DNA of 64,000 nt. It comes from an uncultured Candidatus Rokubacteria bacterium. Lineage in GTDB: Bacteria; Methylomirabilota; Methylomirabilia; Rokubacteriales; CSP1-6. This document shows positions 1 through 64,000 of the stretch, piece after piece (position 1 is the first letter of the stretch; each line of letters opens with the position of its first letter). The stretch spans positions 32,001 to 96,000 of the forward strand of contig CAVYTA010000004.1 of assembly GCA_963771355.1 (NCBI GenBank), in the 5' to 3' direction. The translations under genes and the position numbers were made by a program. The notes beneath the pieces were generated by a model. The model was given only the letters and a program-made list of their open reading frames with translations. It ran no database searches and was not told the origin of the DNA.

Positions 1-12
1 AACGTCGGCCAG

Positions 13-276
13 ATGCCTGACGAGACACTCTTGCGCGAACAAGCGCACGCTGCTATCCGAAGCGGAAAGTTACCCGCGCGCCGGGCTGATCGCACATGGG
101 GCGGGCCTGGCGTCGGAGCTGCGTGCGCGGTCTGCGCGCTCGCTGTCACGAAAGACCAGATGGAGATCGAGATCGAATTCGTCCACGATGGCGATGCGCC
201 CGGATTGGACAAGTACCACGTCCATGTGCGCTGCTTCGCGGCGTGGGGATTCGAGCGAAACAAGCTCTCCACGTAG
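13..276 (+). CDS. Small hypothetical protein, possible Zn-binding (CxxC...HxxC)
   Basis: 87-aa ORF with WGGPG, CAVC and HVRCFAAW motifs. Confidence 0.7.
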   Translation: MPDETLLREQAHAAIRSGKLPARRADRTWGGPGVGAACAVCALAVTKDQMEIEIEFVHDGDAPGLDKYHVHVRCFAAWGFERNKLST

Positions 277-394
277 AGGGGCCTGCGGCCGAGCGGGCGT
301 GCTACCCCTCTCTTTCCCAGGGTGAGATTGATCGGCTACCAGCCCTTGGTTCGCGCGCGGCCGGCGTGCGAAAGAATCAAGCGCGAGTGCGACA

Positions 395-859
395 TTACCC
401 GGTCGGATGAAGCTCGCCGGGCTTGCGCATCATCTTATCGACCTCGGCGATATGCTGCTCCTCGAGGGTGATCTGTTCCCGGGCGTACTCTTCAAGCCAC
501 ACGCTCTTGTCCACTACGAGCGCGAGCAGGTTGTAGTACTCGCGAAGTGTAGCGCGCTCGTGATCCAACGCTTCACTCAGAATCTGGGTGATGTCATGTT
601 TGTGGGACTCGACCAGTTTGCCGATGTTGAGGGAAGGATGTCCGCCAAGCGACGTTACATGTTCGCCGGCCATGGCCGCATGGTTCATGCCCTCCGTGGC
701 TTGGTTGCGCATCCAGCTGATGATCGGAATGCGCGCGTGGCCGAAGACCATCAGCGAATAATGCAGGTAGCGCACTACGCCAGCGAGCTCAAGCTCCAGG
801 ATAGTATTGAGACTACGGATGACTTTCTGAGAATCGATCTTGTCGTGGTCACTGAGCAT
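395..859 (-). CDS. Bacterioferritin/ferritin-like protein
   Basis: LNTILELELAGVVRYLHYS, LGGHP, EEQH four-helix motifs; AGGAGG RBS before ATG 859. Confidence 0.85.
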   Translation of the reverse strand: MLSDHDKIDSQKVIRSLNTILELELAGVVRYLHYSLMVFGHARIPIISWMRNQATEGMNHAAMAGEHVTSLGGHPSLNIGKLVESHKHDITQILSEALDHERATLREYYNLLALVVDKSVWLEEYAREQITLEEQHIAEVDKMMRKPGELHPTG

Positions 860-928
860 GGTGTCCTCCTTGGTTGCGGATTCTCCATCCAAGATTACCC
901 CCTCTAATGACCCGAGCGCACCGTTGGA

Positions 929-1282
929 TCAGCGCGCGCCGTTGGCGAACTCGCTTTCCTGGATGAAGCGCCAGCCTGCGCGCTCCGCCGCGCCCTGGTC
1001 GTCGCTGGAACCGGAAACACCGAAGATGTTACCGACCATCACGTAGTCATCTCCCGGAATGTACTGCCGCAGCTGGCGCAAGAAGTCGTGCTTCTCGATG
1101 CCGCAGGGCCCCACGAACGAGCAGAAGTGGTGCCAGCCCGGATGGTGCAGGGTCACCATCGCCCAGTTCCCACAGAGGCCGATGATATGGCCGTGCTCGC
1201 GCAGCTTGACGAGATCGACCAGCTTCACCGGTCCCTCGCTGACCTCCAGTGTCTCGTCCACGTCGAACGCGTACACCACCAT
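929..1282 (-). CDS. Small HAD-like hydrolase
   Basis: N-terminal AFDVDETL (DxDxT) and C-terminal MVGN...SDD motifs; GGAGG RBS. Confidence 0.7.
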   Translation of the reverse strand: MVVYAFDVDETLEVSEGPVKLVDLVKLREHGHIIGLCGNWAMVTLHHPGWHHFCSFVGPCGIEKHDFLRQLRQYIPGDDYVMVGNIFGVSGSSDDQGAAERAGWRFIQESEFANGAR

Positions 1283-1434
1283 GGCGACGTCCTCCCGACG
1301 CAGTCCTGCGTCAACCCGAGGCGACCCTCCGCTCCAACTTCCTGCTTGACCAGGGATTCGGCAGCGTTGTACCAAGCAGACATCGAACGAGGGGGTGCGT
1401 CCACCCGTTATTCCAGGGCCAAGCAGAGGAGAGC

Positions 1435-1908
1435 ATGATGGCACACAAGTTCCTGCGACTGTTCGCCCTGTTCGCGCTGCTGGGACTCGTCACCGCCGGC
1501 GCCGCCGCCGCCCAGGATTGCAGTGGAACCATCACCGCCGACGAGGCGATGAAGGCGGAGACCGCGCGCTACGTCGCGCAAACCGCGAACGACTTCGCGG
1601 CGATGGAGAAGCTGTTCGGCAACGATCTCACGTACAACCACTCCTCTGCCGCCACCGACGACAAGGCGAAGTACATCGACGGCATGCGCTCGGGCCGTAC
1701 GAAGTACCGCACGATGACGCCGAACAGCGACGTGAAGGCGCGCACGTATGGCTGCATCGCGATCATCACCGGGACCGCGGTCTACGAGGTGACGTCGGCC
1801 GGCCAGGATCGCACGGTGCCGCTGCGCTTCACCGCGATCTGGGCGAAGCGGCCGTCCGGGCTCGAGTTCGTGTCGTGGCAGTCGACCGGCATTCCCCCGA
1901 GACAGTAG
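1435..1908 (+). CDS. Exported NTF2-like (DUF4440/SnoaL-like) protein
   Basis: Signal peptide, LTYNHSS and C-terminal WQST motifs; GAGGAG RBS. Confidence 0.8.
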   Translation: MMAHKFLRLFALFALLGLVTAGAAAAQDCSGTITADEAMKAETARYVAQTANDFAAMEKLFGNDLTYNHSSAATDDKAKYIDGMRSGRTKYRTMTPNSDVKARTYGCIAIITGTAVYEVTSAGQDRTVPLRFTAIWAKRPSGLEFVSWQSTGIPPRQ

Positions 1909-1959
1909 CCGGCGAGAAGGAGCGGAGGCGCCTCCACCGCGGCGCGGACGTGGTCCGGG

Positions 1960-2727
1960 CTACTTCTTGCCCGGAGTAGCGACTAGGGCGTTGGGCACTC
2001 CCGACCCGGGTAGCGACAGCGCCAGTGGGGGGAGCTTCGCCACGAGCTGTGTCGACGGACCTCCGTCGAGGTTGAGGGCATCCCGGCATCCGAGCCCTCC
2101 CTTGTCAGGCGGGGTGGCAAGGAAGCGTGCGAAGGCGGGAGCTTCGGCCTTCGTCGAAACGACGAGAACGACGACATTCTCCTCGGCGCACACCGCAGTC
2201 CGCTCGGCGATCTGGGGTTTTAACTGCTGGACCTGTCCCCCGACAAGGAGACGGGGGATACCCTGGACGATGAGGCGATGGGCAAGGTGGTCCTGGATCT
2301 CGGCACCGAGCATGATCCGCCCCTTTTTCCCATCAATCACGAGCGCGCCCCAGTTCCGCTGTTTGCTCAGAGCAATCGCTCGACCTTCGTCGACAGCGAG
2401 GCCCATCGCGCGGCCCTCCTTGTCGAAGAAGCTGGCATTGACGGCAACGACAACGGGATAGGGCGCAACGATCTGCGCTACAGTGCGCCGCGCCGGAGGA
2501 TCTCCCGCCGGCGCTAGACGGAGTTCTGCCACCTCGAGGTCGATCTTGAAGGCGTGGCCCGAGAAAGGCTCCGCGTCGACCGGGCGCACGTCGAAAATCG
2601 CGTGTGCGATGCCTGGGGCCACTATCGAAAAGCGCGCCGGCTCCGCTCGAACCGGACTCATCCCAGCGCTACTCACCGCCAGGAGCCCGGCGAAGACGCA
2701 GGGAACGAGGATGAGACGGCCTTTCAT
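1960..2727 (-). CDS. Phosphodiester glycosidase family (NAGPA/DUF2233) protein
   Basis: Signal peptide, VNASFF, ERTAV, ALNLDGGPST, VPNAL motifs. Confidence 0.8.
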   Translation of the reverse strand: MKGRLILVPCVFAGLLAVSSAGMSPVRAEPARFSIVAPGIAHAIFDVRPVDAEPFSGHAFKIDLEVAELRLAPAGDPPARRTVAQIVAPYPVVVAVNASFFDKEGRAMGLAVDEGRAIALSKQRNWGALVIDGKKGRIMLGAEIQDHLAHRLIVQGIPRLLVGGQVQQLKPQIAERTAVCAEENVVVLVVSTKAEAPAFARFLATPPDKGGLGCRDALNLDGGPSTQLVAKLPPLALSLPGSGVPNALVATPGKK

Positions 2728-2776
2728 GGACTTGATTTTGAGGCACCGTGCTGCGCTTTGGCAATTTGTTCTGAGG

Positions 2777-2866
2777 GTGATCGGGCTCTTGACGACGCCG
2801 CGGGGATCGTTCGTCACGGGGACCACGATCCAGGTCGACGGCGGCTCGCGCAGCAACCGGCCGTAG
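2777..2866 (+). pseudogene. C-terminal remnant of an SDR oxidoreductase
   Basis: Translates to LLTTPRGSFVTGTTIQVDGG...stop, the typical SDR C-terminal signature, with no N-terminal part upstream. Confidence 0.55.
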
Positions 2867-2947
2867 AGCTAAGGGGCCCCGGCGCTCAAGCTGCACGGGG
2901 CATGCCGGACTCGTGACGGATTGCTCGGGCGTGCTTCTGAGTGGCCG

Positions 2948-3187
2948 CTACCGTCCCAGCGACAGAAATCCCACGAGCACGGCGCGGAGTGCCACGCGCG
3001 CCCCGAGCGCCCAGCGGACTAGCCGACGGGCGATGGTACGGGACCAGCCTGGCAGGGTGGCGATCCCGAGTGCGGCGGCCACGAAGGGGAGGAGGATGAA
3101 GCCCAACGTCGCGTAGGCGGCGAAGAAGACGACGAGAACGACTCCGGTTAGGATCCGGATTCCGATGCTGCCCGACTCCGTTGCCAT
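2948..3187 (-). CDS. Small hypothetical membrane protein
   Basis: Hydrophobic 79-aa ORF with 2-3 probable TM segments. Confidence 0.45.
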   Translation of the reverse strand: MATESGSIGIRILTGVVLVVFFAAYATLGFILLPFVAAALGIATLPGWSRTIARRLVRWALGARVALRAVLVGFLSLGR

Positions 3188-3365
3188 GGCAACGAGCGTG
3201 CGCACGGCCGCACACTAGCACCCCCAATAGCGCCCGTCCACAATTAAGTTAGGGTCAGGGGGGCATTGTGCTGTAATTCGCCGCAAGGCGCCCAGGAGGG
3301 CGGGGACGGTCACGACTCCGCCGTCACTACCCCGGCGTCACTACCCCAATGAAGGAGGGCTCTCC

Positions 3366-3707
3366 ATGAATCGGATACTCGCCCTGCTGATCACGCTCCT
3401 GTTCCTGGTCGGGTTCGGTGGGCTCCCGGACGCCTTCGCCCAGACCCCGCCCGCCAAGAGCGACGCCAAGCCCGCGGCCAAGCCGGCCACCGAGACCAAG
3501 AAGGACATGGGCAAGCATGAGCCCATCGATATCAACTCGGCATCCGCGGACGAGCTGAAGGGGGTGCCCGGTATCGGGGACGCCTACTCGAAGAAGATCA
3601 TCGACAACCGGCCGTACAAGCGGAAGGACGAGCTGGTCGCGAAGAAGGTCGTGCCGCAGGCCACCTACGACAAGATCAAGGACCACATCATTGCGAAGCA
3701 GAAGTAG
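3366..3707 (+). CDS. ComEA-like helix-hairpin-helix DNA-binding protein
   Basis: Signal peptide, IDINSASADELKGVPGIG HhH motif, RPY; AGGAGG RBS. Confidence 0.9.
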   Translation: MNRILALLITLLFLVGFGGLPDAFAQTPPAKSDAKPAAKPATETKKDMGKHEPIDINSASADELKGVPGIGDAYSKKIIDNRPYKRKDELVAKKVVPQATYDKIKDHIIAKQK

Positions 3708-3755
3708 CGGGGCGAACCCGAAGTAAGGGGGGCGAAGCCCAAGTAGCGGAAGCCG
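3702..3755. repeat. Three degenerate ~20-bp direct repeats with small GCGAA-loop hairpins between convergent genes
   Basis: AAGTAGCGGGGCGAACCCG / AAGTAAGGGGGGCGAAGCCC / AAGTAGCGGAAGCCG. Confidence 0.45.
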
Positions 3756-3776
3756 TCTCGCCGCCTGGCCGGTCGG

Positions 3777-5006
3777 TCAGCCCCCGGCCTTGGCGGCGGG
3801 CGCGCCCGCCTGGGCGGGCTGCCCATTGCCCGACCCCTCGGCGGCGCAGGCGTCGGCATGGCCCGCGCGGTGGATGGACAGGTCCTTGATGGTCGGGCTG
3901 GTCCCGCAGAGCGGGCAGTTCGGATCGCGCCGCAGCTTCACCTCGCGGAAGCGCATGCCGAGCGCGTCGTAGGTCATCAGCCGGCCGATCAGTGGCTCGC
4001 CGATTCCCAGCAGCACCTTGATCGCCTCGGTGGCCTGTACCACTCCGATGATGCCTGGGAGCACGCCCAGGACGCCGGCCTCGCTTCAGGAGGGCACCAG
4101 CCCCGGGGGGGGCGGGGTCGGATAGAGGCAGCGATAGCACGGCCCCTGATTCGGGGCGAAGACGCTGGCCATGCCCTCGAACTGGAAGATCGAGCCGTGG
4201 ATATTGGTCTTCCCCGCCAGATAGCACGCGTCGTTCATGAGATAGCGCGTGTCGAAGTTGTCCGAGCCGTCCACCACCAGGTCGTAGTCCTTGATGATGT
4301 CCATCACGTTGTCCACCTCGATGCGGGTGGGCAGCGGGATGACGTTCACGTCGGGATTCAACGCGCGAATGGCCTCCATGCCGGACTCGACCTTGGGGCG
4401 CCCGACGCTGGCGGTGGTGTGGAGGATCTGGCGCTGGAGATTCGACACGTCCACCACGTCCCCGTCCATGAGCCCGAGGGTGCCCACGCCGGCGGCGGCC
4501 AGGTAGAGCGCGGTCGGGGAGCCGAGACCGCCCGCGCCGATGAGCAGCACCTTGGAGCGGAGCAGCTTGCGCTGGCCCTTCTCGCCCACCTGCGGGAGGA
4601 GGAAGTGGCGGCTATAGCGCTGGATCTGCTCCGTGGTGAGCGGCTTGTCCTTGGCCACGGGCAGGCCGGACTGCGCCCACTTCTGGAAGCCGCCCTGCAG
4701 GTTGATGACGTTCTCGTAGCCAAGCTCCTTGAGCTGGCGTGCGGCGAGCATGGACCGCAGACCGGTCTGGCAGTAGAGCACGAGCGGGGTGGTGGGCTCG
4801 GGCGCCACGGTGCCGATGCGGAACTCGAGGAAGCCGCGGCTGATATTCGCCGCGTCCTCGATATGGCCGTCACGGTACTCGTCGGGATCCCGCACGTCCA
4901 CGACCACCACGGGCTCGCCGGCGTCGAGCCGGCGCTTGAGATCGGCCGGCCCCTGCTCGGGGACGACCTGGCGGGCCTCTGCCAGCATCTCCTTCAAGGT
5001 CTTCAT
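3777..5006 (-). CDS. moeB: Rhodanese-MoeB/ThiF adenylyltransferase (MoeZ-like), probable selenoprotein (Sec at TGA 4086-4088)
   Basis: Rhodanese CQTGLRS, RYSRH, GAGGLGS, SNLQRQ, CYRC, then PPPPGLVPS-TGA-SEAGVLGVLPGIIG in frame with ORF 3777-4064 (CPLC). Confidence 0.9.
4045..4078 (-). promoter_or_regulatory. Putative bacterial SECIS element
   Basis: CCTGGG-CGTGCT-CCCAGG stem-loop with loop starting 21 nt after the UGA, G in loop position 2, extendable lower stem CCGG/TCGG. Confidence 0.7.
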
Positions 5007-5124
5007 GCCGTAACTCCTCGTTTCTGTGACCGAGTGATGACTTCGTGCTCGTTGTTAAGATTACCGCTATTCCCGGTCGGATGCAGGGAGAATCCCGTCC
5101 CGGCTGTTCCCAGCGCGCCAAGAC

Positions 5125-5133
5125 TGCTATAAT
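5125..5133 (+). promoter_or_regulatory. Extended -10 promoter of rml operon
   Basis: TGCTATAAT 10 nt upstream of the rmlA ATG. Confidence 0.65.
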
Positions 5134-5143
5134 CGGCTGCGAA

Positions 5144-6205
5144 ATGAAAGGGTTAATCCTCTCCGGAGGTCGTGGAACGCGCCTCCGCCCCATCACCTAC
5201 ACCTCCGCCAAGCAGCTCGTCCCGGTCGCCAACAAGCCCATTCTCTTCTACGGCATCGAGGCCCTGGCCGCCTCCGGAATCAGCGAGATCGGCATCGTGG
5301 TGGGCGACACCCACCAGGAGATCCGTGACGCGGTGGGCGACGGCAGCCAGTGGGGCGTGCGGGTGGCCTATATCCAGCAGGAGGCGCCGCTCGGGCTCGC
5401 CCATGCCGTCCTCACCGCCGAGCCCTTCATCGGCACCGACTCCTTCTGCATGTACCTCGGCGACAACCTCATCCGCGAGAAGCTCGCGCCCCTGGTGGAG
5501 CGCTTTCGCGCCGACAAGCCCAACAGCCAGATCCTGCTCGCCCACGTGCCCGACCCCACGCAGTTCGGGGTGGCCGAGCTCAAGGGCGACAAGGTGGTGC
5601 GGCTGGTCGAGAAGCCCAAGGTGCCGCCCTCGGACCTGGCGCTGGTCGGCGTCTACATGTTCGACGCCACCATCTTCCAGGCCGCCAAGGCGATCAAGCC
5701 CTCCGGGCGCGGCGAGCTCGAGATCACGGACGCCATCCAGTGGCTCATCGACACCGGCCATACGGTGCGGCCGCACGTCATCAGCGGCTGGTGGAAGGAC
5801 ACCGGGAAGCTCGAGGACATGCTGGAGGCGAACCGCATCATCCTCGACACGCTGGTGCCGCGCAACGAGGGCACGGTGACGGACTCCGAGCTGCTCGGCA
5901 AGGTGGTGGTGGAGGCGGGCGCCCGCATCGTCCGGAGCACCGTCCGGGGGCCGGCCATCGTGGGCAAGGGCGCGGTGATCGAGAATGCCTACGTGGGGCC
6001 GTTCACCTCCATCGGGGACGGCGTGATCGTCCGCGAGAGCGAGGTCGAGCACTCCATCCTCCTCGAGGGCTCGCGCATCGTGGACGTGGGCGGGCGCATC
6101 GAGTCCAGCCTGATCGGGCGCAACGCCGCCATCTACCGCACGCAGACCAAGCCGCGCTCGTTCACCTTCATGCTGGGTGACCGCAGCGAGGTGGGCCTCG
6201 TCTGA
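5144..6205 (+). CDS. rmlA: Glucose-1-phosphate thymidylyltransferase (long form)
   Basis: MKGLILSGGRGTRLRPIT...KQL, RGELEITDA, C-terminal hexapeptide-like region. Confidence 0.95.
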   Translation: MKGLILSGGRGTRLRPITYTSAKQLVPVANKPILFYGIEALAASGISEIGIVVGDTHQEIRDAVGDGSQWGVRVAYIQQEAPLGLAHAVLTAEPFIGTDSFCMYLGDNLIREKLAPLVERFRADKPNSQILLAHVPDPTQFGVAELKGDKVVRLVEKPKVPPSDLALVGVYMFDATIFQAAKAIKPSGRGELEITDAIQWLIDTGHTVRPHVISGWWKDTGKLEDMLEANRIILDTLVPRNEGTVTDSELLGKVVVEAGARIVRSTVRGPAIVGKGAVIENAYVGPFTSIGDGVIVRESEVEHSILLEGSRIVDVGGRIESSLIGRNAAIYRTQTKPRSFTFMLGDRSEVGLV

Positions 6206-6741
6206 TGAATCTCGGCGACGCCGCCAAGCGCGCGTACGCGCTGCAGGACTACTCGCCCTCGGCGGCCATCCCCGGTGTCGAGATCGTGGACCTCAAGCGC
6301 TTCGCCGACGACGGCGGGGCCCTCATCGAGCTGGGGCGGCTGACCGCGGGCGCCCACGCGGCCTTCCGCGGCTTCGAGGTCAAGCAGGTCAACTACACCG
6401 AGATGGATCCCGGCGTGATCAAGGCCTTCCATCTCCACCGCCGGCAGACCGACGTCTGGTTCGTCCCTCCGGGCGACCGCATGCTGCTGGTGCTGCTGGA
6501 CGCCCGTGCCGGCTCCCCCACCGAGAACGCGGCGCGCCGCCTCATCCTCGGCGATGCGTCGTCCCGGCTGGTGCGCATCCCGCCCGGGGTGGCCCACGGG
6601 GTGCGCAACCTCGCGAGCACGCGCGGCCGCATCATCTACTTCGTGGACACCCACTTCTCGCCGGATCCCGACACCTCCGACGAGGGCCGCCTGCCGTGGG
6701 ATCATGCCGGCGCCGATATCTGGGAGCCCGTGCGCGGCTGA
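6205..6741 (+). CDS. rmlC: dTDP-4-dehydrorhamnose 3,5-epimerase family protein
   Basis: KAFHLH, IPPGVAHG cupin motifs; coupled to rmlA. Confidence 0.85.
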   Translation: MNLGDAAKRAYALQDYSPSAAIPGVEIVDLKRFADDGGALIELGRLTAGAHAAFRGFEVKQVNYTEMDPGVIKAFHLHRRQTDVWFVPPGDRMLLVLLDARAGSPTENAARRLILGDASSRLVRIPPGVAHGVRNLASTRGRIIYFVDTHFSPDPDTSDEGRLPWDHAGADIWEPVRG

Positions 6742-7765
<1,024 letters not shown>

Positions 7766-7770
7766 CGAGC

Positions 7771-8814
7771 ATGCGGACCCCCCCGCCGCTCGCTCGTTTG
7801 CTGCTCCTGCTGCTCCTCCTGCTCGTCCCGGTGGGCCTCGCCGCCGCGCCGCGGGGCACCTCGCCCCGGCCGGACCTGCCGCCCGTGGACGGCACCCCCG
7901 CCTTCGCCCGGCGCGCGGCGCCGGCCATGGTGGGGCTCCGGGTGGAGGCCTCGCCGGACGCGCCCTCCTCCGCGAATCTGGGCACGGAGCGCGCGGGCTC
8001 GGCGGTGATCTTCGACCCCGCCGGCTACGCACTCAGCGTGAGCTACCTCCTTCTCGACGCCGAGCGCATCGAGGTGACCCTGCGCGCCGGCCTGACCGTG
8101 CCTGCCCGGCTGGTGGGGCTCGACCTCGAGACCGGGCTCGGCGTGATCAAGCTCAGCTGGGTTGGCCCCTGGCCCGCCGCGCCCCTCGGCGACTCGACTC
8201 GGGTGAAGGTCGGCGACGGGGCGGGGACCCTGGGCGTGGGCGACGGCGGGGAGCTCGTGGCCGTCGAGGCCCGCGTGCAGGGGGTGCAGCGCTACATCGC
8301 CGCGTGGGAGTACATGCTCGATCGCGCCTTCGTGGTGTCGCCCGCCAATCCGGCCTTCGGCGGCGGCGCCCTGGTCGACGGCACCGGCGCCGTGGTCGGC
8401 ATCACCTCGCTCCGTCTGGGCGAGCGCCCCTTCACCAACCTCGTCATCCCCATCGAAAAATTCCTGGCCGGCCGGGATGAGCTGCTCGCCACCGGCCGCG
8501 TGTCGAGCCGCGGCGCCCGGTCCTGGCTGGGGCTCTACACGGACACCCTCGCCGGGCGCGGCGTGGTGGTGCTCGGCGTGAATCCCATCGGCCCCGCCGG
8601 GCCGGCCGGTTTTCGCCGCGGCGACATCATCCTCACCATCGCCGGCCGGGCGGTGGCGAGCCAGGAGGAGTTCTACACGCGTCTCTGGGAGACCCGGATC
8701 GGCGAGCCCGTCGAGGTCCTGGTACAGCGCGAGTCGGGGCGCGCCACGCTCACGGTGCGCCCGGCGGATCGCTACCGCCTGTATCGGACCACCGAAGGCG
8801 GGGAACCACGATAG
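7771..8814 (+). CDS. Exported S1C/HtrA-like protease-fold protein with PDZ domain
   Basis: Signal peptide, GSAVIF, LGDS, GGALVD, C-terminal PDZ (GFRRGDII). Confidence 0.8.
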   Translation: MRTPPPLARLLLLLLLLLVPVGLAAAPRGTSPRPDLPPVDGTPAFARRAAPAMVGLRVEASPDAPSSANLGTERAGSAVIFDPAGYALSVSYLLLDAERIEVTLRAGLTVPARLVGLDLETGLGVIKLSWVGPWPAAPLGDSTRVKVGDGAGTLGVGDGGELVAVEARVQGVQRYIAAWEYMLDRAFVVSPANPAFGGGALVDGTGAVVGITSLRLGERPFTNLVIPIEKFLAGRDELLATGRVSSRGARSWLGLYTDTLAGRGVVVLGVNPIGPAGPAGFRRGDIILTIAGRAVASQEEFYTRLWETRIGEPVEVLVQRESGRATLTVRPADRYRLYRTTEGGEPR

Positions 8815-8869
8815 GCGCGCGGGCACGCAGAGATAGGCGGACGGGTCTCAACTGGAGTAGCCTTTAGCC

Positions 8870-10273
8870 ATGCAAGGCATCGACACCTATCAGGGTCGCG
8901 GCCTGATCGCGGACCCCATTCACCGGTACATCCTCTACACGCGCCCGGACGGTCGGCCCGGCGAGGCGACCGAGCAGGACCTGATCGACTCCCCCTGGAT
9001 GCAGCGCCTCCGGCGCGTGCCGCAGCTGCAGTCGGCGCGGTGGGTGTTCCCCGCCGCCGAGCATAGCCGCTTCCAGCACTCCCTCGGCGCCATGCACCTG
9101 GCCGGCCGCTTCGCCCAGCAGCTGTATCCCTCGCTGCGGGCCGAGTTCACCGACGCGCCGTCCGCGCCGCTCTTCGAGGAGCTGCTGCGCATGGCCGGGC
9201 TGCTGCACGACATCGGGCACGGCCCCTTCGGCCACTTCTTCGACGACAACTTCCTCGCCGACTACGAGCTCACCCACGAGATCCTGGGCCAGCGCATCAT
9301 CCGGGAAGAGCTTGCCGAGCTCATCCGCGGCCTGCGCCGGAGCCCGGAGGGGCCGTTCGCGCCCGGCGAGGCCATCGATCCCGACTGGATCTGCTACCTG
9401 ATGGGCAAGGACCGCACCCGGCCGGAGCCGGGGCACCCGCGCTGGCTGGCCCATCTCAAGCCGTTGCTGTCCGGGATCTACACCGCGGACAACATGGACT
9501 ACGTGCTCCGCGACTCGTACATGTGCGGGGTGGCGGTGGGGCCGATCGACGTCGAGCGGATCATGTATTACTCGTTCTTCAGCGACAAGGGCCTCACCCT
9601 CGATCGCGGCGGCATCCAGGCCTTCATCATGTTCCTCAACGCGCGCTTCTACATGTACACCAACGTGTACTACCACCGGACCACCCGCGGCATCGACCTG
9701 CACCTCAAGGAGATTTTCCGGCCCACCATGCTGGAGGTGTTCCCGCACGACCTGCGGGAAGACCTGGGCCCCTATCTCCACCTCACCGAGTGGACGCTCC
9801 TCGAGGAGGTCGCGCGCTGGACGGATTCCGAGAAGCCGGAGCGCCGCGAGCTCGCGCGGGAGTGGCGCCAGATCCTCGACCGCCGGCTGCGCTGGCGGAT
9901 GGCACACGAGGTGGTGCTCGACCTCTTCGAGCCGCGCCGGGGTCAGGCGTTCATGGCCGCCGAGGAGGTCGAGAAGCGCGTGTACGAGCACCTGCCTCCC
10001 GCGCTCCGGAACATCCCGTTCAAGGTCGACATGGCGCTCCAGGACCCGCGACCGCTCAACCCGCTCAAGATGAGCGACCGGCAGATCTACGTGTACGACT
10101 CCGCCTCCCGGACGGTGTCCGCGGAGCCGCTGGTGGAGCTGCTCAAGTACCTCCCCGGCAAGGTCGCCCAGTGCCGCATCTTCGCCACCACTCACGAGCA
10201 CGATCACCTTCTCGCCACCGCGCTGGAGGCCGCGCTCAGCGAAGAGCGTCCCGCGCACTCCACCAATCTCTAG
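8870..10273 (+). CDS. HD-domain phosphohydrolase (SAMHD1/dNTPase-like)
   Basis: DPIH, QRLRRVPQL, HSRFQHSLG, LLHDIGHGPFGH, DNMDYVLRD, VYYHR. Confidence 0.92.
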   Translation: MQGIDTYQGRGLIADPIHRYILYTRPDGRPGEATEQDLIDSPWMQRLRRVPQLQSARWVFPAAEHSRFQHSLGAMHLAGRFAQQLYPSLRAEFTDAPSAPLFEELLRMAGLLHDIGHGPFGHFFDDNFLADYELTHEILGQRIIREELAELIRGLRRSPEGPFAPGEAIDPDWICYLMGKDRTRPEPGHPRWLAHLKPLLSGIYTADNMDYVLRDSYMCGVAVGPIDVERIMYYSFFSDKGLTLDRGGIQAFIMFLNARFYMYTNVYYHRTTRGIDLHLKEIFRPTMLEVFPHDLREDLGPYLHLTEWTLLEEVARWTDSEKPERRELAREWRQILDRRLRWRMAHEVVLDLFEPRRGQAFMAAEEVEKRVYEHLPPALRNIPFKVDMALQDPRPLNPLKMSDRQIYVYDSASRTVSAEPLVELLKYLPGKVAQCRIFATTHEHDHLLATALEAALSEERPAHSTNL

Positions 10274-10282
10274 CGAGGGAAT

Positions 10283-10789
10283 ATGGACCTGCTCGAAGCC
10301 AAGAATCGTGTGGCCGAGGCGCTCGTCGAGTCCATTTTCCGGCGGGCCCGCTACGACATCACTCCCTATCGCCGGTCGCCGGCGGCGGGGCTCCGGGTGG
10401 GGCGGGACGACTTCTCCCCGGACTTCTGGGTGAAGCCCTCCGGCGAGGGCGGTCCCGGCGGCACCGGGGGCACCAAGGACTTCCTCATCGAGGTGAAGTA
10501 CCATCCGCACATCGGACAGTTCCTCTCCGTGGAGAGTCAGCGCGGCGAGCGGTCCCTCTTCCAGATGGCACGGCGGCAATGGCCGGAGCTGTACTTCGTG
10601 CTCGTGAGTGACAAGCCCGAGCCGGGCCGGTCCTGCTTCCAGGCCTTTCATCTCGCGGGCTGGGCGCCGGGCGCCCCCTGCCAGACCCGCGATGTCTCCG
10701 AGGTGGAAGAGATGGGGATTTTCGCGCACAATGTGGCCGATCACGAAGAGCTGATCCGCCGCATCTTCGCCCTCCTCACCGGCGCCTGA
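10283..10789 (+). CDS. Hypothetical protein, possible PD-(D/E)XK fold
   Basis: SPDFWV...FLIEVKY motif; AGGGA RBS. Confidence 0.6.
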   Translation: MDLLEAKNRVAEALVESIFRRARYDITPYRRSPAAGLRVGRDDFSPDFWVKPSGEGGPGGTGGTKDFLIEVKYHPHIGQFLSVESQRGERSLFQMARRQWPELYFVLVSDKPEPGRSCFQAFHLAGWAPGAPCQTRDVSEVEEMGIFAHNVADHEELIRRIFALLTGA

Positions 10790-10838
10790 GGGCGCCCGGG
10801 GAGGGAGTCCGCCGCACCAGCCAGGAGAGGGCAGAGCC

Positions 10839-12011
10839 ATGGAGAAATTCAGAGGCGTCGACTACTTCGGGATCGAGGAGCAGCTCAGCGACGAGCAGCG
10901 GATGATCCGGGACACCGTGCGCGACTGGGTGGAGTCGCGCTTCCTCCCCATCGTCACCGAGCATCACCGCCACGAAACCTTCCCGGTGGAGCTGGCCGCC
11001 GAGCTGGGGGAGATGGGCGTGTTCGGGGCCACCCTCAAGGGCTATGGCTGCCTGGGCCTCGACAATGTGGCCTACGGCCTCATCATGCAGGAGCTGGAGC
11101 GCGGCGACTCGGGGCTCCGCTCGTTCGCCTCCGTGCAGAGCGGGCTCGTGATGTATCCCATCTATTCCTACGGGTCGGACGCGCAGAAGGACCGGTGGCT
11201 GCCGCGGCTGCAGTCGGGCGCCGCCATGGGGTGCTTCGGCCTCACCGAGCCCGACCACGGCTCCGACCCCGGCTCGATGAAGACGCGCGCGGTGAAGAAG
11301 GGGAACGAGTACGTGCTCAACGGCACCAAGCTCTGGATCACCAACGGCTCGGTGGCGGAAGTGGCGGTGGTGTGGGCCAAGGGCGACGACGGCGAGATCG
11401 GCGGATATCTCGTCGAGAAGGGGACGCCCGGGTTCGGCAGCATGGACATCCACGGGAAGTTCTCCATGCGCGCCTCCATCACCTCGGAGCTGTCCTTCCA
11501 GGACTGCCGCATCCCGCTCGAGAACAAGCTGCCCGGCGTGAAGGGGCTCAAGGGCCCGCTGTCCTGTCTCTCCCAGGCGCGCTACGGCATCGCCTGGGGC
11601 GCCATCGGCGCCGCCATGGGCTGCTACGACTGGGCGCTTCAGTACGCGCAGCAGCGCATCCAGTTCGGCAAACCCATCGGCTCCTTCCAGCTCGTCCAGC
11701 AGAAGCTCGTCTGGATGATCAACGAGATCACCAAGGCGCAGCTCCTGTGTCTCCAGCTCGGCCGTCTCAAGGACGCGGGAACGGCGCGGCCCCAGCAGAT
11801 CTCCCTCGCCAAGATGAACAATGTCCAGATGGCGCTGGACACCGCGCGCCAGGCGCGTGACATCCTGGGCGCCGCCGGCATCGTGGACGAGCACCCCATC
11901 ATGCGCCACATGATGAATCTCGAGACGGTCAACACTTACGAGGGCACACACGACATCCACGTGCTCATCGTGGGGCGGGACGTCACGGGCCTGGACGCGT
12001 TCGGTATCTGA
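10839..12011 (+). CDS. gcdH: Acyl-CoA dehydrogenase, glutaryl-CoA dehydrogenase-like
   Basis: ELERGDSGLRS, FGLTEPDHGSDP, KLWITNG, NTYEGTHDIH. Confidence 0.9.
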   Translation: MEKFRGVDYFGIEEQLSDEQRMIRDTVRDWVESRFLPIVTEHHRHETFPVELAAELGEMGVFGATLKGYGCLGLDNVAYGLIMQELERGDSGLRSFASVQSGLVMYPIYSYGSDAQKDRWLPRLQSGAAMGCFGLTEPDHGSDPGSMKTRAVKKGNEYVLNGTKLWITNGSVAEVAVVWAKGDDGEIGGYLVEKGTPGFGSMDIHGKFSMRASITSELSFQDCRIPLENKLPGVKGLKGPLSCLSQARYGIAWGAIGAAMGCYDWALQYAQQRIQFGKPIGSFQLVQQKLVWMINEITKAQLLCLQLGRLKDAGTARPQQISLAKMNNVQMALDTARQARDILGAAGIVDEHPIMRHMMNLETVNTYEGTHDIHVLIVGRDVTGLDAFGI

Positions 12012-12030
12012 GTCGGTGTAGCATAGGCGC

Positions 12031-13245
12031 ATGACCCCTCCCGAATCCTCGGCCACCGCCGTCCCTCTGCCCGCCGCCGGCGGGGCGGTGCGCGTCCGTC
12101 CGGACATGCGCCTGCTGGGGCTGCTCGCTCTCGGGCACATGGTGATCGACATCAACCAGGGCTCGCTGGCCGCGGTGCTGCCGTTCCTCAAGGACGCGCT
12201 CAAGATCTCGTACACCGCCACCGGCGTCATCGTGCTGATGGCGAACATCACCTCGTCGGTCATCCAGCCGCTCTTCGGCTATCTCGCGGACAAGACGGAG
12301 CGCCGCTGGATCCTGCCGCTGTCGGTGCTGCTCTCGTCGTTGGGTCTGGGCTTTCTCGGGCTGGCTCCGTCGTACTGGGCGGTGCTGGCGCTGGTGATGA
12401 TCACCGGGTTCGGGGTGGCCTCGTATCATCCGGAGGGTTATCGCACCGCCACCGCGGTGGCGGGCGACCGCAAGGCCACCGGGGTGTCCATCTTCTCCAC
12501 CGGAGGCAATATCGGGATCGCGCTCGGCCCGCCCCTGGCCACTGCGCTACTCACCGGTTTCGGGATGCCGGGGACCCTCGGCATGCTGGTGCCGGGGCTG
12601 GTGGTCGCGCTGCTCTTGACCGCGGTGCTGCCGAGGCTGTCCGCGCCGGCGCCGGCGGTGGCGCGCGCGCAGGCCAGCGCCAGCGGGGCCCAGACCATGG
12701 TGGGGGCGATGAGCCTCCTCATCCTGGTGGTGGCCATCCGCTCCTGGACCACCCTCGGCTTCACGACCTTCATGCCCTTCTACTGGAAGGAAGTGCTGCA
12801 CGGTGACCCGCGGCACGTGGGGACCCTCCTCGCGGTCTTCCTCGGCGCCGGCGCGGTGGGCACGCTGGCGGCGGGGCCGGTGGCCGACCGCGTCGGCGTA
12901 CGCCGCTACGTGGTGGCGGTCTTCCTCCTCGCCACCCCGCTGGCGGTGGGCTTTCTCTTCGTGCAGGGCTGGCTCGTGTACGTCTTCCTGGGTCTCCTCG
13001 GCTTCGTCCTGGTCTCCACCTTCACGGTGTCGGTGGTGCTGGGGCAGGCGTACCTGCCGAAGAATCCCGGCCTGGCCTCCGGGCTCATCGTGGGCTTCGC
13101 CATCGGCGCCGGCGGCCTCGGCGCCAGCGCGCTCGGCTGGGTCGCCGATCACTGGGGCCTCGCGAGCGCCCTGTGGATCTCGGCCCTCATGCCGCTGGCG
13201 GGCTTCGTCACCGCTCTCTTCCTCCCGGAGCCTCGGTCGCGGTGA
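12031..13245 (+). CDS. MFS transporter (Fsr-like)
   Basis: 12-TM pattern, QPLFGYLAD, YHPEG, GGNIG motifs. Confidence 0.88.
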   Translation: MTPPESSATAVPLPAAGGAVRVRPDMRLLGLLALGHMVIDINQGSLAAVLPFLKDALKISYTATGVIVLMANITSSVIQPLFGYLADKTERRWILPLSVLLSSLGLGFLGLAPSYWAVLALVMITGFGVASYHPEGYRTATAVAGDRKATGVSIFSTGGNIGIALGPPLATALLTGFGMPGTLGMLVPGLVVALLLTAVLPRLSAPAPAVARAQASASGAQTMVGAMSLLILVVAIRSWTTLGFTTFMPFYWKEVLHGDPRHVGTLLAVFLGAGAVGTLAAGPVADRVGVRRYVVAVFLLATPLAVGFLFVQGWLVYVFLGLLGFVLVSTFTVSVVLGQAYLPKNPGLASGLIVGFAIGAGGLGASALGWVADHWGLASALWISALMPLAGFVTALFLPEPRSR

Positions 13246-14072
13246 CGGCGGACAAGCTCCAGGACGGCGAGCAGGTGCTGCTGATCGACCAGCGCGGCCG
13301 ACGCCATCTCTTCATGCTGCGCAAGGGCGAGACCTTCCACTCCGATCGAGGCTGGGTGCTGCACGACGCCGTCATCGGCCAGCCCGACGGCTCCTGGGTC
13401 CGCACCTCCAAGGGCACGCGCTACGTGGCGTTGCGGCCCACGCTGGCCGAGTTCGTCCTCGACATGCCGCGCGGCGCGCAGGTGATCTATCCCAAGGACC
13501 TCGCCATGGTGATGTTCTGGGCCGACATCTATCCGGGCGCGCGCGTGCTCGAGGCGGGGATGGGCTCGGGTGCCCTCACCCTGGCGCTGCTCCGCGCGGT
13601 GGGGCCCGAAGGCAAGGTGATCAGCTACGAGCAGCGGGACGATTTCGCCCGCCGCGCGCTGGCGAATATCCACCTGCGCATGGGCGACGTGACCAACCTG
13701 GCGGTACGGCTGCGCCCCGTGCAGGAGGGACTGGCCGAGGAGGAGCCGGTGGATCGGGTGGTGCTCGACCTGCCCGAGCCGTGGCATCTCGTGGAGGGCG
13801 TGTCCGCCGTGCTCCGCGCGGGCGGCATTCTCCTCTCCTATCTGCCCACCATCATCCAGTCGCATCAGCTCACCGAGGCCCTGCGCCGCCATCCCGGCTA
13901 CACGCTGATCGAGACCTTCGAGACGCTGTTCCGGCCCTGGAACATCGAGAACACGTCCGTGCGCCCGTTTCATCGAATGGTCGCGCATACGGGCTTCATC
14001 ACCGTGGCCCGGCGCGTGGTTCCCGAGGACTCGCCCTTCCAGCCGCGCATCAGCATGCCCGAGGTGGACTGA
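13242..14072 (+). CDS. trmI: tRNA (adenine58-N1)-methyltransferase
   Basis: MPRGAQVIYPKD, LEAGMGSGALT, LDLPEPW, MVAHTGF; GTG overlapping the upstream stop. Confidence 0.92.
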   Translation: MTADKLQDGEQVLLIDQRGRRHLFMLRKGETFHSDRGWVLHDAVIGQPDGSWVRTSKGTRYVALRPTLAEFVLDMPRGAQVIYPKDLAMVMFWADIYPGARVLEAGMGSGALTLALLRAVGPEGKVISYEQRDDFARRALANIHLRMGDVTNLAVRLRPVQEGLAEEEPVDRVVLDLPEPWHLVEGVSAVLRAGGILLSYLPTIIQSHQLTEALRRHPGYTLIETFETLFRPWNIENTSVRPFHRMVAHTGFITVARRVVPEDSPFQPRISMPEVD

Positions 14073-14075
14073 GGC

Positions 14076-15461
14076 ATGCTCGAGCGCTGGTTCGGGCTCA
14101 CCGCGCGGGGCACCACCGCCGCGCGGGAGACCCGGGCCGGCTTCACCACCTTCATGGTGATGGCCTACATCATCTTCGTGAACCCGGCGATCCTGTCCTT
14201 CGCCGGCATCGCGGCGCTCGAGGGGCAGGGACCGCCGTTCGCCGCCACCCAGGCGGCGACCTGCCTGGTGGCGGGGGTGATGACCATCGCCATGGGACTC
14301 GCGTCCAACTATCCGCTCGCGCTGGCCTCCGGCATGGGGCTCAACGCGGTGGTGGCGTTCCAGCTCATCGCCGGCCTCAAGCTGCCCTGGCCGGCGGCGA
14401 TGGGGGTGGTGTTCATCGAGGGGCTGGTGATCACCGCGCTGGTCCTCACCGGCTTTCGCGAGGCCATCATGAACGCCATCCCCCTCGCGCTGAAGCAGGC
14501 GATCGGCGTCGGCATCGGCCTCTTCATCCTCTTCATCGGGCTGGTGTCGGCGGGTATCGTGAAGCCGGGGCCTCCCGGCGTGCCGGTCACCCTGGGTGAG
14601 CTCACCGCGGCCCCGGTGGCGGTCGCGGTGGTCGGCCTCTTCATCACGCTCTGGCTCCAGGCCCGCGGCTCGGGCGGCGCACTGCTGGTGGGCATCCTGG
14701 TGACCACCGTCCTCGCCGTCGCCGTGAACTCCGCCACCGGCGGCCGCGCGTTTCCCATTCCCGGCCAGGCGGTGATCCCGCGCGGGCTCTGGGCCTGGCC
14801 CGACTTCTCGAGCGTCGGCGCCGGCGTGAACTTCGAGGTCTTCGCGCGGGTGGGCGTGGTCACCGCGGTGGTGACGATCTTCGCGATCATGCTCTCGGAC
14901 TTCTTCGACACCATGGGCACGGTGATCGGCATCGGGGGCGAAGCGGGGTGGCTGGACCGGAACGGCCGGCTCCCGCGCCTCAACCGCGTGCTCCTGGTGG
15001 ACTCTCTCGCCGCGGCGGCGGGCGGCGCCGCGGGCGCCTCGTCCGCCACCACCTACATCGAATCGGCGGCGGGAGTCTCTGCGGGCGCGCGCACGGGGCT
15101 GGCCTCGGTGGTCACCGGGCTCTGCTTCCTCCTCGCGCTCTTCTTCTCGCCCCTCGCCGGCGTGGTGCCGGCCCAGGCCACCGCCCCCGCGCTGCTCATC
15201 GTGGGCTACCTCATGACCCGGGTCGTGCGCGAGATCCGCTTCGCCGACATCGAGGACGGCTTTCCCGCCCTCCTCACCCTCACCGTGATGCCCTTCACCT
15301 ACTCCATCACCAACGGGATCGGCGCGGGCTTCGTGAGCTACTGCTTCATCAAGCTGGTGCGGGGCAAGGCCCGCGCGGTGTACCCGATGATGTGGGCGGC
15401 CGCCGCCGCCTTCGTGATCTATTTCGTCTTGCCCGGCCTCCGCGGCCTCCTCGGGGTCTAG
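14076..15461 (+). CDS. NCS2 family purine permease (AzgA/PbuG-like)
   Basis: TTFMVMAYII, GMGLNA, DFFDTMGT, YIESAAG, PFTYSI. Confidence 0.92.
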   Translation: MLERWFGLTARGTTAARETRAGFTTFMVMAYIIFVNPAILSFAGIAALEGQGPPFAATQAATCLVAGVMTIAMGLASNYPLALASGMGLNAVVAFQLIAGLKLPWPAAMGVVFIEGLVITALVLTGFREAIMNAIPLALKQAIGVGIGLFILFIGLVSAGIVKPGPPGVPVTLGELTAAPVAVAVVGLFITLWLQARGSGGALLVGILVTTVLAVAVNSATGGRAFPIPGQAVIPRGLWAWPDFSSVGAGVNFEVFARVGVVTAVVTIFAIMLSDFFDTMGTVIGIGGEAGWLDRNGRLPRLNRVLLVDSLAAAAGGAAGASSATTYIESAAGVSAGARTGLASVVTGLCFLLALFFSPLAGVVPAQATAPALLIVGYLMTRVVREIRFADIEDGFPALLTLTVMPFTYSITNGIGAGFVSYCFIKLVRGKARAVYPMMWAAAAAFVIYFVLPGLRGLLGV

Positions 15462-15467
15462 TCCCGC

Positions 15468-17180
15468 GTGCGCCCGCTCCGTCTCCTGCTCGCCGTCGGG
15501 CTCGTACTCCTCGCGGGGGCCGCCGCCCAGCCCCAGTCCGAGCCCAACGCGACCGCGATCCGCGCCGTCCACCGCAACGGACAGACCTTCGTCACATGGA
15601 TGGACGCGGCCTCGGGGGAAGCGGGCGCGCGCTTCCGCTACGCGCTCTATCGGGCGGACGTGCCCATCACCGACGGAAACCTCAGCGACGCCCGGCTCGT
15701 CGGACGCGGCATCCTCAACAACTCCGCGCGGCGCTTCGGCGAGGCGTTCCGGCCGCAGGAGCGGCTGGACCCGGACCGTCCCCAGACCATTCTCGAGGAG
15801 GGGGGCGCCCCGCTGCCGCTGTGGAGCGGGATCGGCGTCTATACCGCGCGCGTGGCCGGTCGCGGGTACTACGCGGTGGTCACCACCGACAGCAGTCACA
15901 AGGCGCTCAGCCGCGTCGTGCCCGGGACCAATGCCACCACCGCGCCGATCGAGGAGCAGCCGGGCGAGCTCCGCCCGATCAAGCAGATCGACTCGCGCGC
16001 CCGCGGCGGCGCCGGTGGGCAGGGCGTGATCAGCGGCACCGCGGGACTGCCGCTGCATCTCTGGCTGCATCCGAGCGCCTCGGAGGGTGGGCCGGCGGGG
16101 CGGATCGGCGACTACTACGTGTACTTCGGCTCCGAGGACCTGGGGTTCCGGGACGGAATGCCCGGGGTCTTCTCGGTGGAGGAGCGCCGCGAGAAGGGAG
16201 GCGGCGCCCTGGTGGTGAAGCCGCGCGACGCCATCGAGTCCGACAGCCCCAAGGGCGGCGGACATCAGTCGCTCTGGTTCGGCTACTACGGCGTGCCGCA
16301 GTGGTCGACCCAGCGTGAGCCGCGCGCCTACCCCTTCACCGAGCGGCGCCTGCTCTGGATGCTGGCCTGGGCGCAGCAGCAGTATCAGACCGACCCGGAG
16401 CGCGTCTATGTCAGCGGGCAGTCCATGGGCGGGTGGGGATCCGCGACCTTCGCGCTGCGCCACCCCGAGCGCTTCGCCGCCGTCTTCCCCCTGCTGCCGC
16501 GCTTCCGGCAGCACCTGCTTCCCGGCCTGCCGCCGAAGCGCGGGCAGCGTCCGCTGATGGATGACGGCAAGACGCCATACTTCGAGCGGATGGACATGGT
16601 GCGCTTCGTCGGCGAGCATCGCGCGGACCTGCCCTTCATCGGCTGGGCCATCGGGCGGCGCGACGGGTTCGCGACCTTCGGACAGCAGGTGGAGATGGCC
16701 AAGGCGCTGACGGCGGCCCGGCACGGGTTCGCCTTCGCGTGGAACAACGGAGGCCACAGCGCGGGAACCAAGCCCATCGAGGAGGTCTACAAGTACTACC
16801 CGCCCGACCGCTTCCGCCGAAACCTGAGCTACCCCGCCTTCACCCGTAGCTCGATCGACGACGATCCCGGCGATGGTGACCCCGCCCGGGGCGCCATGGA
16901 AGGCGGGATCAACCTCGGCTTCGTGTGGAAGGATCCGACCGACGAGCCCGACCGCTGGGCGGTCAGCTTCTCGAACGTGCTGGCCCCCGATCCCATGACC
17001 GTGGACGTGACGCCCCGGCGGGCTCAGCAATTCCGGCCCCGTCCCGGTGAGGTCTTGCGCTGGACCACCGCCGCGGGCGCGAGCGGCGAGGTCACCGTCG
17101 ACCAGTGGGGGCTGGTGACGGTGGAAAAGGTCGCGATCCGTCCCGGACAGGACACCGTCCTCACGTTCAGCCGCCGCTGA
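15468..17180 (+). CDS. Secreted alpha/beta-hydrolase (esterase-like)
   Basis: Signal peptide, nucleophile elbow GQSMGG, later D and GGH. Confidence 0.7.
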   Translation: MRPLRLLLAVGLVLLAGAAAQPQSEPNATAIRAVHRNGQTFVTWMDAASGEAGARFRYALYRADVPITDGNLSDARLVGRGILNNSARRFGEAFRPQERLDPDRPQTILEEGGAPLPLWSGIGVYTARVAGRGYYAVVTTDSSHKALSRVVPGTNATTAPIEEQPGELRPIKQIDSRARGGAGGQGVISGTAGLPLHLWLHPSASEGGPAGRIGDYYVYFGSEDLGFRDGMPGVFSVEERREKGGGALVVKPRDAIESDSPKGGGHQSLWFGYYGVPQWSTQREPRAYPFTERRLLWMLAWAQQQYQTDPERVYVSGQSMGGWGSATFALRHPERFAAVFPLLPRFRQHLLPGLPPKRGQRPLMDDGKTPYFERMDMVRFVGEHRADLPFIGWAIGRRDGFATFGQQVEMAKALTAARHGFAFAWNNGGHSAGTKPIEEVYKYYPPDRFRRNLSYPAFTRSSIDDDPGDGDPARGAMEGGINLGFVWKDPTDEPDRWAVSFSNVLAPDPMTVDVTPRRAQQFRPRPGEVLRWTTAAGASGEVTVDQWGLVTVEKVAIRPGQDTVLTFSRR

Positions 17181-17205
17181 CGTGTCGACCTGAGGGGCCC
17201 GCGCC

Positions 17206-18659
17206 GTGGTCTTCAATTCGTGGGAGTTCGCGCTGTTCTTCCCGGTGGTGTACCTGCTCTACCTGCTCCTGCCCACGCGCCGGCTCCAGAACCTCCTCCT
17301 GCTCGGCGCCAGCTACTACTTCTACGCCGCGTGGGACTGGCGCTTCCTGGGGCTCTTGCTGGGCTCGACCTCCCTCGACTACGTCTGCGCCCGCGCCATC
17401 GACGACGCGACGGACGAGCGGCGCCGGCGGATGTTCCTGGTGGCGAGCGTCATCGGCAACCTCACCGTGCTGGGCTTCTTCAAGTACTACGGGTTCTTCG
17501 TCGAGAGCATGAGACGACCTCCTCCGGCCGCTGGGACTCAGCAGCGAGGGCCTGCGCCTCGACATCGTCCTGCCCATCGGCGTCTCCTTCTATACGTTCC
17601 AGGAGATGTCCTACACCATCGACGTGTACCGGCGGGAGATCCGCGCGACGCGAAGCCTGCTGGACTTCGCGGTGTTCGTGGCGTTCTTCCCGCACATGGT
17701 GGCCGGCCCCATCCAGCGGGCGGCCAATCTCCTGCACCAGGTGGCGCGGCCGCGCCGCCTGACGCCGCGCCGCCTTCGTGAGCGGTGGCTGGCTGATCCT
17801 GTGGGGGCTGTGGAAGAAGATCGTGATCGCGGACAACCTCGCCCTCATCGCGGACCCCATCTTCGCGGGCTCGGCCACCGTCGCCGCCCTGCCCGCGTAT
17901 CTCGGCGTGGTGGCCTTTGCGTTCCAGATCTACTGCGACTTCTCCGCCTACTCGGACATCGCCCGCGGGGTCGCGCGGCTCCTCGGATTCGAGCTCATGC
18001 TGAACTTCAACCTCCCCTACTTCGCGACCAACCCCAGCGACTTCTGGAGGCGCTGGCACATCAGCCTGTCGAACTGGCTGCGGGACTACCTCTACATCCC
18101 GCTGGGCGGCAGCCGTGGGGGCGAAGCCAAAACCTACCGGAATCTCGGGCTCACCATGCTGCTGGGCGGCCTCTGGCACGGCGCGGCGTGGAACTACGTC
18201 TGGTGGGGCGCCTACCAGGGCGCGCTGCTCATCGGCCACCGGCTCCTGCGCGGGGAGCGGCCGCCGGCAAAACCGGGGACGGGCGGGGCCGGCTGGTGGC
18301 TGTCGGTGATCGTGATGTTCCACTTCACGCTCCTGGGCTGGCTCATCTTCCGCAGCACGCGACGCGTGTGGGTGGACGGCGTATCGCGGGACGATAGCTG
18401 GGCCCAGATAGTGGAGATGCTGTCGGCGTTCGGCAACGGGCTCGGCCTGGACGCAACCAGCCTGGAGCTCCTGGTGCGGGTGGCCGTGCTCTGCCTGCCG
18501 CTGATGATCGTGCAGTGGATCCAGTACCGGCTCCAGGACCATCTCGTCGTGCTGCGCCTGCCCCTGCTGGGCCGCGCGGCGGTGATTTCCATCTTGCTGC
18601 TGACCTGGCTGATCTGGGGAATTCAGGACGGTGAGAGCTTCATCTACTTCCAGTTCTGA
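17206..18659 (+). CDS. MBOAT O-acyltransferase (AlgI/PatA-like; frameshifts near 17515 and 17775)
   Basis: MVFNS, SYYFYAAW, FKYY, LPIGVSFYTFQ, AGPI, FQIYCDFSAY, FWRRWHISLS, GLWHGA, FIYFQF across three frames. Confidence 0.88.
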
Positions 18660-19848
18660 GGGGCTGCGCGGGCAGGGGCGGCTCCCCACCCGGCGCCTGG
18701 CCGCCGCGCTGGCCTATGTCGGGTCGGGCGCGCGCCTATTCGCGCTGTCCCTCGCCTTCTTGCTCCTCCTGGGCGAGGTATACATGCGGCTGCCGTTCAT
18801 CCCGCAGCGGCTCGAGTACCGGCCGGATCGGGAGCTCGGGGGCGTGCTCCGTCCCGACCAGGTCGGCTATGTCTGGCTCGGCAACATGTCGCTCCAGAGT
18901 CCCCCCATCACCATCAACCGGGACGGACACCGGGGCCGCGATACGGACTGGTCGCGCCCGGTGATGCTCGTGGTGGGCGACTCCGAGTCCTTCGGCGCCG
19001 GAGTGGAGGACCCCGAGGTGTGGACGGCGCGACTGGAGAGTGCGCTTCGGCGCCGTCCCGAGCTCGCCGCGCTCCAGGTGGTGAACGCCTCCCATCCGGG
19101 CCACGGCCCCTATCATCAGGTCGTCTTCCTGCGCCGCGCGCTCGAGGCGCATCGCGTGGACGGCGTGCTCGTGCGGGTGGCGGTGGGCCAGCGGAACTTC
19201 CGGGTGCCGCCGCCCGCGGAGCTCGAGCGGGAGATCGCGACCGCCCAGTGGCGCGAGCGGCTGCGGAGCGTGACCAAGTTCGTCCCGTTCCTCTACAACA
19301 AGTTCGAGGCCCAGGTCCCGCGGATCCGCGCCGCCCTGGTGCCGGCGCCATTGAGGAAGCGGCCCGCTCCCGGCGGCGGCGACAGCTCCCCCGCGGCCGG
19401 CCGGGCGGCGTGGCGGGACGGGCGGGCCGCCTGGGAGGAGATGGCTCGCCTCACCGCCTGCGTCGACATCCCCATCACCTTCGTCGTTCATGACGCGACG
19501 GGTCGCCCGGCCGCCGCCGCGCTGACCGAGAGCCTCGGCGGACTCGTGGACGCCGGCGGCCGGGTCCACGTGATCCGGCTGGGTCCCGAAGCCTTCGGGC
19601 TGGGGAAGCGGGAAGGGGCGGAGGCGCGCCAGCTCCTCCGGGAGACCCTGACGTTGGGACGCGATCCCCACGCGAACCCCCGGCAGCATCAGCTCATCGC
19701 CGATGCGCTGACCACCGGACTCGAGGCGGCCGGGGTGACGGCGCGACTCGGCCACCGGGCCGCGCCGCGCGGCGCCGCGCCGGCGGTCGCCGGCGCTGAC
19801 CCCACCGCCCGGCCTGATTGCCTGCGCCCGGCCGCGGCGGCCCGCTGA
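18631..19848 (+). CDS. Membrane-anchored SGNH/GDSL-like hydrolase or acetyltransferase (start uncertain)
   Basis: N-terminal TM, VVGDSESFG, VVNAS..G, DPH motifs. Confidence 0.7.
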   Translation: MRASSTSSSEGLRGQGRLPTRRLAAALAYVGSGARLFALSLAFLLLLGEVYMRLPFIPQRLEYRPDRELGGVLRPDQVGYVWLGNMSLQSPPITINRDGHRGRDTDWSRPVMLVVGDSESFGAGVEDPEVWTARLESALRRRPELAALQVVNASHPGHGPYHQVVFLRRALEAHRVDGVLVRVAVGQRNFRVPPPAELEREIATAQWRERLRSVTKFVPFLYNKFEAQVPRIRAALVPAPLRKRPAPGGGDSSPAAGRAAWRDGRAAWEEMARLTACVDIPITFVVHDATGRPAAAALTESLGGLVDAGGRVHVIRLGPEAFGLGKREGAEARQLLRETLTLGRDPHANPRQHQLIADALTTGLEAAGVTARLGHRAAPRGAAPAVAGADPTARPDCLRPAAAAR

Positions 19849-19940
19849 GCCTGCCGCCCGGAGGCGGGCCGCACTTGGCTCTCGTGATAATCTAAGGTGT
19901 CCGGCCCTCGAACATCCGTCTTCTCCCAGGAGGTTGTGTC

Positions 19941-21848
19941 GTGATCAGCACCATGCGCGAATACTTCAGGGGGCTGAAGTTCGTCCTCCTGCTCGTCATC
20001 GTCGCCTTCGTCGCCACCTCGGTGGTCTACTTCGGCACCGGCTCCATGAGCGGCGGGGTCAGCGACCACGCGGTGGCCACCGTGAACGGCGAGGAGATCC
20101 CGGTGGAGCGCTTCCGCCGCGCCTATTCCAGCTACATCGAGTTCTACCGGCAGATCTACAAGGACCGCCTGACCCCCGAGATGGCGGAACGTCTCGGCGT
20201 CACCCAGCAGGTGATCAACGAGCTCGTCCAGGACGCGCTCATCACGCAGCAGGCCAAGCGCGAGGGAGTGACGGTGACGGACGAGGAGGTGCGCGCCCGC
20301 ATCCAGCAGGTGCGCGCCTTCCAGGACGAGGGGCGCTTCTCACGCGAGCGCTATCTCAGCGTGCTGAAGCAGGTGCGCATCGACCCCGCGGACTTCGAGG
20401 CCGATCAGCGGCGTGACCTCGTCCGCCGGAAGATGGAAGGCCTGGTGCGCGAGGGGGTGAAGGTGACGCCCGACGAGCTGCAGCAGGCCTATTCCTTCCG
20501 CCGTGATCGGGTGCGCGCGGCCTGGGCGGGAGTGGAGGCGGTCCCGTTCATGGCGCGGGTCACGGTGGCCGATGCCGACCTCGAGCCCTATCTCAAGGCG
20601 CATCAGGCGCAGTTCACCCGGCCGGAGCGGCGCAAGATCCAGTATGCGCTCGTCAACACCCGGGCCTTCGCGGAACCCGTGTCCGACGCGGCGGCGGAGA
20701 AGTACTACACCGAGCATTCCGCGGAGTTCGAGAAGCCGCGCCGCCTCCGCGCCTCGCATGTGCTCGTCCGGGTGCCCTCGGTGGGCGGCAGCGAGGCGGA
20801 GGACAAGTCGCGGGCCAAGGCGGAGGACGTGATCCGGCGCGCCAAGGCCGGCGAGGACTTCGCCAAGCTGGCGCGCGAGACCTCCGAGGATACCGCCACC
20901 GCGCCCCAGGGCGGGGATCTCGGCTTCGTGGGCCCCGGTGAGATGGTGCCGCAGTTCGAGCAGGCGGTGTTCGCCTTGAAGAAGGGCGAGATCACGGCGG
21001 CGCCGGTGCGCACCCCCTTCGGCTACCACGCCATCAAGGTGTTCGACGCACAGGAGGGCGGCCGCTCGCCGTTCAAGGACGTGGCGCCCAAGATCAAGGA
21101 GAAGCTCCTCGCGGAGCGCAGCGAGCGCGCCGCCGCCGCGAAGGTCGAGGAGATCAAGGCGCCGCTGCAGGCGGCCAAGGAGTTCCCGGCCGAGGCGCGG
21201 AGGCTCGGCGTCGAGGTTCGCGAGGCGACCATGGCCCGCGGCGACGGGCTCGAGGGCATCGGCCGTGACGCCCCCCTCGAGGAGGCGGTGTTCCTTCTCG
21301 CCCCGGGCGGGGTGTCGGGCGCGCTCAAGACCCCCTCGGGCTACGCGCTGGTCAAGGTCCAGGAGGTGCTGCCGGCGGGCGTCCCCCCCCTTGCCGACAT
21401 CCGGAGCGAGGTGACCGAGGCCATCAAGCGCGAGCGCGCGGATGCGCTCGCGATGGAAAAGGCCAAGGCCCTGGCCGCGGCGGCGCGGGAGGGCGACCTC
21501 ACCGCGGTGGCGAAGAAGGAAGGGGTCAACAGCGGTGAGACCGGCTTCTTCTCGCGAGCGGAGCCGCCTCGCGACCGGACCTCGCTGCCGGGAACGGTGC
21601 TGGTGGCCGCGCTCCAGACCCCGACCGGCCAGGTGGCCGACCCGGTCAAGACTCCGGCCGGCGTCTACGTGGTGAAATCGCTGGAGCGCCAGCCCGCCGA
21701 TCCCCGCGCCTTCGACCTCGAGCGCGAGGAGCTGGCGAAGCAGGTGCTGGAGCAGAAGCGCACCCAGGCGTGGGAGGCGTGGATGCGCGCGCTCGGCCAG
21801 TCGGCCAAGATCGAGATGGGCGGTCCGGTAGCGGGGGCGGGTCGATAG
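19941..21848 (+). CDS. ppiD: PpiD-like chaperone/parvulin PPIase with SurA N-terminal domain
   Basis: TM anchor, VATVNGEEI, ASHVLV, GGDLGF, FGYHAIKV; AGGAGG RBS. Confidence 0.9.
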   Translation: MISTMREYFRGLKFVLLLVIVAFVATSVVYFGTGSMSGGVSDHAVATVNGEEIPVERFRRAYSSYIEFYRQIYKDRLTPEMAERLGVTQQVINELVQDALITQQAKREGVTVTDEEVRARIQQVRAFQDEGRFSRERYLSVLKQVRIDPADFEADQRRDLVRRKMEGLVREGVKVTPDELQQAYSFRRDRVRAAWAGVEAVPFMARVTVADADLEPYLKAHQAQFTRPERRKIQYALVNTRAFAEPVSDAAAEKYYTEHSAEFEKPRRLRASHVLVRVPSVGGSEAEDKSRAKAEDVIRRAKAGEDFAKLARETSEDTATAPQGGDLGFVGPGEMVPQFEQAVFALKKGEITAAPVRTPFGYHAIKVFDAQEGGRSPFKDVAPKIKEKLLAERSERAAAAKVEEIKAPLQAAKEFPAEARRLGVEVREATMARGDGLEGIGRDAPLEEAVFLLAPGGVSGALKTPSGYALVKVQEVLPAGVPPLADIRSEVTEAIKRERADALAMEKAKALAAAAREGDLTAVAKKEGVNSGETGFFSRAEPPRDRTSLPGTVLVAALQTPTGQVADPVKTPAGVYVVKSLERQPADPRAFDLEREELAKQVLEQKRTQAWEAWMRALGQSAKIEMGGPVAGAGR

Positions 21849-22435
21849 CCCCCGGCGCCATCGAGGGGGCCGCGCTCCTCGTCATCGACGCCCAGCAGGA
21901 GTACTTCGCGCCCATCGGCAAGGTGGTGCTGCCGGGCGGACCGGCCGCGGTGGCGCGCATCGCGCGCCTGCTGGAATGGGCGCGGGCGACGCGCGTGCCC
22001 GTCTTCCACATCGTCCATGAGAGTCGCAAGCCGGGCGCGCAGATCTTCGCCCCGGGCTCCCCCGCGCTGGCGGTGCACCCGCTGGCGGCGCCTCGGGAAG
22101 GGGAGCCGGTGATCCAGAAGCACCTCCCCGGCTCCTTCACCGGCACGCGGCTCGAGGCGGAGCTGCGCGAGCGTGGGATCGAGCGGGTCATCGTGTCCGG
22201 CTTCATGACCCAGATGTGCTGCGACACGACCGCGCGCGAGGCGGCGCATCGCGGATTCTCGGTCACCATGCTGTCGGACGCCACCGCGGCGATGGACGTC
22301 AAGGGGCCGGACGGCGTGGTCATTCCCCATGACGTGGTCCATCGCACCCACCTCGGCAGCCTGAACGGCTTTCTCGCCGAGGTGCGGTCGAGCGCGGACG
22401 TGATCGGCTCAGAGCAGGGCTCAAAGCAGGGCTGA
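21770..22435 (+). CDS. Isochorismatase/cysteine hydrolase (true start probably near 21845)
   Basis: ALLVIDAQ, KHLPGSF, TQMCCDTTAR. Confidence 0.85.
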   Translation: MGGVDARARPVGQDRDGRSGSGGGSIAPGAIEGAALLVIDAQQEYFAPIGKVVLPGGPAAVARIARLLEWARATRVPVFHIVHESRKPGAQIFAPGSPALAVHPLAAPREGEPVIQKHLPGSFTGTRLEAELRERGIERVIVSGFMTQMCCDTTAREAAHRGFSVTMLSDATAAMDVKGPDGVVIPHDVVHRTHLGSLNGFLAEVRSSADVIGSEQGSKQG

Positions 22436-22462
22436 GCGCGGGCCGCGCAGGGCGTCGCCGGC

Positions 22463-22936
22463 GTGATCGAGATCGTCCATCCCGTGCTTCCCGTTCCCGG
22501 TCGGCTCTTCGCCGGTCCGCGCCCGGATCCGCCCTTCGCCGCCGCGGCGGCGCGGCTGCGCGAGGGGGGCATCACCACGGTGGTCTCGCTGCTCGGAGAG
22601 GACGAGCTGCCGCCCGGGCTCGTGCGCGCGTACGGTGACGCCGGGCTCACCCTTCGCCGGTTTCCCATCGCCGACTTCGGCGTCCCCACGGATGCCGCGG
22701 CCTTCCGGTCCTTCCTGGAGCGCATGCTGGTGGACCTGCGCGCCGGCGAGGGGATTTACGTGCATTGCGCCATGGGCCGCGGGCGCACCGGAACGGCGGT
22801 GGCCTGCCTCCTCGCGCTGGCCGGTGCCGAGGGAGATCCGGTGGCGCTGACGCGGGTGCTCTATCGACGCGACACGGTGGAAACGGCGGGGCAGCGCGCC
22901 TTCGTGGCCGGGTTCCGGGCGCGGGAGGAAGGCTAG
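22463..22936 (+). CDS. Dual-specificity/tyrosine protein phosphatase family
   Basis: PIADFGVP and HCAMGRGRTG (CX5R). Confidence 0.88.
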   Translation: MIEIVHPVLPVPGRLFAGPRPDPPFAAAAARLREGGITTVVSLLGEDELPPGLVRAYGDAGLTLRRFPIADFGVPTDAAAFRSFLERMLVDLRAGEGIYVHCAMGRGRTGTAVACLLALAGAEGDPVALTRVLYRRDTVETAGQRAFVAGFRAREEG

Positions 22937-25900
22937 CGGGAATCGGTCTCGGGGCGGCGCGCGCCGAAGCGGCTTGCGCCCCAGGCCAGCCGTCCGGCGA
23001 GCGCACGCTTCCAGCGCGGGAAGCGGATGCCGGCGAAGGCGCGCAGCCCGCGCATGTCGTCGAAGGTCGAGTAGATCACCGGCGTGATGAGGAGCGTCAC
23101 CACCAGGCAGAGCAGCTGGCCCCCCACCACCACGGTGGCCAGCGAGGCGCGCGACGCGGAGCCGTCGCCCCGCCCCAGCGCCACCGGCAGCATGCCGGCC
23201 ACGATGGCGAGCGTGGTCATGAGGATGGGCCGGAGCCGCGCGCGGTCGGCCTCCATCTGGGCCTGGTCCCTCGGCATGCCGCGCTCGCGAAGGACGTTGG
23301 TGTAGTCCACCTGCAGGATGGCGTTCTTCTTGACCACCCCCATGAGCAGGAAGAGCCCCATGATGGAGTAGATGTTGAGCGTCTTGTCCAGGAGCTTCAG
23401 GGTCAGGATCCCGAAGGGAATGGACAGGAACATCGAGACCATGATGGTGAGCGGGTGGACGAAGGACTCGAACTGCGCGGCGAGCACGATGTAGATGAAG
23501 CAGAGCGAGAGCACGAAGGCGACGACGAAGTTCGCGAGCGCCTCCTGGAGCAGCTTCCCCCGGCCGGTGACGAGGATGCCGTACTCCGGGGGCAAGTGCT
23601 GGGCGGCCACCGCGGCGAAGGCCTCCTTGTACGCCTCCGCGAGGGGCTTTTCGGGCAGCAGGTTCGAGACGATGGTCATGGAGCGCTCCTGCGCGTAGCG
23701 CTCGATCTGGCCCGGGCTCATGCCCGCGCCCACCGTGGTCACGTTGGAGAGCTTGACCAGCGAGCCGTTGCCCGCCGGCACCATGAGGGCCGGCAGCCCG
23801 GAGGCGTCCTTCCGATAGCCCTCGTCCAGGCGGAGCCGGATGTCGTACTGCTCGCCGGCTTCCCGGTAGAAGCCGACCTTCTCCCCGCCCACCATGGTCC
23901 GCAGCGCGGTGGCCACCGCGTCCATCCGCACTCCCAGGTCGGAGGCCTTGTTGCGGTCGATCTGCACCTGCACCTCGGGCTGGCGGAGGGACTGGGCGGT
24001 GTCGAGATCCACGAAGCCGGGCTTGGTCTTCAGCACGCCGATCACACCCTGGGCGTGGCGCTCGAGCTGGGCGAGCTCGGGCCCGCGCAGGATGAGGTTG
24101 AACTGCGTCTGCCGGAAGCCGCCGCCGCTGATCAGGCTGATGTTCTGCACGCTGACGCGCATCCCGGGGAACGCGGCCAGCCGCTGGCGCACGTCGTTCA
24201 TGAGCTCGAGCTGGATCCGCTTCCGCTGCGACAGATGCTTGAGCCCCACGTAGATCGAGATGTCGGTGACGTTGGACTGGTACTGGCCGCGCACCCCGAT
24301 GGTGGTGAAGAGCGTCAGCACCTCGGGCACCTTCCGGATCTCCTCCTCCATGGCGCGGCTGAGAGTCGCGCTCCGCTCGATGGACGAGCCCGGCGGCGCC
24401 TCCGCCACCACCTCGAACTCGCTCATGTCGTCGTCCACCACGAACTCGAGCTTGGAGGAGGTGATGAGGAACCAGCCGCCCACCATGATGGCGCCCAGGG
24501 CGAGAAAGCAGATCGCGCGATGCCGCAGGCACCAGCCGAGCGCCGTCTCGTAGGCGACCTCCAGCCGGTGGTAGAAGCCGGCGGACTTGGAGGTCGCATG
24601 CCCCGCCGGCCCGCCGTCGCGGTGCGGGCCCATTCCGGAGAAGACACGGGCCGCGAGCATCGGGGTGAGGGTGAAGGCCACCACCAGCGAGACCATGATG
24701 GCGAAGGCGGCGGTGAGGCCGAAGGAGTTCCAGAACTTGCCCACCAGTCCGCCCATGAAGGCCACCGGCAGGAAGATCACCACCAGGGACACGGTGGTGG
24801 CGGTGACGGCCAGGGAGATTTCCCGGGTGCCGGTGATGGCGGCCTCGAAGGGGGGGCGCCGCTCCTCCTCCGTGTGCCGGAAGATGTTCTCCAGCACGAT
24901 GATGGCGTCGTCGATGACGATGCCGGTGGAGAGCGACAGCCCCAGCATGGTGAGGTTGTTCAGCGTGAAGCCGGCCATCCGCATGGCGGTGAAGGTGGCG
25001 ATGATCGACACCGGGATGGCCAGAGCGGCCACGAACGCGGGCCGCAGCTTCTTCACCGAAAAGAAGAAGACCATGGTGACCACGATGCACACGCCGGTCA
25101 CCTTGAGGAGGAACTCGGGGTCGCCCTGGAGGAAGGCGGCGCTCACCGCCGCGATGACCGCCACCAGGACCAGGCTCTCGTACCAGAGGAGACGGCCGAT
25201 GAAGAAGGCCACGATGAGGCTGGCGAGCAGGCCCCCGAGGAGCAGGTGGTCCTGCACCTCGTGGAAGGAGCGCTTGATGAAGCGCGAGAGATCGCGAACG
25301 ATCTCGAACTGGATGTCCTGGGGCAGGCCCTTCTGCACCTCGGCCAGCCGCGCCTTGATCCGGTCCACCACCGCCACGGTATTGGTGCCGGACTGCTTGC
25401 GGATGAGGAGGGACACCGCGTTGTTACCGTTGAGGCGCGACAGCGTGCGCGGCTCTTCCTCGGCGTCCCGGATGGTGGCCACGTCGCGCGCGCGGACCGG
25501 ACTGCCCTTGGCGTCGGCGACGATGAGGTCCTCGAACGCCGCCACCGACTCGATGCGGCCCAGGGTGCGCAGGCCTTCCTCGTTACCGCCCGCGGTGAGG
25601 CGGCCGCCCGGGATCTCCACGTTCTGACGCAGGAGGGCGTCCTTCACCTGCTGGATGGACAGCCCGAAGGCGGAGAGCTTGTCCGGGTTGACGAGGATCT
25701 GGATCTCCCGCTTCCGGTCGCCCACCAGGGTGATGGCGCCCACGTCCTTGACCGTCTCCAGCGCCCGCTTGATGCGCTTGTCGGCGATCTCGGTGATCTC
25801 GCGCGCGGAGCGCTGGCCCGAGACGACGAGGGCCATCACGGGGGCCGAGTCGGGATCCACCTTCTCGACGATGGGCGACTCCGTGCCCGCGGGCAGGCGC

Positions 25901-26250
25901 GAGAGCACCGTCCCCACCTTCTCGCGCACGTCGTTGGCCGCCTCCTGGACGTTGCGCTCGAGCACGAAGGTGGCGAACACCTGCGACTGCCCCTCGATGG
26001 TGGAGGAGCGCAGCTCGTCCAGGCCGCTGATGGTGTTGACGACCTCCTCGATGGGCTTGGTGACCTGGCTCTCGATCTCCTCGGGAGAGGCGCCGGGGAG
26101 GAGGGTGGTGATGGTGATGGTGGGCAGATCCACCTTGGGGAAGATGTCGACTCCCAGCTGGACGAAGGAGGCGAGTCCCAGCACCACCATGGTGGCGATC
26201 ACCATGGTGGTGAACACCGGGCGGCGGACGAAGACTTCGAGGAAGCCCAT
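22933..26250 (-). CDS. RND efflux permease (AcrB/MdtB-like)
   Basis: RRPV, GIVIDDAIIVLENI, KNAILQVD, RLRPILMTT. Confidence 0.95.
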   Translation of the reverse strand: MGFLEVFVRRPVFTTMVIATMVVLGLASFVQLGVDIFPKVDLPTITITTLLPGASPEEIESQVTKPIEEVVNTISGLDELRSSTIEGQSQVFATFVLERNVQEAANDVREKVGTVLSRLPAGTESPIVEKVDPDSAPVMALVVSGQRSAREITEIADKRIKRALETVKDVGAITLVGDRKREIQILVNPDKLSAFGLSIQQVKDALLRQNVEIPGGRLTAGGNEEGLRTLGRIESVAAFEDLIVADAKGSPVRARDVATIRDAEEEPRTLSRLNGNNAVSLLIRKQSGTNTVAVVDRIKARLAEVQKGLPQDIQFEIVRDLSRFIKRSFHEVQDHLLLGGLLASLIVAFFIGRLLWYESLVLVAVIAAVSAAFLQGDPEFLLKVTGVCIVVTMVFFFSVKKLRPAFVAALAIPVSIIATFTAMRMAGFTLNNLTMLGLSLSTGIVIDDAIIVLENIFRHTEEERRPPFEAAITGTREISLAVTATTVSLVVIFLPVAFMGGLVGKFWNSFGLTAAFAIMVSLVVAFTLTPMLAARVFSGMGPHRDGGPAGHATSKSAGFYHRLEVAYETALGWCLRHRAICFLALGAIMVGGWFLITSSKLEFVVDDDMSEFEVVAEAPPGSSIERSATLSRAMEEEIRKVPEVLTLFTTIGVRGQYQSNVTDISIYVGLKHLSQRKRIQLELMNDVRQRLAAFPGMRVSVQNISLISGGGFRQTQFNLILRGPELAQLERHAQGVIGVLKTKPGFVDLDTAQSLRQPEVQVQIDRNKASDLGVRMDAVATALRTMVGGEKVGFYREAGEQYDIRLRLDEGYRKDASGLPALMVPAGNGSLVKLSNVTTVGAGMSPGQIERYAQERSMTIVSNLLPEKPLAEAYKEAFAAVAAQHLPPEYGILVTGRGKLLQEALANFVVAFVLSLCFIYIVLAAQFESFVHPLTIMVSMFLSIPFGILTLKLLDKTLNIYSIMGLFLLMGVVKKNAILQVDYTNVLRERGMPRDQAQMEADRARLRPILMTTLAIVAGMLPVALGRGDGSASRASLATVVVGGQLLCLVVTLLITPVIYSTFDDMRGLRAFAGIRFPRWKRALAGRLAWGASRFGARRPETDSR

Positions 26251-27590
26251 CAGCGGACGGGCGGAGTCTTGGGCAAGGGAGCGGAGCCGTTCCCCAGGAT
26301 GATGGGCGCGCCGTTGAAGAGCTGCGACAGATTCGTGATCGCCACCGTCTCACCGGGCTTCACCCCATCGAGAATCTCGACCAGCGCGCCCTGACGAGAG
26401 CCCGCCCGGACGATGCGCTCCGCGACCTTGCCCTCGCTCACCACGAAGACCTTGCTGACCCCCACGAAGTAGACCACCGCCTCCGCGGGCACGAAGGCGG
26501 CGACCGCGTCCAGCCTGGTCAGGGCCACCCCCTTGGCGAAGAAGCCGGGCCGCAGCCGGTTGTCGCCGTTGGCCACGCGCCCCTCGAGGGCGAGGCTGCG
26601 CGTCTGCACCTCCACCGCGGGTGAGAGCCGCGTCACCTGGCCGGTGAAGGTCTGCCCCGGGTAGGCCTCCACCGACAGCTCCAGGCGCTGGCCCACCTTG
26701 AGCTCGGGCGCGAAGCGCTCCGGCACCGTCCCCGTGTACTTGAGCGGGTCCAGCGCCACCAGCGAGAAGACCGGCGTGTTCTCCTTCACGTACTCGCCCG
26801 CATTCACGTGCCGCTTGGCGATCTGTCCCGCGAAGGGCGCGCGAATGGTGGTGTCGCCGAGCCGCTTGCGCATGATGCCGAGCATGGCGTCACGGCGCGC
26901 GACCTCGGCCTCCGCCACCCGGAGGGCGGCGCGATCGGAATCCAGCTGGGCCTCGGCGATGCGCACGTGGTCGGGGTGGAGGCTGCGCACGTTCATCGCC
27001 ACCTGGAGCTGGGCCAGCGCGGTGTTGTACCCGTTGCGTGCGCTGTCCACGTCGCGCTTGGCGATGAACTCCCGGCGGAAGAGCTCCTGGGTGCGGTCGA
27101 GCTCGGACTTGGCCCACTCCACCTGCGACTGGTTGCGCGCCACCTCGGCGTCCAGCGCGGAGAGCCCGTCGCGCGAGCGCCGCAGCGAGGCCTCGCTGGA
27201 GGCCACGGTGGCCTGGGCGCGCGCATACGACTGGCGCGCGGAGAGGAGATCGGCCTCGGTCTGCTCCACCGAGAACTGGAACTCGCGGGCGTCGTACTCG
27301 GCCAGGATCTTGCCCGCGGTGACCGCGTCGCCCAGATCCACCAGCAGCTTGGCGATGGTGCCGGGCTGCTCCGTCTTGACCACGGTCTCCTGCCAGGCCA
27401 CCACGCTGCCCACCGTCTCCACCGTTCGCTGCACCGGACGGGATTCGGCCCTCGCCACCGTGATCGGCAGCGGCTTGATGGCGGCCGCGCCCTTCGGCGG
27501 GGTGGGCGCCTGCGCGTCGGACTTGCTGCAGGCGGTGGCGGGGAGGACGGTGAGGGCAATCAGCGCGACTACGGCGAGGCCGGGGTGCAT
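26250..27590 (-). CDS. RND periplasmic adaptor (MFP), probable lipoprotein
   Basis: ATAC lipobox-like, long coiled coil, IRAPFAG, LRPGFF. Confidence 0.9.
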   Translation of the reverse strand: MHPGLAVVALIALTVLPATACSKSDAQAPTPPKGAAAIKPLPITVARAESRPVQRTVETVGSVVAWQETVVKTEQPGTIAKLLVDLGDAVTAGKILAEYDAREFQFSVEQTEADLLSARQSYARAQATVASSEASLRRSRDGLSALDAEVARNQSQVEWAKSELDRTQELFRREFIAKRDVDSARNGYNTALAQLQVAMNVRSLHPDHVRIAEAQLDSDRAALRVAEAEVARRDAMLGIMRKRLGDTTIRAPFAGQIAKRHVNAGEYVKENTPVFSLVALDPLKYTGTVPERFAPELKVGQRLELSVEAYPGQTFTGQVTRLSPAVEVQTRSLALEGRVANGDNRLRPGFFAKGVALTRLDAVAAFVPAEAVVYFVGVSKVFVVSEGKVAERIVRAGSRQGALVEILDGVKPGETVAITNLSQLFNGAPIILGNGSAPLPKTPPVR

Positions 27591-27670
27591 GAGGCCACAA
27601 GTCTACCCCAGGTGGCATCGCCCCGCGAGCGCTCGACCCCGGCGCCGTCGTGTCGTAACATACTGACCAT

Positions 27671-28159
27671 ATGGCGATTCAGCGCACTCCGATGACCAGT
27701 CCCGGCCATGAGCGCCTCAAGGCGGAGCTCGAGCGGCTCAAGCGCGTCGAGCGGCCCGCGATCACGAAGGCCATCGCGGAGGCGCGGGCTCATGGCGACC
27801 TGTCCGAGAACGCGGAGTACCACGCGGCCCGCGAGAAGCAGGGGATGACCGAGGCGCGCATCAAGGATCTCGAGGCCATGCTCGGCACCGCGGAGGTCAT
27901 CAACCCGCCCACCTCGGGAGACCGGATCACCTTCGGCTCCACCGTCCGGCTCGAGGACGAGTCCGGCAAGGAAGTGGTCTATCAGATCGTCGGCTCGGAG
28001 GAGTCGGACCCCGCGCACGGGCGCATCTCCATCCTGGCGCCGCTGGCCCGGACCCTCATCGGGAAGAAGGTCGGCGACACCGTGACGGTGCAGCTGCCCG
28101 CCGGCAAGAAGACCTTCCACATCCTCGCGGCGAATTTCTCCTTGCCGTCGACGGAGTAG
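27671..28159 (+). CDS. greA: Transcription elongation factor GreA
   Basis: [28 protein letters not shown]. Confidence 0.97.
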
Positions 28160-28407
28160 CGCCGGCCTCGCCGAGCTCGCGTCCGGTTTTTCCTTCGTCG
28201 GCTGCTCTTTGCGCGGTCCGGAGCCGCTTCTGATCCAGCCGGGCGCATTCTTGAGGGCATCTTGAGCCGGCCTCCGCCTAGGCTTCGGCGGCGAGGATCG
28301 GTCTCGCGATACCGCTGGTGCATGTCTTCGACATCGCCCGTCAGCCTCGACGGGCTGGTGACCGACCGATCCCCGCTATACTGGGCCCGGCCCTGGGAGA
28401 TCGTGAC

Positions 28408-29172
28408 ATGGAGCGATGGGAGCGAACGCAGTTGTGGGCCCCGCTGGCCGCGCTGGGCGCGGTGGCGCTGGGCGTGCTGCTCACGCCGCTGCGCGAGGCC
28501 ACCTCCGCTTCCAATCTGGCCTTCGTCTTCCTGGCCTTCACCATCGTCGTAGCCGAGCTGGGCGGGGCGCTCCCCGCCCTCGTGGCGGCCCTGGTCTCCG
28601 CGATGAGCCTGAATTTCTTCCTCACCGAGCCGTACCTCACCCTGTCGATCAGCAAGACCGACGACCTCATTGCCTTCGTGGCCCTCGCCGCGTGCGGTCT
28701 CATCGCGGCAGCCTTCGGCTCGCGGCGCGAGCGGTGGTCCCGGGCGGCGGGGCGCGCGCACGAGGAGATCACCCTGCTCCGTCGGCTGGTGGACCAGGTG
28801 CGGGGCCGCGCCGCATTGGACCGGGTGCTCGGCGATCTCGCCCGCGTGTTCCGGCTGGGGGCGGTGGTGCTTCGCGACGCGGACGGGCGGGTGGTGGCAG
28901 TGACGCCGCCGGAGGCGGGGACCAGCGCGCGGCCGGAAACCGAGATTACGCTGGATTCGCCACTGCCCGCCGCCGCCACCCTTCACCGCTTCGGCTCCCG
29001 TGGGCTTCGCCTCCCCGAGGGAGGGGGCCGGCTCCGTCTCGAGACCAATCGCGGGCCCATGGAGCTCGACCTGTGGGAAGGCGATCCCCGGGGGTTCGAC
29101 ATCGATCAGTGGCGGACGCTGCAGATCGCGGTGGCTATCCTGGGGCTCCGCCTTCCACGCGCGCCCGCGTGA
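28408..29172 (+). CDS. DUF4118 (KdpD transmembrane-like) domain protein
   Basis: Four TMs with LNFFLTEPYLTL, followed by a GAF-like tail. Confidence 0.75.
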   Translation: MERWERTQLWAPLAALGAVALGVLLTPLREATSASNLAFVFLAFTIVVAELGGALPALVAALVSAMSLNFFLTEPYLTLSISKTDDLIAFVALAACGLIAAAFGSRRERWSRAAGRAHEEITLLRRLVDQVRGRAALDRVLGDLARVFRLGAVVLRDADGRVVAVTPPEAGTSARPETEITLDSPLPAAATLHRFGSRGLRLPEGGGRLRLETNRGPMELDLWEGDPRGFDIDQWRTLQIAVAILGLRLPRAPA

Positions 29173-30731
29173 GCAGCCAGCGCTCGCATCCGGACGCGCT
29201 CCTCGCGCGCGCGAAGGCGCTTGACTGGCGCTGGTATGGACCCGCGGTGGGAGTAGTGGGTGTCTGCACCGGCGTCGCGTGGCTGATGTTTCCCTATTTG
29301 AGCTCGTCGAATCTCATCATGGTGTACCTGCTCGGCGTGGTCGGCGGTGGCCACGCGCGCCTCCCGCGGGCCCGACGGTGCTGGCGTCCGTGCTCAGCGT
29401 CGTCGCCTTCGATTTCTTCTTCGTGCCGCCGTACCTCTCGTTCGCGGTGTCGGACACCGAGCACCTCTTGACCTTCGCGTGATGCTGCGTGGTGGCGCTG
29501 GTGACCAGCGGGCTCACCGTCCGCATCCGGGCCCAGGTCGAGGCGGCGCGCCAGCGGGAGCGGCGGATCGCGGCGCTGTACGGCATGAGCCGGAAGCTGG
29601 CCGAGCGTGCACGGGGTCGACGATCTCCTGGAGATCGCCTTGCGCCACATGGGCGAGGTCTTCTCCGGCCAGATCGCCGCTGCTCCTGCGCCGATGGGAG
29701 CGGGCACGGTGGCCCCGCGCCGCGTGGCCCCCGAGGGCATGGCGATGGGCGCGACCGAGCGGGGGTGGCCCAGTGGGCGTTCGAGCACCGGGAGGTCGCC
29801 GGGTCTGGGCACGGCCACCTTGCCGGGCGCCCGCGCGCTGTGCGTTCCGCTGGCCGGCCCGCGCGGCGCGGTGGGCGTGCTCGCGATCGTCCCCGCGGAC
29901 GGGCACGCCTTCGAGATCCCCGAGGCCCTCCACCAGCTCGAGACCTTCGCCAACCAGACGGCCCTGGCCATCGAGCGGGCGCAGCTGGCCGACGAGGCGC
30001 GGCGCGCCGAGGTCCGGGCGGAGACGGAGCGGATGCGCAACTCGCTCCTGAGCTCGGTCTCCCACGACCTCCGAACGCCGCTCGCCACCATCATCGGGGC
30101 TTCCAGCGGCCTCCTCGACGGCGCCGAGCGACTCGATTCTGCCACGCGTCGCGACTCGTCCGCTCCATCCACGGGGAGGCCAGCCATCTCGACCGGCTGG
30201 TGAACAGCCTGCTCGAGATGACCCGGCTCGAATCCGGCGCGGTCACCATCCGCAGGGAGCCGCAGGCGCTCGACGGCGTGCTGGGGGCCGCGCTCCAGCG
30301 ACTGGAGACTCTCCTGCGGGACCGGCCGGTGCGCGTGGATCTGCCTGCCGATTTCCCGCTCGTGCCCATCGACGCGGTGCTGGTCGAGCAGGTACTTCTC
30401 AATCTGCTGGACAATGCGACGCGGTACTCCGCCGCGGGCAGCCCGATCGACATCTCGGCCAAAGTGGCGGGAGCTCGAGGTCGTGGTGGAGGTGAGCGAC
30501 CGGGGGCCGGGTTTCGCGCCCGGCGACGAGCAGCGGGCGTTCGAGAAGTTCTACCGGGGCCGCTCCGCCGCGTGCGCGGGGTCGGGCTCGGTCTGGCGAT
30601 CTGCCGGGCCATCGTCGAGATCCACGGCGGCACGCATCACCGCGGAGAACCGGTCGGGGGGCGGGGCCACGATCCGGTTCACGCTGCCGCTCGAAGGCTC
30701 CCCCCGGGGCCGGGGGCTCTCCGATGGCTGA
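29169..30731 (+). pseudogene. kdpD: KdpD-like sensor histidine kinase (DUF4118-GAF-HisKA-HATPase), multiple frameshifts as sequenced
   Basis: FDFFFVPPY, ETERMRNSLLSSVSHDLRTPL, EQVLLNLLDNA, DRGPG, GLGLAICRAIVE spread across frames. Confidence 0.8.
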
Positions 30732-31465
30732 GCCGGCGAGCAGCTGCCGGCGACCCCTTCGACGCCCGGGGCCGGTGGTGGTACTGATCGAGGACGCGCC
30801 GGAGATCCGGCGGTTTCTCCGGGCCACCCTGACCGGGCATGGCTACCGCCTGGTGGAGGCGGAGACCGGGCGGGAAGGGCTGCAGGCCGCGGAGACACGC
30901 CAGCCCGATCTCATCATCCTCGACCTGGGATTGCCCGACCTCGACGGGCTCGAGGTGATCCGGCGGCTGCGCGAGTGGACGGCGGTCCCCATCCTGGTGC
31001 TCTCGGCGCGCGGCCAGGAGGCCGACAAGGTGGCCGCGCTGGACGCGGGCGCCGACGACTATGTGGGCAAGCCGTTCGGAGTGGGCGAGCTGCTCGCCCG
31101 CATGCGCGTCTCGCTGCGCCACGCGGAGCGAACGGTCCGGGACGTGGAGGAGCGGAGCGTACCAGGCGGGCGACTCGTGGTGGATCTGCGCGCACCGGCG
31201 CGTCACCGTGAAGGGGCAGGCCGTGCACCTCACGCCTATCGAGTACCGGCTGCTGACCACCCTCATCAAGCATGCGGGCAAGGTGCTCACCCACAAGCAG
31301 CTGCTCAAGGAGGTGTGGGGGCGTCCCTACGACGATCAGCCGCACTATCTTCACGTCTTCATGAACCAGCTCAGGCGGAAGATCGAGCCCGATCCCGCGC
31401 GGCCGCGCCATCTCCTGACCGAGCCGGGAGTGGGTTACCGCCTGGCTGGCCCGCCGGAGGACTAG
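30724..31465 (+). CDS. kdpE: KdpE-like OmpR response regulator (frameshift near 31190)
   Basis: ILDLGLPDLDG, GADDYVGKPF, LTPIEYRLL, LRRKIEPDPARPRHLLTEPGVGYR. Confidence 0.88.
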
Positions 31466-32592
31466 GGCCGCAGTCCCTCGCGCAGCTCGCGGGTAAGGGC
31501 TTCCACGGTGCCGCGGGTACCACCCGCGAGCTTGGACTTCCACTCGCCCTCGGTCTCGAAGCGGCGGTCGCGCAGCCGGTCGCCCCAGGGCTTCACCGCC
31601 TCGCGGATGGCGTGGAAGTCATAGGCGTCCTTGCGCAGCTCGCGGGCGCGGGCCATCACGTCCGGCGCCACGCGGATGAAGGCGCGGAGCGCGGCGCCGG
31701 TCTTGATGGAGTACTTGCGCCCCACCCAGGCGGTCGGGAAGATGCCCGCCACCGCCTTCATGTAGTTGAGGAAGAAGCGCTTGGCCCCCTGCCGCAGCTC
31801 GTTCATCCGCGCGCCGCCCCCGATCTTCTCCACCGTCTCGAGGAAGTCCACGATCTCCTCGGCCAGCGGGGCCTGCGACACCCGTCCGCGCCCGGTGCCG
31901 AGCATCTTGATCTCGCCCACCAGCGGCGAGGTCTCGTCCTCGTTGAGCGACCGGATCACGTCGTGCGCGAGGGCCTGGTTGGGGTCGGGGTAGAGCTTGC
32001 GCCCGGCCAGGCTCACGATGTGCGAGGGATTCAGCCGCGTGTGCTTGGCGTTGATGGTGACGAAGAGCTCGACGATCTGGCGCGCGTCGAGCCGGTCGAA
32101 GAGCACCGCGGGCACCTCGATGCCGAGGTTCTCACCGGCCTGGGTCACCGCGTGGAGCGCCAGGAGGCGGTGCTGACCGTCCAGCACGCGCAGCACCCCA
32201 TGCTCCTCGGGGATCTGGAGCAGCCCCAGGTCGTGCTGGCTCGCCATCGGGGTGAAGGTGAAGCGCTTCTCGGAGGTGATGATGACGGCGCCGGGGATGG
32301 CGGGCAGCGTCCCCGCCTCCTTGCAGTCGCGGTAGTACGCCACCAGCTCGTCGATCTTCCGGCGTATCACCGGGCGCTGGTAGGCGGCCTCGCTCTCGCC
32401 GATCCGCTTCTCGAGCATTTCCCAGTTGACGCGGGCTCGGTTGGCGCGCTTCGCCTTGGCGTCGGGGACTTCCTTGCCGGCGTAGCCGAGGACCTCGAAC
32501 TTCACCAGCCGATCGATGTCCTTGGCGGAGAAGGAGGCCTGGAAGAACTCCACCCCGAATTGCTTCACCCGGTGCGCGGGAACCGTGATCAT
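31462..32592 (-). CDS. DGQHR domain protein (DndB/ParB-like superfamily)
   Basis: YQR, VLDGQHRL, FVTIN motifs; GAGGAGG RBS. Confidence 0.9.
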   Translation of the reverse strand: MITVPAHRVKQFGVEFFQASFSAKDIDRLVKFEVLGYAGKEVPDAKAKRANRARVNWEMLEKRIGESEAAYQRPVIRRKIDELVAYYRDCKEAGTLPAIPGAVIITSEKRFTFTPMASQHDLGLLQIPEEHGVLRVLDGQHRLLALHAVTQAGENLGIEVPAVLFDRLDARQIVELFVTINAKHTRLNPSHIVSLAGRKLYPDPNQALAHDVIRSLNEDETSPLVGEIKMLGTGRGRVSQAPLAEEIVDFLETVEKIGGGARMNELRQGAKRFFLNYMKAVAGIFPTAWVGRKYSIKTGAALRAFIRVAPDVMARARELRKDAYDFHAIREAVKPWGDRLRDRRFETEGEWKSKLAGGTRGTVEALTRELREGLRP

Positions 32593-32737
32593 TGGGCCTC
32601 CTCTACATGCTTGGGGACAACCCTGTCCTTCGGGGTCGGCGGTCGACACAACTGTAACTGAACCTTAAACCCTTGTCAACATTTGCGTTTCTGGATTGCC
32701 CGGTGAGTCGGGTACCATATCCTGGGGCTCGGAGAAG

Positions 32738-32773
32738 TTTCATCCCCAACCGGTGGGTAACGTGGGGATGAAA
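32738..32773. promoter_or_regulatory. 11-bp perfect inverted repeat in divergent intergenic region
   Basis: TTTCATCCCCA-N14-TGGGGATGAAA. Confidence 0.55.
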
Positions 32774-32866
32774 TCGTGGTGACTCGGGCGACAGTTTGTC
32801 AGACGTGTCTCACTTCCGGGTGTCGTCCAAGTTCTTGCGCAGTGGTGTGCAGGGACCGCCCGCGCG

Positions 32867-32896
32867 TTGACACTTCTCCGGAGCCGGTGCTAGGCT
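32867..32896 (+). promoter_or_regulatory. sigma70-type promoter of ABC operon 1
   Basis: TTGACA-N18-TAGGCT with upstream TG. Confidence 0.55.
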
Positions 32897-32982
32897 GGCC
32901 GCGCCTTTTCGATCCGCGCGGCGCGGCGGCCGTCCCGGAGCCCTCGACCTCGTCAGCTCGATCTAGTCAGGAGGAGCGCGCG

Positions 32983-34242
32983 ATGCCCGACCACCGCCAT
33001 CTCGACCTGGGCAGCATTCATCGGCGCGGCTTCCTCAAGGCCTTCGGCGCCGCCGGAGTGGCGGCCACGGTGGCCGGCTTCCCCTCGATCGTGCGCGGGC
33101 AATCGCCGCCGCCGGTCAAGGTCGGCTATCTCCTCCCCGTGACGGGTCCGCTGGCCTTCGAGGCGCAGCTCGCGCTCAACGGCCTGCTCCTGGCCGTCGA
33201 CGAGATCAATGGCTCGGGCGGGGTCAAGTCCCTGGGCGGGGCGAAGCTCGCGCTGCTGCCCGGCGACACGCAGAACAAGGTGGAGCTGGGCAACTCCGAG
33301 GCGGCGCGCCTCATCGATCAGGGCGCGGTGGCCATCATCGGGACCTTCTCGAGCCTGGTGGCCTTCTCGGTCCGCCAGGTGACGGAGAAGGGAAAGACGC
33401 CGTTCCTGCTCCTCGCCTGCGTCGCCGACAACCTCACCGAGGGCGGGCTGCGTTACACCTTCCGCATGCAGCCCCACGGCAAGGGCATGGCCACGCTGAC
33501 GGTGTCGAACATGCTGGAGATGGCGAAGAGCGCCAACATCCCCCTCAAGCGCGTCGCCATCATGCACGAGGACGGCAACTTCGGCACCACCATGGGGAAT
33601 CACGTCGAGGCCTTCGCCAAGACCATGAACTACGAGCTGGTGCAGCGCGTGCCCTACAACCTGCGCTCCCCCGACTTCACCGCCGAGCTCTCCAAGGTCA
33701 AGGCCACGCGCCCGGACCTCCTCCTCATCAGCGGCTACTACGGCGACTCCAAGCTCATCGCCGAGACCGCGTCCAAGCTCCGCATCGGCGTGAGCGCGGT
33801 GGTGGGGCTGGCCAATGCCGCCTACTCGAACCCGCGCTTCATCGCGGAGAACCGCGAGCTCACCGAGCACCTCTTCGACGGCAATTACTGGCACAACCCG
33901 CAGAGCCCCCGGTCGCGCGCGGTGCTCGACGCCTATCAGAAGAAGTTCAATTCGGCGATGTCGAACCACGGCGTGCAGGGCTACCAGGTCGCCTACGTCC
34001 TCAAGGATGCCCTCGAGCGGGCGGCGTCCAGCGACCGGGACAAGGTGCGCGACGCGATCGCCAAGACCAATCTCACCGACCACATCCTCACCCAGGACGC
34101 CATCCGCTTCGACGACACCGGCGAGGGCATCAACGCCACCCCCGCCCTGCTGCAGGTGCAGAACGGGAAGCCGGTGGTGGTGGGGCCCGCGCGCTTCGCG
34201 GAAACGAAGCCGGTCTTCCCGGTTCCCAAGTGGAAGGGGTAG
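32983..34242 (+). CDS. Liv-type (HAAT) ABC substrate-binding protein, Tat signal
   Basis: HRRGFLK twin-Arg signal, VKVGYLLPVTGPLA; AGGAGG RBS. Confidence 0.9.
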   Translation: MPDHRHLDLGSIHRRGFLKAFGAAGVAATVAGFPSIVRGQSPPPVKVGYLLPVTGPLAFEAQLALNGLLLAVDEINGSGGVKSLGGAKLALLPGDTQNKVELGNSEAARLIDQGAVAIIGTFSSLVAFSVRQVTEKGKTPFLLLACVADNLTEGGLRYTFRMQPHGKGMATLTVSNMLEMAKSANIPLKRVAIMHEDGNFGTTMGNHVEAFAKTMNYELVQRVPYNLRSPDFTAELSKVKATRPDLLLISGYYGDSKLIAETASKLRIGVSAVVGLANAAYSNPRFIAENRELTEHLFDGNYWHNPQSPRSRAVLDAYQKKFNSAMSNHGVQGYQVAYVLKDALERAASSDRDKVRDAIAKTNLTDHILTQDAIRFDDTGEGINATPALLQVQNGKPVVVGPARFAETKPVFPVPKWKG

Positions 34243-34261
34243 GTCCCGCCGAGCGCGGGAG

Positions 34262-35137
34262 GTGAGCGGAGGGCTCTTCCTCCAGGCCGTCGTCAGCGGC
34301 CTCCTGCTCGGGGGCGTGTACGGGCTGGTGGCGAGCGGGCTGACCCTGATCTTCGGCGTGCTGCGCATCATCAACTTCGCCCACGGCGCGGTGATGATGC
34401 TGGGCATGTACGCGTCCTACTGGCTGTGGGTGCTGGTGGGCCTGGATCCGTACCTCTCCGTGCTGGTGACGGCGCCCGTCTTCTTCGGGGTGGGGGTCGC
34501 CATCGAGCGCATCGTCATCGAGCCCAACCGCGCCGCCGCCGAGCACAACCAGCTCCTCCTCACCCTGGGGCTGGCACTCTTCCTGGAGAACCTCGCGCTC
34601 GTGCTCTGGCAGGGCGACTTCCGGACGCTCCGGGTACCCTATGCGTCGGCGTCCTTCTTCATCGCCGAGGCGCTGGTGGAGGTGCCGCGGCTCATCGCCG
34701 CCGCGGGGGCGGTGGTGATCGCGGTGGCGCTCTACGGCTTCCTGCGGGGTACCGATCTGGGCAAGGCCATCCGCGCGCTGGCCGAGGAGCGGGAAGGGGC
34801 CATGCTGGTCGGTATCGACGTGGGCCGGATCCGCTCGGTGGCCTTCGGCATCGGCTGCGCCTGCGCGGCGGTGGCGGGCGCCCTCATCACGCCCTTCTTC
34901 TACATCGCGCCCGACGTGGGCGAGTCCTTCAACATCATGGCCTTCGTGGTGGTGGTGCTCGGCGGCATGGGGAATTTCCTGGGCGCCCTGGTGGGCGGCC
35001 TCATCGTGGGCCTGGCCGAGTCGCTGGGGGCGGCCTTCCTTCCGGGATCGCTCAAGCAGTTCGTGGTCTTCCTCATCTTCGTCCTCGTGCTGCTCTTCCG
35101 GCCGGAGGGGCTGTTCGGAGGCGCGCGTGGCCGTTAG
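34262..35137 (+). CDS. livH: Liv-type ABC permease
   Basis: GLTLIFGVLRIINFAHG, VVVLGGMG. Confidence 0.9.
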   Translation: MSGGLFLQAVVSGLLLGGVYGLVASGLTLIFGVLRIINFAHGAVMMLGMYASYWLWVLVGLDPYLSVLVTAPVFFGVGVAIERIVIEPNRAAAEHNQLLLTLGLALFLENLALVLWQGDFRTLRVPYASASFFIAEALVEVPRLIAAAGAVVIAVALYGFLRGTDLGKAIRALAEEREGAMLVGIDVGRIRSVAFGIGCACAAVAGALITPFFYIAPDVGESFNIMAFVVVVLGGMGNFLGALVGGLIVGLAESLGAAFLPGSLKQFVVFLIFVLVLLFRPEGLFGGARGR

Positions 35138-36064
35138 GGGGCTGGCGGTTCTCGCCGCCCTCGCCCTCGTCGCCGCGCCGCCGCTCCTGCCCAAGTACTT
35201 TCTCGAGGTGCTGATCAGCATCCTCTTCTTCGCCTATCTCGGCTTGGCCTGGAACCTCCTGGGTGGCTATGCGGGGCAGTTCTCGTTCGGCCACGCCGCC
35301 TTCTTCGGGATCGGCGCCTACACCTCCAGCCTGTTGCTGCTCCGCATCGGGCTGTCGCCCTGGCTCGGCATGCTCGCGGGGGGGCTGCTCGCCACCGCCT
35401 TCGGGCTGTTCGAGGGCTATCTCTCCTTCCGCTACGGGCTGCGGGGCCCGTACTTCTCGCTGGTGACGCTGGCCTTCGCGGAGATGCTCCGCGTGGTGAC
35501 GGTGAACCTCAAGGTGGTGGGCTCCTCGCTGGGCCTGGTGATTCCCAGCGGCCAGGCCAATGCCCTGCTCTTCGTCTTCGCGGACAAGCTGCCCTACTAC
35601 TACGTCATCTTCGGGATGACGGCCGGAGCCCTGGCGCTCACGCGGCTGGTGGCCCGCTCGCGGCTCGGCTATTGCCTGGTGGCGGTGCGGGAGAACGAGG
35701 ACGCGGCGGAGGCGGCGGGGGTGGACGCGCGCGGGGCCAAGCTCCGGGCCATGGCCATCTCGGCCTTCCTCACCGCGCTGGGCGGCACCTTCTACGCGCA
35801 GTACTTTGCCTACCTCGACCCCACCATCGCCTTCGGCCCCACCATCTCCATCCAGGGTCTCCTGCCCGCCATCGTGGGCGGGGCCGGCACCGTGGTGGGG
35901 CCCGTGCTCGGCTCCTTCGTCCTCACGCCCGTCTCCGAGCTCACGCGGGCGGCGCTCCGCGGGCGGGCGGGCGCCGACATCATGCTCTACGGCCTGGTGC
36001 TCATCCTGGTCATCTCGTTCCTGCCGCAGGGCCTGATGGGCTGGTGGCGCGCGCGGCGGGCCCC

Positions 36065-36068
<4 letters not shown>
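35127..36068 (+). CDS. livM: Liv-type ABC permease
   Basis: WNLLGGYAGQFSFGHAAFFG, RENEDAA. Confidence 0.9.
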
Positions 36069-36792
<724 letters not shown>

Positions 36793-36796
<4 letters not shown>

Positions 36797-37503
36797 GCCT
36801 GCTCGAGCTGCGCGGCGTGGACGTGTCCTACGGCGATCTCCCCGCCCTCCGCGGCGTCTCGCTGACCATCGCCGAGGGCGAGATCCTCTCGGTGGTGGGC
36901 GCCAACGGCGCCGGCAAGACCACCATGCTGCGCACCATCTCGGGTCTTCTCCGGCCGCGCGCGGGGGAGATCCTCCTCGACGGCCGGCGCATCGACCGGT
37001 TGCCCAGCCACGCGGTAGTGGAGGGCGGGGTGGTGCAGGTGCCGGAGGGGCGGAAGATCTTCCCGAGCCTCACCGTGCGGGAAAATCTCGAGCTGGGCGC
37101 CTACTCCCGTCCGGCCCGCCCGCACCGCGGGGAGAGCCTGGGGCGCGTCTTCGCGCTGTTCCCCATTCTCGCCGAGCGCGCGGGCCAGGCGGCGGGCACC
37201 ATGTCGGGGGGCCAGCAGCAGATGCTCGCCATCGGCCGGGCGCTGATGGCCCGCCCACGCCTCCTCATGCTGGACGAGCCGTCGCTGGGGCTGGCGCCCA
37301 TGGTGGTGCAGGAGATATTCCGCACCGTGGCGGAGATCAACCGCGCGGGGACCACGGTGATGCTGGTGGAGCAGAACACGCGCCAGGCGCTGGCCCTGGC
37401 CGCGCGCGGCTACGTGCTCGAGAACGGGCGGGTGGTGCTGGTGGGCCCCGGCCGCGAGCTACTCGGCAACGAGCACGTCAAGCGCGCGTATCTGGGAATG
37501 TAG
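36793..37503 (+). CDS. livF: Liv-type ABC ATPase
   Basis: GANGAGKTT, VPEGR, MSGGQQQM, LDEPSLGLAP. Confidence 0.92.
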
Positions 37504-37528
37504 ACGGAGACCCTGAGAGGAGAGGACC

Positions 37529-38962
37529 ATGCTCGATCTCGTGATTCGCGGCGGAGAGGTGATCACCCCCGGCGGCGTGGGGTCGTGGGACATCGGGGTG
37601 GAGGGGGAGCGGATCGTCGCGGTGGCGGCGCCGGGGACCTTGCCCACGGAGTCGGTGCGCGTCATCGACGCCACCGGCAAGATCGTCACCCCCGGCGGCG
37701 TGGAGCCGCACGCGCATCTCGCGCACTCGATCATGTCGCATCCGGAGCAGCCCGCCGAGACCCTGGGCCCCGAGGAGGACACCAAGGGCATGGCCTGCGG
37801 CGGCACCACCACCCACGTGGATTTCGCCTACGTGCGGCCGGACGTCGGCGACATCCAGCCCGTGATCGAGCGGCGCGCCGCGCGGTGGAAGGGCCAGTCC
37901 TATGTGGACTACACCTTCCACATCACGCTGGCGGGCGCGCTGCCGCTGCGCATCTTCGAGCAGATTCCGGAGGCCATCGCGGCGGGCTTCCCGTCCTTCA
38001 AGGTCTTCACCACCAATGTGCTGCCGCCGCATCCCAAGCGTGCGGGCAACCGCATCGACTTCGGCCGCATCCACTACGCGATGGAGAAGGTGGCGCCGGC
38101 GGGGGGCCTCATGGTGGTCCACGGCGAGGACGAGGACCTGGTCCAGTTCAACTACGAGCGCTTCCGCGAGGAGAAACGCATGGAGGGAACCAACCTCCAC
38201 CTCGTCCATACCAAGCTGTCCGAGTCGCTCGCCTTCCGGCGCACCATTGCCTTGGCGCGGGCCTCGGGCGCCGCCGTCTACTTCGTGCACACCTCCGCCC
38301 GGGAGGGCGTGGAGGCGGTGGTGGAGGCGCGCGGCCAGGGCCTGCCCATCTACGCGGAGACCCTTCATCAGTACGCCTGCTTCAACGCGGAGTACTACAA
38401 GACCCCGCGCGGCTTCTGCTCGCACACCTATCCATCGCTGAAGCTGCCGGAGGACCAGCAGGCGCTCTGGGACGGGCTGGTGCACGGCGGCATCTCCGCG
38501 CTGGCCACCGACGAGTATCCGACCAACCTGGAGCTCAAGCTCAAGGGCAAGACCATCGAGGACGTCACCGGGGGCAATCTCGGCGCGGAGGCGCGCATGG
38601 GTATCGCGTGGACGGAGGGCGTCGGCCGGCGCGGGATGTCGCTCCCGCGCTTCGCCGACGTCACCGCCACCAATGCCGCGCGCATCCTCGGGCTGTACCC
38701 GAAGAAGGGCGCGATCGCGCCCGGCAGCGACGCCGACATCGTGCTCATCGATCCGACGATTCGCAAGACGCTGACGAAGGACGACTTCCACGTGTCCGAC
38801 TACAGCCCCTGGGAGGGCTGGCCGGTCACCGGCTGGCCGGTGTTGACCCTCCTGCGCGGCAAGGTCATCGCCGAGCGCGGAAAGCTCCTCGGCTCCACCA
38901 GTGACGGCCGCCTCCTCACCCGCAAGATCGACGGGTCCATACTCCGGCGCGCGGCCTGCTAG
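37529..38962 (+). CDS. Cyclic amidohydrolase (dihydropyrimidinase/hydantoinase-like)
   Basis: EPHAH, SFKVF, VHGED, ATD, KGAIAPGSDADIV. Confidence 0.88.
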   Translation: MLDLVIRGGEVITPGGVGSWDIGVEGERIVAVAAPGTLPTESVRVIDATGKIVTPGGVEPHAHLAHSIMSHPEQPAETLGPEEDTKGMACGGTTTHVDFAYVRPDVGDIQPVIERRAARWKGQSYVDYTFHITLAGALPLRIFEQIPEAIAAGFPSFKVFTTNVLPPHPKRAGNRIDFGRIHYAMEKVAPAGGLMVVHGEDEDLVQFNYERFREEKRMEGTNLHLVHTKLSESLAFRRTIALARASGAAVYFVHTSAREGVEAVVEARGQGLPIYAETLHQYACFNAEYYKTPRGFCSHTYPSLKLPEDQQALWDGLVHGGISALATDEYPTNLELKLKGKTIEDVTGGNLGAEARMGIAWTEGVGRRGMSLPRFADVTATNAARILGLYPKKGAIAPGSDADIVLIDPTIRKTLTKDDFHVSDYSPWEGWPVTGWPVLTLLRGKVIAERGKLLGSTSDGRLLTRKIDGSILRRAAC

Positions 38963-38998
38963 GCATCGATCGGGCGCTATGCGCCGTCGGCGGGCCGG

Positions 38999-39979
38999 CT
39001 AGCCGCCCGCGGGGCGTAGCGCCCGGCCCCCGCCCGTCGCGTACCAGGCGGAGACGCCTCCGCGGACATAGCGCGCGTCGAAGCCCCGCTCCCTGAGCGT
39101 CCGCGTGACATTGCAGCCCACGTGAAAGCCATAGGCGCAGTACACCGCCACCGGCCGGTCGGGCGACAGCTCGCCGATCCACTCCTCCACCCGATCCGGG
39201 TCGCGCCAGGTCGCGCCCTCCATGAGGTCCACCGTCCGCGAGATGTGGTGCCGGGGCCGGGCGTCCAGAACCTGCACCCGCTCGCCCTTCGCCAGCTGGG
39301 CGGCGAGCTCCTCCACGGACAGCGAGGGGAGGAGGCTCGGGTCGGACGGGTCCTCCACCGGCAAGGGCCGCTCGGCGTGGACGACGGCCATCCGCTCGGC
39401 CACCGCCGCCCAGTCGATGTTTCGCATGAAGGCGTCGATATAGGCGGTGGCGTTCGCGCCGAAGTCCAGGTGATACGCGTGCTCGTACATGTCGAGCGCG
39501 AGGAGAGGAGCGGCGTCCACCGCGCACTGTGAATGATCGGGGGCGAGCTGGTTCCACAGGCGCTGCGGCCGCCGTGAACAGGTGAGGAGAGCCCAGCCCG
39601 AGCCTCCGGCCAGAGACCTAGCGCCCTCCACGAAGTCCCGGCGCCAGCCGGCGACGCTGCCGAAGTGCTCCTCGAGCACGGCGCCCACGGGGGCCGGGAT
39701 CTTGTTGCCCTCCCCGCCCAGGTTCCCGAAGTAGAGCTCGTGCAGAGCGACAGATCCGGCCGCCGCCAGCTCTTCACCCTTGAGGGAGCGGAGGCGATAG
39801 CCGGGGGTACCCGCCCCGAGCCCCGCCAGCTCGCTCCGGACGGCGTTCAGGGTGCGCACGGCGCCGCCGTAGTCGTTCTCGTAGTGACTGACGATGAGGC
39901 GTTCCGACAGTCCATTCAAGGTCCAGGGACGTACCGGGATGGGGGCAATCGGCGTGTTCATGTTCGGTGTCCTTTCCAT
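38999..39979 (-). CDS. Fe/Mn superoxide dismutase-rhodanese fusion (ChrC-ChrE-like)
   Basis: SHYEN, LHELYF, LDMYEHAY SOD ligands plus C-terminal rhodanese VYCAYG, RGGVSAW. Confidence 0.85.
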   Translation of the reverse strand: MERTPNMNTPIAPIPVRPWTLNGLSERLIVSHYENDYGGAVRTLNAVRSELAGLGAGTPGYRLRSLKGEELAAAGSVALHELYFGNLGGEGNKIPAPVGAVLEEHFGSVAGWRRDFVEGARSLAGGSGWALLTCSRRPQRLWNQLAPDHSQCAVDAAPLLALDMYEHAYHLDFGANATAYIDAFMRNIDWAAVAERMAVVHAERPLPVEDPSDPSLLPSLSVEELAAQLAKGERVQVLDARPRHHISRTVDLMEGATWRDPDRVEEWIGELSPDRPVAVYCAYGFHVGCNVTRTLRERGFDARYVRGGVSAWYATGGGRALRPAGG

Positions 39980-40014
39980 GGGAGCTGTTCACTTCTGGGC
40001 GAAACATACAGCGC

Positions 40015-40044
40015 TTGACAGGTAAATGCAACTAGTGTTACAAC
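40015..40044 (+). promoter_or_regulatory. chrB promoter with overlapping palindromic operator
   Basis: TTGACA (40015) and TACAAC -10-like box; TGCAAC-TAGT-GTTACA near-palindrome at 40027-40042. Confidence 0.6.
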
Positions 40045-40051
40045 ATGAAAC

Positions 40052-40999
40052 ATGAACCACTCGCTCCTCCTCCTGCTGGTCGGACTCCCGCCCACCCCGT
40101 CGAGCCTGCGCGTGCGCGTGTGGCGCCGCCTGCGGTCCCTCGGCGCGGTGGCGCTGAAGCGGTCGGCCTACCTGCTGCCGGACGTGCCGGAGCGGTACGA
40201 GGACTTCCAGTGGCTCGCCCAGGAGATCCAGCGGGAGGGCGGAGACGCCACCCTCGTTCGGGTCCAGCAGATCGAGAACATGGCGCCGGACGACGTGCGG
40301 CGGCTCTTTCACGAGCCGCGCAACGGGGAGTACCGGCAGCTCGCCACGCGCCAGCGCAAGCTGCTTCAGAGCCTCGAGCGCAAGTCCGCCGCCGCCAGTC
40401 CCCGGGTGCGGGACGAGGTGACGCGCCTGTCCAAGGAGCATCAACGTATCCGCGACATCGACTTCTTCGACGCCCCGGGGGGCGCGGAGGTCCGGCGTCT
40501 CGAGGAGGCCATCGCCATGCGCACACGACGTCCCGAATCCGCCCGGCGCGAAGCGCGCCCCACGCTCGATCTCACCAAGCTTCGCGGGCGGCGCTGGGTC
40601 ACGCGGCCGCGGCCGCATGTCGACCGCATCGCGTCGGCGTGGCTGATCAAGCGCTTCATCGATCCCGAGGCCGAGTTCGTCTTCGCGCCGCCGGCGGAGT
40701 TCCCCAAGGACGCGATCCCGTTCGACGCCCCGGGTGTGGAGCTCAGCCACGAGGGCGAGGACTGCACCTTCGAGACGCTGGTACGGCGGGCCAAGCTGCG
40801 CGACCGGCGCCTGGCGCGGCTCGCCGAGCTGGTCCACGAGGCGGACCTGCGAGACGGGAAGTTCCCGCACGAGGAGGCGCGCGGAATCGACGCCGCCAGT
40901 CGGGCCCTGCTCGCGGCTTCTTCCGACGACCATCTGGTGCTCGCCCAGGGCATGGCGCTGTTCGAGGGGCTCTACGCCACCACCTCGAGGAAGGCCTAG
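40052..40999 (+). CDS. chrB: Chromate resistance regulator ChrB
   Basis: RVRVWRRLRSLGAV N-domain; WVTRPRPHVDRIASAWLIKRFIDP, HEGEDCTFE C-domain. Confidence 0.92.
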   Translation: MNHSLLLLLVGLPPTPSSLRVRVWRRLRSLGAVALKRSAYLLPDVPERYEDFQWLAQEIQREGGDATLVRVQQIENMAPDDVRRLFHEPRNGEYRQLATRQRKLLQSLERKSAAASPRVRDEVTRLSKEHQRIRDIDFFDAPGGAEVRRLEEAIAMRTRRPESARREARPTLDLTKLRGRRWVTRPRPHVDRIASAWLIKRFIDPEAEFVFAPPAEFPKDAIPFDAPGVELSHEGEDCTFETLVRRAKLRDRRLARLAELVHEADLRDGKFPHEEARGIDAASRALLAASSDDHLVLAQGMALFEGLYATTSRKA

Positions 41000-41000
41000 C

Positions 41001-41981
41001 ATGCTGGTCCTCTCCCGACGGGACGTGCTCGATCTCCTCTCCCTGCGGGACTGCATCGACGCGGTGGAGCGCGCGTTCCGGCTCCATGCCGAGGGCGGCA
41101 CCCTCGGTCCCGGCGTGCTGGGAATACGCGCCGGCGCGGGGGGCTTTCACATCAAGGCCGCCGGCCTCGTCGGGGTGCGATAGCTACTTCGCGGCCAAGA
41201 TCAACGCCAACTTTCCCGACAACCCGCGCCGCGTGGGGCTCCCCACCATCCAGGGGATCGTCGTGCTCGCCGACGCGAGCACCGGCACACCGCTGGCGAT
41301 GATGGAGTCGGCGCGGTGACGGCTTTGCGCACGGGGGCGGCGACCGCCGTGGCCGCGAAGTACCTGGCCCGATCGGACGCGCAGACCGTCACCGTGCTGG
41401 GCGCGGGCGCGCAGGGCGAGATCCAGCTGGCCGCGCTCGCGGCGGTGCTCCCGCTCCGGCGCGCCTGGGTGCTCGATATCGACCCGGCGCGCGCGGAGGG
41501 CCTGGCCGAGCGCGCGGGGCGGCGTCTGGGGTTTCCCGTGACCGCGGCCGGGGATCTGGCGGTGGCCCTGAGCGAAAGCGACGTCTGCGTGACGTGCACG
41601 CCTTCGCGCGAGGCGCTGGTGGCCGCCGCCGACGTCCGGCCGGGGACGTTCATCGCCGCGGTGGGGGCCGACAGTCACGGCAAGCAAGAGCTCGACCCCA
41701 AGCTGGTCGCCACCGCCACCCTGGTCGTGGACGTCCTGGAGCAATGCGCCGAGATCGGTGAGCTGCAGCACGCGCTCGCCGCCGGGCTCATCACGCGGGA
41801 CGAGGTCCACGCGGAGCTGGCGGACGTCGTGGTCGGGCGCCGCGCGGGGCGCACGCGCGCGGACGAGATCACGATCTTCGACAGCTCCGGCACCGCGCTG
41901 CAGGACGTCGCCGCCGCGGTCGCGCTGTACGACAAGGCGCGCGGGGCCGGCCGCGGTACGGAGGTCAGGCTGGATGATTGA
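41001..41981 (+). CDS. Ornithine cyclodeaminase/mu-crystallin family (frameshifts near 41180 and 41315)
   Basis: FPDNP..LPTIQG, TALRTGAA, GAGAQG, AVGAD..KQEL, FDSSGTALQD. Confidence 0.85.
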
Positions 41982-43122
41982 CGGGCGCGAGGGTTCGGTG
42001 GGCCCGGTGTTGGTGCGCCCGACCACGGGGGCGCTCCTGAAGTACTTCCTCTACCTGGGGAGCCTCGGGTTCGGGGGGCCGGTGGCGCTGGTGGGGTACA
42101 TGCAGCGCGACCTCGTGGAGCGGCGGCAGTGGTTCACCAAGGAGGAGTACATGAAGTCGCTGGCCCTGGCGCAGCTCGCGCCCGGCCCGCTGGCGGCGCA
42201 GGTCGCCATCTGCCTCGGCTACATCCACTCGCGCGTGGCCGGGGCCACCTGGGTGTCGCTCGCGTTCATCCTCCCGTCGTTCGTCATGACGCTGGCCATC
42301 AGCTGGCTCTACGTCCGCTTCGGAGGGCTTCCCTGGATGCAGGCGGCCTTCTACGGGGTGGGCGCGGTGGTGATCGGGATCATCGTGGTGGCCGCCGGCA
42401 AGCTCGCGAGGCTCACCCTGGCCAAGGCCAGGCTCCAGTGGGCGATCTTCGCGGCGATGGCCGTCGTCACCGCGTGGACCGAGTCCGAGTTCCTCCTGCT
42501 CTTCCTGCTCTCGGGGGTGGTGGTGATGGTGGCTCAGGCCCCCCCGGCGTGGCTCAAGCGCTCGGCGCCCGCGTGCCTGGCGGTGGCGGTGACGCCCGAG
42601 CTGCTCGCGCAGATCCTGTGGTTCTTCACCAAGGCGGGGGCCTTCGTGTTCGGCAGCGGGCTCGCCATCGTGCCGTTCCTCCACGCGGGCGTGGTGCAGG
42701 AGCTCGGCTGGCTGAACGACAAGCAGTTCCTCGATGCGGTGGCCGTCGCCATGCTGACGCCCGGCCCTGTCGTCATCACGGTGGCGTTCATCGGCTACCT
42801 GGTGGCGAGCGTGCCCGGGGCCGTGGCCGCCTCGATCGGCGTGTTCCTTCCCGTGTATCTCTTCGTCGTCATCCCGTTTCCCTTCTTCGATCGGATCAGC
42901 GCCAACCCCAAGGTGGGAGCATTCGTGGCCGGGGTCACGGCGGCGGCCTCCGGCACCATCGCGGGCGCCTGCTTCGTGCTCGCGCGGCGGGCCATCATCG
43001 ACGTGCCGACGCTGCTCATCGCCCTCGCCGCCCTCGGGGTGTCGCTCCGCTTCAAGATTCCGGAACCCCTGCTCATCGCGGCCGGTGCCGCGGCGGGCGT
43101 CATCATCGTTTCCCTTCGCTGA
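41974..43122 (+). CDS. chrA: Chromate efflux transporter ChrA (bidomain)
   Basis: GFGGPVA, QLAPGP, FVFGSG, TPGPVV. Confidence 0.93.
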   Translation: MIDGREGSVGPVLVRPTTGALLKYFLYLGSLGFGGPVALVGYMQRDLVERRQWFTKEEYMKSLALAQLAPGPLAAQVAICLGYIHSRVAGATWVSLAFILPSFVMTLAISWLYVRFGGLPWMQAAFYGVGAVVIGIIVVAAGKLARLTLAKARLQWAIFAAMAVVTAWTESEFLLLFLLSGVVVMVAQAPPAWLKRSAPACLAVAVTPELLAQILWFFTKAGAFVFGSGLAIVPFLHAGVVQELGWLNDKQFLDAVAVAMLTPGPVVITVAFIGYLVASVPGAVAASIGVFLPVYLFVVIPFPFFDRISANPKVGAFVAGVTAAASGTIAGACFVLARRAIIDVPTLLIALAALGVSLRFKIPEPLLIAAGAAAGVIIVSLR

Positions 43123-43133
43123 GGAGGATCACC

Positions 43134-43955
43134 ATGAAATGGATCACTCGTGAACGCGCCCGTGTCGACCGCATCGCCTGCCCCTGGCTCATCCGCCGCT
43201 TCATCGACCCCCGGCCGGAGTTCCTCTTCGTCCCCGCGGGACAGGTGATGGCGGTCGCCACGCGCGAAGGCGCGATCCCCTATGACGTGCCCAACGTCGA
43301 GCTCGGCCACCAGGGCCCGCAGTGCTCGTTCGACGCGTTCATTGCGCGCTACGAGCTGAACGATGCGGCGCTGACGAGGCTGGCGGTGATCGTGCGGGGC
43401 GCCGACACCGACGACCGCCGGCTCACCCCCGAGTCCGCGGGGCTCTATGCCGCCGCCACCGGGTTCCAGGCCATCAGTCGGGATGACGCGGACAACATGG
43501 CGCATCAGTTCCCCCTGTACGACGCGCTCTACGCGTTCGCCCGCCTGGAGACGCCCGAGGTCCCGCCGCGGTCGCGCGTGCTCTTCGTCTGTCTCCACGG
43601 TGCCGCCAAGAGCGTGATCGCGGCCGCGCACTTCCGCCGGCTGGCGGCGGCCCGCGGGCTCGCCATCGACGCGGTGGCCGCGGGCACGGAGCCCGATGGA
43701 GAGCTGGCGCCGGGAGCGGTGAAGGGGCTGGCCGGGGACGGGCTTCGCGCGGCGCCGGCGCGGCCGCGCCCGGTCACCCTGCACGACCTGGATCGCGCCA
43801 TCCGGGTGGTGGGCTTCGGCTGCGAGGTCACGCCGACCCACGGTCAGCCGCTGGAGCAGTGGGACGTGCCGGCGGTGAGCGACGGGTACGAGGCGGCGCG
43901 CGACCGCATCGTCGCGAACGTGGAGCGGCTCGTGGCCGGGCTCGGCGGCGGCTGA
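43134..43955 (+). CDS. ChrB C-domain (ChrF-like) fused to LMW-phosphatase/ArsC-like domain
   Basis: MKWITRERARVDRIACPWLIRRFID then VLFVCLHGAAKS, AGTEPD, WDVP; GAGGAGG RBS. Confidence 0.85.
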   Translation: MKWITRERARVDRIACPWLIRRFIDPRPEFLFVPAGQVMAVATREGAIPYDVPNVELGHQGPQCSFDAFIARYELNDAALTRLAVIVRGADTDDRRLTPESAGLYAAATGFQAISRDDADNMAHQFPLYDALYAFARLETPEVPPRSRVLFVCLHGAAKSVIAAAHFRRLAAARGLAIDAVAAGTEPDGELAPGAVKGLAGDGLRAAPARPRPVTLHDLDRAIRVVGFGCEVTPTHGQPLEQWDVPAVSDGYEAARDRIVANVERLVAGLGGG

Positions 43956-43973
43956 GGCGCGCCGGAAGCTCCG

Positions 43974-44609
43974 CTACGCGAAGGGGTCGTCGTCCGCCTG
44001 CTCGTGCCAGACGTATTCCATGTTGCGAGCGGTGGCGATGGCCATGTCGCGGCCGTGGAGGCGCGCGATGAGGGCCAGCGCCATATCGGTGCCCGCCGAC
44101 ACCCCCGAAGATGTGATGAGATCACCGTCGTCCACCCAGCGCGCCTTGCGCTTCCACAGCACCTTGGGTCCCTGCGGCACCACCCAGTCCCAGGCGATCT
44201 TGTTGCTGGTGGCGGGGCGGCCGTCCATGAGGCCGGTGCGCGCGAGGAGCGCCGAGCCCGTGCAGACGGTGGCGGTCACGGACGCCTTCTCGCTCGCCGC
44301 CCGGAGGCGCCCGAGGAAGGCTGCATTCGTCACCTCGTCACGGGTGCCGGGACCCCCGGGGACGAGGAGGATGTCGAAGGGCGGGGCGTCGTCGAACGTG
44401 TAGTCCGCGTGGGTGGACGGACCCTGGGCGCCCTTGATGGGGCCCCGGCGCTCCGCGACCGTGAACACCTCGAAGAACTGGCGCTGGGTCCCATCGGGCC
44501 GCGTCACACGGCAGGATCCGAAGGCCTGCACGGGCCCGTACATGTCGAGGACGGTGAAGCCGTCGAACAGCACCACCGCCACGCGCTTGACTGCGGGAGT
44601 CTCGGTCAT
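43974..44609 (-). CDS. DJ-1/PfpI family protein
   Basis: LDMYGP, LVPGG, VCTGS, SSGVSAGTD. Confidence 0.9.
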   Translation of the reverse strand: MTETPAVKRVAVVLFDGFTVLDMYGPVQAFGSCRVTRPDGTQRQFFEVFTVAERRGPIKGAQGPSTHADYTFDDAPPFDILLVPGGPGTRDEVTNAAFLGRLRAASEKASVTATVCTGSALLARTGLMDGRPATSNKIAWDWVVPQGPKVLWKRKARWVDDGDLITSSGVSAGTDMALALIARLHGRDMAIATARNMEYVWHEQADDDPFA

Positions 44610-44622
44610 GGCTGCCTCCTGA

Positions 44623-45273
44623 TCAGGTCGTGGGCGCGGCCGCCGCGCGGGCGAGCACGCGGCGGGCGCGCTCGAGAGCCTCCGCGGGCGCGGTGGCGGG
44701 CGAGCCGGCCCGGTACGGCGGCTCGGGGTCGTATTCGATCATGAGCTGGATGGTCTGCGCCACCGAGTCACCGGCGACGAGCGCGGCCAGGCGGAGGGCC
44801 ATGTCGATGCCCGCCGACACGCCCGCCGCCGTCATCACGCGGCCGTCGCGGACCACGCGCTCGCGCATGGGCCGGGCGCCGAACGTCGCCAGCGTGTCCA
44901 GCGCGCCCCAGTGGGTGGTGGCCTGGAGGCCGCGGAGCAAGCCCGCCGCGCCCAGGATGAGCGCCCCCGTGCAGACGGACGTGGTCCAGGTCGTGGTCCG
45001 ATGCGCGGCGGTCAGCCAGTCGAGCACGCGCGGGTCCCCGGCGGCCGGCCGGACGTCCAGGGCGCCCGGCACCACCACGATGTCGGGCCGCGGCACCGCG
45101 TCGAGGCTGTGATCGGCGACGAGCGCGACGCCCGCGTCGGAGCGCTTCGGTCCCGGCTCGGCGGCGACCCACTTGACGGTGGCGCCGGGCAGGGCGGACA
45201 GGACCTGCATGGGTCCGACCGCGTCCAGCGCGGTGAACCCGTCGTAGATCAACACGGCGATCTGGATTGTCAT
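44623..45273 (-). CDS. DJ-1/PfpI family protein (isonitrile hydratase-like)
   Basis: LDAVGP, SVCTGA, TTHW, AGVSAGID, EYDPEPP. Confidence 0.9.
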   Translation of the reverse strand: MTIQIAVLIYDGFTALDAVGPMQVLSALPGATVKWVAAEPGPKRSDAGVALVADHSLDAVPRPDIVVVPGALDVRPAAGDPRVLDWLTAAHRTTTWTTSVCTGALILGAAGLLRGLQATTHWGALDTLATFGARPMRERVVRDGRVMTAAGVSAGIDMALRLAALVAGDSVAQTIQLMIEYDPEPPYRAGSPATAPAEALERARRVLARAAAAPTT

Positions 45274-45368
45274 GCCCCGAGAGTGACCCAGCCACAGGCC
45301 GGCCGCAATGCCGAACACGGACGAATCCGCCCGGACTTGGCCCCGCCATTCCGTACTAGAATCGGGCC

Positions 45369-46211
45369 ATGAAGGAAGCTTGGGAGGAAGGTGCCACCCC
45401 CTCGTCTTCCATATCCGCTCGCCTCGCCTCCGGCAGCGGCTCGCCAGATGACGTATCCGCTCGCCTTGCCTCCGGCAGCGGCTCGCCAGATGACGTATCC
45501 GCTCGCCTCGCCTCCGGCAGCGGCTCGCCAGACTATGCCCACCAGTTCAACCCGCCGTGGGCGCTGGATCCTGCCCGGGTGGCCCTGGTGGTGGTGGACA
45601 TGCAGTACGCCAGCGCTTCGCGTCGCGAGGGGCTGGGCCGTCTCCTCAAGGACCGGGGAGAAGAGTCGCTGGGCGCGTACCGCTTCGACCGGATCGAGAA
45701 CGTGGTGGTGCCTACCATCCAGCGCCTGCTCGCCGGCTTCCGCGCGCGCGGGCTGCGCGTGGTCTATCTGACCGTGGGCTCGACGCTCCCCGACTTCAGC
45801 GACCTCCTCCCGCACATGCGGCCCTTCGCGGAAAGCATCGGTAACACGGAGGGGCGGCGCGAGCACGAGATCCTCGACGATCTCGCCCCGCGCCCCGGTG
45901 AGGCCGTCCTGAACAAGACCACCATGAGCGCCTTCCACTCCTCGGGCTTCGAGCGCCTGATGCGGTCCTGGGGGGTGTCGCAGCTCTGCTTCACCGGCGT
46001 GTCCACCAACTCGTGCGTGGAGGGCACCGCGCGGGACGCCGCCGACCGCGGCTTCCAGGCGCTGCTCGTCGAGGACGGCTGCGGGGCGGCCAGCCCGCGA
46101 CTCCACGAGGCCACCTGCGAGAACTTCCAGCGCCTGCTCGGGCGGGTGGCGTCGAGCACCGACGTCCTCGTGGAGCTCGGCGCCGCCTCCGCCCGCACTC
46201 CGTCTCTCTGA
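45369..46211 (+). CDS. Isochorismatase/cysteine hydrolase with N-terminal 14-aa repeats
   Basis: [29 protein letters not shown]. Confidence 0.88.
45412..45532 (+). repeat. 42-bp tandem repeat, about 2.9 copies, in frame in the CDS
   Basis: TATCCGCTCGCCTCGCCTCCGGCAGCGGCTCGCCAGATGACG starting at 45412, 45454 and 45496. Confidence 0.95.
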
Positions 46212-46237
46212 TCCGTCGCGTTCGCGAGGAGGATCCC

Positions 46238-46690
46238 ATGGCCGGCAAGCTGTTCGAGGAGCTCGCGACGGGGCAGGTGTTCCAGCACCAGCCCGGCCGC
46301 ACCGTCACCGAGGCGGACAATGTCTTCTTCTCCTGCCTCACCATGAACCCGCAGCCCTTGCATGTCGACTTCCACGCCGCGCAGCAGGCGGAGTTCGGCA
46401 AGCCGCTGGTCAATAGCCTCTTCACCCTGGGCGTGGCGGTGGGGCTCAGCGTGGGCGACACCACGCTGGGCACCACCGTGGGTAACCTCGGCTTCGAGAA
46501 GGTGGAGTTTCCCAAGCCCGTGTTCCACGGCGACACCATCTACTCCGAGACCGAGGTAGTGGAGAAGCGCGAGTCGAAGTCGCGCCCGGCGTGGGGCATC
46601 GTGATCTTCGAGCACCGGGCCCGGAACCAGCACGGCGACCTCGTCATGCGCTGCCGCCGCGCGGCCATGATGCGGCGGCGGGGCGCCTGA
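46238..46690 (+). CDS. MaoC-like dehydratase
   Basis: [23 protein letters not shown]. Confidence 0.9.
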
Positions 46691-46705
46691 GAGCGGGGCG
46701 GGACC

Positions 46706-47590
46706 ATGCGGCGCTCGCTGCACTTCGTCCCGGGCGGCAATGAGCGGATGCTGGCCAAGGCGCTCACGCTGCCCGCCGACGGCCTCATCCTCGACCTCGA
46801 GGACGCGGTGACGCCCGACAAGAAGGCGGCCACCCGGCCCATCGTGCGGCAGTGGCTGGAAAGCCGGGACTTCGGGCCTCGCGAGCGCTGGGTGCGCATG
46901 AATCCCATCTACTCCGAGTACGGCGAGACCGACCTGGAGGAGACCATCGCCGGCCGGCCGCACGGGTACGTGGTGCCGAAGCCGCGGCACGCGGGCGACA
47001 TCCGCCGCATCGCGGCGGTGCTGGAGCGACTCGAGCAGCGTCACGGGCTGCCGTGGGGCTCGACGCGGCTGGTGCTCATCGCCACCGAGACGCCGGAAGG
47101 CCTGCTCAATATCCGCGAGGTGGCGGCGGCGAGCCCCCGCATCGCGGCGGTGTCCTGGGGCATCGAGGACCTGTCCGCGGCCATGGGGCTGCCGCGTACC
47201 CGGGACGCGGAGGGCCGCTATCTCGACATTCCGCGGTACGCGCGCGTGATGTGCGCGGTGGCGGCGGCGGCGGCAGGCGTGGAGGCGCTCGACACCGTGT
47301 ACACCGACCTCGCCGACCTGGAGGGCCTGCGCCGCGAGTGCCAGGAGGGGATGTGGATGGGCTTTTCCGGGAAGATATCCATCCATCCCAGCCAGATCGA
47401 GGTGATAAACTCCGTGTTCACACCCTCCAAGGCGGACGCCGAGGAAGCGGTGGCGCTGATCGCGGCCTTCGAGGAGCATGCGCGCCGCGGCGCCGGGGCC
47501 TTCGCCTGGAAGGGGCAGATGATGGACATGCCGCACCTCACGCGCGCGCGGAAGATCGTGGAGCGCGCCCGCCACGCCGGGGTGATCTGA
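46706..47590 (+). CDS. CitE-like CoA-ester lyase (HpcH/HpaI family)
   Basis: RRSLHFVPG, LDLEDAV, VRMN, GIEDL, IHPSQ. Confidence 0.9.
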   Translation: MRRSLHFVPGGNERMLAKALTLPADGLILDLEDAVTPDKKAATRPIVRQWLESRDFGPRERWVRMNPIYSEYGETDLEETIAGRPHGYVVPKPRHAGDIRRIAAVLERLEQRHGLPWGSTRLVLIATETPEGLLNIREVAAASPRIAAVSWGIEDLSAAMGLPRTRDAEGRYLDIPRYARVMCAVAAAAAGVEALDTVYTDLADLEGLRRECQEGMWMGFSGKISIHPSQIEVINSVFTPSKADAEEAVALIAAFEEHARRGAGAFAWKGQMMDMPHLTRARKIVERARHAGVI

Positions 47591-49198
47591 GTGGCCGGAC
47601 GCCGCGCCGCCGCGGTCGCCGTGCTCCTGCTCGCGGCCGCGGTGGTGTTCGCCCTCCCGGTGGGCCGCCGGCCCCTCTTCAACCAGGACGAGGTCCGCTA
47701 CGCCATGCTCGCGCGCGAGGTGGTGGACCACTCGCGCTGGGTCCTGCCCCACGTGCGCGGCGAGGTGTATCTCAACAAGCCGCCCCTGTTCTTCTGGGCG
47801 GTCGCCCTCGTGTCGTTGCCCGCGGGCGGGGTCTCGGACACCACCGCCCCGCTGGTCTCGGTGGTGTCCGCCCTCGCCGGACTGCTCGGGGTGCTCGCCA
47901 TCGGGCGCCGGCTGTGGGGCTTTTCCGCCGGCTTTGGGGCGGCGCTGATTCTCGCCACCGCGCCCTTCTACTTCTTCATGGCCCACCAGGTCCTCACCGA
48001 CATGATGCTGACGGCGTGGCTGACGTGGGCGCTGTACTTCTACCTGCGCGCCACCGCGCCGGGCGGGGGCGCGGGGGCGCTGCTCGGCTTCTATCTCTGC
48101 GTGGCGGGCGCGCTCGGCAGCAAGGGCCCGGTGGCACTCCTCGCCCTCGCCGCCGCCATCGCGGCCACGCTGGCCACCGACGGCCGCGCCGGCCTGCGGG
48201 CCCTGCGGCTGCCGGCGGGGATCGGCCTCATCGCGCCTCACCACCTTGCCCTGGCTCCTGCCGTATGTCCTCCAGACCGAGAAGAGCTATGCCCGCTCCG
48301 TCCTCCTGACCGATTACCTCACCTGGTACTTCCGCTCCGGCGGCGACTCGCGGCTGGTGGGACTGGGCAACTATCTCGGTGGCTTTCTCCCCTGGACGCT
48401 GTTCCTGGGCCCGGCGGTGTGGTGGTGGCGCGTCGCCCCCGACCGCGGACGGCGCCGCTTGCTCGCGTGGGGCACGGTGTTCGTGGTGGCGGTGGCCATC
48501 TCCGGGGCTCAGCGCTCGCGTTACTTCCTGCCCGTGCTGCCCGTGCTCGCGCTCCTCGTGGCCGAGTTCCTCGTTCGCGCCCCCGCCGCGCTCGGCGCGC
48601 CCGCCGCCGCGCCCTCGCCGTGGTGGCGGGGGTAATCGCGGTGGGCACCGCGCTGGGCGCCGCGGTGCTGATGCTGCTGCCCGAGCTCACCGGCGCCCCC
48701 AGCCACAACCTCATCTATGTGCCGGCGCCGGGCCCCGAGCGCTGGCTGGTGGCCGCCCTCGCCCTGGCGGGCGCGGGCACCGCGCTCGTCGCGGCCCTGC
48801 GCGGGGCCGGCGGCCTGGCGGTGACCCTGCGGCTGGCCACCGCGTTGCTCGCCGTGCTCGCGGTGGAGGCGGCGACGTACCCGGCCCGCTACGCCCACTG
48901 GTACGACGTGCGGAGCTTCGTCGAGCGCGTGCGGAAGGAGCGCCCCGCCGGGGGCGTCGTGCTCGCGTATCCCGACGCCAGTCTCGCCTACGATTTCTAC
49001 CTGCGCGGCGCCATCCAGGAGATGCCGCAGCCCGAGGCGGTGCGGGCCTTGGTGGGCCGCCAGTCGCCGAAGGGCGTCCTGCTGATCCGCGAGGAGCGCT
49101 GGACCGCGCTCCAGGTCGGAGCGGATCCCTCGTGGCGGGAAATGGCCTCGGTGACGGTGGCCGGCCGGCGGATCCTCCTGGTCGGCAACGGACACTGA
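47591..49198 (+). CDS. ArnT/GT39-like membrane glycosyltransferase (compensating frameshifts near 48240 and 48605)
   Basis: DEVRYA, YLNKPPLFFW, SKGPV; the alternate frame gives PW..., RYFLP. Confidence 0.85.
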   Translation: MAGRRAAAVAVLLLAAAVVFALPVGRRPLFNQDEVRYAMLAREVVDHSRWVLPHVRGEVYLNKPPLFFWAVALVSLPAGGVSDTTAPLVSVVSALAGLLGVLAIGRRLWGFSAGFGAALILATAPFYFFMAHQVLTDMMLTAWLTWALYFYLRATAPGGGAGALLGFYLCVAGALGSKGPVALLALAAAIAATLATDGRAGLRALRLPAGIGLIAPHHLALAPAVCPPDREELCPLRPPDRLPHLVLPLRRRLAAGGTGQLSRWLSPLDAVPGPGGVVVARRPRPRTAPLARVGHGVRGGGGHLRGSALALLPARAARARAPRGRVPRSRPRRARRARRRALAVVAGVIAVGTALGAAVLMLLPELTGAPSHNLIYVPAPGPERWLVAALALAGAGTALVAALRGAGGLAVTLRLATALLAVLAVEAATYPARYAHWYDVRSFVERVRKERPAGGVVLAYPDASLAYDFYLRGAIQEMPQPEAVRALVGRQSPKGVLLIREERWTALQVGADPSWREMASVTVAGRRILLVGNGH

Positions 49199-49201
49199 TT
49201 C

Positions 49202-49230
49202 TTGACACGTCTCCGTAAGTCTGCTAAAAA
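49202..49230 (+). promoter_or_regulatory. sigma70-type promoter of ABC operon 2
   Basis: TTGACA-N17-TAAAAA with TG extension. Confidence 0.6.
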
Positions 49231-49290
49231 ACACGCTAATTCGAGATGTTCTCCGCCGTCTGCCGCAAAAACTCCAGTGGGAGGTTCACC

Positions 49291-50475
49291 ATGACAAGGC
49301 TGTCTTGGAAAACCGCCGCCGCGGCCTCGGTGGTCGCCGCCGTCATGGCGGGGGCCCTGCCCGCCGCCGCCCAAACGCCGATCAAGATCGGCGCGTCCCT
49401 GTCGCTGACCGGCACCTACGCCAAGCTCGGGTCCTATCAGAAGGAGGGCTACGAGCTCTGCACCCAGGAAGCCAACGACAAGGGCGGGGTGCTCGGACGC
49501 AAGATCGAGTTCGTCGTCTACGACGATCAGTCCACCCCCACCACCGGCCAGCGCCTGTACGAGAAGCTCATCACCGAGGACAAGGTGGACGCGGTGATGG
49601 GGCCCTATTCGTCGCCCATCTCCGAGGCGGTGGCCAACGTGACCGAGAAGTACAAGAAGGTGATGGTCTCGCCGCTCGCCGCGACCACCTCGATCTTCAA
49701 GAAGGGCCGCAAGTACATCTTCATGGTGATCTCGCCCGCCGAGGTCTACCTCGAGGGCTTGGTGGACATGGCGGCCAAGCGCGGTCTCAAGACCATCGCC
49801 ATCGTCAACGAAGACACGTTGTTCACCAAGACCTCCGCGATCGGGGCGGTGGAGATGGCCAAGAAGCGGGGCATGCAGGTCGTCTTCCAAGAGGCCTATC
49901 CCAAGGGGAACACCGACTTCTCGGCGCTCCTCACCAAGGTCAAGGCGGCCAATCCCGACGTGATCGCCGCGTCGACCTACTTCGACGACGCGGTGGCGTT
50001 GACCCGTCAGATGAAGGAGTTGAACGTCAACCCCAAGATGTACGCGGTCACCGTCGGCGGCGACCTTCCGGAATTCTACGACCTGCTCAAGCAGAACGCG
50101 GAGTACATCTATGGCGCGACGCAGTGGGAGCATACCCTGCCCTACCCGGGGCAGAAGGAGTTCTTCACCGCCTACAAGACCAAGTTCAACCGGGAGCCCG
50201 TCTACCACTCGGCGGCGGGCTATGCCGGCTGCGTGATCTACCTCGAGGCGGTGAAGCGCGCGGGCTCGCTGGACTCCGACAAGGTGCGCGAGACTCTGCT
50301 CAAGATGGAGCTGAAGACGGTCTTCGGTGACTACAAGGTCGACCCAGACGGCTTTCAGGTCGCGCACAAGATGGTCATGCTCCAGTGGCAGGACGGCAAG
50401 AAGGTGACCGTCTGGCCCGACGAGCTCGCCACCGGCAAGGTCCGCTTCCCGATGCCGCCGTGGAACCAGCGGTAA
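49291..50475 (+). CDS. Liv-type ABC substrate-binding protein
   Basis: Sec-pathway signal peptide, IKIGASLSLTG, YDDQS, GPYSS; GGAGG RBS. Confidence 0.92.
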   Translation: MTRLSWKTAAAASVVAAVMAGALPAAAQTPIKIGASLSLTGTYAKLGSYQKEGYELCTQEANDKGGVLGRKIEFVVYDDQSTPTTGQRLYEKLITEDKVDAVMGPYSSPISEAVANVTEKYKKVMVSPLAATTSIFKKGRKYIFMVISPAEVYLEGLVDMAAKRGLKTIAIVNEDTLFTKTSAIGAVEMAKKRGMQVVFQEAYPKGNTDFSALLTKVKAANPDVIAASTYFDDAVALTRQMKELNVNPKMYAVTVGGDLPEFYDLLKQNAEYIYGATQWEHTLPYPGQKEFFTAYKTKFNREPVYHSAAGYAGCVIYLEAVKRAGSLDSDKVRETLLKMELKTVFGDYKVDPDGFQVAHKMVMLQWQDGKKVTVWPDELATGKVRFPMPPWNQR

Positions 50476-50550
50476 CCGAGTGCCCGTGACGCGAGCCGCG
50501 AGCGCCCGCCGGAGCTCCGGCGGGCGCCCGCACGCGGCCGCCGGCCCGGC

Positions 50551-51429
50551 ATGACGCCCCACATCACCCCGGTCATGCTGGGCCAGGTGATCGTGTCCGG
50601 TCTCCTCGCCGGTGCTCTCTACGCCATGGTCGCGCTCGGCCTCGGGCTGATCTTCGGGGTCATGCGCGTCCTCAACGTGGCCCATGGGCCGCTCCTCATG
50701 CTCGGGGCCTACATCACGTACTGGCTCTTCAACGCGGTCGGGCTGAACCCGTATCTCTCGCTCCTCGTCTCGATGCCGGTGGTGTTCGTGATCGGCGTCG
50801 CCCTCCAGCACTTTCTCGTGCGGCGGGTGGTGGACGCACCCGAGCTGTCCTCGCTGCTCCTGACCTTCGGGATCTCCATCGCCCTGGTGAACTTCGCCCA
50901 GATCGCCTTCACCTCCGACCTGCGTTCGGTGGAGTTCATCACCGGCTCGTTCCTCATCGGGCCCTTCGCGTTCTCGAAGGCGCGCGTCATCGCGTGCCTG
51001 TTCGCGGCGGCGATCACCGCGCTCGCCTTCCTGTTCCTCCAGAAGACGCGACTGGGCAAGGCCATCCGCGCGGTGTCCCAGAGCCGGGAGGTGGCCCAGG
51101 TCTGCGGCATCAATGTCCACCGCATCCACCTGCTGGCCTTCGGGCTGGCCTCCGCCCTGGCCGCCGCCGGCGGCACCCTGATGACCGTGATGGTGGCGAT
51201 CCAGCCGGAGATGGGAGCCGTCTACACCTTCAAGTCCTTCCTCGTCATCGTGCTGGGCGGGGCCGGGAACTATCCGGGCGCGCTGCTGGGCGGTCTCCTG
51301 CTCGGGCTGGTGGAACAGCTCGCCTCCCTCTTCCTCACCACCCAGGTCAACGAGGCGGTGGCCTACGTGCTGCTGGTGCTCGTCCTTCTGCTCCGGCCCA
51401 CCGGGCTCCTGGGCGGGCGCTCGACGTGA
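50551..51429 (+). CDS. livH: Liv-type ABC permease
   Basis: GLGLIFGVMRVLNVAHG, IVLGG. Confidence 0.9.
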   Translation: MTPHITPVMLGQVIVSGLLAGALYAMVALGLGLIFGVMRVLNVAHGPLLMLGAYITYWLFNAVGLNPYLSLLVSMPVVFVIGVALQHFLVRRVVDAPELSSLLLTFGISIALVNFAQIAFTSDLRSVEFITGSFLIGPFAFSKARVIACLFAAAITALAFLFLQKTRLGKAIRAVSQSREVAQVCGINVHRIHLLAFGLASALAAAGGTLMTVMVAIQPEMGAVYTFKSFLVIVLGGAGNYPGALLGGLLLGLVEQLASLFLTTQVNEAVAYVLLVLVLLLRPTGLLGGRST

Positions 51430-52352
51430 AGCACTGGACCCGCTGGTTCCCTCCCGCGCTCGCGCTCACCCTCCTCGTCCTCTCCGTGTACCCCCTCTGG
51501 GCCACCGGGTACGGGGTGCGGGCGATGCTCCAGCTCTTCATGTGGATCGCGCTGGCCCAGTCCTGGAACCTCATCTCCGGGCTCACCGGCTACGTGTCCT
51601 TCGGGCACGTGGCCTTCTTCGGCATGGGCTCCTACACCACCGCCATTCTCGTGGTGAAGGGCATGGCCTGGCCCCTGGCCGCGGTGGCCGGTGGCGTGAT
51701 GGCGGTGGTGCTGGCCTTCGTGATCGGCTGGCCCTGCCTCCGTCTCAAGGGCCCCTACTTCGCCATCGCCATGCTGGGGCTCAACGAGGTGCTCCGCGTG
51801 ATGGCCTCCTACTTCGAGGGGCTCACCGGGGGCGGGCTCGGGCTGTCCCTGCCCACGCTCGACGCGAGCGTGCGCATCTACTACGCGATGGGGCTGGTCG
51901 CGATGGCGGTCACCGCCCTCACCTACCTCATCGTGACCTCGCGCTTCGGGCTGCGGCTCATGACCATCCGCGAGGACGAGGTGGCGGCCGAGGCCATGGG
52001 CATCAACACCTTCCGGTACAAGATCTACGCCTTTCTTCTCTCCGCCGCCGCGCCCGGTATCGTGGGCGGGCTGGCCGCGCGGGACATGGGCTACATCGAG
52101 CCCATCTCCGTCTTCCCGCTGGTGACCACCATCACCATGATCGTGATGGTGCTCTTCGGCGGGAAGGGGACCATCTGGGGGCCGGTGCTGGGCGCCGTCA
52201 TCCTCTTCACCTTCCAGGAGCTGGTGTGGGCGCATTTCCCCCACGCCCATCAGGTGCTGCTGGGCGCCATCATCGTGACGGTGGTGCTGGTGATGCCGCG
52301 CGGGATCCTGGGGGTGCTCCAGCAGAAATACAATCTGCCCCGGACGGTGTGA
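51426..52352 (+). CDS. livM: Liv-type ABC permease
   Basis: WNLISGLTGYVSFGH, IREDEVAA. Confidence 0.9.
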   Translation: MKHWTRWFPPALALTLLVLSVYPLWATGYGVRAMLQLFMWIALAQSWNLISGLTGYVSFGHVAFFGMGSYTTAILVVKGMAWPLAAVAGGVMAVVLAFVIGWPCLRLKGPYFAIAMLGLNEVLRVMASYFEGLTGGGLGLSLPTLDASVRIYYAMGLVAMAVTALTYLIVTSRFGLRLMTIREDEVAAEAMGINTFRYKIYAFLLSAAAPGIVGGLAARDMGYIEPISVFPLVTTITMIVMVLFGGKGTIWGPVLGAVILFTFQELVWAHFPHAHQVLLGAIIVTVVLVMPRGILGVLQQKYNLPRTV

Positions 52353-52355
52353 GTC

Positions 52356-53060
52356 GTGGCCCCCATCCTGCAGGTCAAGAACCTGGTGAAGCGGTTCGGC
52401 GGCGTCACCGCCGTCAACCGCGTCTCCCTCTCACTGGAGGCGGGCAAGATCTACGGGCTGATCGGGCCCAACGGCTCGGGCAAGACCACGCTCTTCAACT
52501 GCATCACGGGGATCGAGGAGCTCGATTCGGGAGGGGTGGGGTTCAAGGGCCGACGGATCGACGGGCTCAAGCCGCACCAGATCTTCCACCGGGGCATCGG
52601 GCGCACCTTCCAGATCATCCGGGTGTTTCCCGAGCTGACCGCGCTGGAGAACCTCCTCGTCGTGACCACGGGCGATTTCGGGCCGGCGCGCCAGCGGGCC
52701 GAGGAGCTGCTCCGCTTCGTGAAGCTCGAGGGGCTCGCCGACGAGTACGCGGGGAATCTCTCCTACGGCCAGCAGAAGCTGGTGGAGTTCATCCGCGTGC
52801 TCATGACCGATCCGGAGCTGATCCTGCTCGACGAGCCGGCGGCGGGCGTGAACCGGACCCTGCTCAACGAGCTGCTGGAGGCGGTGAAGGCGCTGCGCGA
52901 CCGGGGCAAGACCATCTTCCTCGTGGAGCACGACATGAAGGTGGTGATGGGCCTCTGCGAGACCGTGTTCGTGCTCGACCATGGAGAGAAGCTGGCGGAA
53001 GGGCCGCCCGGCGTGATCCAGGCCGACGAGCGGGTGATTGAAGCCTATTTTGGCCGCTAG
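52356..53060 (+). CDS. livG: Liv-type ABC ATPase
   Basis: GPNGSGKTT, LSYGQQK, LDEPAAG, VEHDM. Confidence 0.92.
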   Translation: MAPILQVKNLVKRFGGVTAVNRVSLSLEAGKIYGLIGPNGSGKTTLFNCITGIEELDSGGVGFKGRRIDGLKPHQIFHRGIGRTFQIIRVFPELTALENLLVVTTGDFGPARQRAEELLRFVKLEGLADEYAGNLSYGQQKLVEFIRVLMTDPELILLDEPAAGVNRTLLNELLEAVKALRDRGKTIFLVEHDMKVVMGLCETVFVLDHGEKLAEGPPGVIQADERVIEAYFGR

Positions 53061-54501
53061 CGCGCTGCTGGCGGGCGCTCTGGCCGCCCGCTCGCTCGGC
53101 TGGCCGCTCATCCACGACGCGCCGCTGTTCCACTACGTGGCGTGGCTGATGGGGCAGGGACTCGTGCCCTATCGGGACATCTTCGACATGAACCTCCCCG
53201 GCGTGTATCTCCTGCACTGGGCGGTCCTGGCGACGGTGGGAGCGGGTGATCTGGCCTGGCGCCTCGTCGACCTCGGCTGGCTCGCCGCCACCGCAGCCCT
53301 GCTCTTCGCCTTCTGCCGGCCGCTGGGGGGCGGCGTGGGCGCCGCCGGCGCGGCGCTGCTCTTCGTCCTGTATCACCTTGCCGGCGGCGCCTGGCATGTC
53401 GGCCAGCGTGACTTCCTCCTGTGCCTCTTCCTCGGCGCCGGCGCGTGCGGGATCGCGCGGGCCTGGGACCGCGGAGGCTCGCGGCTGGCGCTGCTCTGCG
53501 GGGGCGCGGCCCTGGGCGCGGGACTCACGGTCAAGCCCTATGCGGTCGGGCTCTTCTGGCTGGGGAGCGCGGCGGCGGGCGCCGCGGCCGCGCGGCGGGC
53601 CGGCCGCGCGGCCTTGCCGGGCGCGGTCGCCGTCCTCGGCGCCGGGCTCGCCGTGCCGGCCCTGGTATTCGGCTGGCTCGGCGCGCGGGGCGGCCTCGGC
53701 GCCTTCTGGGACACGCTCATGGGCTATGTCATCCCGTTCTATAGCCACCTCGGCCGCGAGCCGATCTGGACCTCGCTGAGCGGGCACGCGTACGGCCGGA
53801 CTCTCCTCGCGCTCCTCGGCGTGCTCGCGCTCTGGGGTCTGCTGGTGCCCGCGGCGCCCTCGTTCGGGATACGGCGGCATCTGGCCGCCCTGGGCGTGGT
53901 AGCAGGGGCCCTGCACTTCATGCTGCAGGGCAAGGGCTGGGAGTATCATCTCTACCCGCTCGCGTTCTTCCTCTGCGCCCTGGCCGCGCCCGCGGGCGAG
54001 GCGCCCGCCGCCGCCATCCCGCGGACGCGCGCGCTCGCCCGCGCTGTCCTTGCCGCCACCGCGCTGGTGCTGGCCGCCAAGGGCGTGGAGGCGATGGACG
54101 CGGGCTGGATCGAGGCCAAGGCCCGGCGCGTGGCCGCCATCACGCGGGACCTCGGGCCCCTGGTTACCGCCGGCGGCACCGCCCAGGTGCTGGACGTGAC
54201 GGAGGGCGGTATCCACGCGCTCCTGCGGCTCGGGCTCCGCCAGCCCACCCGCTTCCTCTACGACTTCCACTTCTTCCACGACGAGACCGCTCCGCGTATC
54301 CAGGCGCTCCGCGCGGAGCTCGTGAGGGGGCTCGAGCGGGGCCGGCCCGCCGCGGTGGTGGTGCTGCGTGATTCGTGGCTGGAGCAGGGCTATGATCGGC
54401 TCGATCGGTTCCCCGAGCTGCGAGACCTTCTTGCGCGCGACTACGTGCTGGCCGTCCAGCGCGACGACTACCGGATCTATGCGAAACGAAGCGGTTCATA
54501 G
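53038..54501 (+). CDS. Polytopic membrane protein, GT-C glycosyltransferase-like
   Basis: HDAPLF..GLVPYRDIFDMNLPG, many TMs, KP, YHLYP, soluble C-terminus. Confidence 0.7.
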   Translation: MKPILAASALLAGALAARSLGWPLIHDAPLFHYVAWLMGQGLVPYRDIFDMNLPGVYLLHWAVLATVGAGDLAWRLVDLGWLAATAALLFAFCRPLGGGVGAAGAALLFVLYHLAGGAWHVGQRDFLLCLFLGAGACGIARAWDRGGSRLALLCGGAALGAGLTVKPYAVGLFWLGSAAAGAAAARRAGRAALPGAVAVLGAGLAVPALVFGWLGARGGLGAFWDTLMGYVIPFYSHLGREPIWTSLSGHAYGRTLLALLGVLALWGLLVPAAPSFGIRRHLAALGVVAGALHFMLQGKGWEYHLYPLAFFLCALAAPAGEAPAAAIPRTRALARAVLAATALVLAAKGVEAMDAGWIEAKARRVAAITRDLGPLVTAGGTAQVLDVTEGGIHALLRLGLRQPTRFLYDFHFFHDETAPRIQALRAELVRGLERGRPAAVVVLRDSWLEQGYDRLDRFPELRDLLARDYVLAVQRDDYRIYAKRSGS

Positions 54502-55126
54502 TGTCATCCGCGCCTACGACGACTGGATCGTCCGGGCGTACTGCTGGGGACGCTTCGGCATCCTGCGCCAGCGCTTCCTGGACGAGATCGGCCAGTATCT
54601 GCCCGCGCGGGGCCGGGTGCTCGACGTGGGCTGCGGCTTCGGGCTCTTCTCGCTCTACTACGCCACCACGCGGCCGGGCCTCACCCTCGAGGGGCTGGAC
54701 CGCAATGCGCGCCGCATCGAGATGGCGCGGGCGGCGGCGGCGCGCCTCGGTCTCGCCAACGTTCGCTACGAAGTGGACGACGCCCGGCAATTCCGGGCCG
54801 GCGGCATCTATGACGCCGCGTACATGCTCGACATCGTCCACCACATCCCGCCCGAGACGGTGAAGCCGCTGCTCGAGCAGCTCGCCAAGGCGCTGCCCGC
54901 GGGCGCCCCGCTCCTCGTCAAGGACGTGGACAGCCGCCCCGCGTGGAAACGCTGGTTCACCCATGCGCTCGACCTGGCCATGGACCCGCGCACGCCGGTG
55001 CACTACTGGCCTGCGGAGGAGCTCAACGGCCTGTTGGAGGACGTGGGCTTCCGCGTCCGCCGCCACCTCATGGTGGACTTCCTCCCGTACCCGCACATCC
55101 TCTACATCGCCGAGCGCCGGCCGTGA
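54479..55126 (+). CDS. Class I SAM-dependent methyltransferase
   Basis: VLDVGCGFG, DIVHH. Confidence 0.88.
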   Translation: MRNEAVHSVIRAYDDWIVRAYCWGRFGILRQRFLDEIGQYLPARGRVLDVGCGFGLFSLYYATTRPGLTLEGLDRNARRIEMARAAAARLGLANVRYEVDDARQFRAGGIYDAAYMLDIVHHIPPETVKPLLEQLAKALPAGAPLLVKDVDSRPAWKRWFTHALDLAMDPRTPVHYWPAEELNGLLEDVGFRVRRHLMVDFLPYPHILYIAERRP

Positions 55127-55839
55127 TCTCGACCCTGCTTCGCGCCGAGGCGCTGACCGCCGGCTACGGCAAGATGCCCATTCTCCACGAGGTGAGCCTC
55201 ATCATCGCGCCGGGCGAGCTGGTGGCGGTGATCGGGCCCAATGGCGCCGGCAAGTCCACCGCCTTCAAGGTGATCGTGGGCTTCCTCAAGCCGACCCAAG
55301 GCCGGGTGCTCTTCGACGGCGACGACATCACCGGCCGCCGGCCCGATCAGGTGCTCCGCCGCGGCCTGGCCTATGTCCCCCAGGGCCGGATCGTGTTTCC
55401 GCAGATGACGGTCCTCGAGAACCTCGAAATGGGGGGCTATATCGAGCGCAATCCGGCTCGGATCCGGGAGGCGCTGGAGCGCGTCTACGCGCTCTTCCCC
55501 ATCCTGGCCGAGCGGCGGCGTCAGAAGGCCGGCACCATGTCGGGGGGCGAGCAGCAGATGGTGGCGATCGGCCGGGCGCTCATGACCACGCCCAAGCTGG
55601 TGCTCCTGGACGAGCCGTCGCTGGGGCTGTCACCCAAGTACGTGTCGCTCATCTTCGAGAAGCTCGTGGAGATGAAGCGGGCCGGCTATACCCTCATGCT
55701 CGTGGAGCAGAATGCCGCCAAGGCCCTGTCCGTGGCCGACCGCGCCTATGTCCTCGAGCTGGGCCGGAACCGCTTCGAAGGATCCGGCCGATCCCTGCTG
55801 GCCGACCCCGAGGTCAAGCGCCTTTACCTCGGCGGGTGA
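55123..55839 (+). CDS. livF: Liv-type ABC ATPase
   Basis: GPNGAGKST, VPQGR, MSGGEQQM, LDEPSLGL. Confidence 0.92.
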   Translation: MISTLLRAEALTAGYGKMPILHEVSLIIAPGELVAVIGPNGAGKSTAFKVIVGFLKPTQGRVLFDGDDITGRRPDQVLRRGLAYVPQGRIVFPQMTVLENLEMGGYIERNPARIREALERVYALFPILAERRRQKAGTMSGGEQQMVAIGRALMTTPKLVLLDEPSLGLSPKYVSLIFEKLVEMKRAGYTLMLVEQNAAKALSVADRAYVLELGRNRFEGSGRSLLADPEVKRLYLGG

Positions 55840-55859
55840 ATTAAAGTACAATCCGCGCC

Positions 55860-56871
55860 ATGCGCCTGGCCCGCCCCGCCCTCGCCGCCGCCGTCGTCGC
55901 CGCCGGAATCGCGCTGGGATTCCTCGGCTGGTCCCAGAATTCGACGGCCAAGAGCGCGGCCGAGCCCGCGAAGGAGCGGCCACGCGAAAGCCAATGTCCA
56001 CGTCGCGTCCGGTCAGAAGGTGTACGCGCAGTACTGCGCCACCTGCCACGGCGACAAGGGCCTGGGCGATGGCCCCGGCGGCGAGAACCTGGCCATCAAG
56101 CCGCAGAACCTCGCCGACGGGCGGATCCTCAACGCGCTGCCCGACCACATGCTGATCCGCGCCGTCGCGGAGGGGCCGCAATCCATCGGCCTCTCCAACC
56201 TGATGCCGCCCTTCAAGCCGACCTTGTCCGATGCCCAGATCTCGGACGTGGTGGCCTATATCCGCACCTTCGCCGAGCCCGCCTACGATCCCACGCAGGT
56301 CCTGCCGGTGCCGGTCAAGCGTGAGGGGCCGGTGCAGCCCATCTTCTTCAGCCACGTCATCCACGCGGGCGCGTTCAAGATCGACTGCCAGTACTGCCAC
56401 ACCGGCGCGCGGCGCTCGAGCGCGGCGGGGCTGCCCTCGGTGGAGCGCTGCATGGGCTGTCACAAGATCGTGGCCGCCCAGGGCAATCCCGAAGTCCAGA
56501 AGCTGCACGGCTACTGGGAGCGCAAGGAGCCCATCCCCTGGGTCCGGGTGTTCAAGGTGCCCGAGCACGCCCGGTTCGTGCACAAGAATCACATCCAGGC
56601 GGGCCTGCCCTGCCAGACGTGCCACGGCCGCATCGAGGCGATGGAGCAAGTGGCGGCGCCGGTGACGGGGCAGAGCACCATCAACGATCTGATGAACCTC
56701 GCGCTGGTGCCGACCGCGCCCAACCCCCTGTCCATGGGCTGGTGCGTGGAGTGCCATCGCGCCGCCAACGGCGGTCAGCTTGCCAGCCTCACCTGGCTGC
56801 CCAAGCCCCTGCCGAAGCTCTCCAAGGAAAAGTTCGCCGCGCCGCTCGAGTGCGTGACCTGCCATCACTGA
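55860..56871 (+). CDS. Hexaheme cytochrome c (monoheme + ActA/QrcA-like pentaheme; frameshift near 55990)
   Basis: Signal peptide; CATCH, CQYCH, CMGCH, CQTCH, CVECH, CVTCH; PVQPIFFSH, IPWVRV, LSMGWC. Confidence 0.88.
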
Positions 56872-56872
56872 A

Positions 56873-56895
56873 TCAACATGCTTTTCGCATGTTGA
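56873..56895. terminator. Hairpin after the cytochrome gene (terminator or operator)
   Basis: TCAACATGC-TTTTC-GCATGTTGA perfect 9-bp stem. Confidence 0.5.
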
Positions 56896-57000
56896 CCGTG
56901 GTCTAACCTTATCGCGTCAACCCGCGTATAGCCGCCAACCTGGCTGTCACGAGCACGTTTGTGTCGTTGAGCCCGCCGCCGTCCCCCTCATCTGATTTCT

Positions 57001-58291
57001 TCTTCCCCGGTTGCTTCCACTCCGCCTGAGCGCGCGCGAGCGGTCTTTCCTGCTGGATCGCTGGGTGAGTACAACCTTCCTCCGGATCTCTCCGTCGTTC
57101 TTACTCGGGGTGAAGGTGTCACGGTGTGGGACACCGGGGGACGCGCGTTCACCGATTTCACCATGGGGTGGGGGTCGGTGCTCCTTGGCCATGCGCATCC
57201 GGCGGTGACGGCGGCGGCGGTGGCGCAGGCGGGGCGCGGGTCGAACTTCGCCTATGTGAGCGAGCCGGCGCTGATGCTGGCGGAGGAGATTGTGCGGGCG
57301 GTCGGCTGCGCGGAGCGCGTGCGCTTCTGCGCGTCCGGGTACCGAGGCCACCGCGTATGCGGTGCGGCTGGCGCGGGCCTTCACGGGGCGGCCGCGGGTG
57401 CTCAAGTTCGAGGGGGCGTATCACGGGGCCAACGAGGTGGGCACGGTGAGCCTCTTCCCGTCGCGGCTGCTGGACTTTCCCGCCGGCGAGCCGACCTCGG
57501 CCGGGGTGACGCCGGGCGCGGTGGCGGACGTCCTGGTGGCGCCGTACAACGATCTCGCCGCGACGATCCGGATCGTGGAGGCTCATCGTGACGAGCTCGC
57601 CGGCATCATCGTGGAGCCCCTGCATCGCTGCACGCCACCCCGCCCGGGATTTCTCCAGGGGCTGCGCGAGCTGACGGCGGAGGGGGGTCATCTCCTGATC
57701 TTCGACGAGACCGTCACCGGCTTCCGTCTCGCCTACGGCGGCGCGGAAGAGTACTACGGCGTGCGGCCCGACCTCGCCTGCCTGGGCAAGGCCCTCGGCG
57801 GCGGCTATCCCATCGGCGCGGTGGCGGGCCGGAGCGAGGTGATGGATCTGGTCCGCGAGGATCGCCTGGGCGACGGGCGCTATGTCTGGTGGGCGTCGAG
57901 CCTCGGCGGTAATCCGGTGTCCAGCGCAGCGGGGGCGGCCACGCTGGGCGAGCTGCGGAAGTCGGGCGTGTATCCCCGCCTCTTCGCGCTCGGCGAGACG
58001 CTCCGGAGCGGGCTCCGCCGGGTGCTCGCGGCCGCGGGCGTGGTGGGCCACGTCCAGGGCGACGGCCCGCTCGCCGCGGTGGTGTTTACGGACCGCGAGG
58101 TGGTGGACTACCGCAGCGCGTTCGCGTCGGACCGGCAGCGGGCCCGCGCCTTCCTGCTCGGGCTCTTCCGGCGGGGGATCTTTCTCAACCCGATGTCCAC
58201 CAAGTTCTATCTCTCGCTCGCCCACGACGAGAGCCACATCGCGCGCTTCCTGGAGGCGGCCGGCGCCGCCCTCCGCGATCCCGTGAGCTAG
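57001..58291 (+). CDS. Class III aminotransferase (GSA-aminomutase-like); start unclear, frameshift near 57337
   Basis: RGEGVTVWD, LLGHAHP, SG/TEA, FEGAYHG, IFDETVTGFR, GKALGGGYP. Confidence 0.82.
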
Positions 58292-58295
58292 CGGC

Positions 58296-59672
58296 TCAGA
58301 GAATCGCGGTGAAGCTGCGCAGATCGGGGCAACCGTCCAGCCCCTCGACCATCTCGCGCACCATCGAGACGCGCTCGGGCGGCAGCGCGATGGCCCCGCA
58401 CTCCTCGAACTTCTCGCGCAGCGCGGTCGCGCTCAGCGGATTGGCGGGATGTCCGGGCACCTGGCGCGGCCCGATCTCGAGCGTGCGTCCGTCGGTGAGG
58501 TGCACCCGCACGCGCGTCCACATGTGGCGCTCGTGGTCGCCGTCGATCGACGGGTCCACCACCATCTTCACCCGCGACATGAGCCCGCGGATGGCCGGAT
58601 CCTGCACCTTGGCGTCGGTGAACGTCTGGAGGCCCAGGTGCTCCTCCACCAGCGCGGCCGCCGCCGCGAACACGCCCGAGAACTTGCCCTCGAGCCCGGT
58701 GCGCGGCCGGTCGTGGATGAGGATGTTCGGCACCGAGGCATGCACGCCCACCGTGACCTCGCGGATGTCGTCGGGGCGCAGCCGGTGGCGCTCGCGCAGC
58801 TCACGCGCGCCGTCGATGATGGAGTGGGTGCACGCGCACGAGGGATAGGGCTTCACCGCCACGCCGGTGGTGAGGATCTTCCAGGGTCGGCCCAGGGTGG
58901 CGAGGTGCTCGAGACGCAGGTCGCCCGCGCCCAGCACCGCGAAGAAACCCTGCGGTCCCTCGATCGCCTGCTCGGACGCCGTCCAGCCCTCGCGCGCCAT
59001 GAGGGCGGCGAGCACGCCGCTGCGCGCGGCATGGCCGGCGTGGAACGGCTTGGTCATGGTGCCGAAGTTTTCCTTGAGCCCGGAGGCCTGCGAGGCGGCG
59101 ACGGCGAGGGCGACCCGCGTCTGCGCCGCGTCCAGCCCGAGGAGGTGCGCCGCCGCCGCGGCCGCACCGAGCGTGCCGAGCGTACAGGTGGCGTGCCAGC
59201 CCCGGTAGTAATGCGGGGGATTCACCACCTCGGCCAGCGTCGTTTCCACCTCGAAGCCGAGGAGGAAGGCGTGGACGAGGCTGCGCCCGTCGGCCAGGGC
59301 CAGCTCGCCGGCGGCGAGCGCGGCGGACAGGACGGGTGCCGACGGATGCCCCATCATGGCAAAGTTGGTGTCGTCGTAGTCGAGCGCGTGGGCGGCGGTG
59401 CCGTTGGCGAGCGCGGCCCACGTAGCACCGGTGCGTCGGCCGGTGCCGACCACGGTGGCCAGCGGCGTGCCGCCTTCCATCTCCGCGATCCGCTGGATGA
59501 TGCGGGCAGGGGGCTCCACGGAGCCGGCCAGCATGACGCCGAGGCAGTCGAGGATGGCGCGCCGGGCCGCCTCCACCGCTTCCGGGGGGCAGTCCTCCCA
59601 CCGGCTCTTGACGAGGAACTCGGCGACGCCGGCGGTGGCGCGGGACCCGACGAGGGCGGCGGTGTCGGTCAT
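58296..59672 (-). CDS. MmgE/PrpD family protein
   Basis: ANGTAAHALDYDD, HPS, GWH, KPFHAG, KPYPSC; alternative start at 59711. Confidence 0.92.
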   Translation of the reverse strand: MTDTAALVGSRATAGVAEFLVKSRWEDCPPEAVEAARRAILDCLGVMLAGSVEPPARIIQRIAEMEGGTPLATVVGTGRRTGATWAALANGTAAHALDYDDTNFAMMGHPSAPVLSAALAAGELALADGRSLVHAFLLGFEVETTLAEVVNPPHYYRGWHATCTLGTLGAAAAAAHLLGLDAAQTRVALAVAASQASGLKENFGTMTKPFHAGHAARSGVLAALMAREGWTASEQAIEGPQGFFAVLGAGDLRLEHLATLGRPWKILTTGVAVKPYPSCACTHSIIDGARELRERHRLRPDDIREVTVGVHASVPNILIHDRPRTGLEGKFSGVFAAAAALVEEHLGLQTFTDAKVQDPAIRGLMSRVKMVVDPSIDGDHERHMWTRVRVHLTDGRTLEIGPRQVPGHPANPLSATALREKFEECGAIALPPERVSMVREMVEGLDGCPDLRSFTAIL

Positions 59673-59742
59673 GGTGCGTACGAGGGTAGCCTCCGGGGGC
59701 GCCGTGGTCAATGACGGGTCCGCGGGGTATCATCGGCCTTCC

Positions 59743-61101
59743 ATGGTGCTCTCGCTGCCACGGCTTCTCGCGATCGGCGCCACCGTCCTCGTCCTCCTCC
59801 TCGCCGCGGCGCCGGCGTCTGCCCAGCTCTTCTTCTCCACCCAGCCCAATACGGGCTTCCACGTCGGCCCGCTCATCGTGCGCGCCAACGTCAACCCGGG
59901 CGATCCGGTGGCGCACGTCAACGTGCTCTGGAGCATGGTGCCCCCGCCCACGCGAACGGCCGGGGCGGCGCCTCAGGATTTCTATCTGCTCTGGCCGGGC
60001 GAGGTGACCAGCGAGGCCGCGCCGGGCCGGTCGGATCCGGAGATGGCGCGGATGGTGACCGGGCTGGGCTTCGAGGTGATCGCGGAAGGACGGCTCCCAC
60101 TCTACGCGCAGAGACTGGCCGATCCCGAGGGGGCGACCAAGGCGGAACCGGTGCCCGGCGGAGTCCCCTTCGTCACCTTCGTGCAGTACGGCGGGGCGCT
60201 GGGGCTCTCCCCGCCCGCCACCTGGATCCGCATTCCCTGGTCGTCGCGCCTGCCGGACCCGCGCTGGCTCATGGATCTGCGCTTCCGCAGCCCCTCGCTG
60301 GTCAAGCCCAAGAAGGCCTCCTGGGTGGAGGCGCTGGTGCTCGGCGAGAAGTACCTCATCTCGATCAGCTTCAACGAGGTGCGCGACCGCCCGATGTTCC
60401 AGATGTACTTCGCCAACCGCGACCGCGCGGTGCGGCTGGCCGATGCCCCCGCCGAGCTCGCGGTGAACTTTTCCCACTCGGACGAGCTGAAGATCGACGA
60501 GGTATTCCCGCGCAATACCATCCGCCGGATCTCCGAGACGCTCGAGAGCACCGAGGTGGTGTCGCTCTTTCTCGACACCACGGAAGGCATCTCGCCGCAG
60601 CAGGTGACGGTGCAGTACGGCTATTTCTCGCGGCTGCAGGCGGCGGCGCTGGTGGCACTGCCTGCCATATTCCTCGCCCTTGGTTACGCGGTCGGCCCCG
60701 CGCTGGCCCGCGTGGCCGCCTTCGTGGGCGGCCGGATGGTGGCCAATGTGCGGCTGGGGGGCTGGAACCGTGTCCCCAGCGGCCGCGAGACCGGCACCAT
60801 CGTCCCCCCGGAGGTGGTGAGCCAGATCATCCCCGGCAAGACCACGCGGGCCGAAGTGCTCGCGCTCTGCGGGCCCGATCCGGAGCAGTACGACCGCTTC
60901 GCGCCGGAGCGGCGCCGGACCCTGATCTATCGCGGCAAGCGGACGCGGCCCAGCGCGGGGCGCGTATTCGGGTGGTTCTTCACGGTCCGGCACGTCGAGG
61001 TGGAGGAGCACGTGGTCACCATCGAGCTGGACGGTGACCAGGTCCGCGACGTGCAGGCCGACGTGCGCCGTTCCCGGCTGCACGTCGGCGAGCCCGCCTG
61101 A
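59743..61101 (+). CDS. Hypothetical exported protein with TM segment and C-terminal SmpA/BamE-like motif
   Basis: Signal peptide, internal TM, IIPGKTTRAEVLALCGPDP. Confidence 0.65.
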   Translation: MVLSLPRLLAIGATVLVLLLAAAPASAQLFFSTQPNTGFHVGPLIVRANVNPGDPVAHVNVLWSMVPPPTRTAGAAPQDFYLLWPGEVTSEAAPGRSDPEMARMVTGLGFEVIAEGRLPLYAQRLADPEGATKAEPVPGGVPFVTFVQYGGALGLSPPATWIRIPWSSRLPDPRWLMDLRFRSPSLVKPKKASWVEALVLGEKYLISISFNEVRDRPMFQMYFANRDRAVRLADAPAELAVNFSHSDELKIDEVFPRNTIRRISETLESTEVVSLFLDTTEGISPQQVTVQYGYFSRLQAAALVALPAIFLALGYAVGPALARVAAFVGGRMVANVRLGGWNRVPSGRETGTIVPPEVVSQIIPGKTTRAEVLALCGPDPEQYDRFAPERRRTLIYRGKRTRPSAGRVFGWFFTVRHVEVEEHVVTIELDGDQVRDVQADVRRSRLHVGEPA

Positions 61102-61107
61102 GGGTTT

Positions 61108-62280
61108 CTAGTAACCGGTCGCGAAGCGCTGGGGGAACTGCTTCGTGATGGCGTCGGCCAGGGGGTCCGCGACCTTCGCCATGTGCCCCGCCGCGGTGCG
61201 CGCGCTCTTCCAGGCCTGGGGCTGATTGCCGGCGGCCTGCGCGTCGATCACGTCCTTGAGCGTCAGCACGTGGTGCTTCACCAGGTCGGCCACGACGGCC
61301 TTGGGAAGGTTCGGATTCGCCGAGGCCAGGAAGGCGCCGAAGTCGTCGGTGTAGGCGACCAGCTCGGCCACCGCCTTGTCCTGCTTGGCCTTGTCCTTCG
61401 ACGCCGCGCCTACCGTGTAGTCCACCACGAACCCGATATGGCGTCTCCAGAGCGGCAGGAACGCCTTCTCCGCGTCGGCGCCGTAGACGGAGCCGATGGC
61501 GCGGGCGATGTCCTGGGAGTTGCCGTCCAGGGCCGCCGCGGCAGCCTCGAACTCGGCCTTGCGGCCACCCAGCGCGGCGCCGGTGGCGTCGGCGGCGAGA
61601 TACACGTGCTCGCGGAGGGCCAGGTTCAGCGTCGCGCGCAGCGCCGAGCCCGACGCGGCGCCGTCGCCCGGATAGCGCGCGGGGAACTGCTTGGCAATGG
61701 CCCCCGCGAGGGGATCGCCGATCATGGTCATGTGGCCAGCGGCCGCCCGGAGCGCGCGGTAGGCCTCCGCTTGATTGCCGGCGGCCTGAGGGTCGATCAC
61801 GCTCTTGAGGGTCAACACGTGGTGCTTCACGAGATCCGCCACCACCTCCTTGGGGAGGTTCGGGTTGGCGGCGGCGAGGAAGGCGCCGAAGTCCTGCGTA
61901 TAGCCGACCAGCTCGGCCACCGCCTTGTCCTGCTTCATCTTGTCCCGGGTCGCCAGGCCCACCGTGTAGTCCACCACCATGCCGATATGTTTTCTCCACA
62001 GCGGCAGGAACGCCTTCTCGGCGTCGGGGCCGTAGACGGAGCCGATGGAGGTCGCGAGGTCCTGCGAGTTGGCGTCGAGCGCCGCCGCCGCCGCCTCGAA
62101 CTCCGCCTGGCGTCCGCCCAGCGCGGCGCCGGTGGCGGCGCCGGCCAGGAAGACGTGCTCCGCGAGGAGCGCGTTGTAGCCGGTGCGGAGATCGGAGGCG
62201 CTCTTGCTGCCGTGGGCGGCCAGCGCGGGCGCCGCGGTGAACGCGAGGAGAGCGATCAGCATCCAGGCGATGCGCTTCAT
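61108..62280 (-). CDS. Secreted protein with two His-rich 183-aa helical repeats
   Basis: Signal peptide; duplicated EHV..WR(K/R)HIG..KHHV..GHM, offset 549 nt; AGGAGG RBS. Confidence 0.85.
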   Translation of the reverse strand: MKRIAWMLIALLAFTAAPALAAHGSKSASDLRTGYNALLAEHVFLAGAATGAALGGRQAEFEAAAAALDANSQDLATSIGSVYGPDAEKAFLPLWRKHIGMVVDYTVGLATRDKMKQDKAVAELVGYTQDFGAFLAAANPNLPKEVVADLVKHHVLTLKSVIDPQAAGNQAEAYRALRAAAGHMTMIGDPLAGAIAKQFPARYPGDGAASGSALRATLNLALREHVYLAADATGAALGGRKAEFEAAAAALDGNSQDIARAIGSVYGADAEKAFLPLWRRHIGFVVDYTVGAASKDKAKQDKAVAELVAYTDDFGAFLASANPNLPKAVVADLVKHHVLTLKDVIDAQAAGNQPQAWKSARTAAGHMAKVADPLADAITKQFPQRFATGY

Positions 62281-62317
62281 GTTCTGCCTCCTGTGGGGGT
62301 CGGCGCGAGGCGAGGGC

Positions 62318-62681
62318 TCAACGGACGAGGACCTCGCCGGCCATGTTCGGGTGTCGCTCGCAGAAGTACGGATAGGTCCCGGCCTCGCTGAAGGTGCGGC
62401 GAAAGCTCGCCTGCTTGCCCGCGAGGCGGGCCTCGAAGCGGCCATCCTTGGCCGCGGGCGTGCCCGACGTCACCGTGTGGGTGATGTCGTCGCCATTGGT
62501 CCACGTCACCGTGGCGCCCGGCCTTGACCGTCACCGGCGTGGGTGCGAACGCGAAGAGACGGATAGCGACCTCAGTGTCGGCCGCCTGCGCCGCCGGCGC
62601 GGGCAGCTGGCGGGGGACGTGCGCCAGGGTGAGACCGGTCACCACCAGTGCCGCGAGAGCCGAGATCGTGAGCCGGGTCAT
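62318..62681 (-). CDS. Cupredoxin (plastocyanin/amicyanin-like; frameshift near 62520)
   Basis: FAFAP..VTV, WTNGDDITHTV, YPYFCERHPNMAG type-1 Cu site. Confidence 0.85.
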
Positions 62682-62804
62682 GGGGCTGCCTCCTTTCCAC
62701 CCTCTGCTACGCGCGCGGGGGGCGCGCGGATTGGTCCGTGCAGGGGGGGTGGGACGCGACGGAGAAGGCGAGCTAGTACTACGTGCGAGCGGGGGCCGTC
62801 GGAT

Positions 62805-64000
62805 TCATCGCCGGCCGGCCGCGAGACGGCGGGCTTCTGGACGGCGGCGCAGCGCGGCCATGGCCCAGCAGCCGAGGAAGGGGCCCGGGGCCAGCACGAG
62901 GAACGCGTAGCGCCAGCCCACGTGCTGGGCGAGCAGGGGTAACCCCCAGATCGTCACCAGCGTGAGAGCGAAGCCCAGGCTGGTCTGGAGCGTGAGCGCG
63001 GTGCCCATGTAGGCGGGCTCGGAGAGCTCGGTCACCGACGCGGAGAACTGCGCGGAGTCGGCGATCACGCTGGCGCCCCACACGAGGCCGAAGGCCACCA
63101 GCAGCCAGGCGGGCCCGGCATAGGCCCACGCGCTCGCGAGACAGCAGGCGCCCGAGATCGCCATCGCGGCGATGGTCACCGTGGTGCGCCCGATGCGATC
63201 GGCGAGCCAGCCGCCCGCGAAGGCCCCCGCGGCGCCGGCCACGCCGATGATGGCGAAGGCGGCCAGCCGTGGCGCGCCCGGAGCGCCCGGCGGCAGCGCC
63301 TCGGCGAGGAAGACGGCCAGCCAGGTCCACACCGCGTAGAGCTCCCACATGTGGCCGAAGTACCCGAGATTGGCGAGGAGCACGGCGCGATCCCGCAGCA
63401 CGCGGCCGAGCTGGCGCGGATCGAAGGGCGCGCGCCCCGGCGCATAGGGGCCGTCGGTGACCATGGTCGCCACGATGAAGGCGCCGGCGAGGGCCAGCAC
63501 GCTGGAGACGGTGAGCACGGCCGCATAAGAGAGCCCGCGCGCGTCGAGCAGCCCCGCCACCAGATGCGGCGTGGCGCTGCCCAGGGTGAGCGAGCCCACC
63601 AGCGCGCCGATGGCAAGCCCGCGGCCCCGTCCGCTGACGTGTCCCGCGGCGATCTTCATGCCGGGCGGATAGACGCCGGCCAGCGCCACGCCGGTGAGGA
63701 AGCGCAGCGCCAGCGCAATGCCGATGCCGTCGGCCACCCAGGCCAGCAGGAGGTTCACCAGCGCGCCCGCGACCGCGGCGAGGGCGAACATTCGGCGCGG
63801 CGGCAGCACGTCCGGCAGGTTGAGCATCGCGGAGCCCAGCGCGCCCACCACGAAGCCCGCCTGCACGGCGGCGGTGAGCCAGGCGGCGCCGGTGGGTGAC
63901 AGCGCCCAGGCGGACACGAGCGCGGGCATGACCGCGGTGGCCGAGAACCACAGCGTCATGGCCAGGAGCTCGGCGATGGCGAGCAGCGCGAGCGCGAGCC
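62805..64000 (-). CDS. MFS transporter (5' end outside window)
   Basis: LWFSATA, YPPGMK, GHMWELYA, ADSAQFS. Confidence 0.9.
   Translation of the reverse strand, partial: LALALLAIAELLAMTLWFSATAVMPALVSAWALSPTGAAWLTAAVQAGFVVGALGSAMLNLPDVLPPRRMFALAAVAGALVNLLLAWVADGIGIALALRFLTGVALAGVYPPGMKIAAGHVSGRGRGLAIGALVGSLTLGSATPHLVAGLLDARGLSYAAVLTVSSVLALAGAFIVATMVTDGPYAPGRAPFDPRQLGRVLRDRAVLLANLGYFGHMWELYAVWTWLAVFLAEALPPGAPGAPRLAAFAIIGVAGAAGAFAGGWLADRIGRTTVTIAAMAISGACCLASAWAYAGPAWLLVAFGLVWGASVIADSAQFSASVTELSEPAYMGTALTLQTSLGFALTLVTIWGLPLLAQHVGWRYAFLVLAPGPFLGCWAMAALRRRPEARRLAAGRR

Follow-up and report, generated by a model that had tools for sequence, protein, structure and literature searches.

Probable selenocysteine codon in a rhodanese-MoeB gene of an uncultured Rokubacteria bacterium

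A rhodanese-MoeB gene of an uncultured Candidatus Rokubacteria bacterium is intact, and the single UGA codon within its frame very likely encodes selenocysteine (Sec). The predicted 409-residue enzyme likely loads sulfur onto ubiquitin-like carriers; we place the probability of this reading at about 90%. The gene lies in the window, by which we mean the whole 64,000-nucleotide stretch of DNA that was analysed. Judged from its sequence, it is a well-supported member of a family that was predicted in 2005 and is known by computation. The present analysis adds its context as an apparent sole activator of sulfur carriers and a predicted double-Sec variant in relatives. It also corrects annotation, in that the gene is whole and many database entries of close relatives are cut at 306 residues.

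Sec-containing MoeB (“molybdopterin biosynthesis MoeB protein”) was predicted from the Sargasso Sea in 2005 on the basis of 11 sequences (PMC1088965) and has been a listed selenoprotein family since, as the initial annotation indicated. The Global Ocean Sampling (GOS) analysis of 2008 gives 19 sequences (PMC2398784), and later lists include MoeB with one Sec, for example MBT7809913.1 (PMC9312934, PMC13188914). Like the 2005 family, the window’s gene has a PF00899 / COG0476 domain with a Sec/Cys pair. The published proteins and the present one are alike in belonging to the MoeB/ThiF family, in having an in-frame UGA paired with the Cys of homologues and a SECIS-like hairpin downstream, and in being computational predictions; their Sec position is assumed to be identical to codon 307 here. 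They differ in that the published sequences come from marine metagenomes, whereas those described here belong to soil and groundwater Rokubacteria and are nearly fixed in one order. In addition, the portions of the published tables drawn on here give one Sec and no rhodanese fusion, whereas some of the present relatives have two UGAs. Among the matches listed in our literature searches there was no study of a Rokubacteria Sec rhodanese-MoeB or of a two-Sec adenylyltransferase. MoeB goes unmentioned in the main text of the BSepDB paper (PMC13326102), and the BSepDB database and supplements may list these genes.

Reading frame and codon 307 across relatives

The gene runs on the minus strand from window position 5006 to 3777 and translates into 409 codons; TGA occurs once inside the frame. 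This codon (4088-4086, codon 307) stands in the context PPPPGLVPS*SEAGVLGVLPG, and the terminal codon is also TGA. Open reading frame calling cuts the gene in two, 4086-5006 (306 residues) and 3777-4064 (95 residues), as described in the initial annotation, which left the minus strand unstated. The terminal TGA at 3777-3779 was considered as a recoded site and rejected; it is an ordinary stop, because relatives have TAG or TAA there. The two Zn-binding CxxC motifs flank codon 307, and read-through is therefore needed for a complete Zn site in one chain. The features of the gene, along with those of its relatives and candidate partners, are given in Table 1.

Table 1. Coordinates of the features described in the text (window positions, or locus handles for features of the wider genome and of relatives).
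Feature	Position	Strand	Evidence
Whole CDS, rhodanese + MoeB/ThiF adenylyltransferase, 409 aa with UGA read through	3777..5006	-	Translation; NF006444
Shine-Dalgarno-like GAGGAG, 7 nt upstream of ATG	5014..5019	-	Seen in sequence
Rhodanese domain, residues 20-112	4671..4949	-	Pfam PF00581, E 3.6e-21
Cys79 (TGC), predicted rhodanese active-site Cys, YCQTGLRS	4770..4772	-	Invariant in 30 aligned proteins
ThiF/MoeB adenylation domain, residues 131-365, includes UGA	3912..4616	-	PF00899, model 1-237/238, E 8e-85
ATP-binding P-loop GAGGLG, residues 157-162	4521..4538	-	Alignment-invariant; aligns with MoeB, ThiF, Uba4
First Zn-binding CxxC, CYRC 290-293, N-terminal to UGA	4128..4139	-	Alignments
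In-frame UGA, codon 307, predicted Sec in crossover loop	4086..4088	-	Alignment; relatives’ codons
Predicted SECIS hairpin, 6-bp stem, 6-nt loop CGUGCU	4054..4071	-	Folding, conservation
Second Zn-binding CxxC, CPLC 364-367, C-terminal to UGA	3906..3917	-	Alignments
ThiS/MoaD-like carriers (eight) and single JAMM protease	L187-L194, L211		
Relatives with TGA at the Cys79 position	L169:525-1754	-	
Further relatives with TGA at the Cys79 position	L164, L165, L166, L167, L168, L172, L174, L175, L180, L185, L186		

At 4086-4088, where the initial annotation proposed that raw reads be inspected, contigs of two public runs agree with the window. The contig of run X5 matches 3750-4199 with 0 differences, UGA site included, and that of run X11 matches 3933-4278 with 1 difference, away from the UGA site. 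The two runs belong to different studies, and either could be close to the source of the window. No long piece across the site is present among the matches listed for run X1. RNA run X15 covers about 4169-5039 only and is uninformative on read-through because its coverage misses the UGA.

Matches to the protein at E 1e-60 or better are present in 56 of 61 genomes. We read 130 loci, of which 113 are distinct; codon 307 is TGA in 109 of these, TGC in four, and TAA or TAG in none. The terminal stop of these same genes makes use of all three stop codons. These loci are related and the counts are therefore not independent. The exact pattern of UGA plus SECIS is found in 154 of the 183 genomes of the order and in none of 68 other genomes of the phylum; a genome without a match may be incomplete, or may have a Cys form or a hairpin that has diverged. 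Among the 120 database proteins listed, 46 are full-length with Cys and 74 stop before the motif, most of them at residue 306.

The four Cys genes (L051, L136, L138, L162) provide a natural contrast to the TGA genes. One sits in a genome where selA is retained and selB is cut by a contig end. Sec is thus dispensable, given that Cys forms exist in relatives and one occurs beside a retained selA. In a FastTree tree of 130 rows, with both sites masked and an arbitrary outgroup, Cys forms fall at five places among the Sec forms. This suggests repeated loss of Sec to Cys and carries little weight: several nodes are weak, and three of the five Cys placements are single database proteins known without their codons.

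Two irregularities lie close to the gene. The gap to a convergent helix-hairpin-helix gene (3707-3750) holds short tandem near-repeats, one copy of which is absent in a close relative. On the plus strand, a gene that we take to be rmlB-like (dTDP-glucose dehydratase-like; 6740-7765) is frameshifted near 6880, probably by an assembly indel; in this one gene checked, the earlier remark that other lesions in the window are indels holds. Recurring neighbours that could be named are an HtrA-like protease, a nucleotidyltransferase with rmlC, and glycosyltransferases, all functionally uninformative, and six of the 14 neighbour cluster representatives had no Pfam match.

Hairpin, selenium machinery and decoding of the UGA

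The hairpin CCTGGG-CGTGCT-CCCAGG noticed in the initial annotation was located at 4071-4054, its loop beginning, as claimed, at the 21st base after the UGA. The bacterial SECIS model, as set out in PMC13188914, has a loop of 3-9 nt with a G in the first two loop positions, a stem of 4-16 bp, a spacing of 16-37 nt from the UGA and an energy at or below -7.5 kcal/mol. Checked by hand, the window’s hairpin lies within these limits, with its 6-nt loop CGUGCU, 6 bp, 20 nt from the UGA and -9.2 kcal/mol. Compared with shuffled versions of this GC-rich sequence, the folding energy shows no excess stability (z of 0.26 to 1.08 over four segments), and another fold beats the hairpin in segments of 79 and 99 nt. 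As its energy is unremarkable, the case for the hairpin rests on conservation.

Conservation at the nucleotide level is strong. Codons +5 to +9 (GTC CTG GGC GTG CTC) are identical in 109/109 TGA genes, while no column is invariant among 89 control columns, which are conserved positions with four- or six-fold degeneracy and have a median entropy of 1.17 bits. The Pro codon at +10 is CCA in 98 genes and CCG in the remaining 11, with no other codon in use, so that a U-A or U-G pair is kept; at other conserved Pro columns, CCA accounts for 3.5%. The suggestion that A-ending codons are under selection is thus upheld for CCA, but not for GGA at +14 (29/109) or GTA at +16 (9/109). UGA and SECIS core are kept jointly in 109/109 TGA genes and in 0/4 Cys genes, in every one of which the stem is broken and the hairpin lost. 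Within the TGA genes the stem has one one-sided change and no two-sided compensatory change. This pattern points to selection on the sequence that is consistent with a stem, short of proof of pairing.

The genome, which is 99.8% complete, holds the full set of selA, selB, selC and selD that the initial annotation proposed to look for. SelA, SelB and SelD, at 555, 367 and 266 bits, each score above their curated cut-offs. The tRNA-Sec (69.1 bits, Rfam), likewise above its cut-off, has a TCA anticodon, is the only TCA-anticodon tRNA found, and adjoins selA and selB on contig C7; selD is on contig C4. SelD itself (L210, G000:C4:225335-226252) has Cys in its CGGCAAK motif and is therefore not a selenoprotein. 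The open frame around it has 817 residues, which suggests an N-terminal fusion.

Other UGA codons of the genome may be recoded as well. A codon-usage scan returned 81 TGAs flanked by coding-like sequence, 29 of them with a SECIS-like hairpin. Of 14 candidates picked by hand, 12 match redox families, and for eight the top match is a family whose name refers to a (seleno)protein or a UGC motif, mostly below the whole-protein cut-off. Their hairpins have similar spacing, starting 17-26 nt from the UGA. At least 12 further candidate selenoproteins (L196-L209, on contigs C1, C5, C6 and C7 of genome G000) were noted in this way, including Prx, AhpD/YciW, UGSC, WAxxUGC, DsbA-like and ArsC proteins. 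Two loci with an in-frame TGA and hairpin (L206, L209) lack an NCBIfam match and resemble, by eye, a CoA-transferase subunit and OsmC. The review literature already notes the Methylomirabilota as rich in selenoproteins.

Three other readings of the codon can be weighed against this evidence. That the UGA is a true stop, giving two chains of 306 and 95 residues, the latter from a GTG at 4064, is in keeping with the split made by ORF callers and with the 74 of 120 listed database homologues that terminate before the motif. A true stop would be expected to drift to TAA or TAG, however, and no locus of the 113 has done so; with two chains, the conserved Cys position would also be lost and the two CxxC halves of the Zn site would end up on different polypeptides, and the Cys homologues are single chains. 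We consider it very improbable. An assembly with at least one frameshift nearby might raise the suspicion of a sequencing error, or of a pseudogene carrying a nonsense mutation, yet two public runs have contigs with the TGA, 154 genomes share it, and the gene is the sole ThiF-family gene found in a nearly complete genome. Conservation across the order already refutes this explanation, and its probability is negligible. Decoding as Cys or Trp by another tRNA has a precedent of sorts in SelB-like systems that are reported to place Cys at UGA. Set against it are the lone TCA-anticodon tRNA, which scores as tRNA-Sec and adjoins selA and selB, and the fact that both this gene and its relatives also end in TGA as a normal stop; the chance that it applies here is very slight. 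Insertion of Sec at codon 307 is the reading that we retain.

Enzyme family, sulfur carriers and proposed mechanism

Domains and conservation support the earlier proposal of a 409-residue selenoenzyme that would combine an N-terminal Cys rhodanese with a Sec adenylyltransferase. The protein scores 537.6 bits with NF006444 (PRK08762, MoeB) over residues 4-375, above the equivalog cut-off of 449. This model likewise spans an N-terminal rhodanese and a MoeB domain, but its name bears no selenoprotein label. The sequence and fold features of MoeB/ThiF enzymes are present: the P-loop, two Zn-binding CxxC motifs and an E1-like fold. As first proposed, the UGA falls at the E1-like Cys; with residues counted along the printed alignments, codon 307 aligns with Cys187 of Escherichia coli MoeB and Cys184 of ThiF. 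In Chaetomium Uba4 the aligned residue is the Cys after the first CxxC, and PMC7527816 gives Cys202 as the catalytic crossover-loop residue of C. thermophilum Uba4.

E. coli MoeB and ThiF share the fold of the protein, its P-loop and paired CxxC motifs, but they lack a rhodanese, serve one pathway each and have Cys instead of Sec. Uba4 (yeast, Chaetomium; MOCS3 type) and mycobacterial MoeZR resemble it in fusing the adenylation domain to a rhodanese and in having a catalytic crossover-loop Cys at the equivalent position, and MoeZR serves several carriers. In Uba4 and MoeZ, by contrast, the rhodanese is C-terminal rather than N-terminal, and the residue is Cys rather than Sec. The score with the MoeZ model NF005902 (405.6 bits) is below the cut-off of 647. 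With its rhodanese at the N-terminus, the Rokubacteria enzyme thus falls outside the MoeZ/Uba4/MOCS3 group, though its working mode may be similar.

An alignment-based structure model reaches a pLDDT of 70.5, against only 31.6 for a single-sequence prediction. It superimposes on MoeB 1jw9 with a TM score of 0.91 by target length, and the range over MoeB 1jw9 and ThiF 1zud and 1zfn is 0.89-0.91 by target, at 41-44% identity. The pLDDT is below 50 at residues 306-313 and in the linker at 119-135. The predicted model confirms the MoeB fold; the geometry of the Sec loop, the linker and any contact between Cys79 and Sec307 are outside its reliable part.

The gene is the only PF00899 match in the 99.8% complete genome, and its product appears to be the bacterium’s only sulfur-carrier activator. 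A side observation on related genomes is that most of those in family f4 have a second, shorter MoeB/ThiF paralogue lacking the rhodanese, unlike the window’s genome. Eight ThiS-family proteins were matched by Pfam search, which was used in place of a motif script that recovered one of the eight. All have Gly-Gly, and seven have an extension or fused domain after it. The genome has one JAMM protease gene, arranged in a run Rrf2-PALP-carrier-JAMM. Four carriers have a telling context, namely ThiG, a MoaD-MoaE fusion, the PALP (cysteine-synthase-type) gene with Rrf2 and JAMM, and TtuA. Another PALP gene precedes the fifth carrier, and a molybdopterin-binding enzyme precedes the sixth; the other two have no informative neighbours. 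A single mycobacterial MoeZR serves both MoaD and CysO (PMC3227635). By analogy with that enzyme and its two carriers, we infer that the rhodanese-MoeB protein would activate most or all of the eight.

The proposed mechanism combines steps of unequal certainty. SelB with Sec-tRNA would almost certainly bind the hairpin and insert Sec307, as in the established bacterial pathway. From knowledge of the family, it is highly probable that JAMM would trim the carrier extensions and the MoeB domain would then adenylate the C-terminal Gly-Gly, to feed thiamine (ThiS-ThiG), molybdopterin (the MoaD-MoaE fusion), cysteine (a CysO-like carrier, by PALP and JAMM) and tRNA thiolation (a TtuB-like carrier, by TtuA). 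What follows has roughly an even chance of being correct: Sec307 would attack the acyl-adenylate to form a selenoester, which the persulfide of rhodanese Cys79 would attack in turn, to release the thiocarboxylated carrier. The model for this step is yeast Uba4, in which a thioester at C225 hands the carrier on to the persulfide of the rhodanese (PMC6007339); PMC7527816 likewise supports a thioester linking the two domains of Uba4. Elsewhere in the family, E. coli MoeB/MoaD is described as working without a thioester and the canonical Cys of archaeal UbaA is reported not to be a thioester site (both PMC6007339), while ThiF Cys184 forms an acyl-disulfide with ThiS (PMC12596934). Because of these other chemistries, the selenoester step is an analogy only. 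More tentatively, and at somewhat less than even odds, the carrier network of Rokubacteria may run through one selenium-dependent selenoester E1, which in a sub-clade of at least six genomes in five genera would have two Sec residues, each with its own SECIS.

Two alternatives concern what the selenium does. Sec may be inserted and yet form no selenoester, serving instead in a ThiF-like mixed acyl-selenenylsulfide or as a resolving, oxidation-resistant residue that clears stalled intermediates. The acyl-disulfide of ThiF and the thioester-free MoeB/MoaD both speak for this, as do the redox nature of the majority of the other UGA genes checked in the genome and the additional role of Uba4 Cys202 in resolving reactive intermediates in oxidative stress (PMC7527816); against it, the rhodanese-fused Uba4 uses a thioester at the equivalent position to join its two domains. 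We regard this as a serious contender, a little short of even odds. It is, on the other hand, quite unlikely that the enzyme makes a selenocarboxylate, putting selenium rather than sulfur on the carrier to supply a selenium-containing cofactor or nucleoside. The host is selenoprotein-rich and UGA occupies both catalytic positions in a sub-clade, but the identifiable carriers adjoin ordinary sulfur-pathway genes and no selenium gene is found among the nameable recurring neighbours. Sec is normally a catalytic residue rather than a donor. Sulfur loading by a Sec enzyme remains the preferred reading.

If the enzyme is the sole activator, thiamine, molybdopterin, cysteine and tRNA thiolation in common soil bacteria would be partly selenium-dependent. 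That nearly the whole order keeps a costly Sec codon at the position of MoeB Cys187 suggests a real job for this residue, although E. coli MoeB is described as thioester-free.

Relatives with a second UGA

The window’s own gene has TGC at Cys79, and a sub-clade of relatives has TGA at this codon. It was seen in three of the first 50 loci and, by pattern search, in six of 251 genomes of the phylum, across five genera. A metagenome scan for the pattern gave 17 matches, of which six (on six contigs) are genuine; 11 arose by chance in unrelated sequence and were discarded. The 12 sequences collected comprise 10 distinct ones, whose identity over a comparison of 81 codons is 80-99.6%. Seven stretches have both TGAs together (G014, G031, G032, G244, L172, L174, L180), and in G239 the two are on separate contigs.

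All 12 sequences have one 18-nt hairpin, with 7 bp, the loop GUCC, a spacing of 18 nt from the UGA and an energy of -9.3 kcal/mol. Six codons of this hairpin are invariant, compared with one of 27 control columns, and its core is present in none of 110 loci with Cys79. A search of five Cys79-TGA genomes for SelB gave a match in four; the exception is G014, at 98% completeness. With NF006444, a double-UGA relative reaches 512.3 bits, above the cut-off of 449. On these grounds, the form with both UGAs is predicted to be a double selenoprotein. Three rows of the tree have both UGAs; they cluster with two rows that have Cys79 (support 0.835), and gain and loss therefore cannot be ordered.

The predicted double-Sec form of MoeB is new here, in that it was not found in the selenoprotein tables or literature searched, in the parts that these covered; the BSepDB database and the supplements may list it. 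Together with the single-Sec and all-Cys forms, it makes up a ready series of natural variants that are 72-96% identical to the window’s protein. This series could be used to probe the residue at the E1 position of bacterial MoeB and the contribution of selenium.

Elsewhere in the window, at about 29480 on the plus strand (G000:C4:61480), another in-frame TGA stands between coding-like stretches (TFA*CCVVAL). The hairpin there is weak, and either a nonsense change or a boundary between two adjacent genes may account for the TGA.
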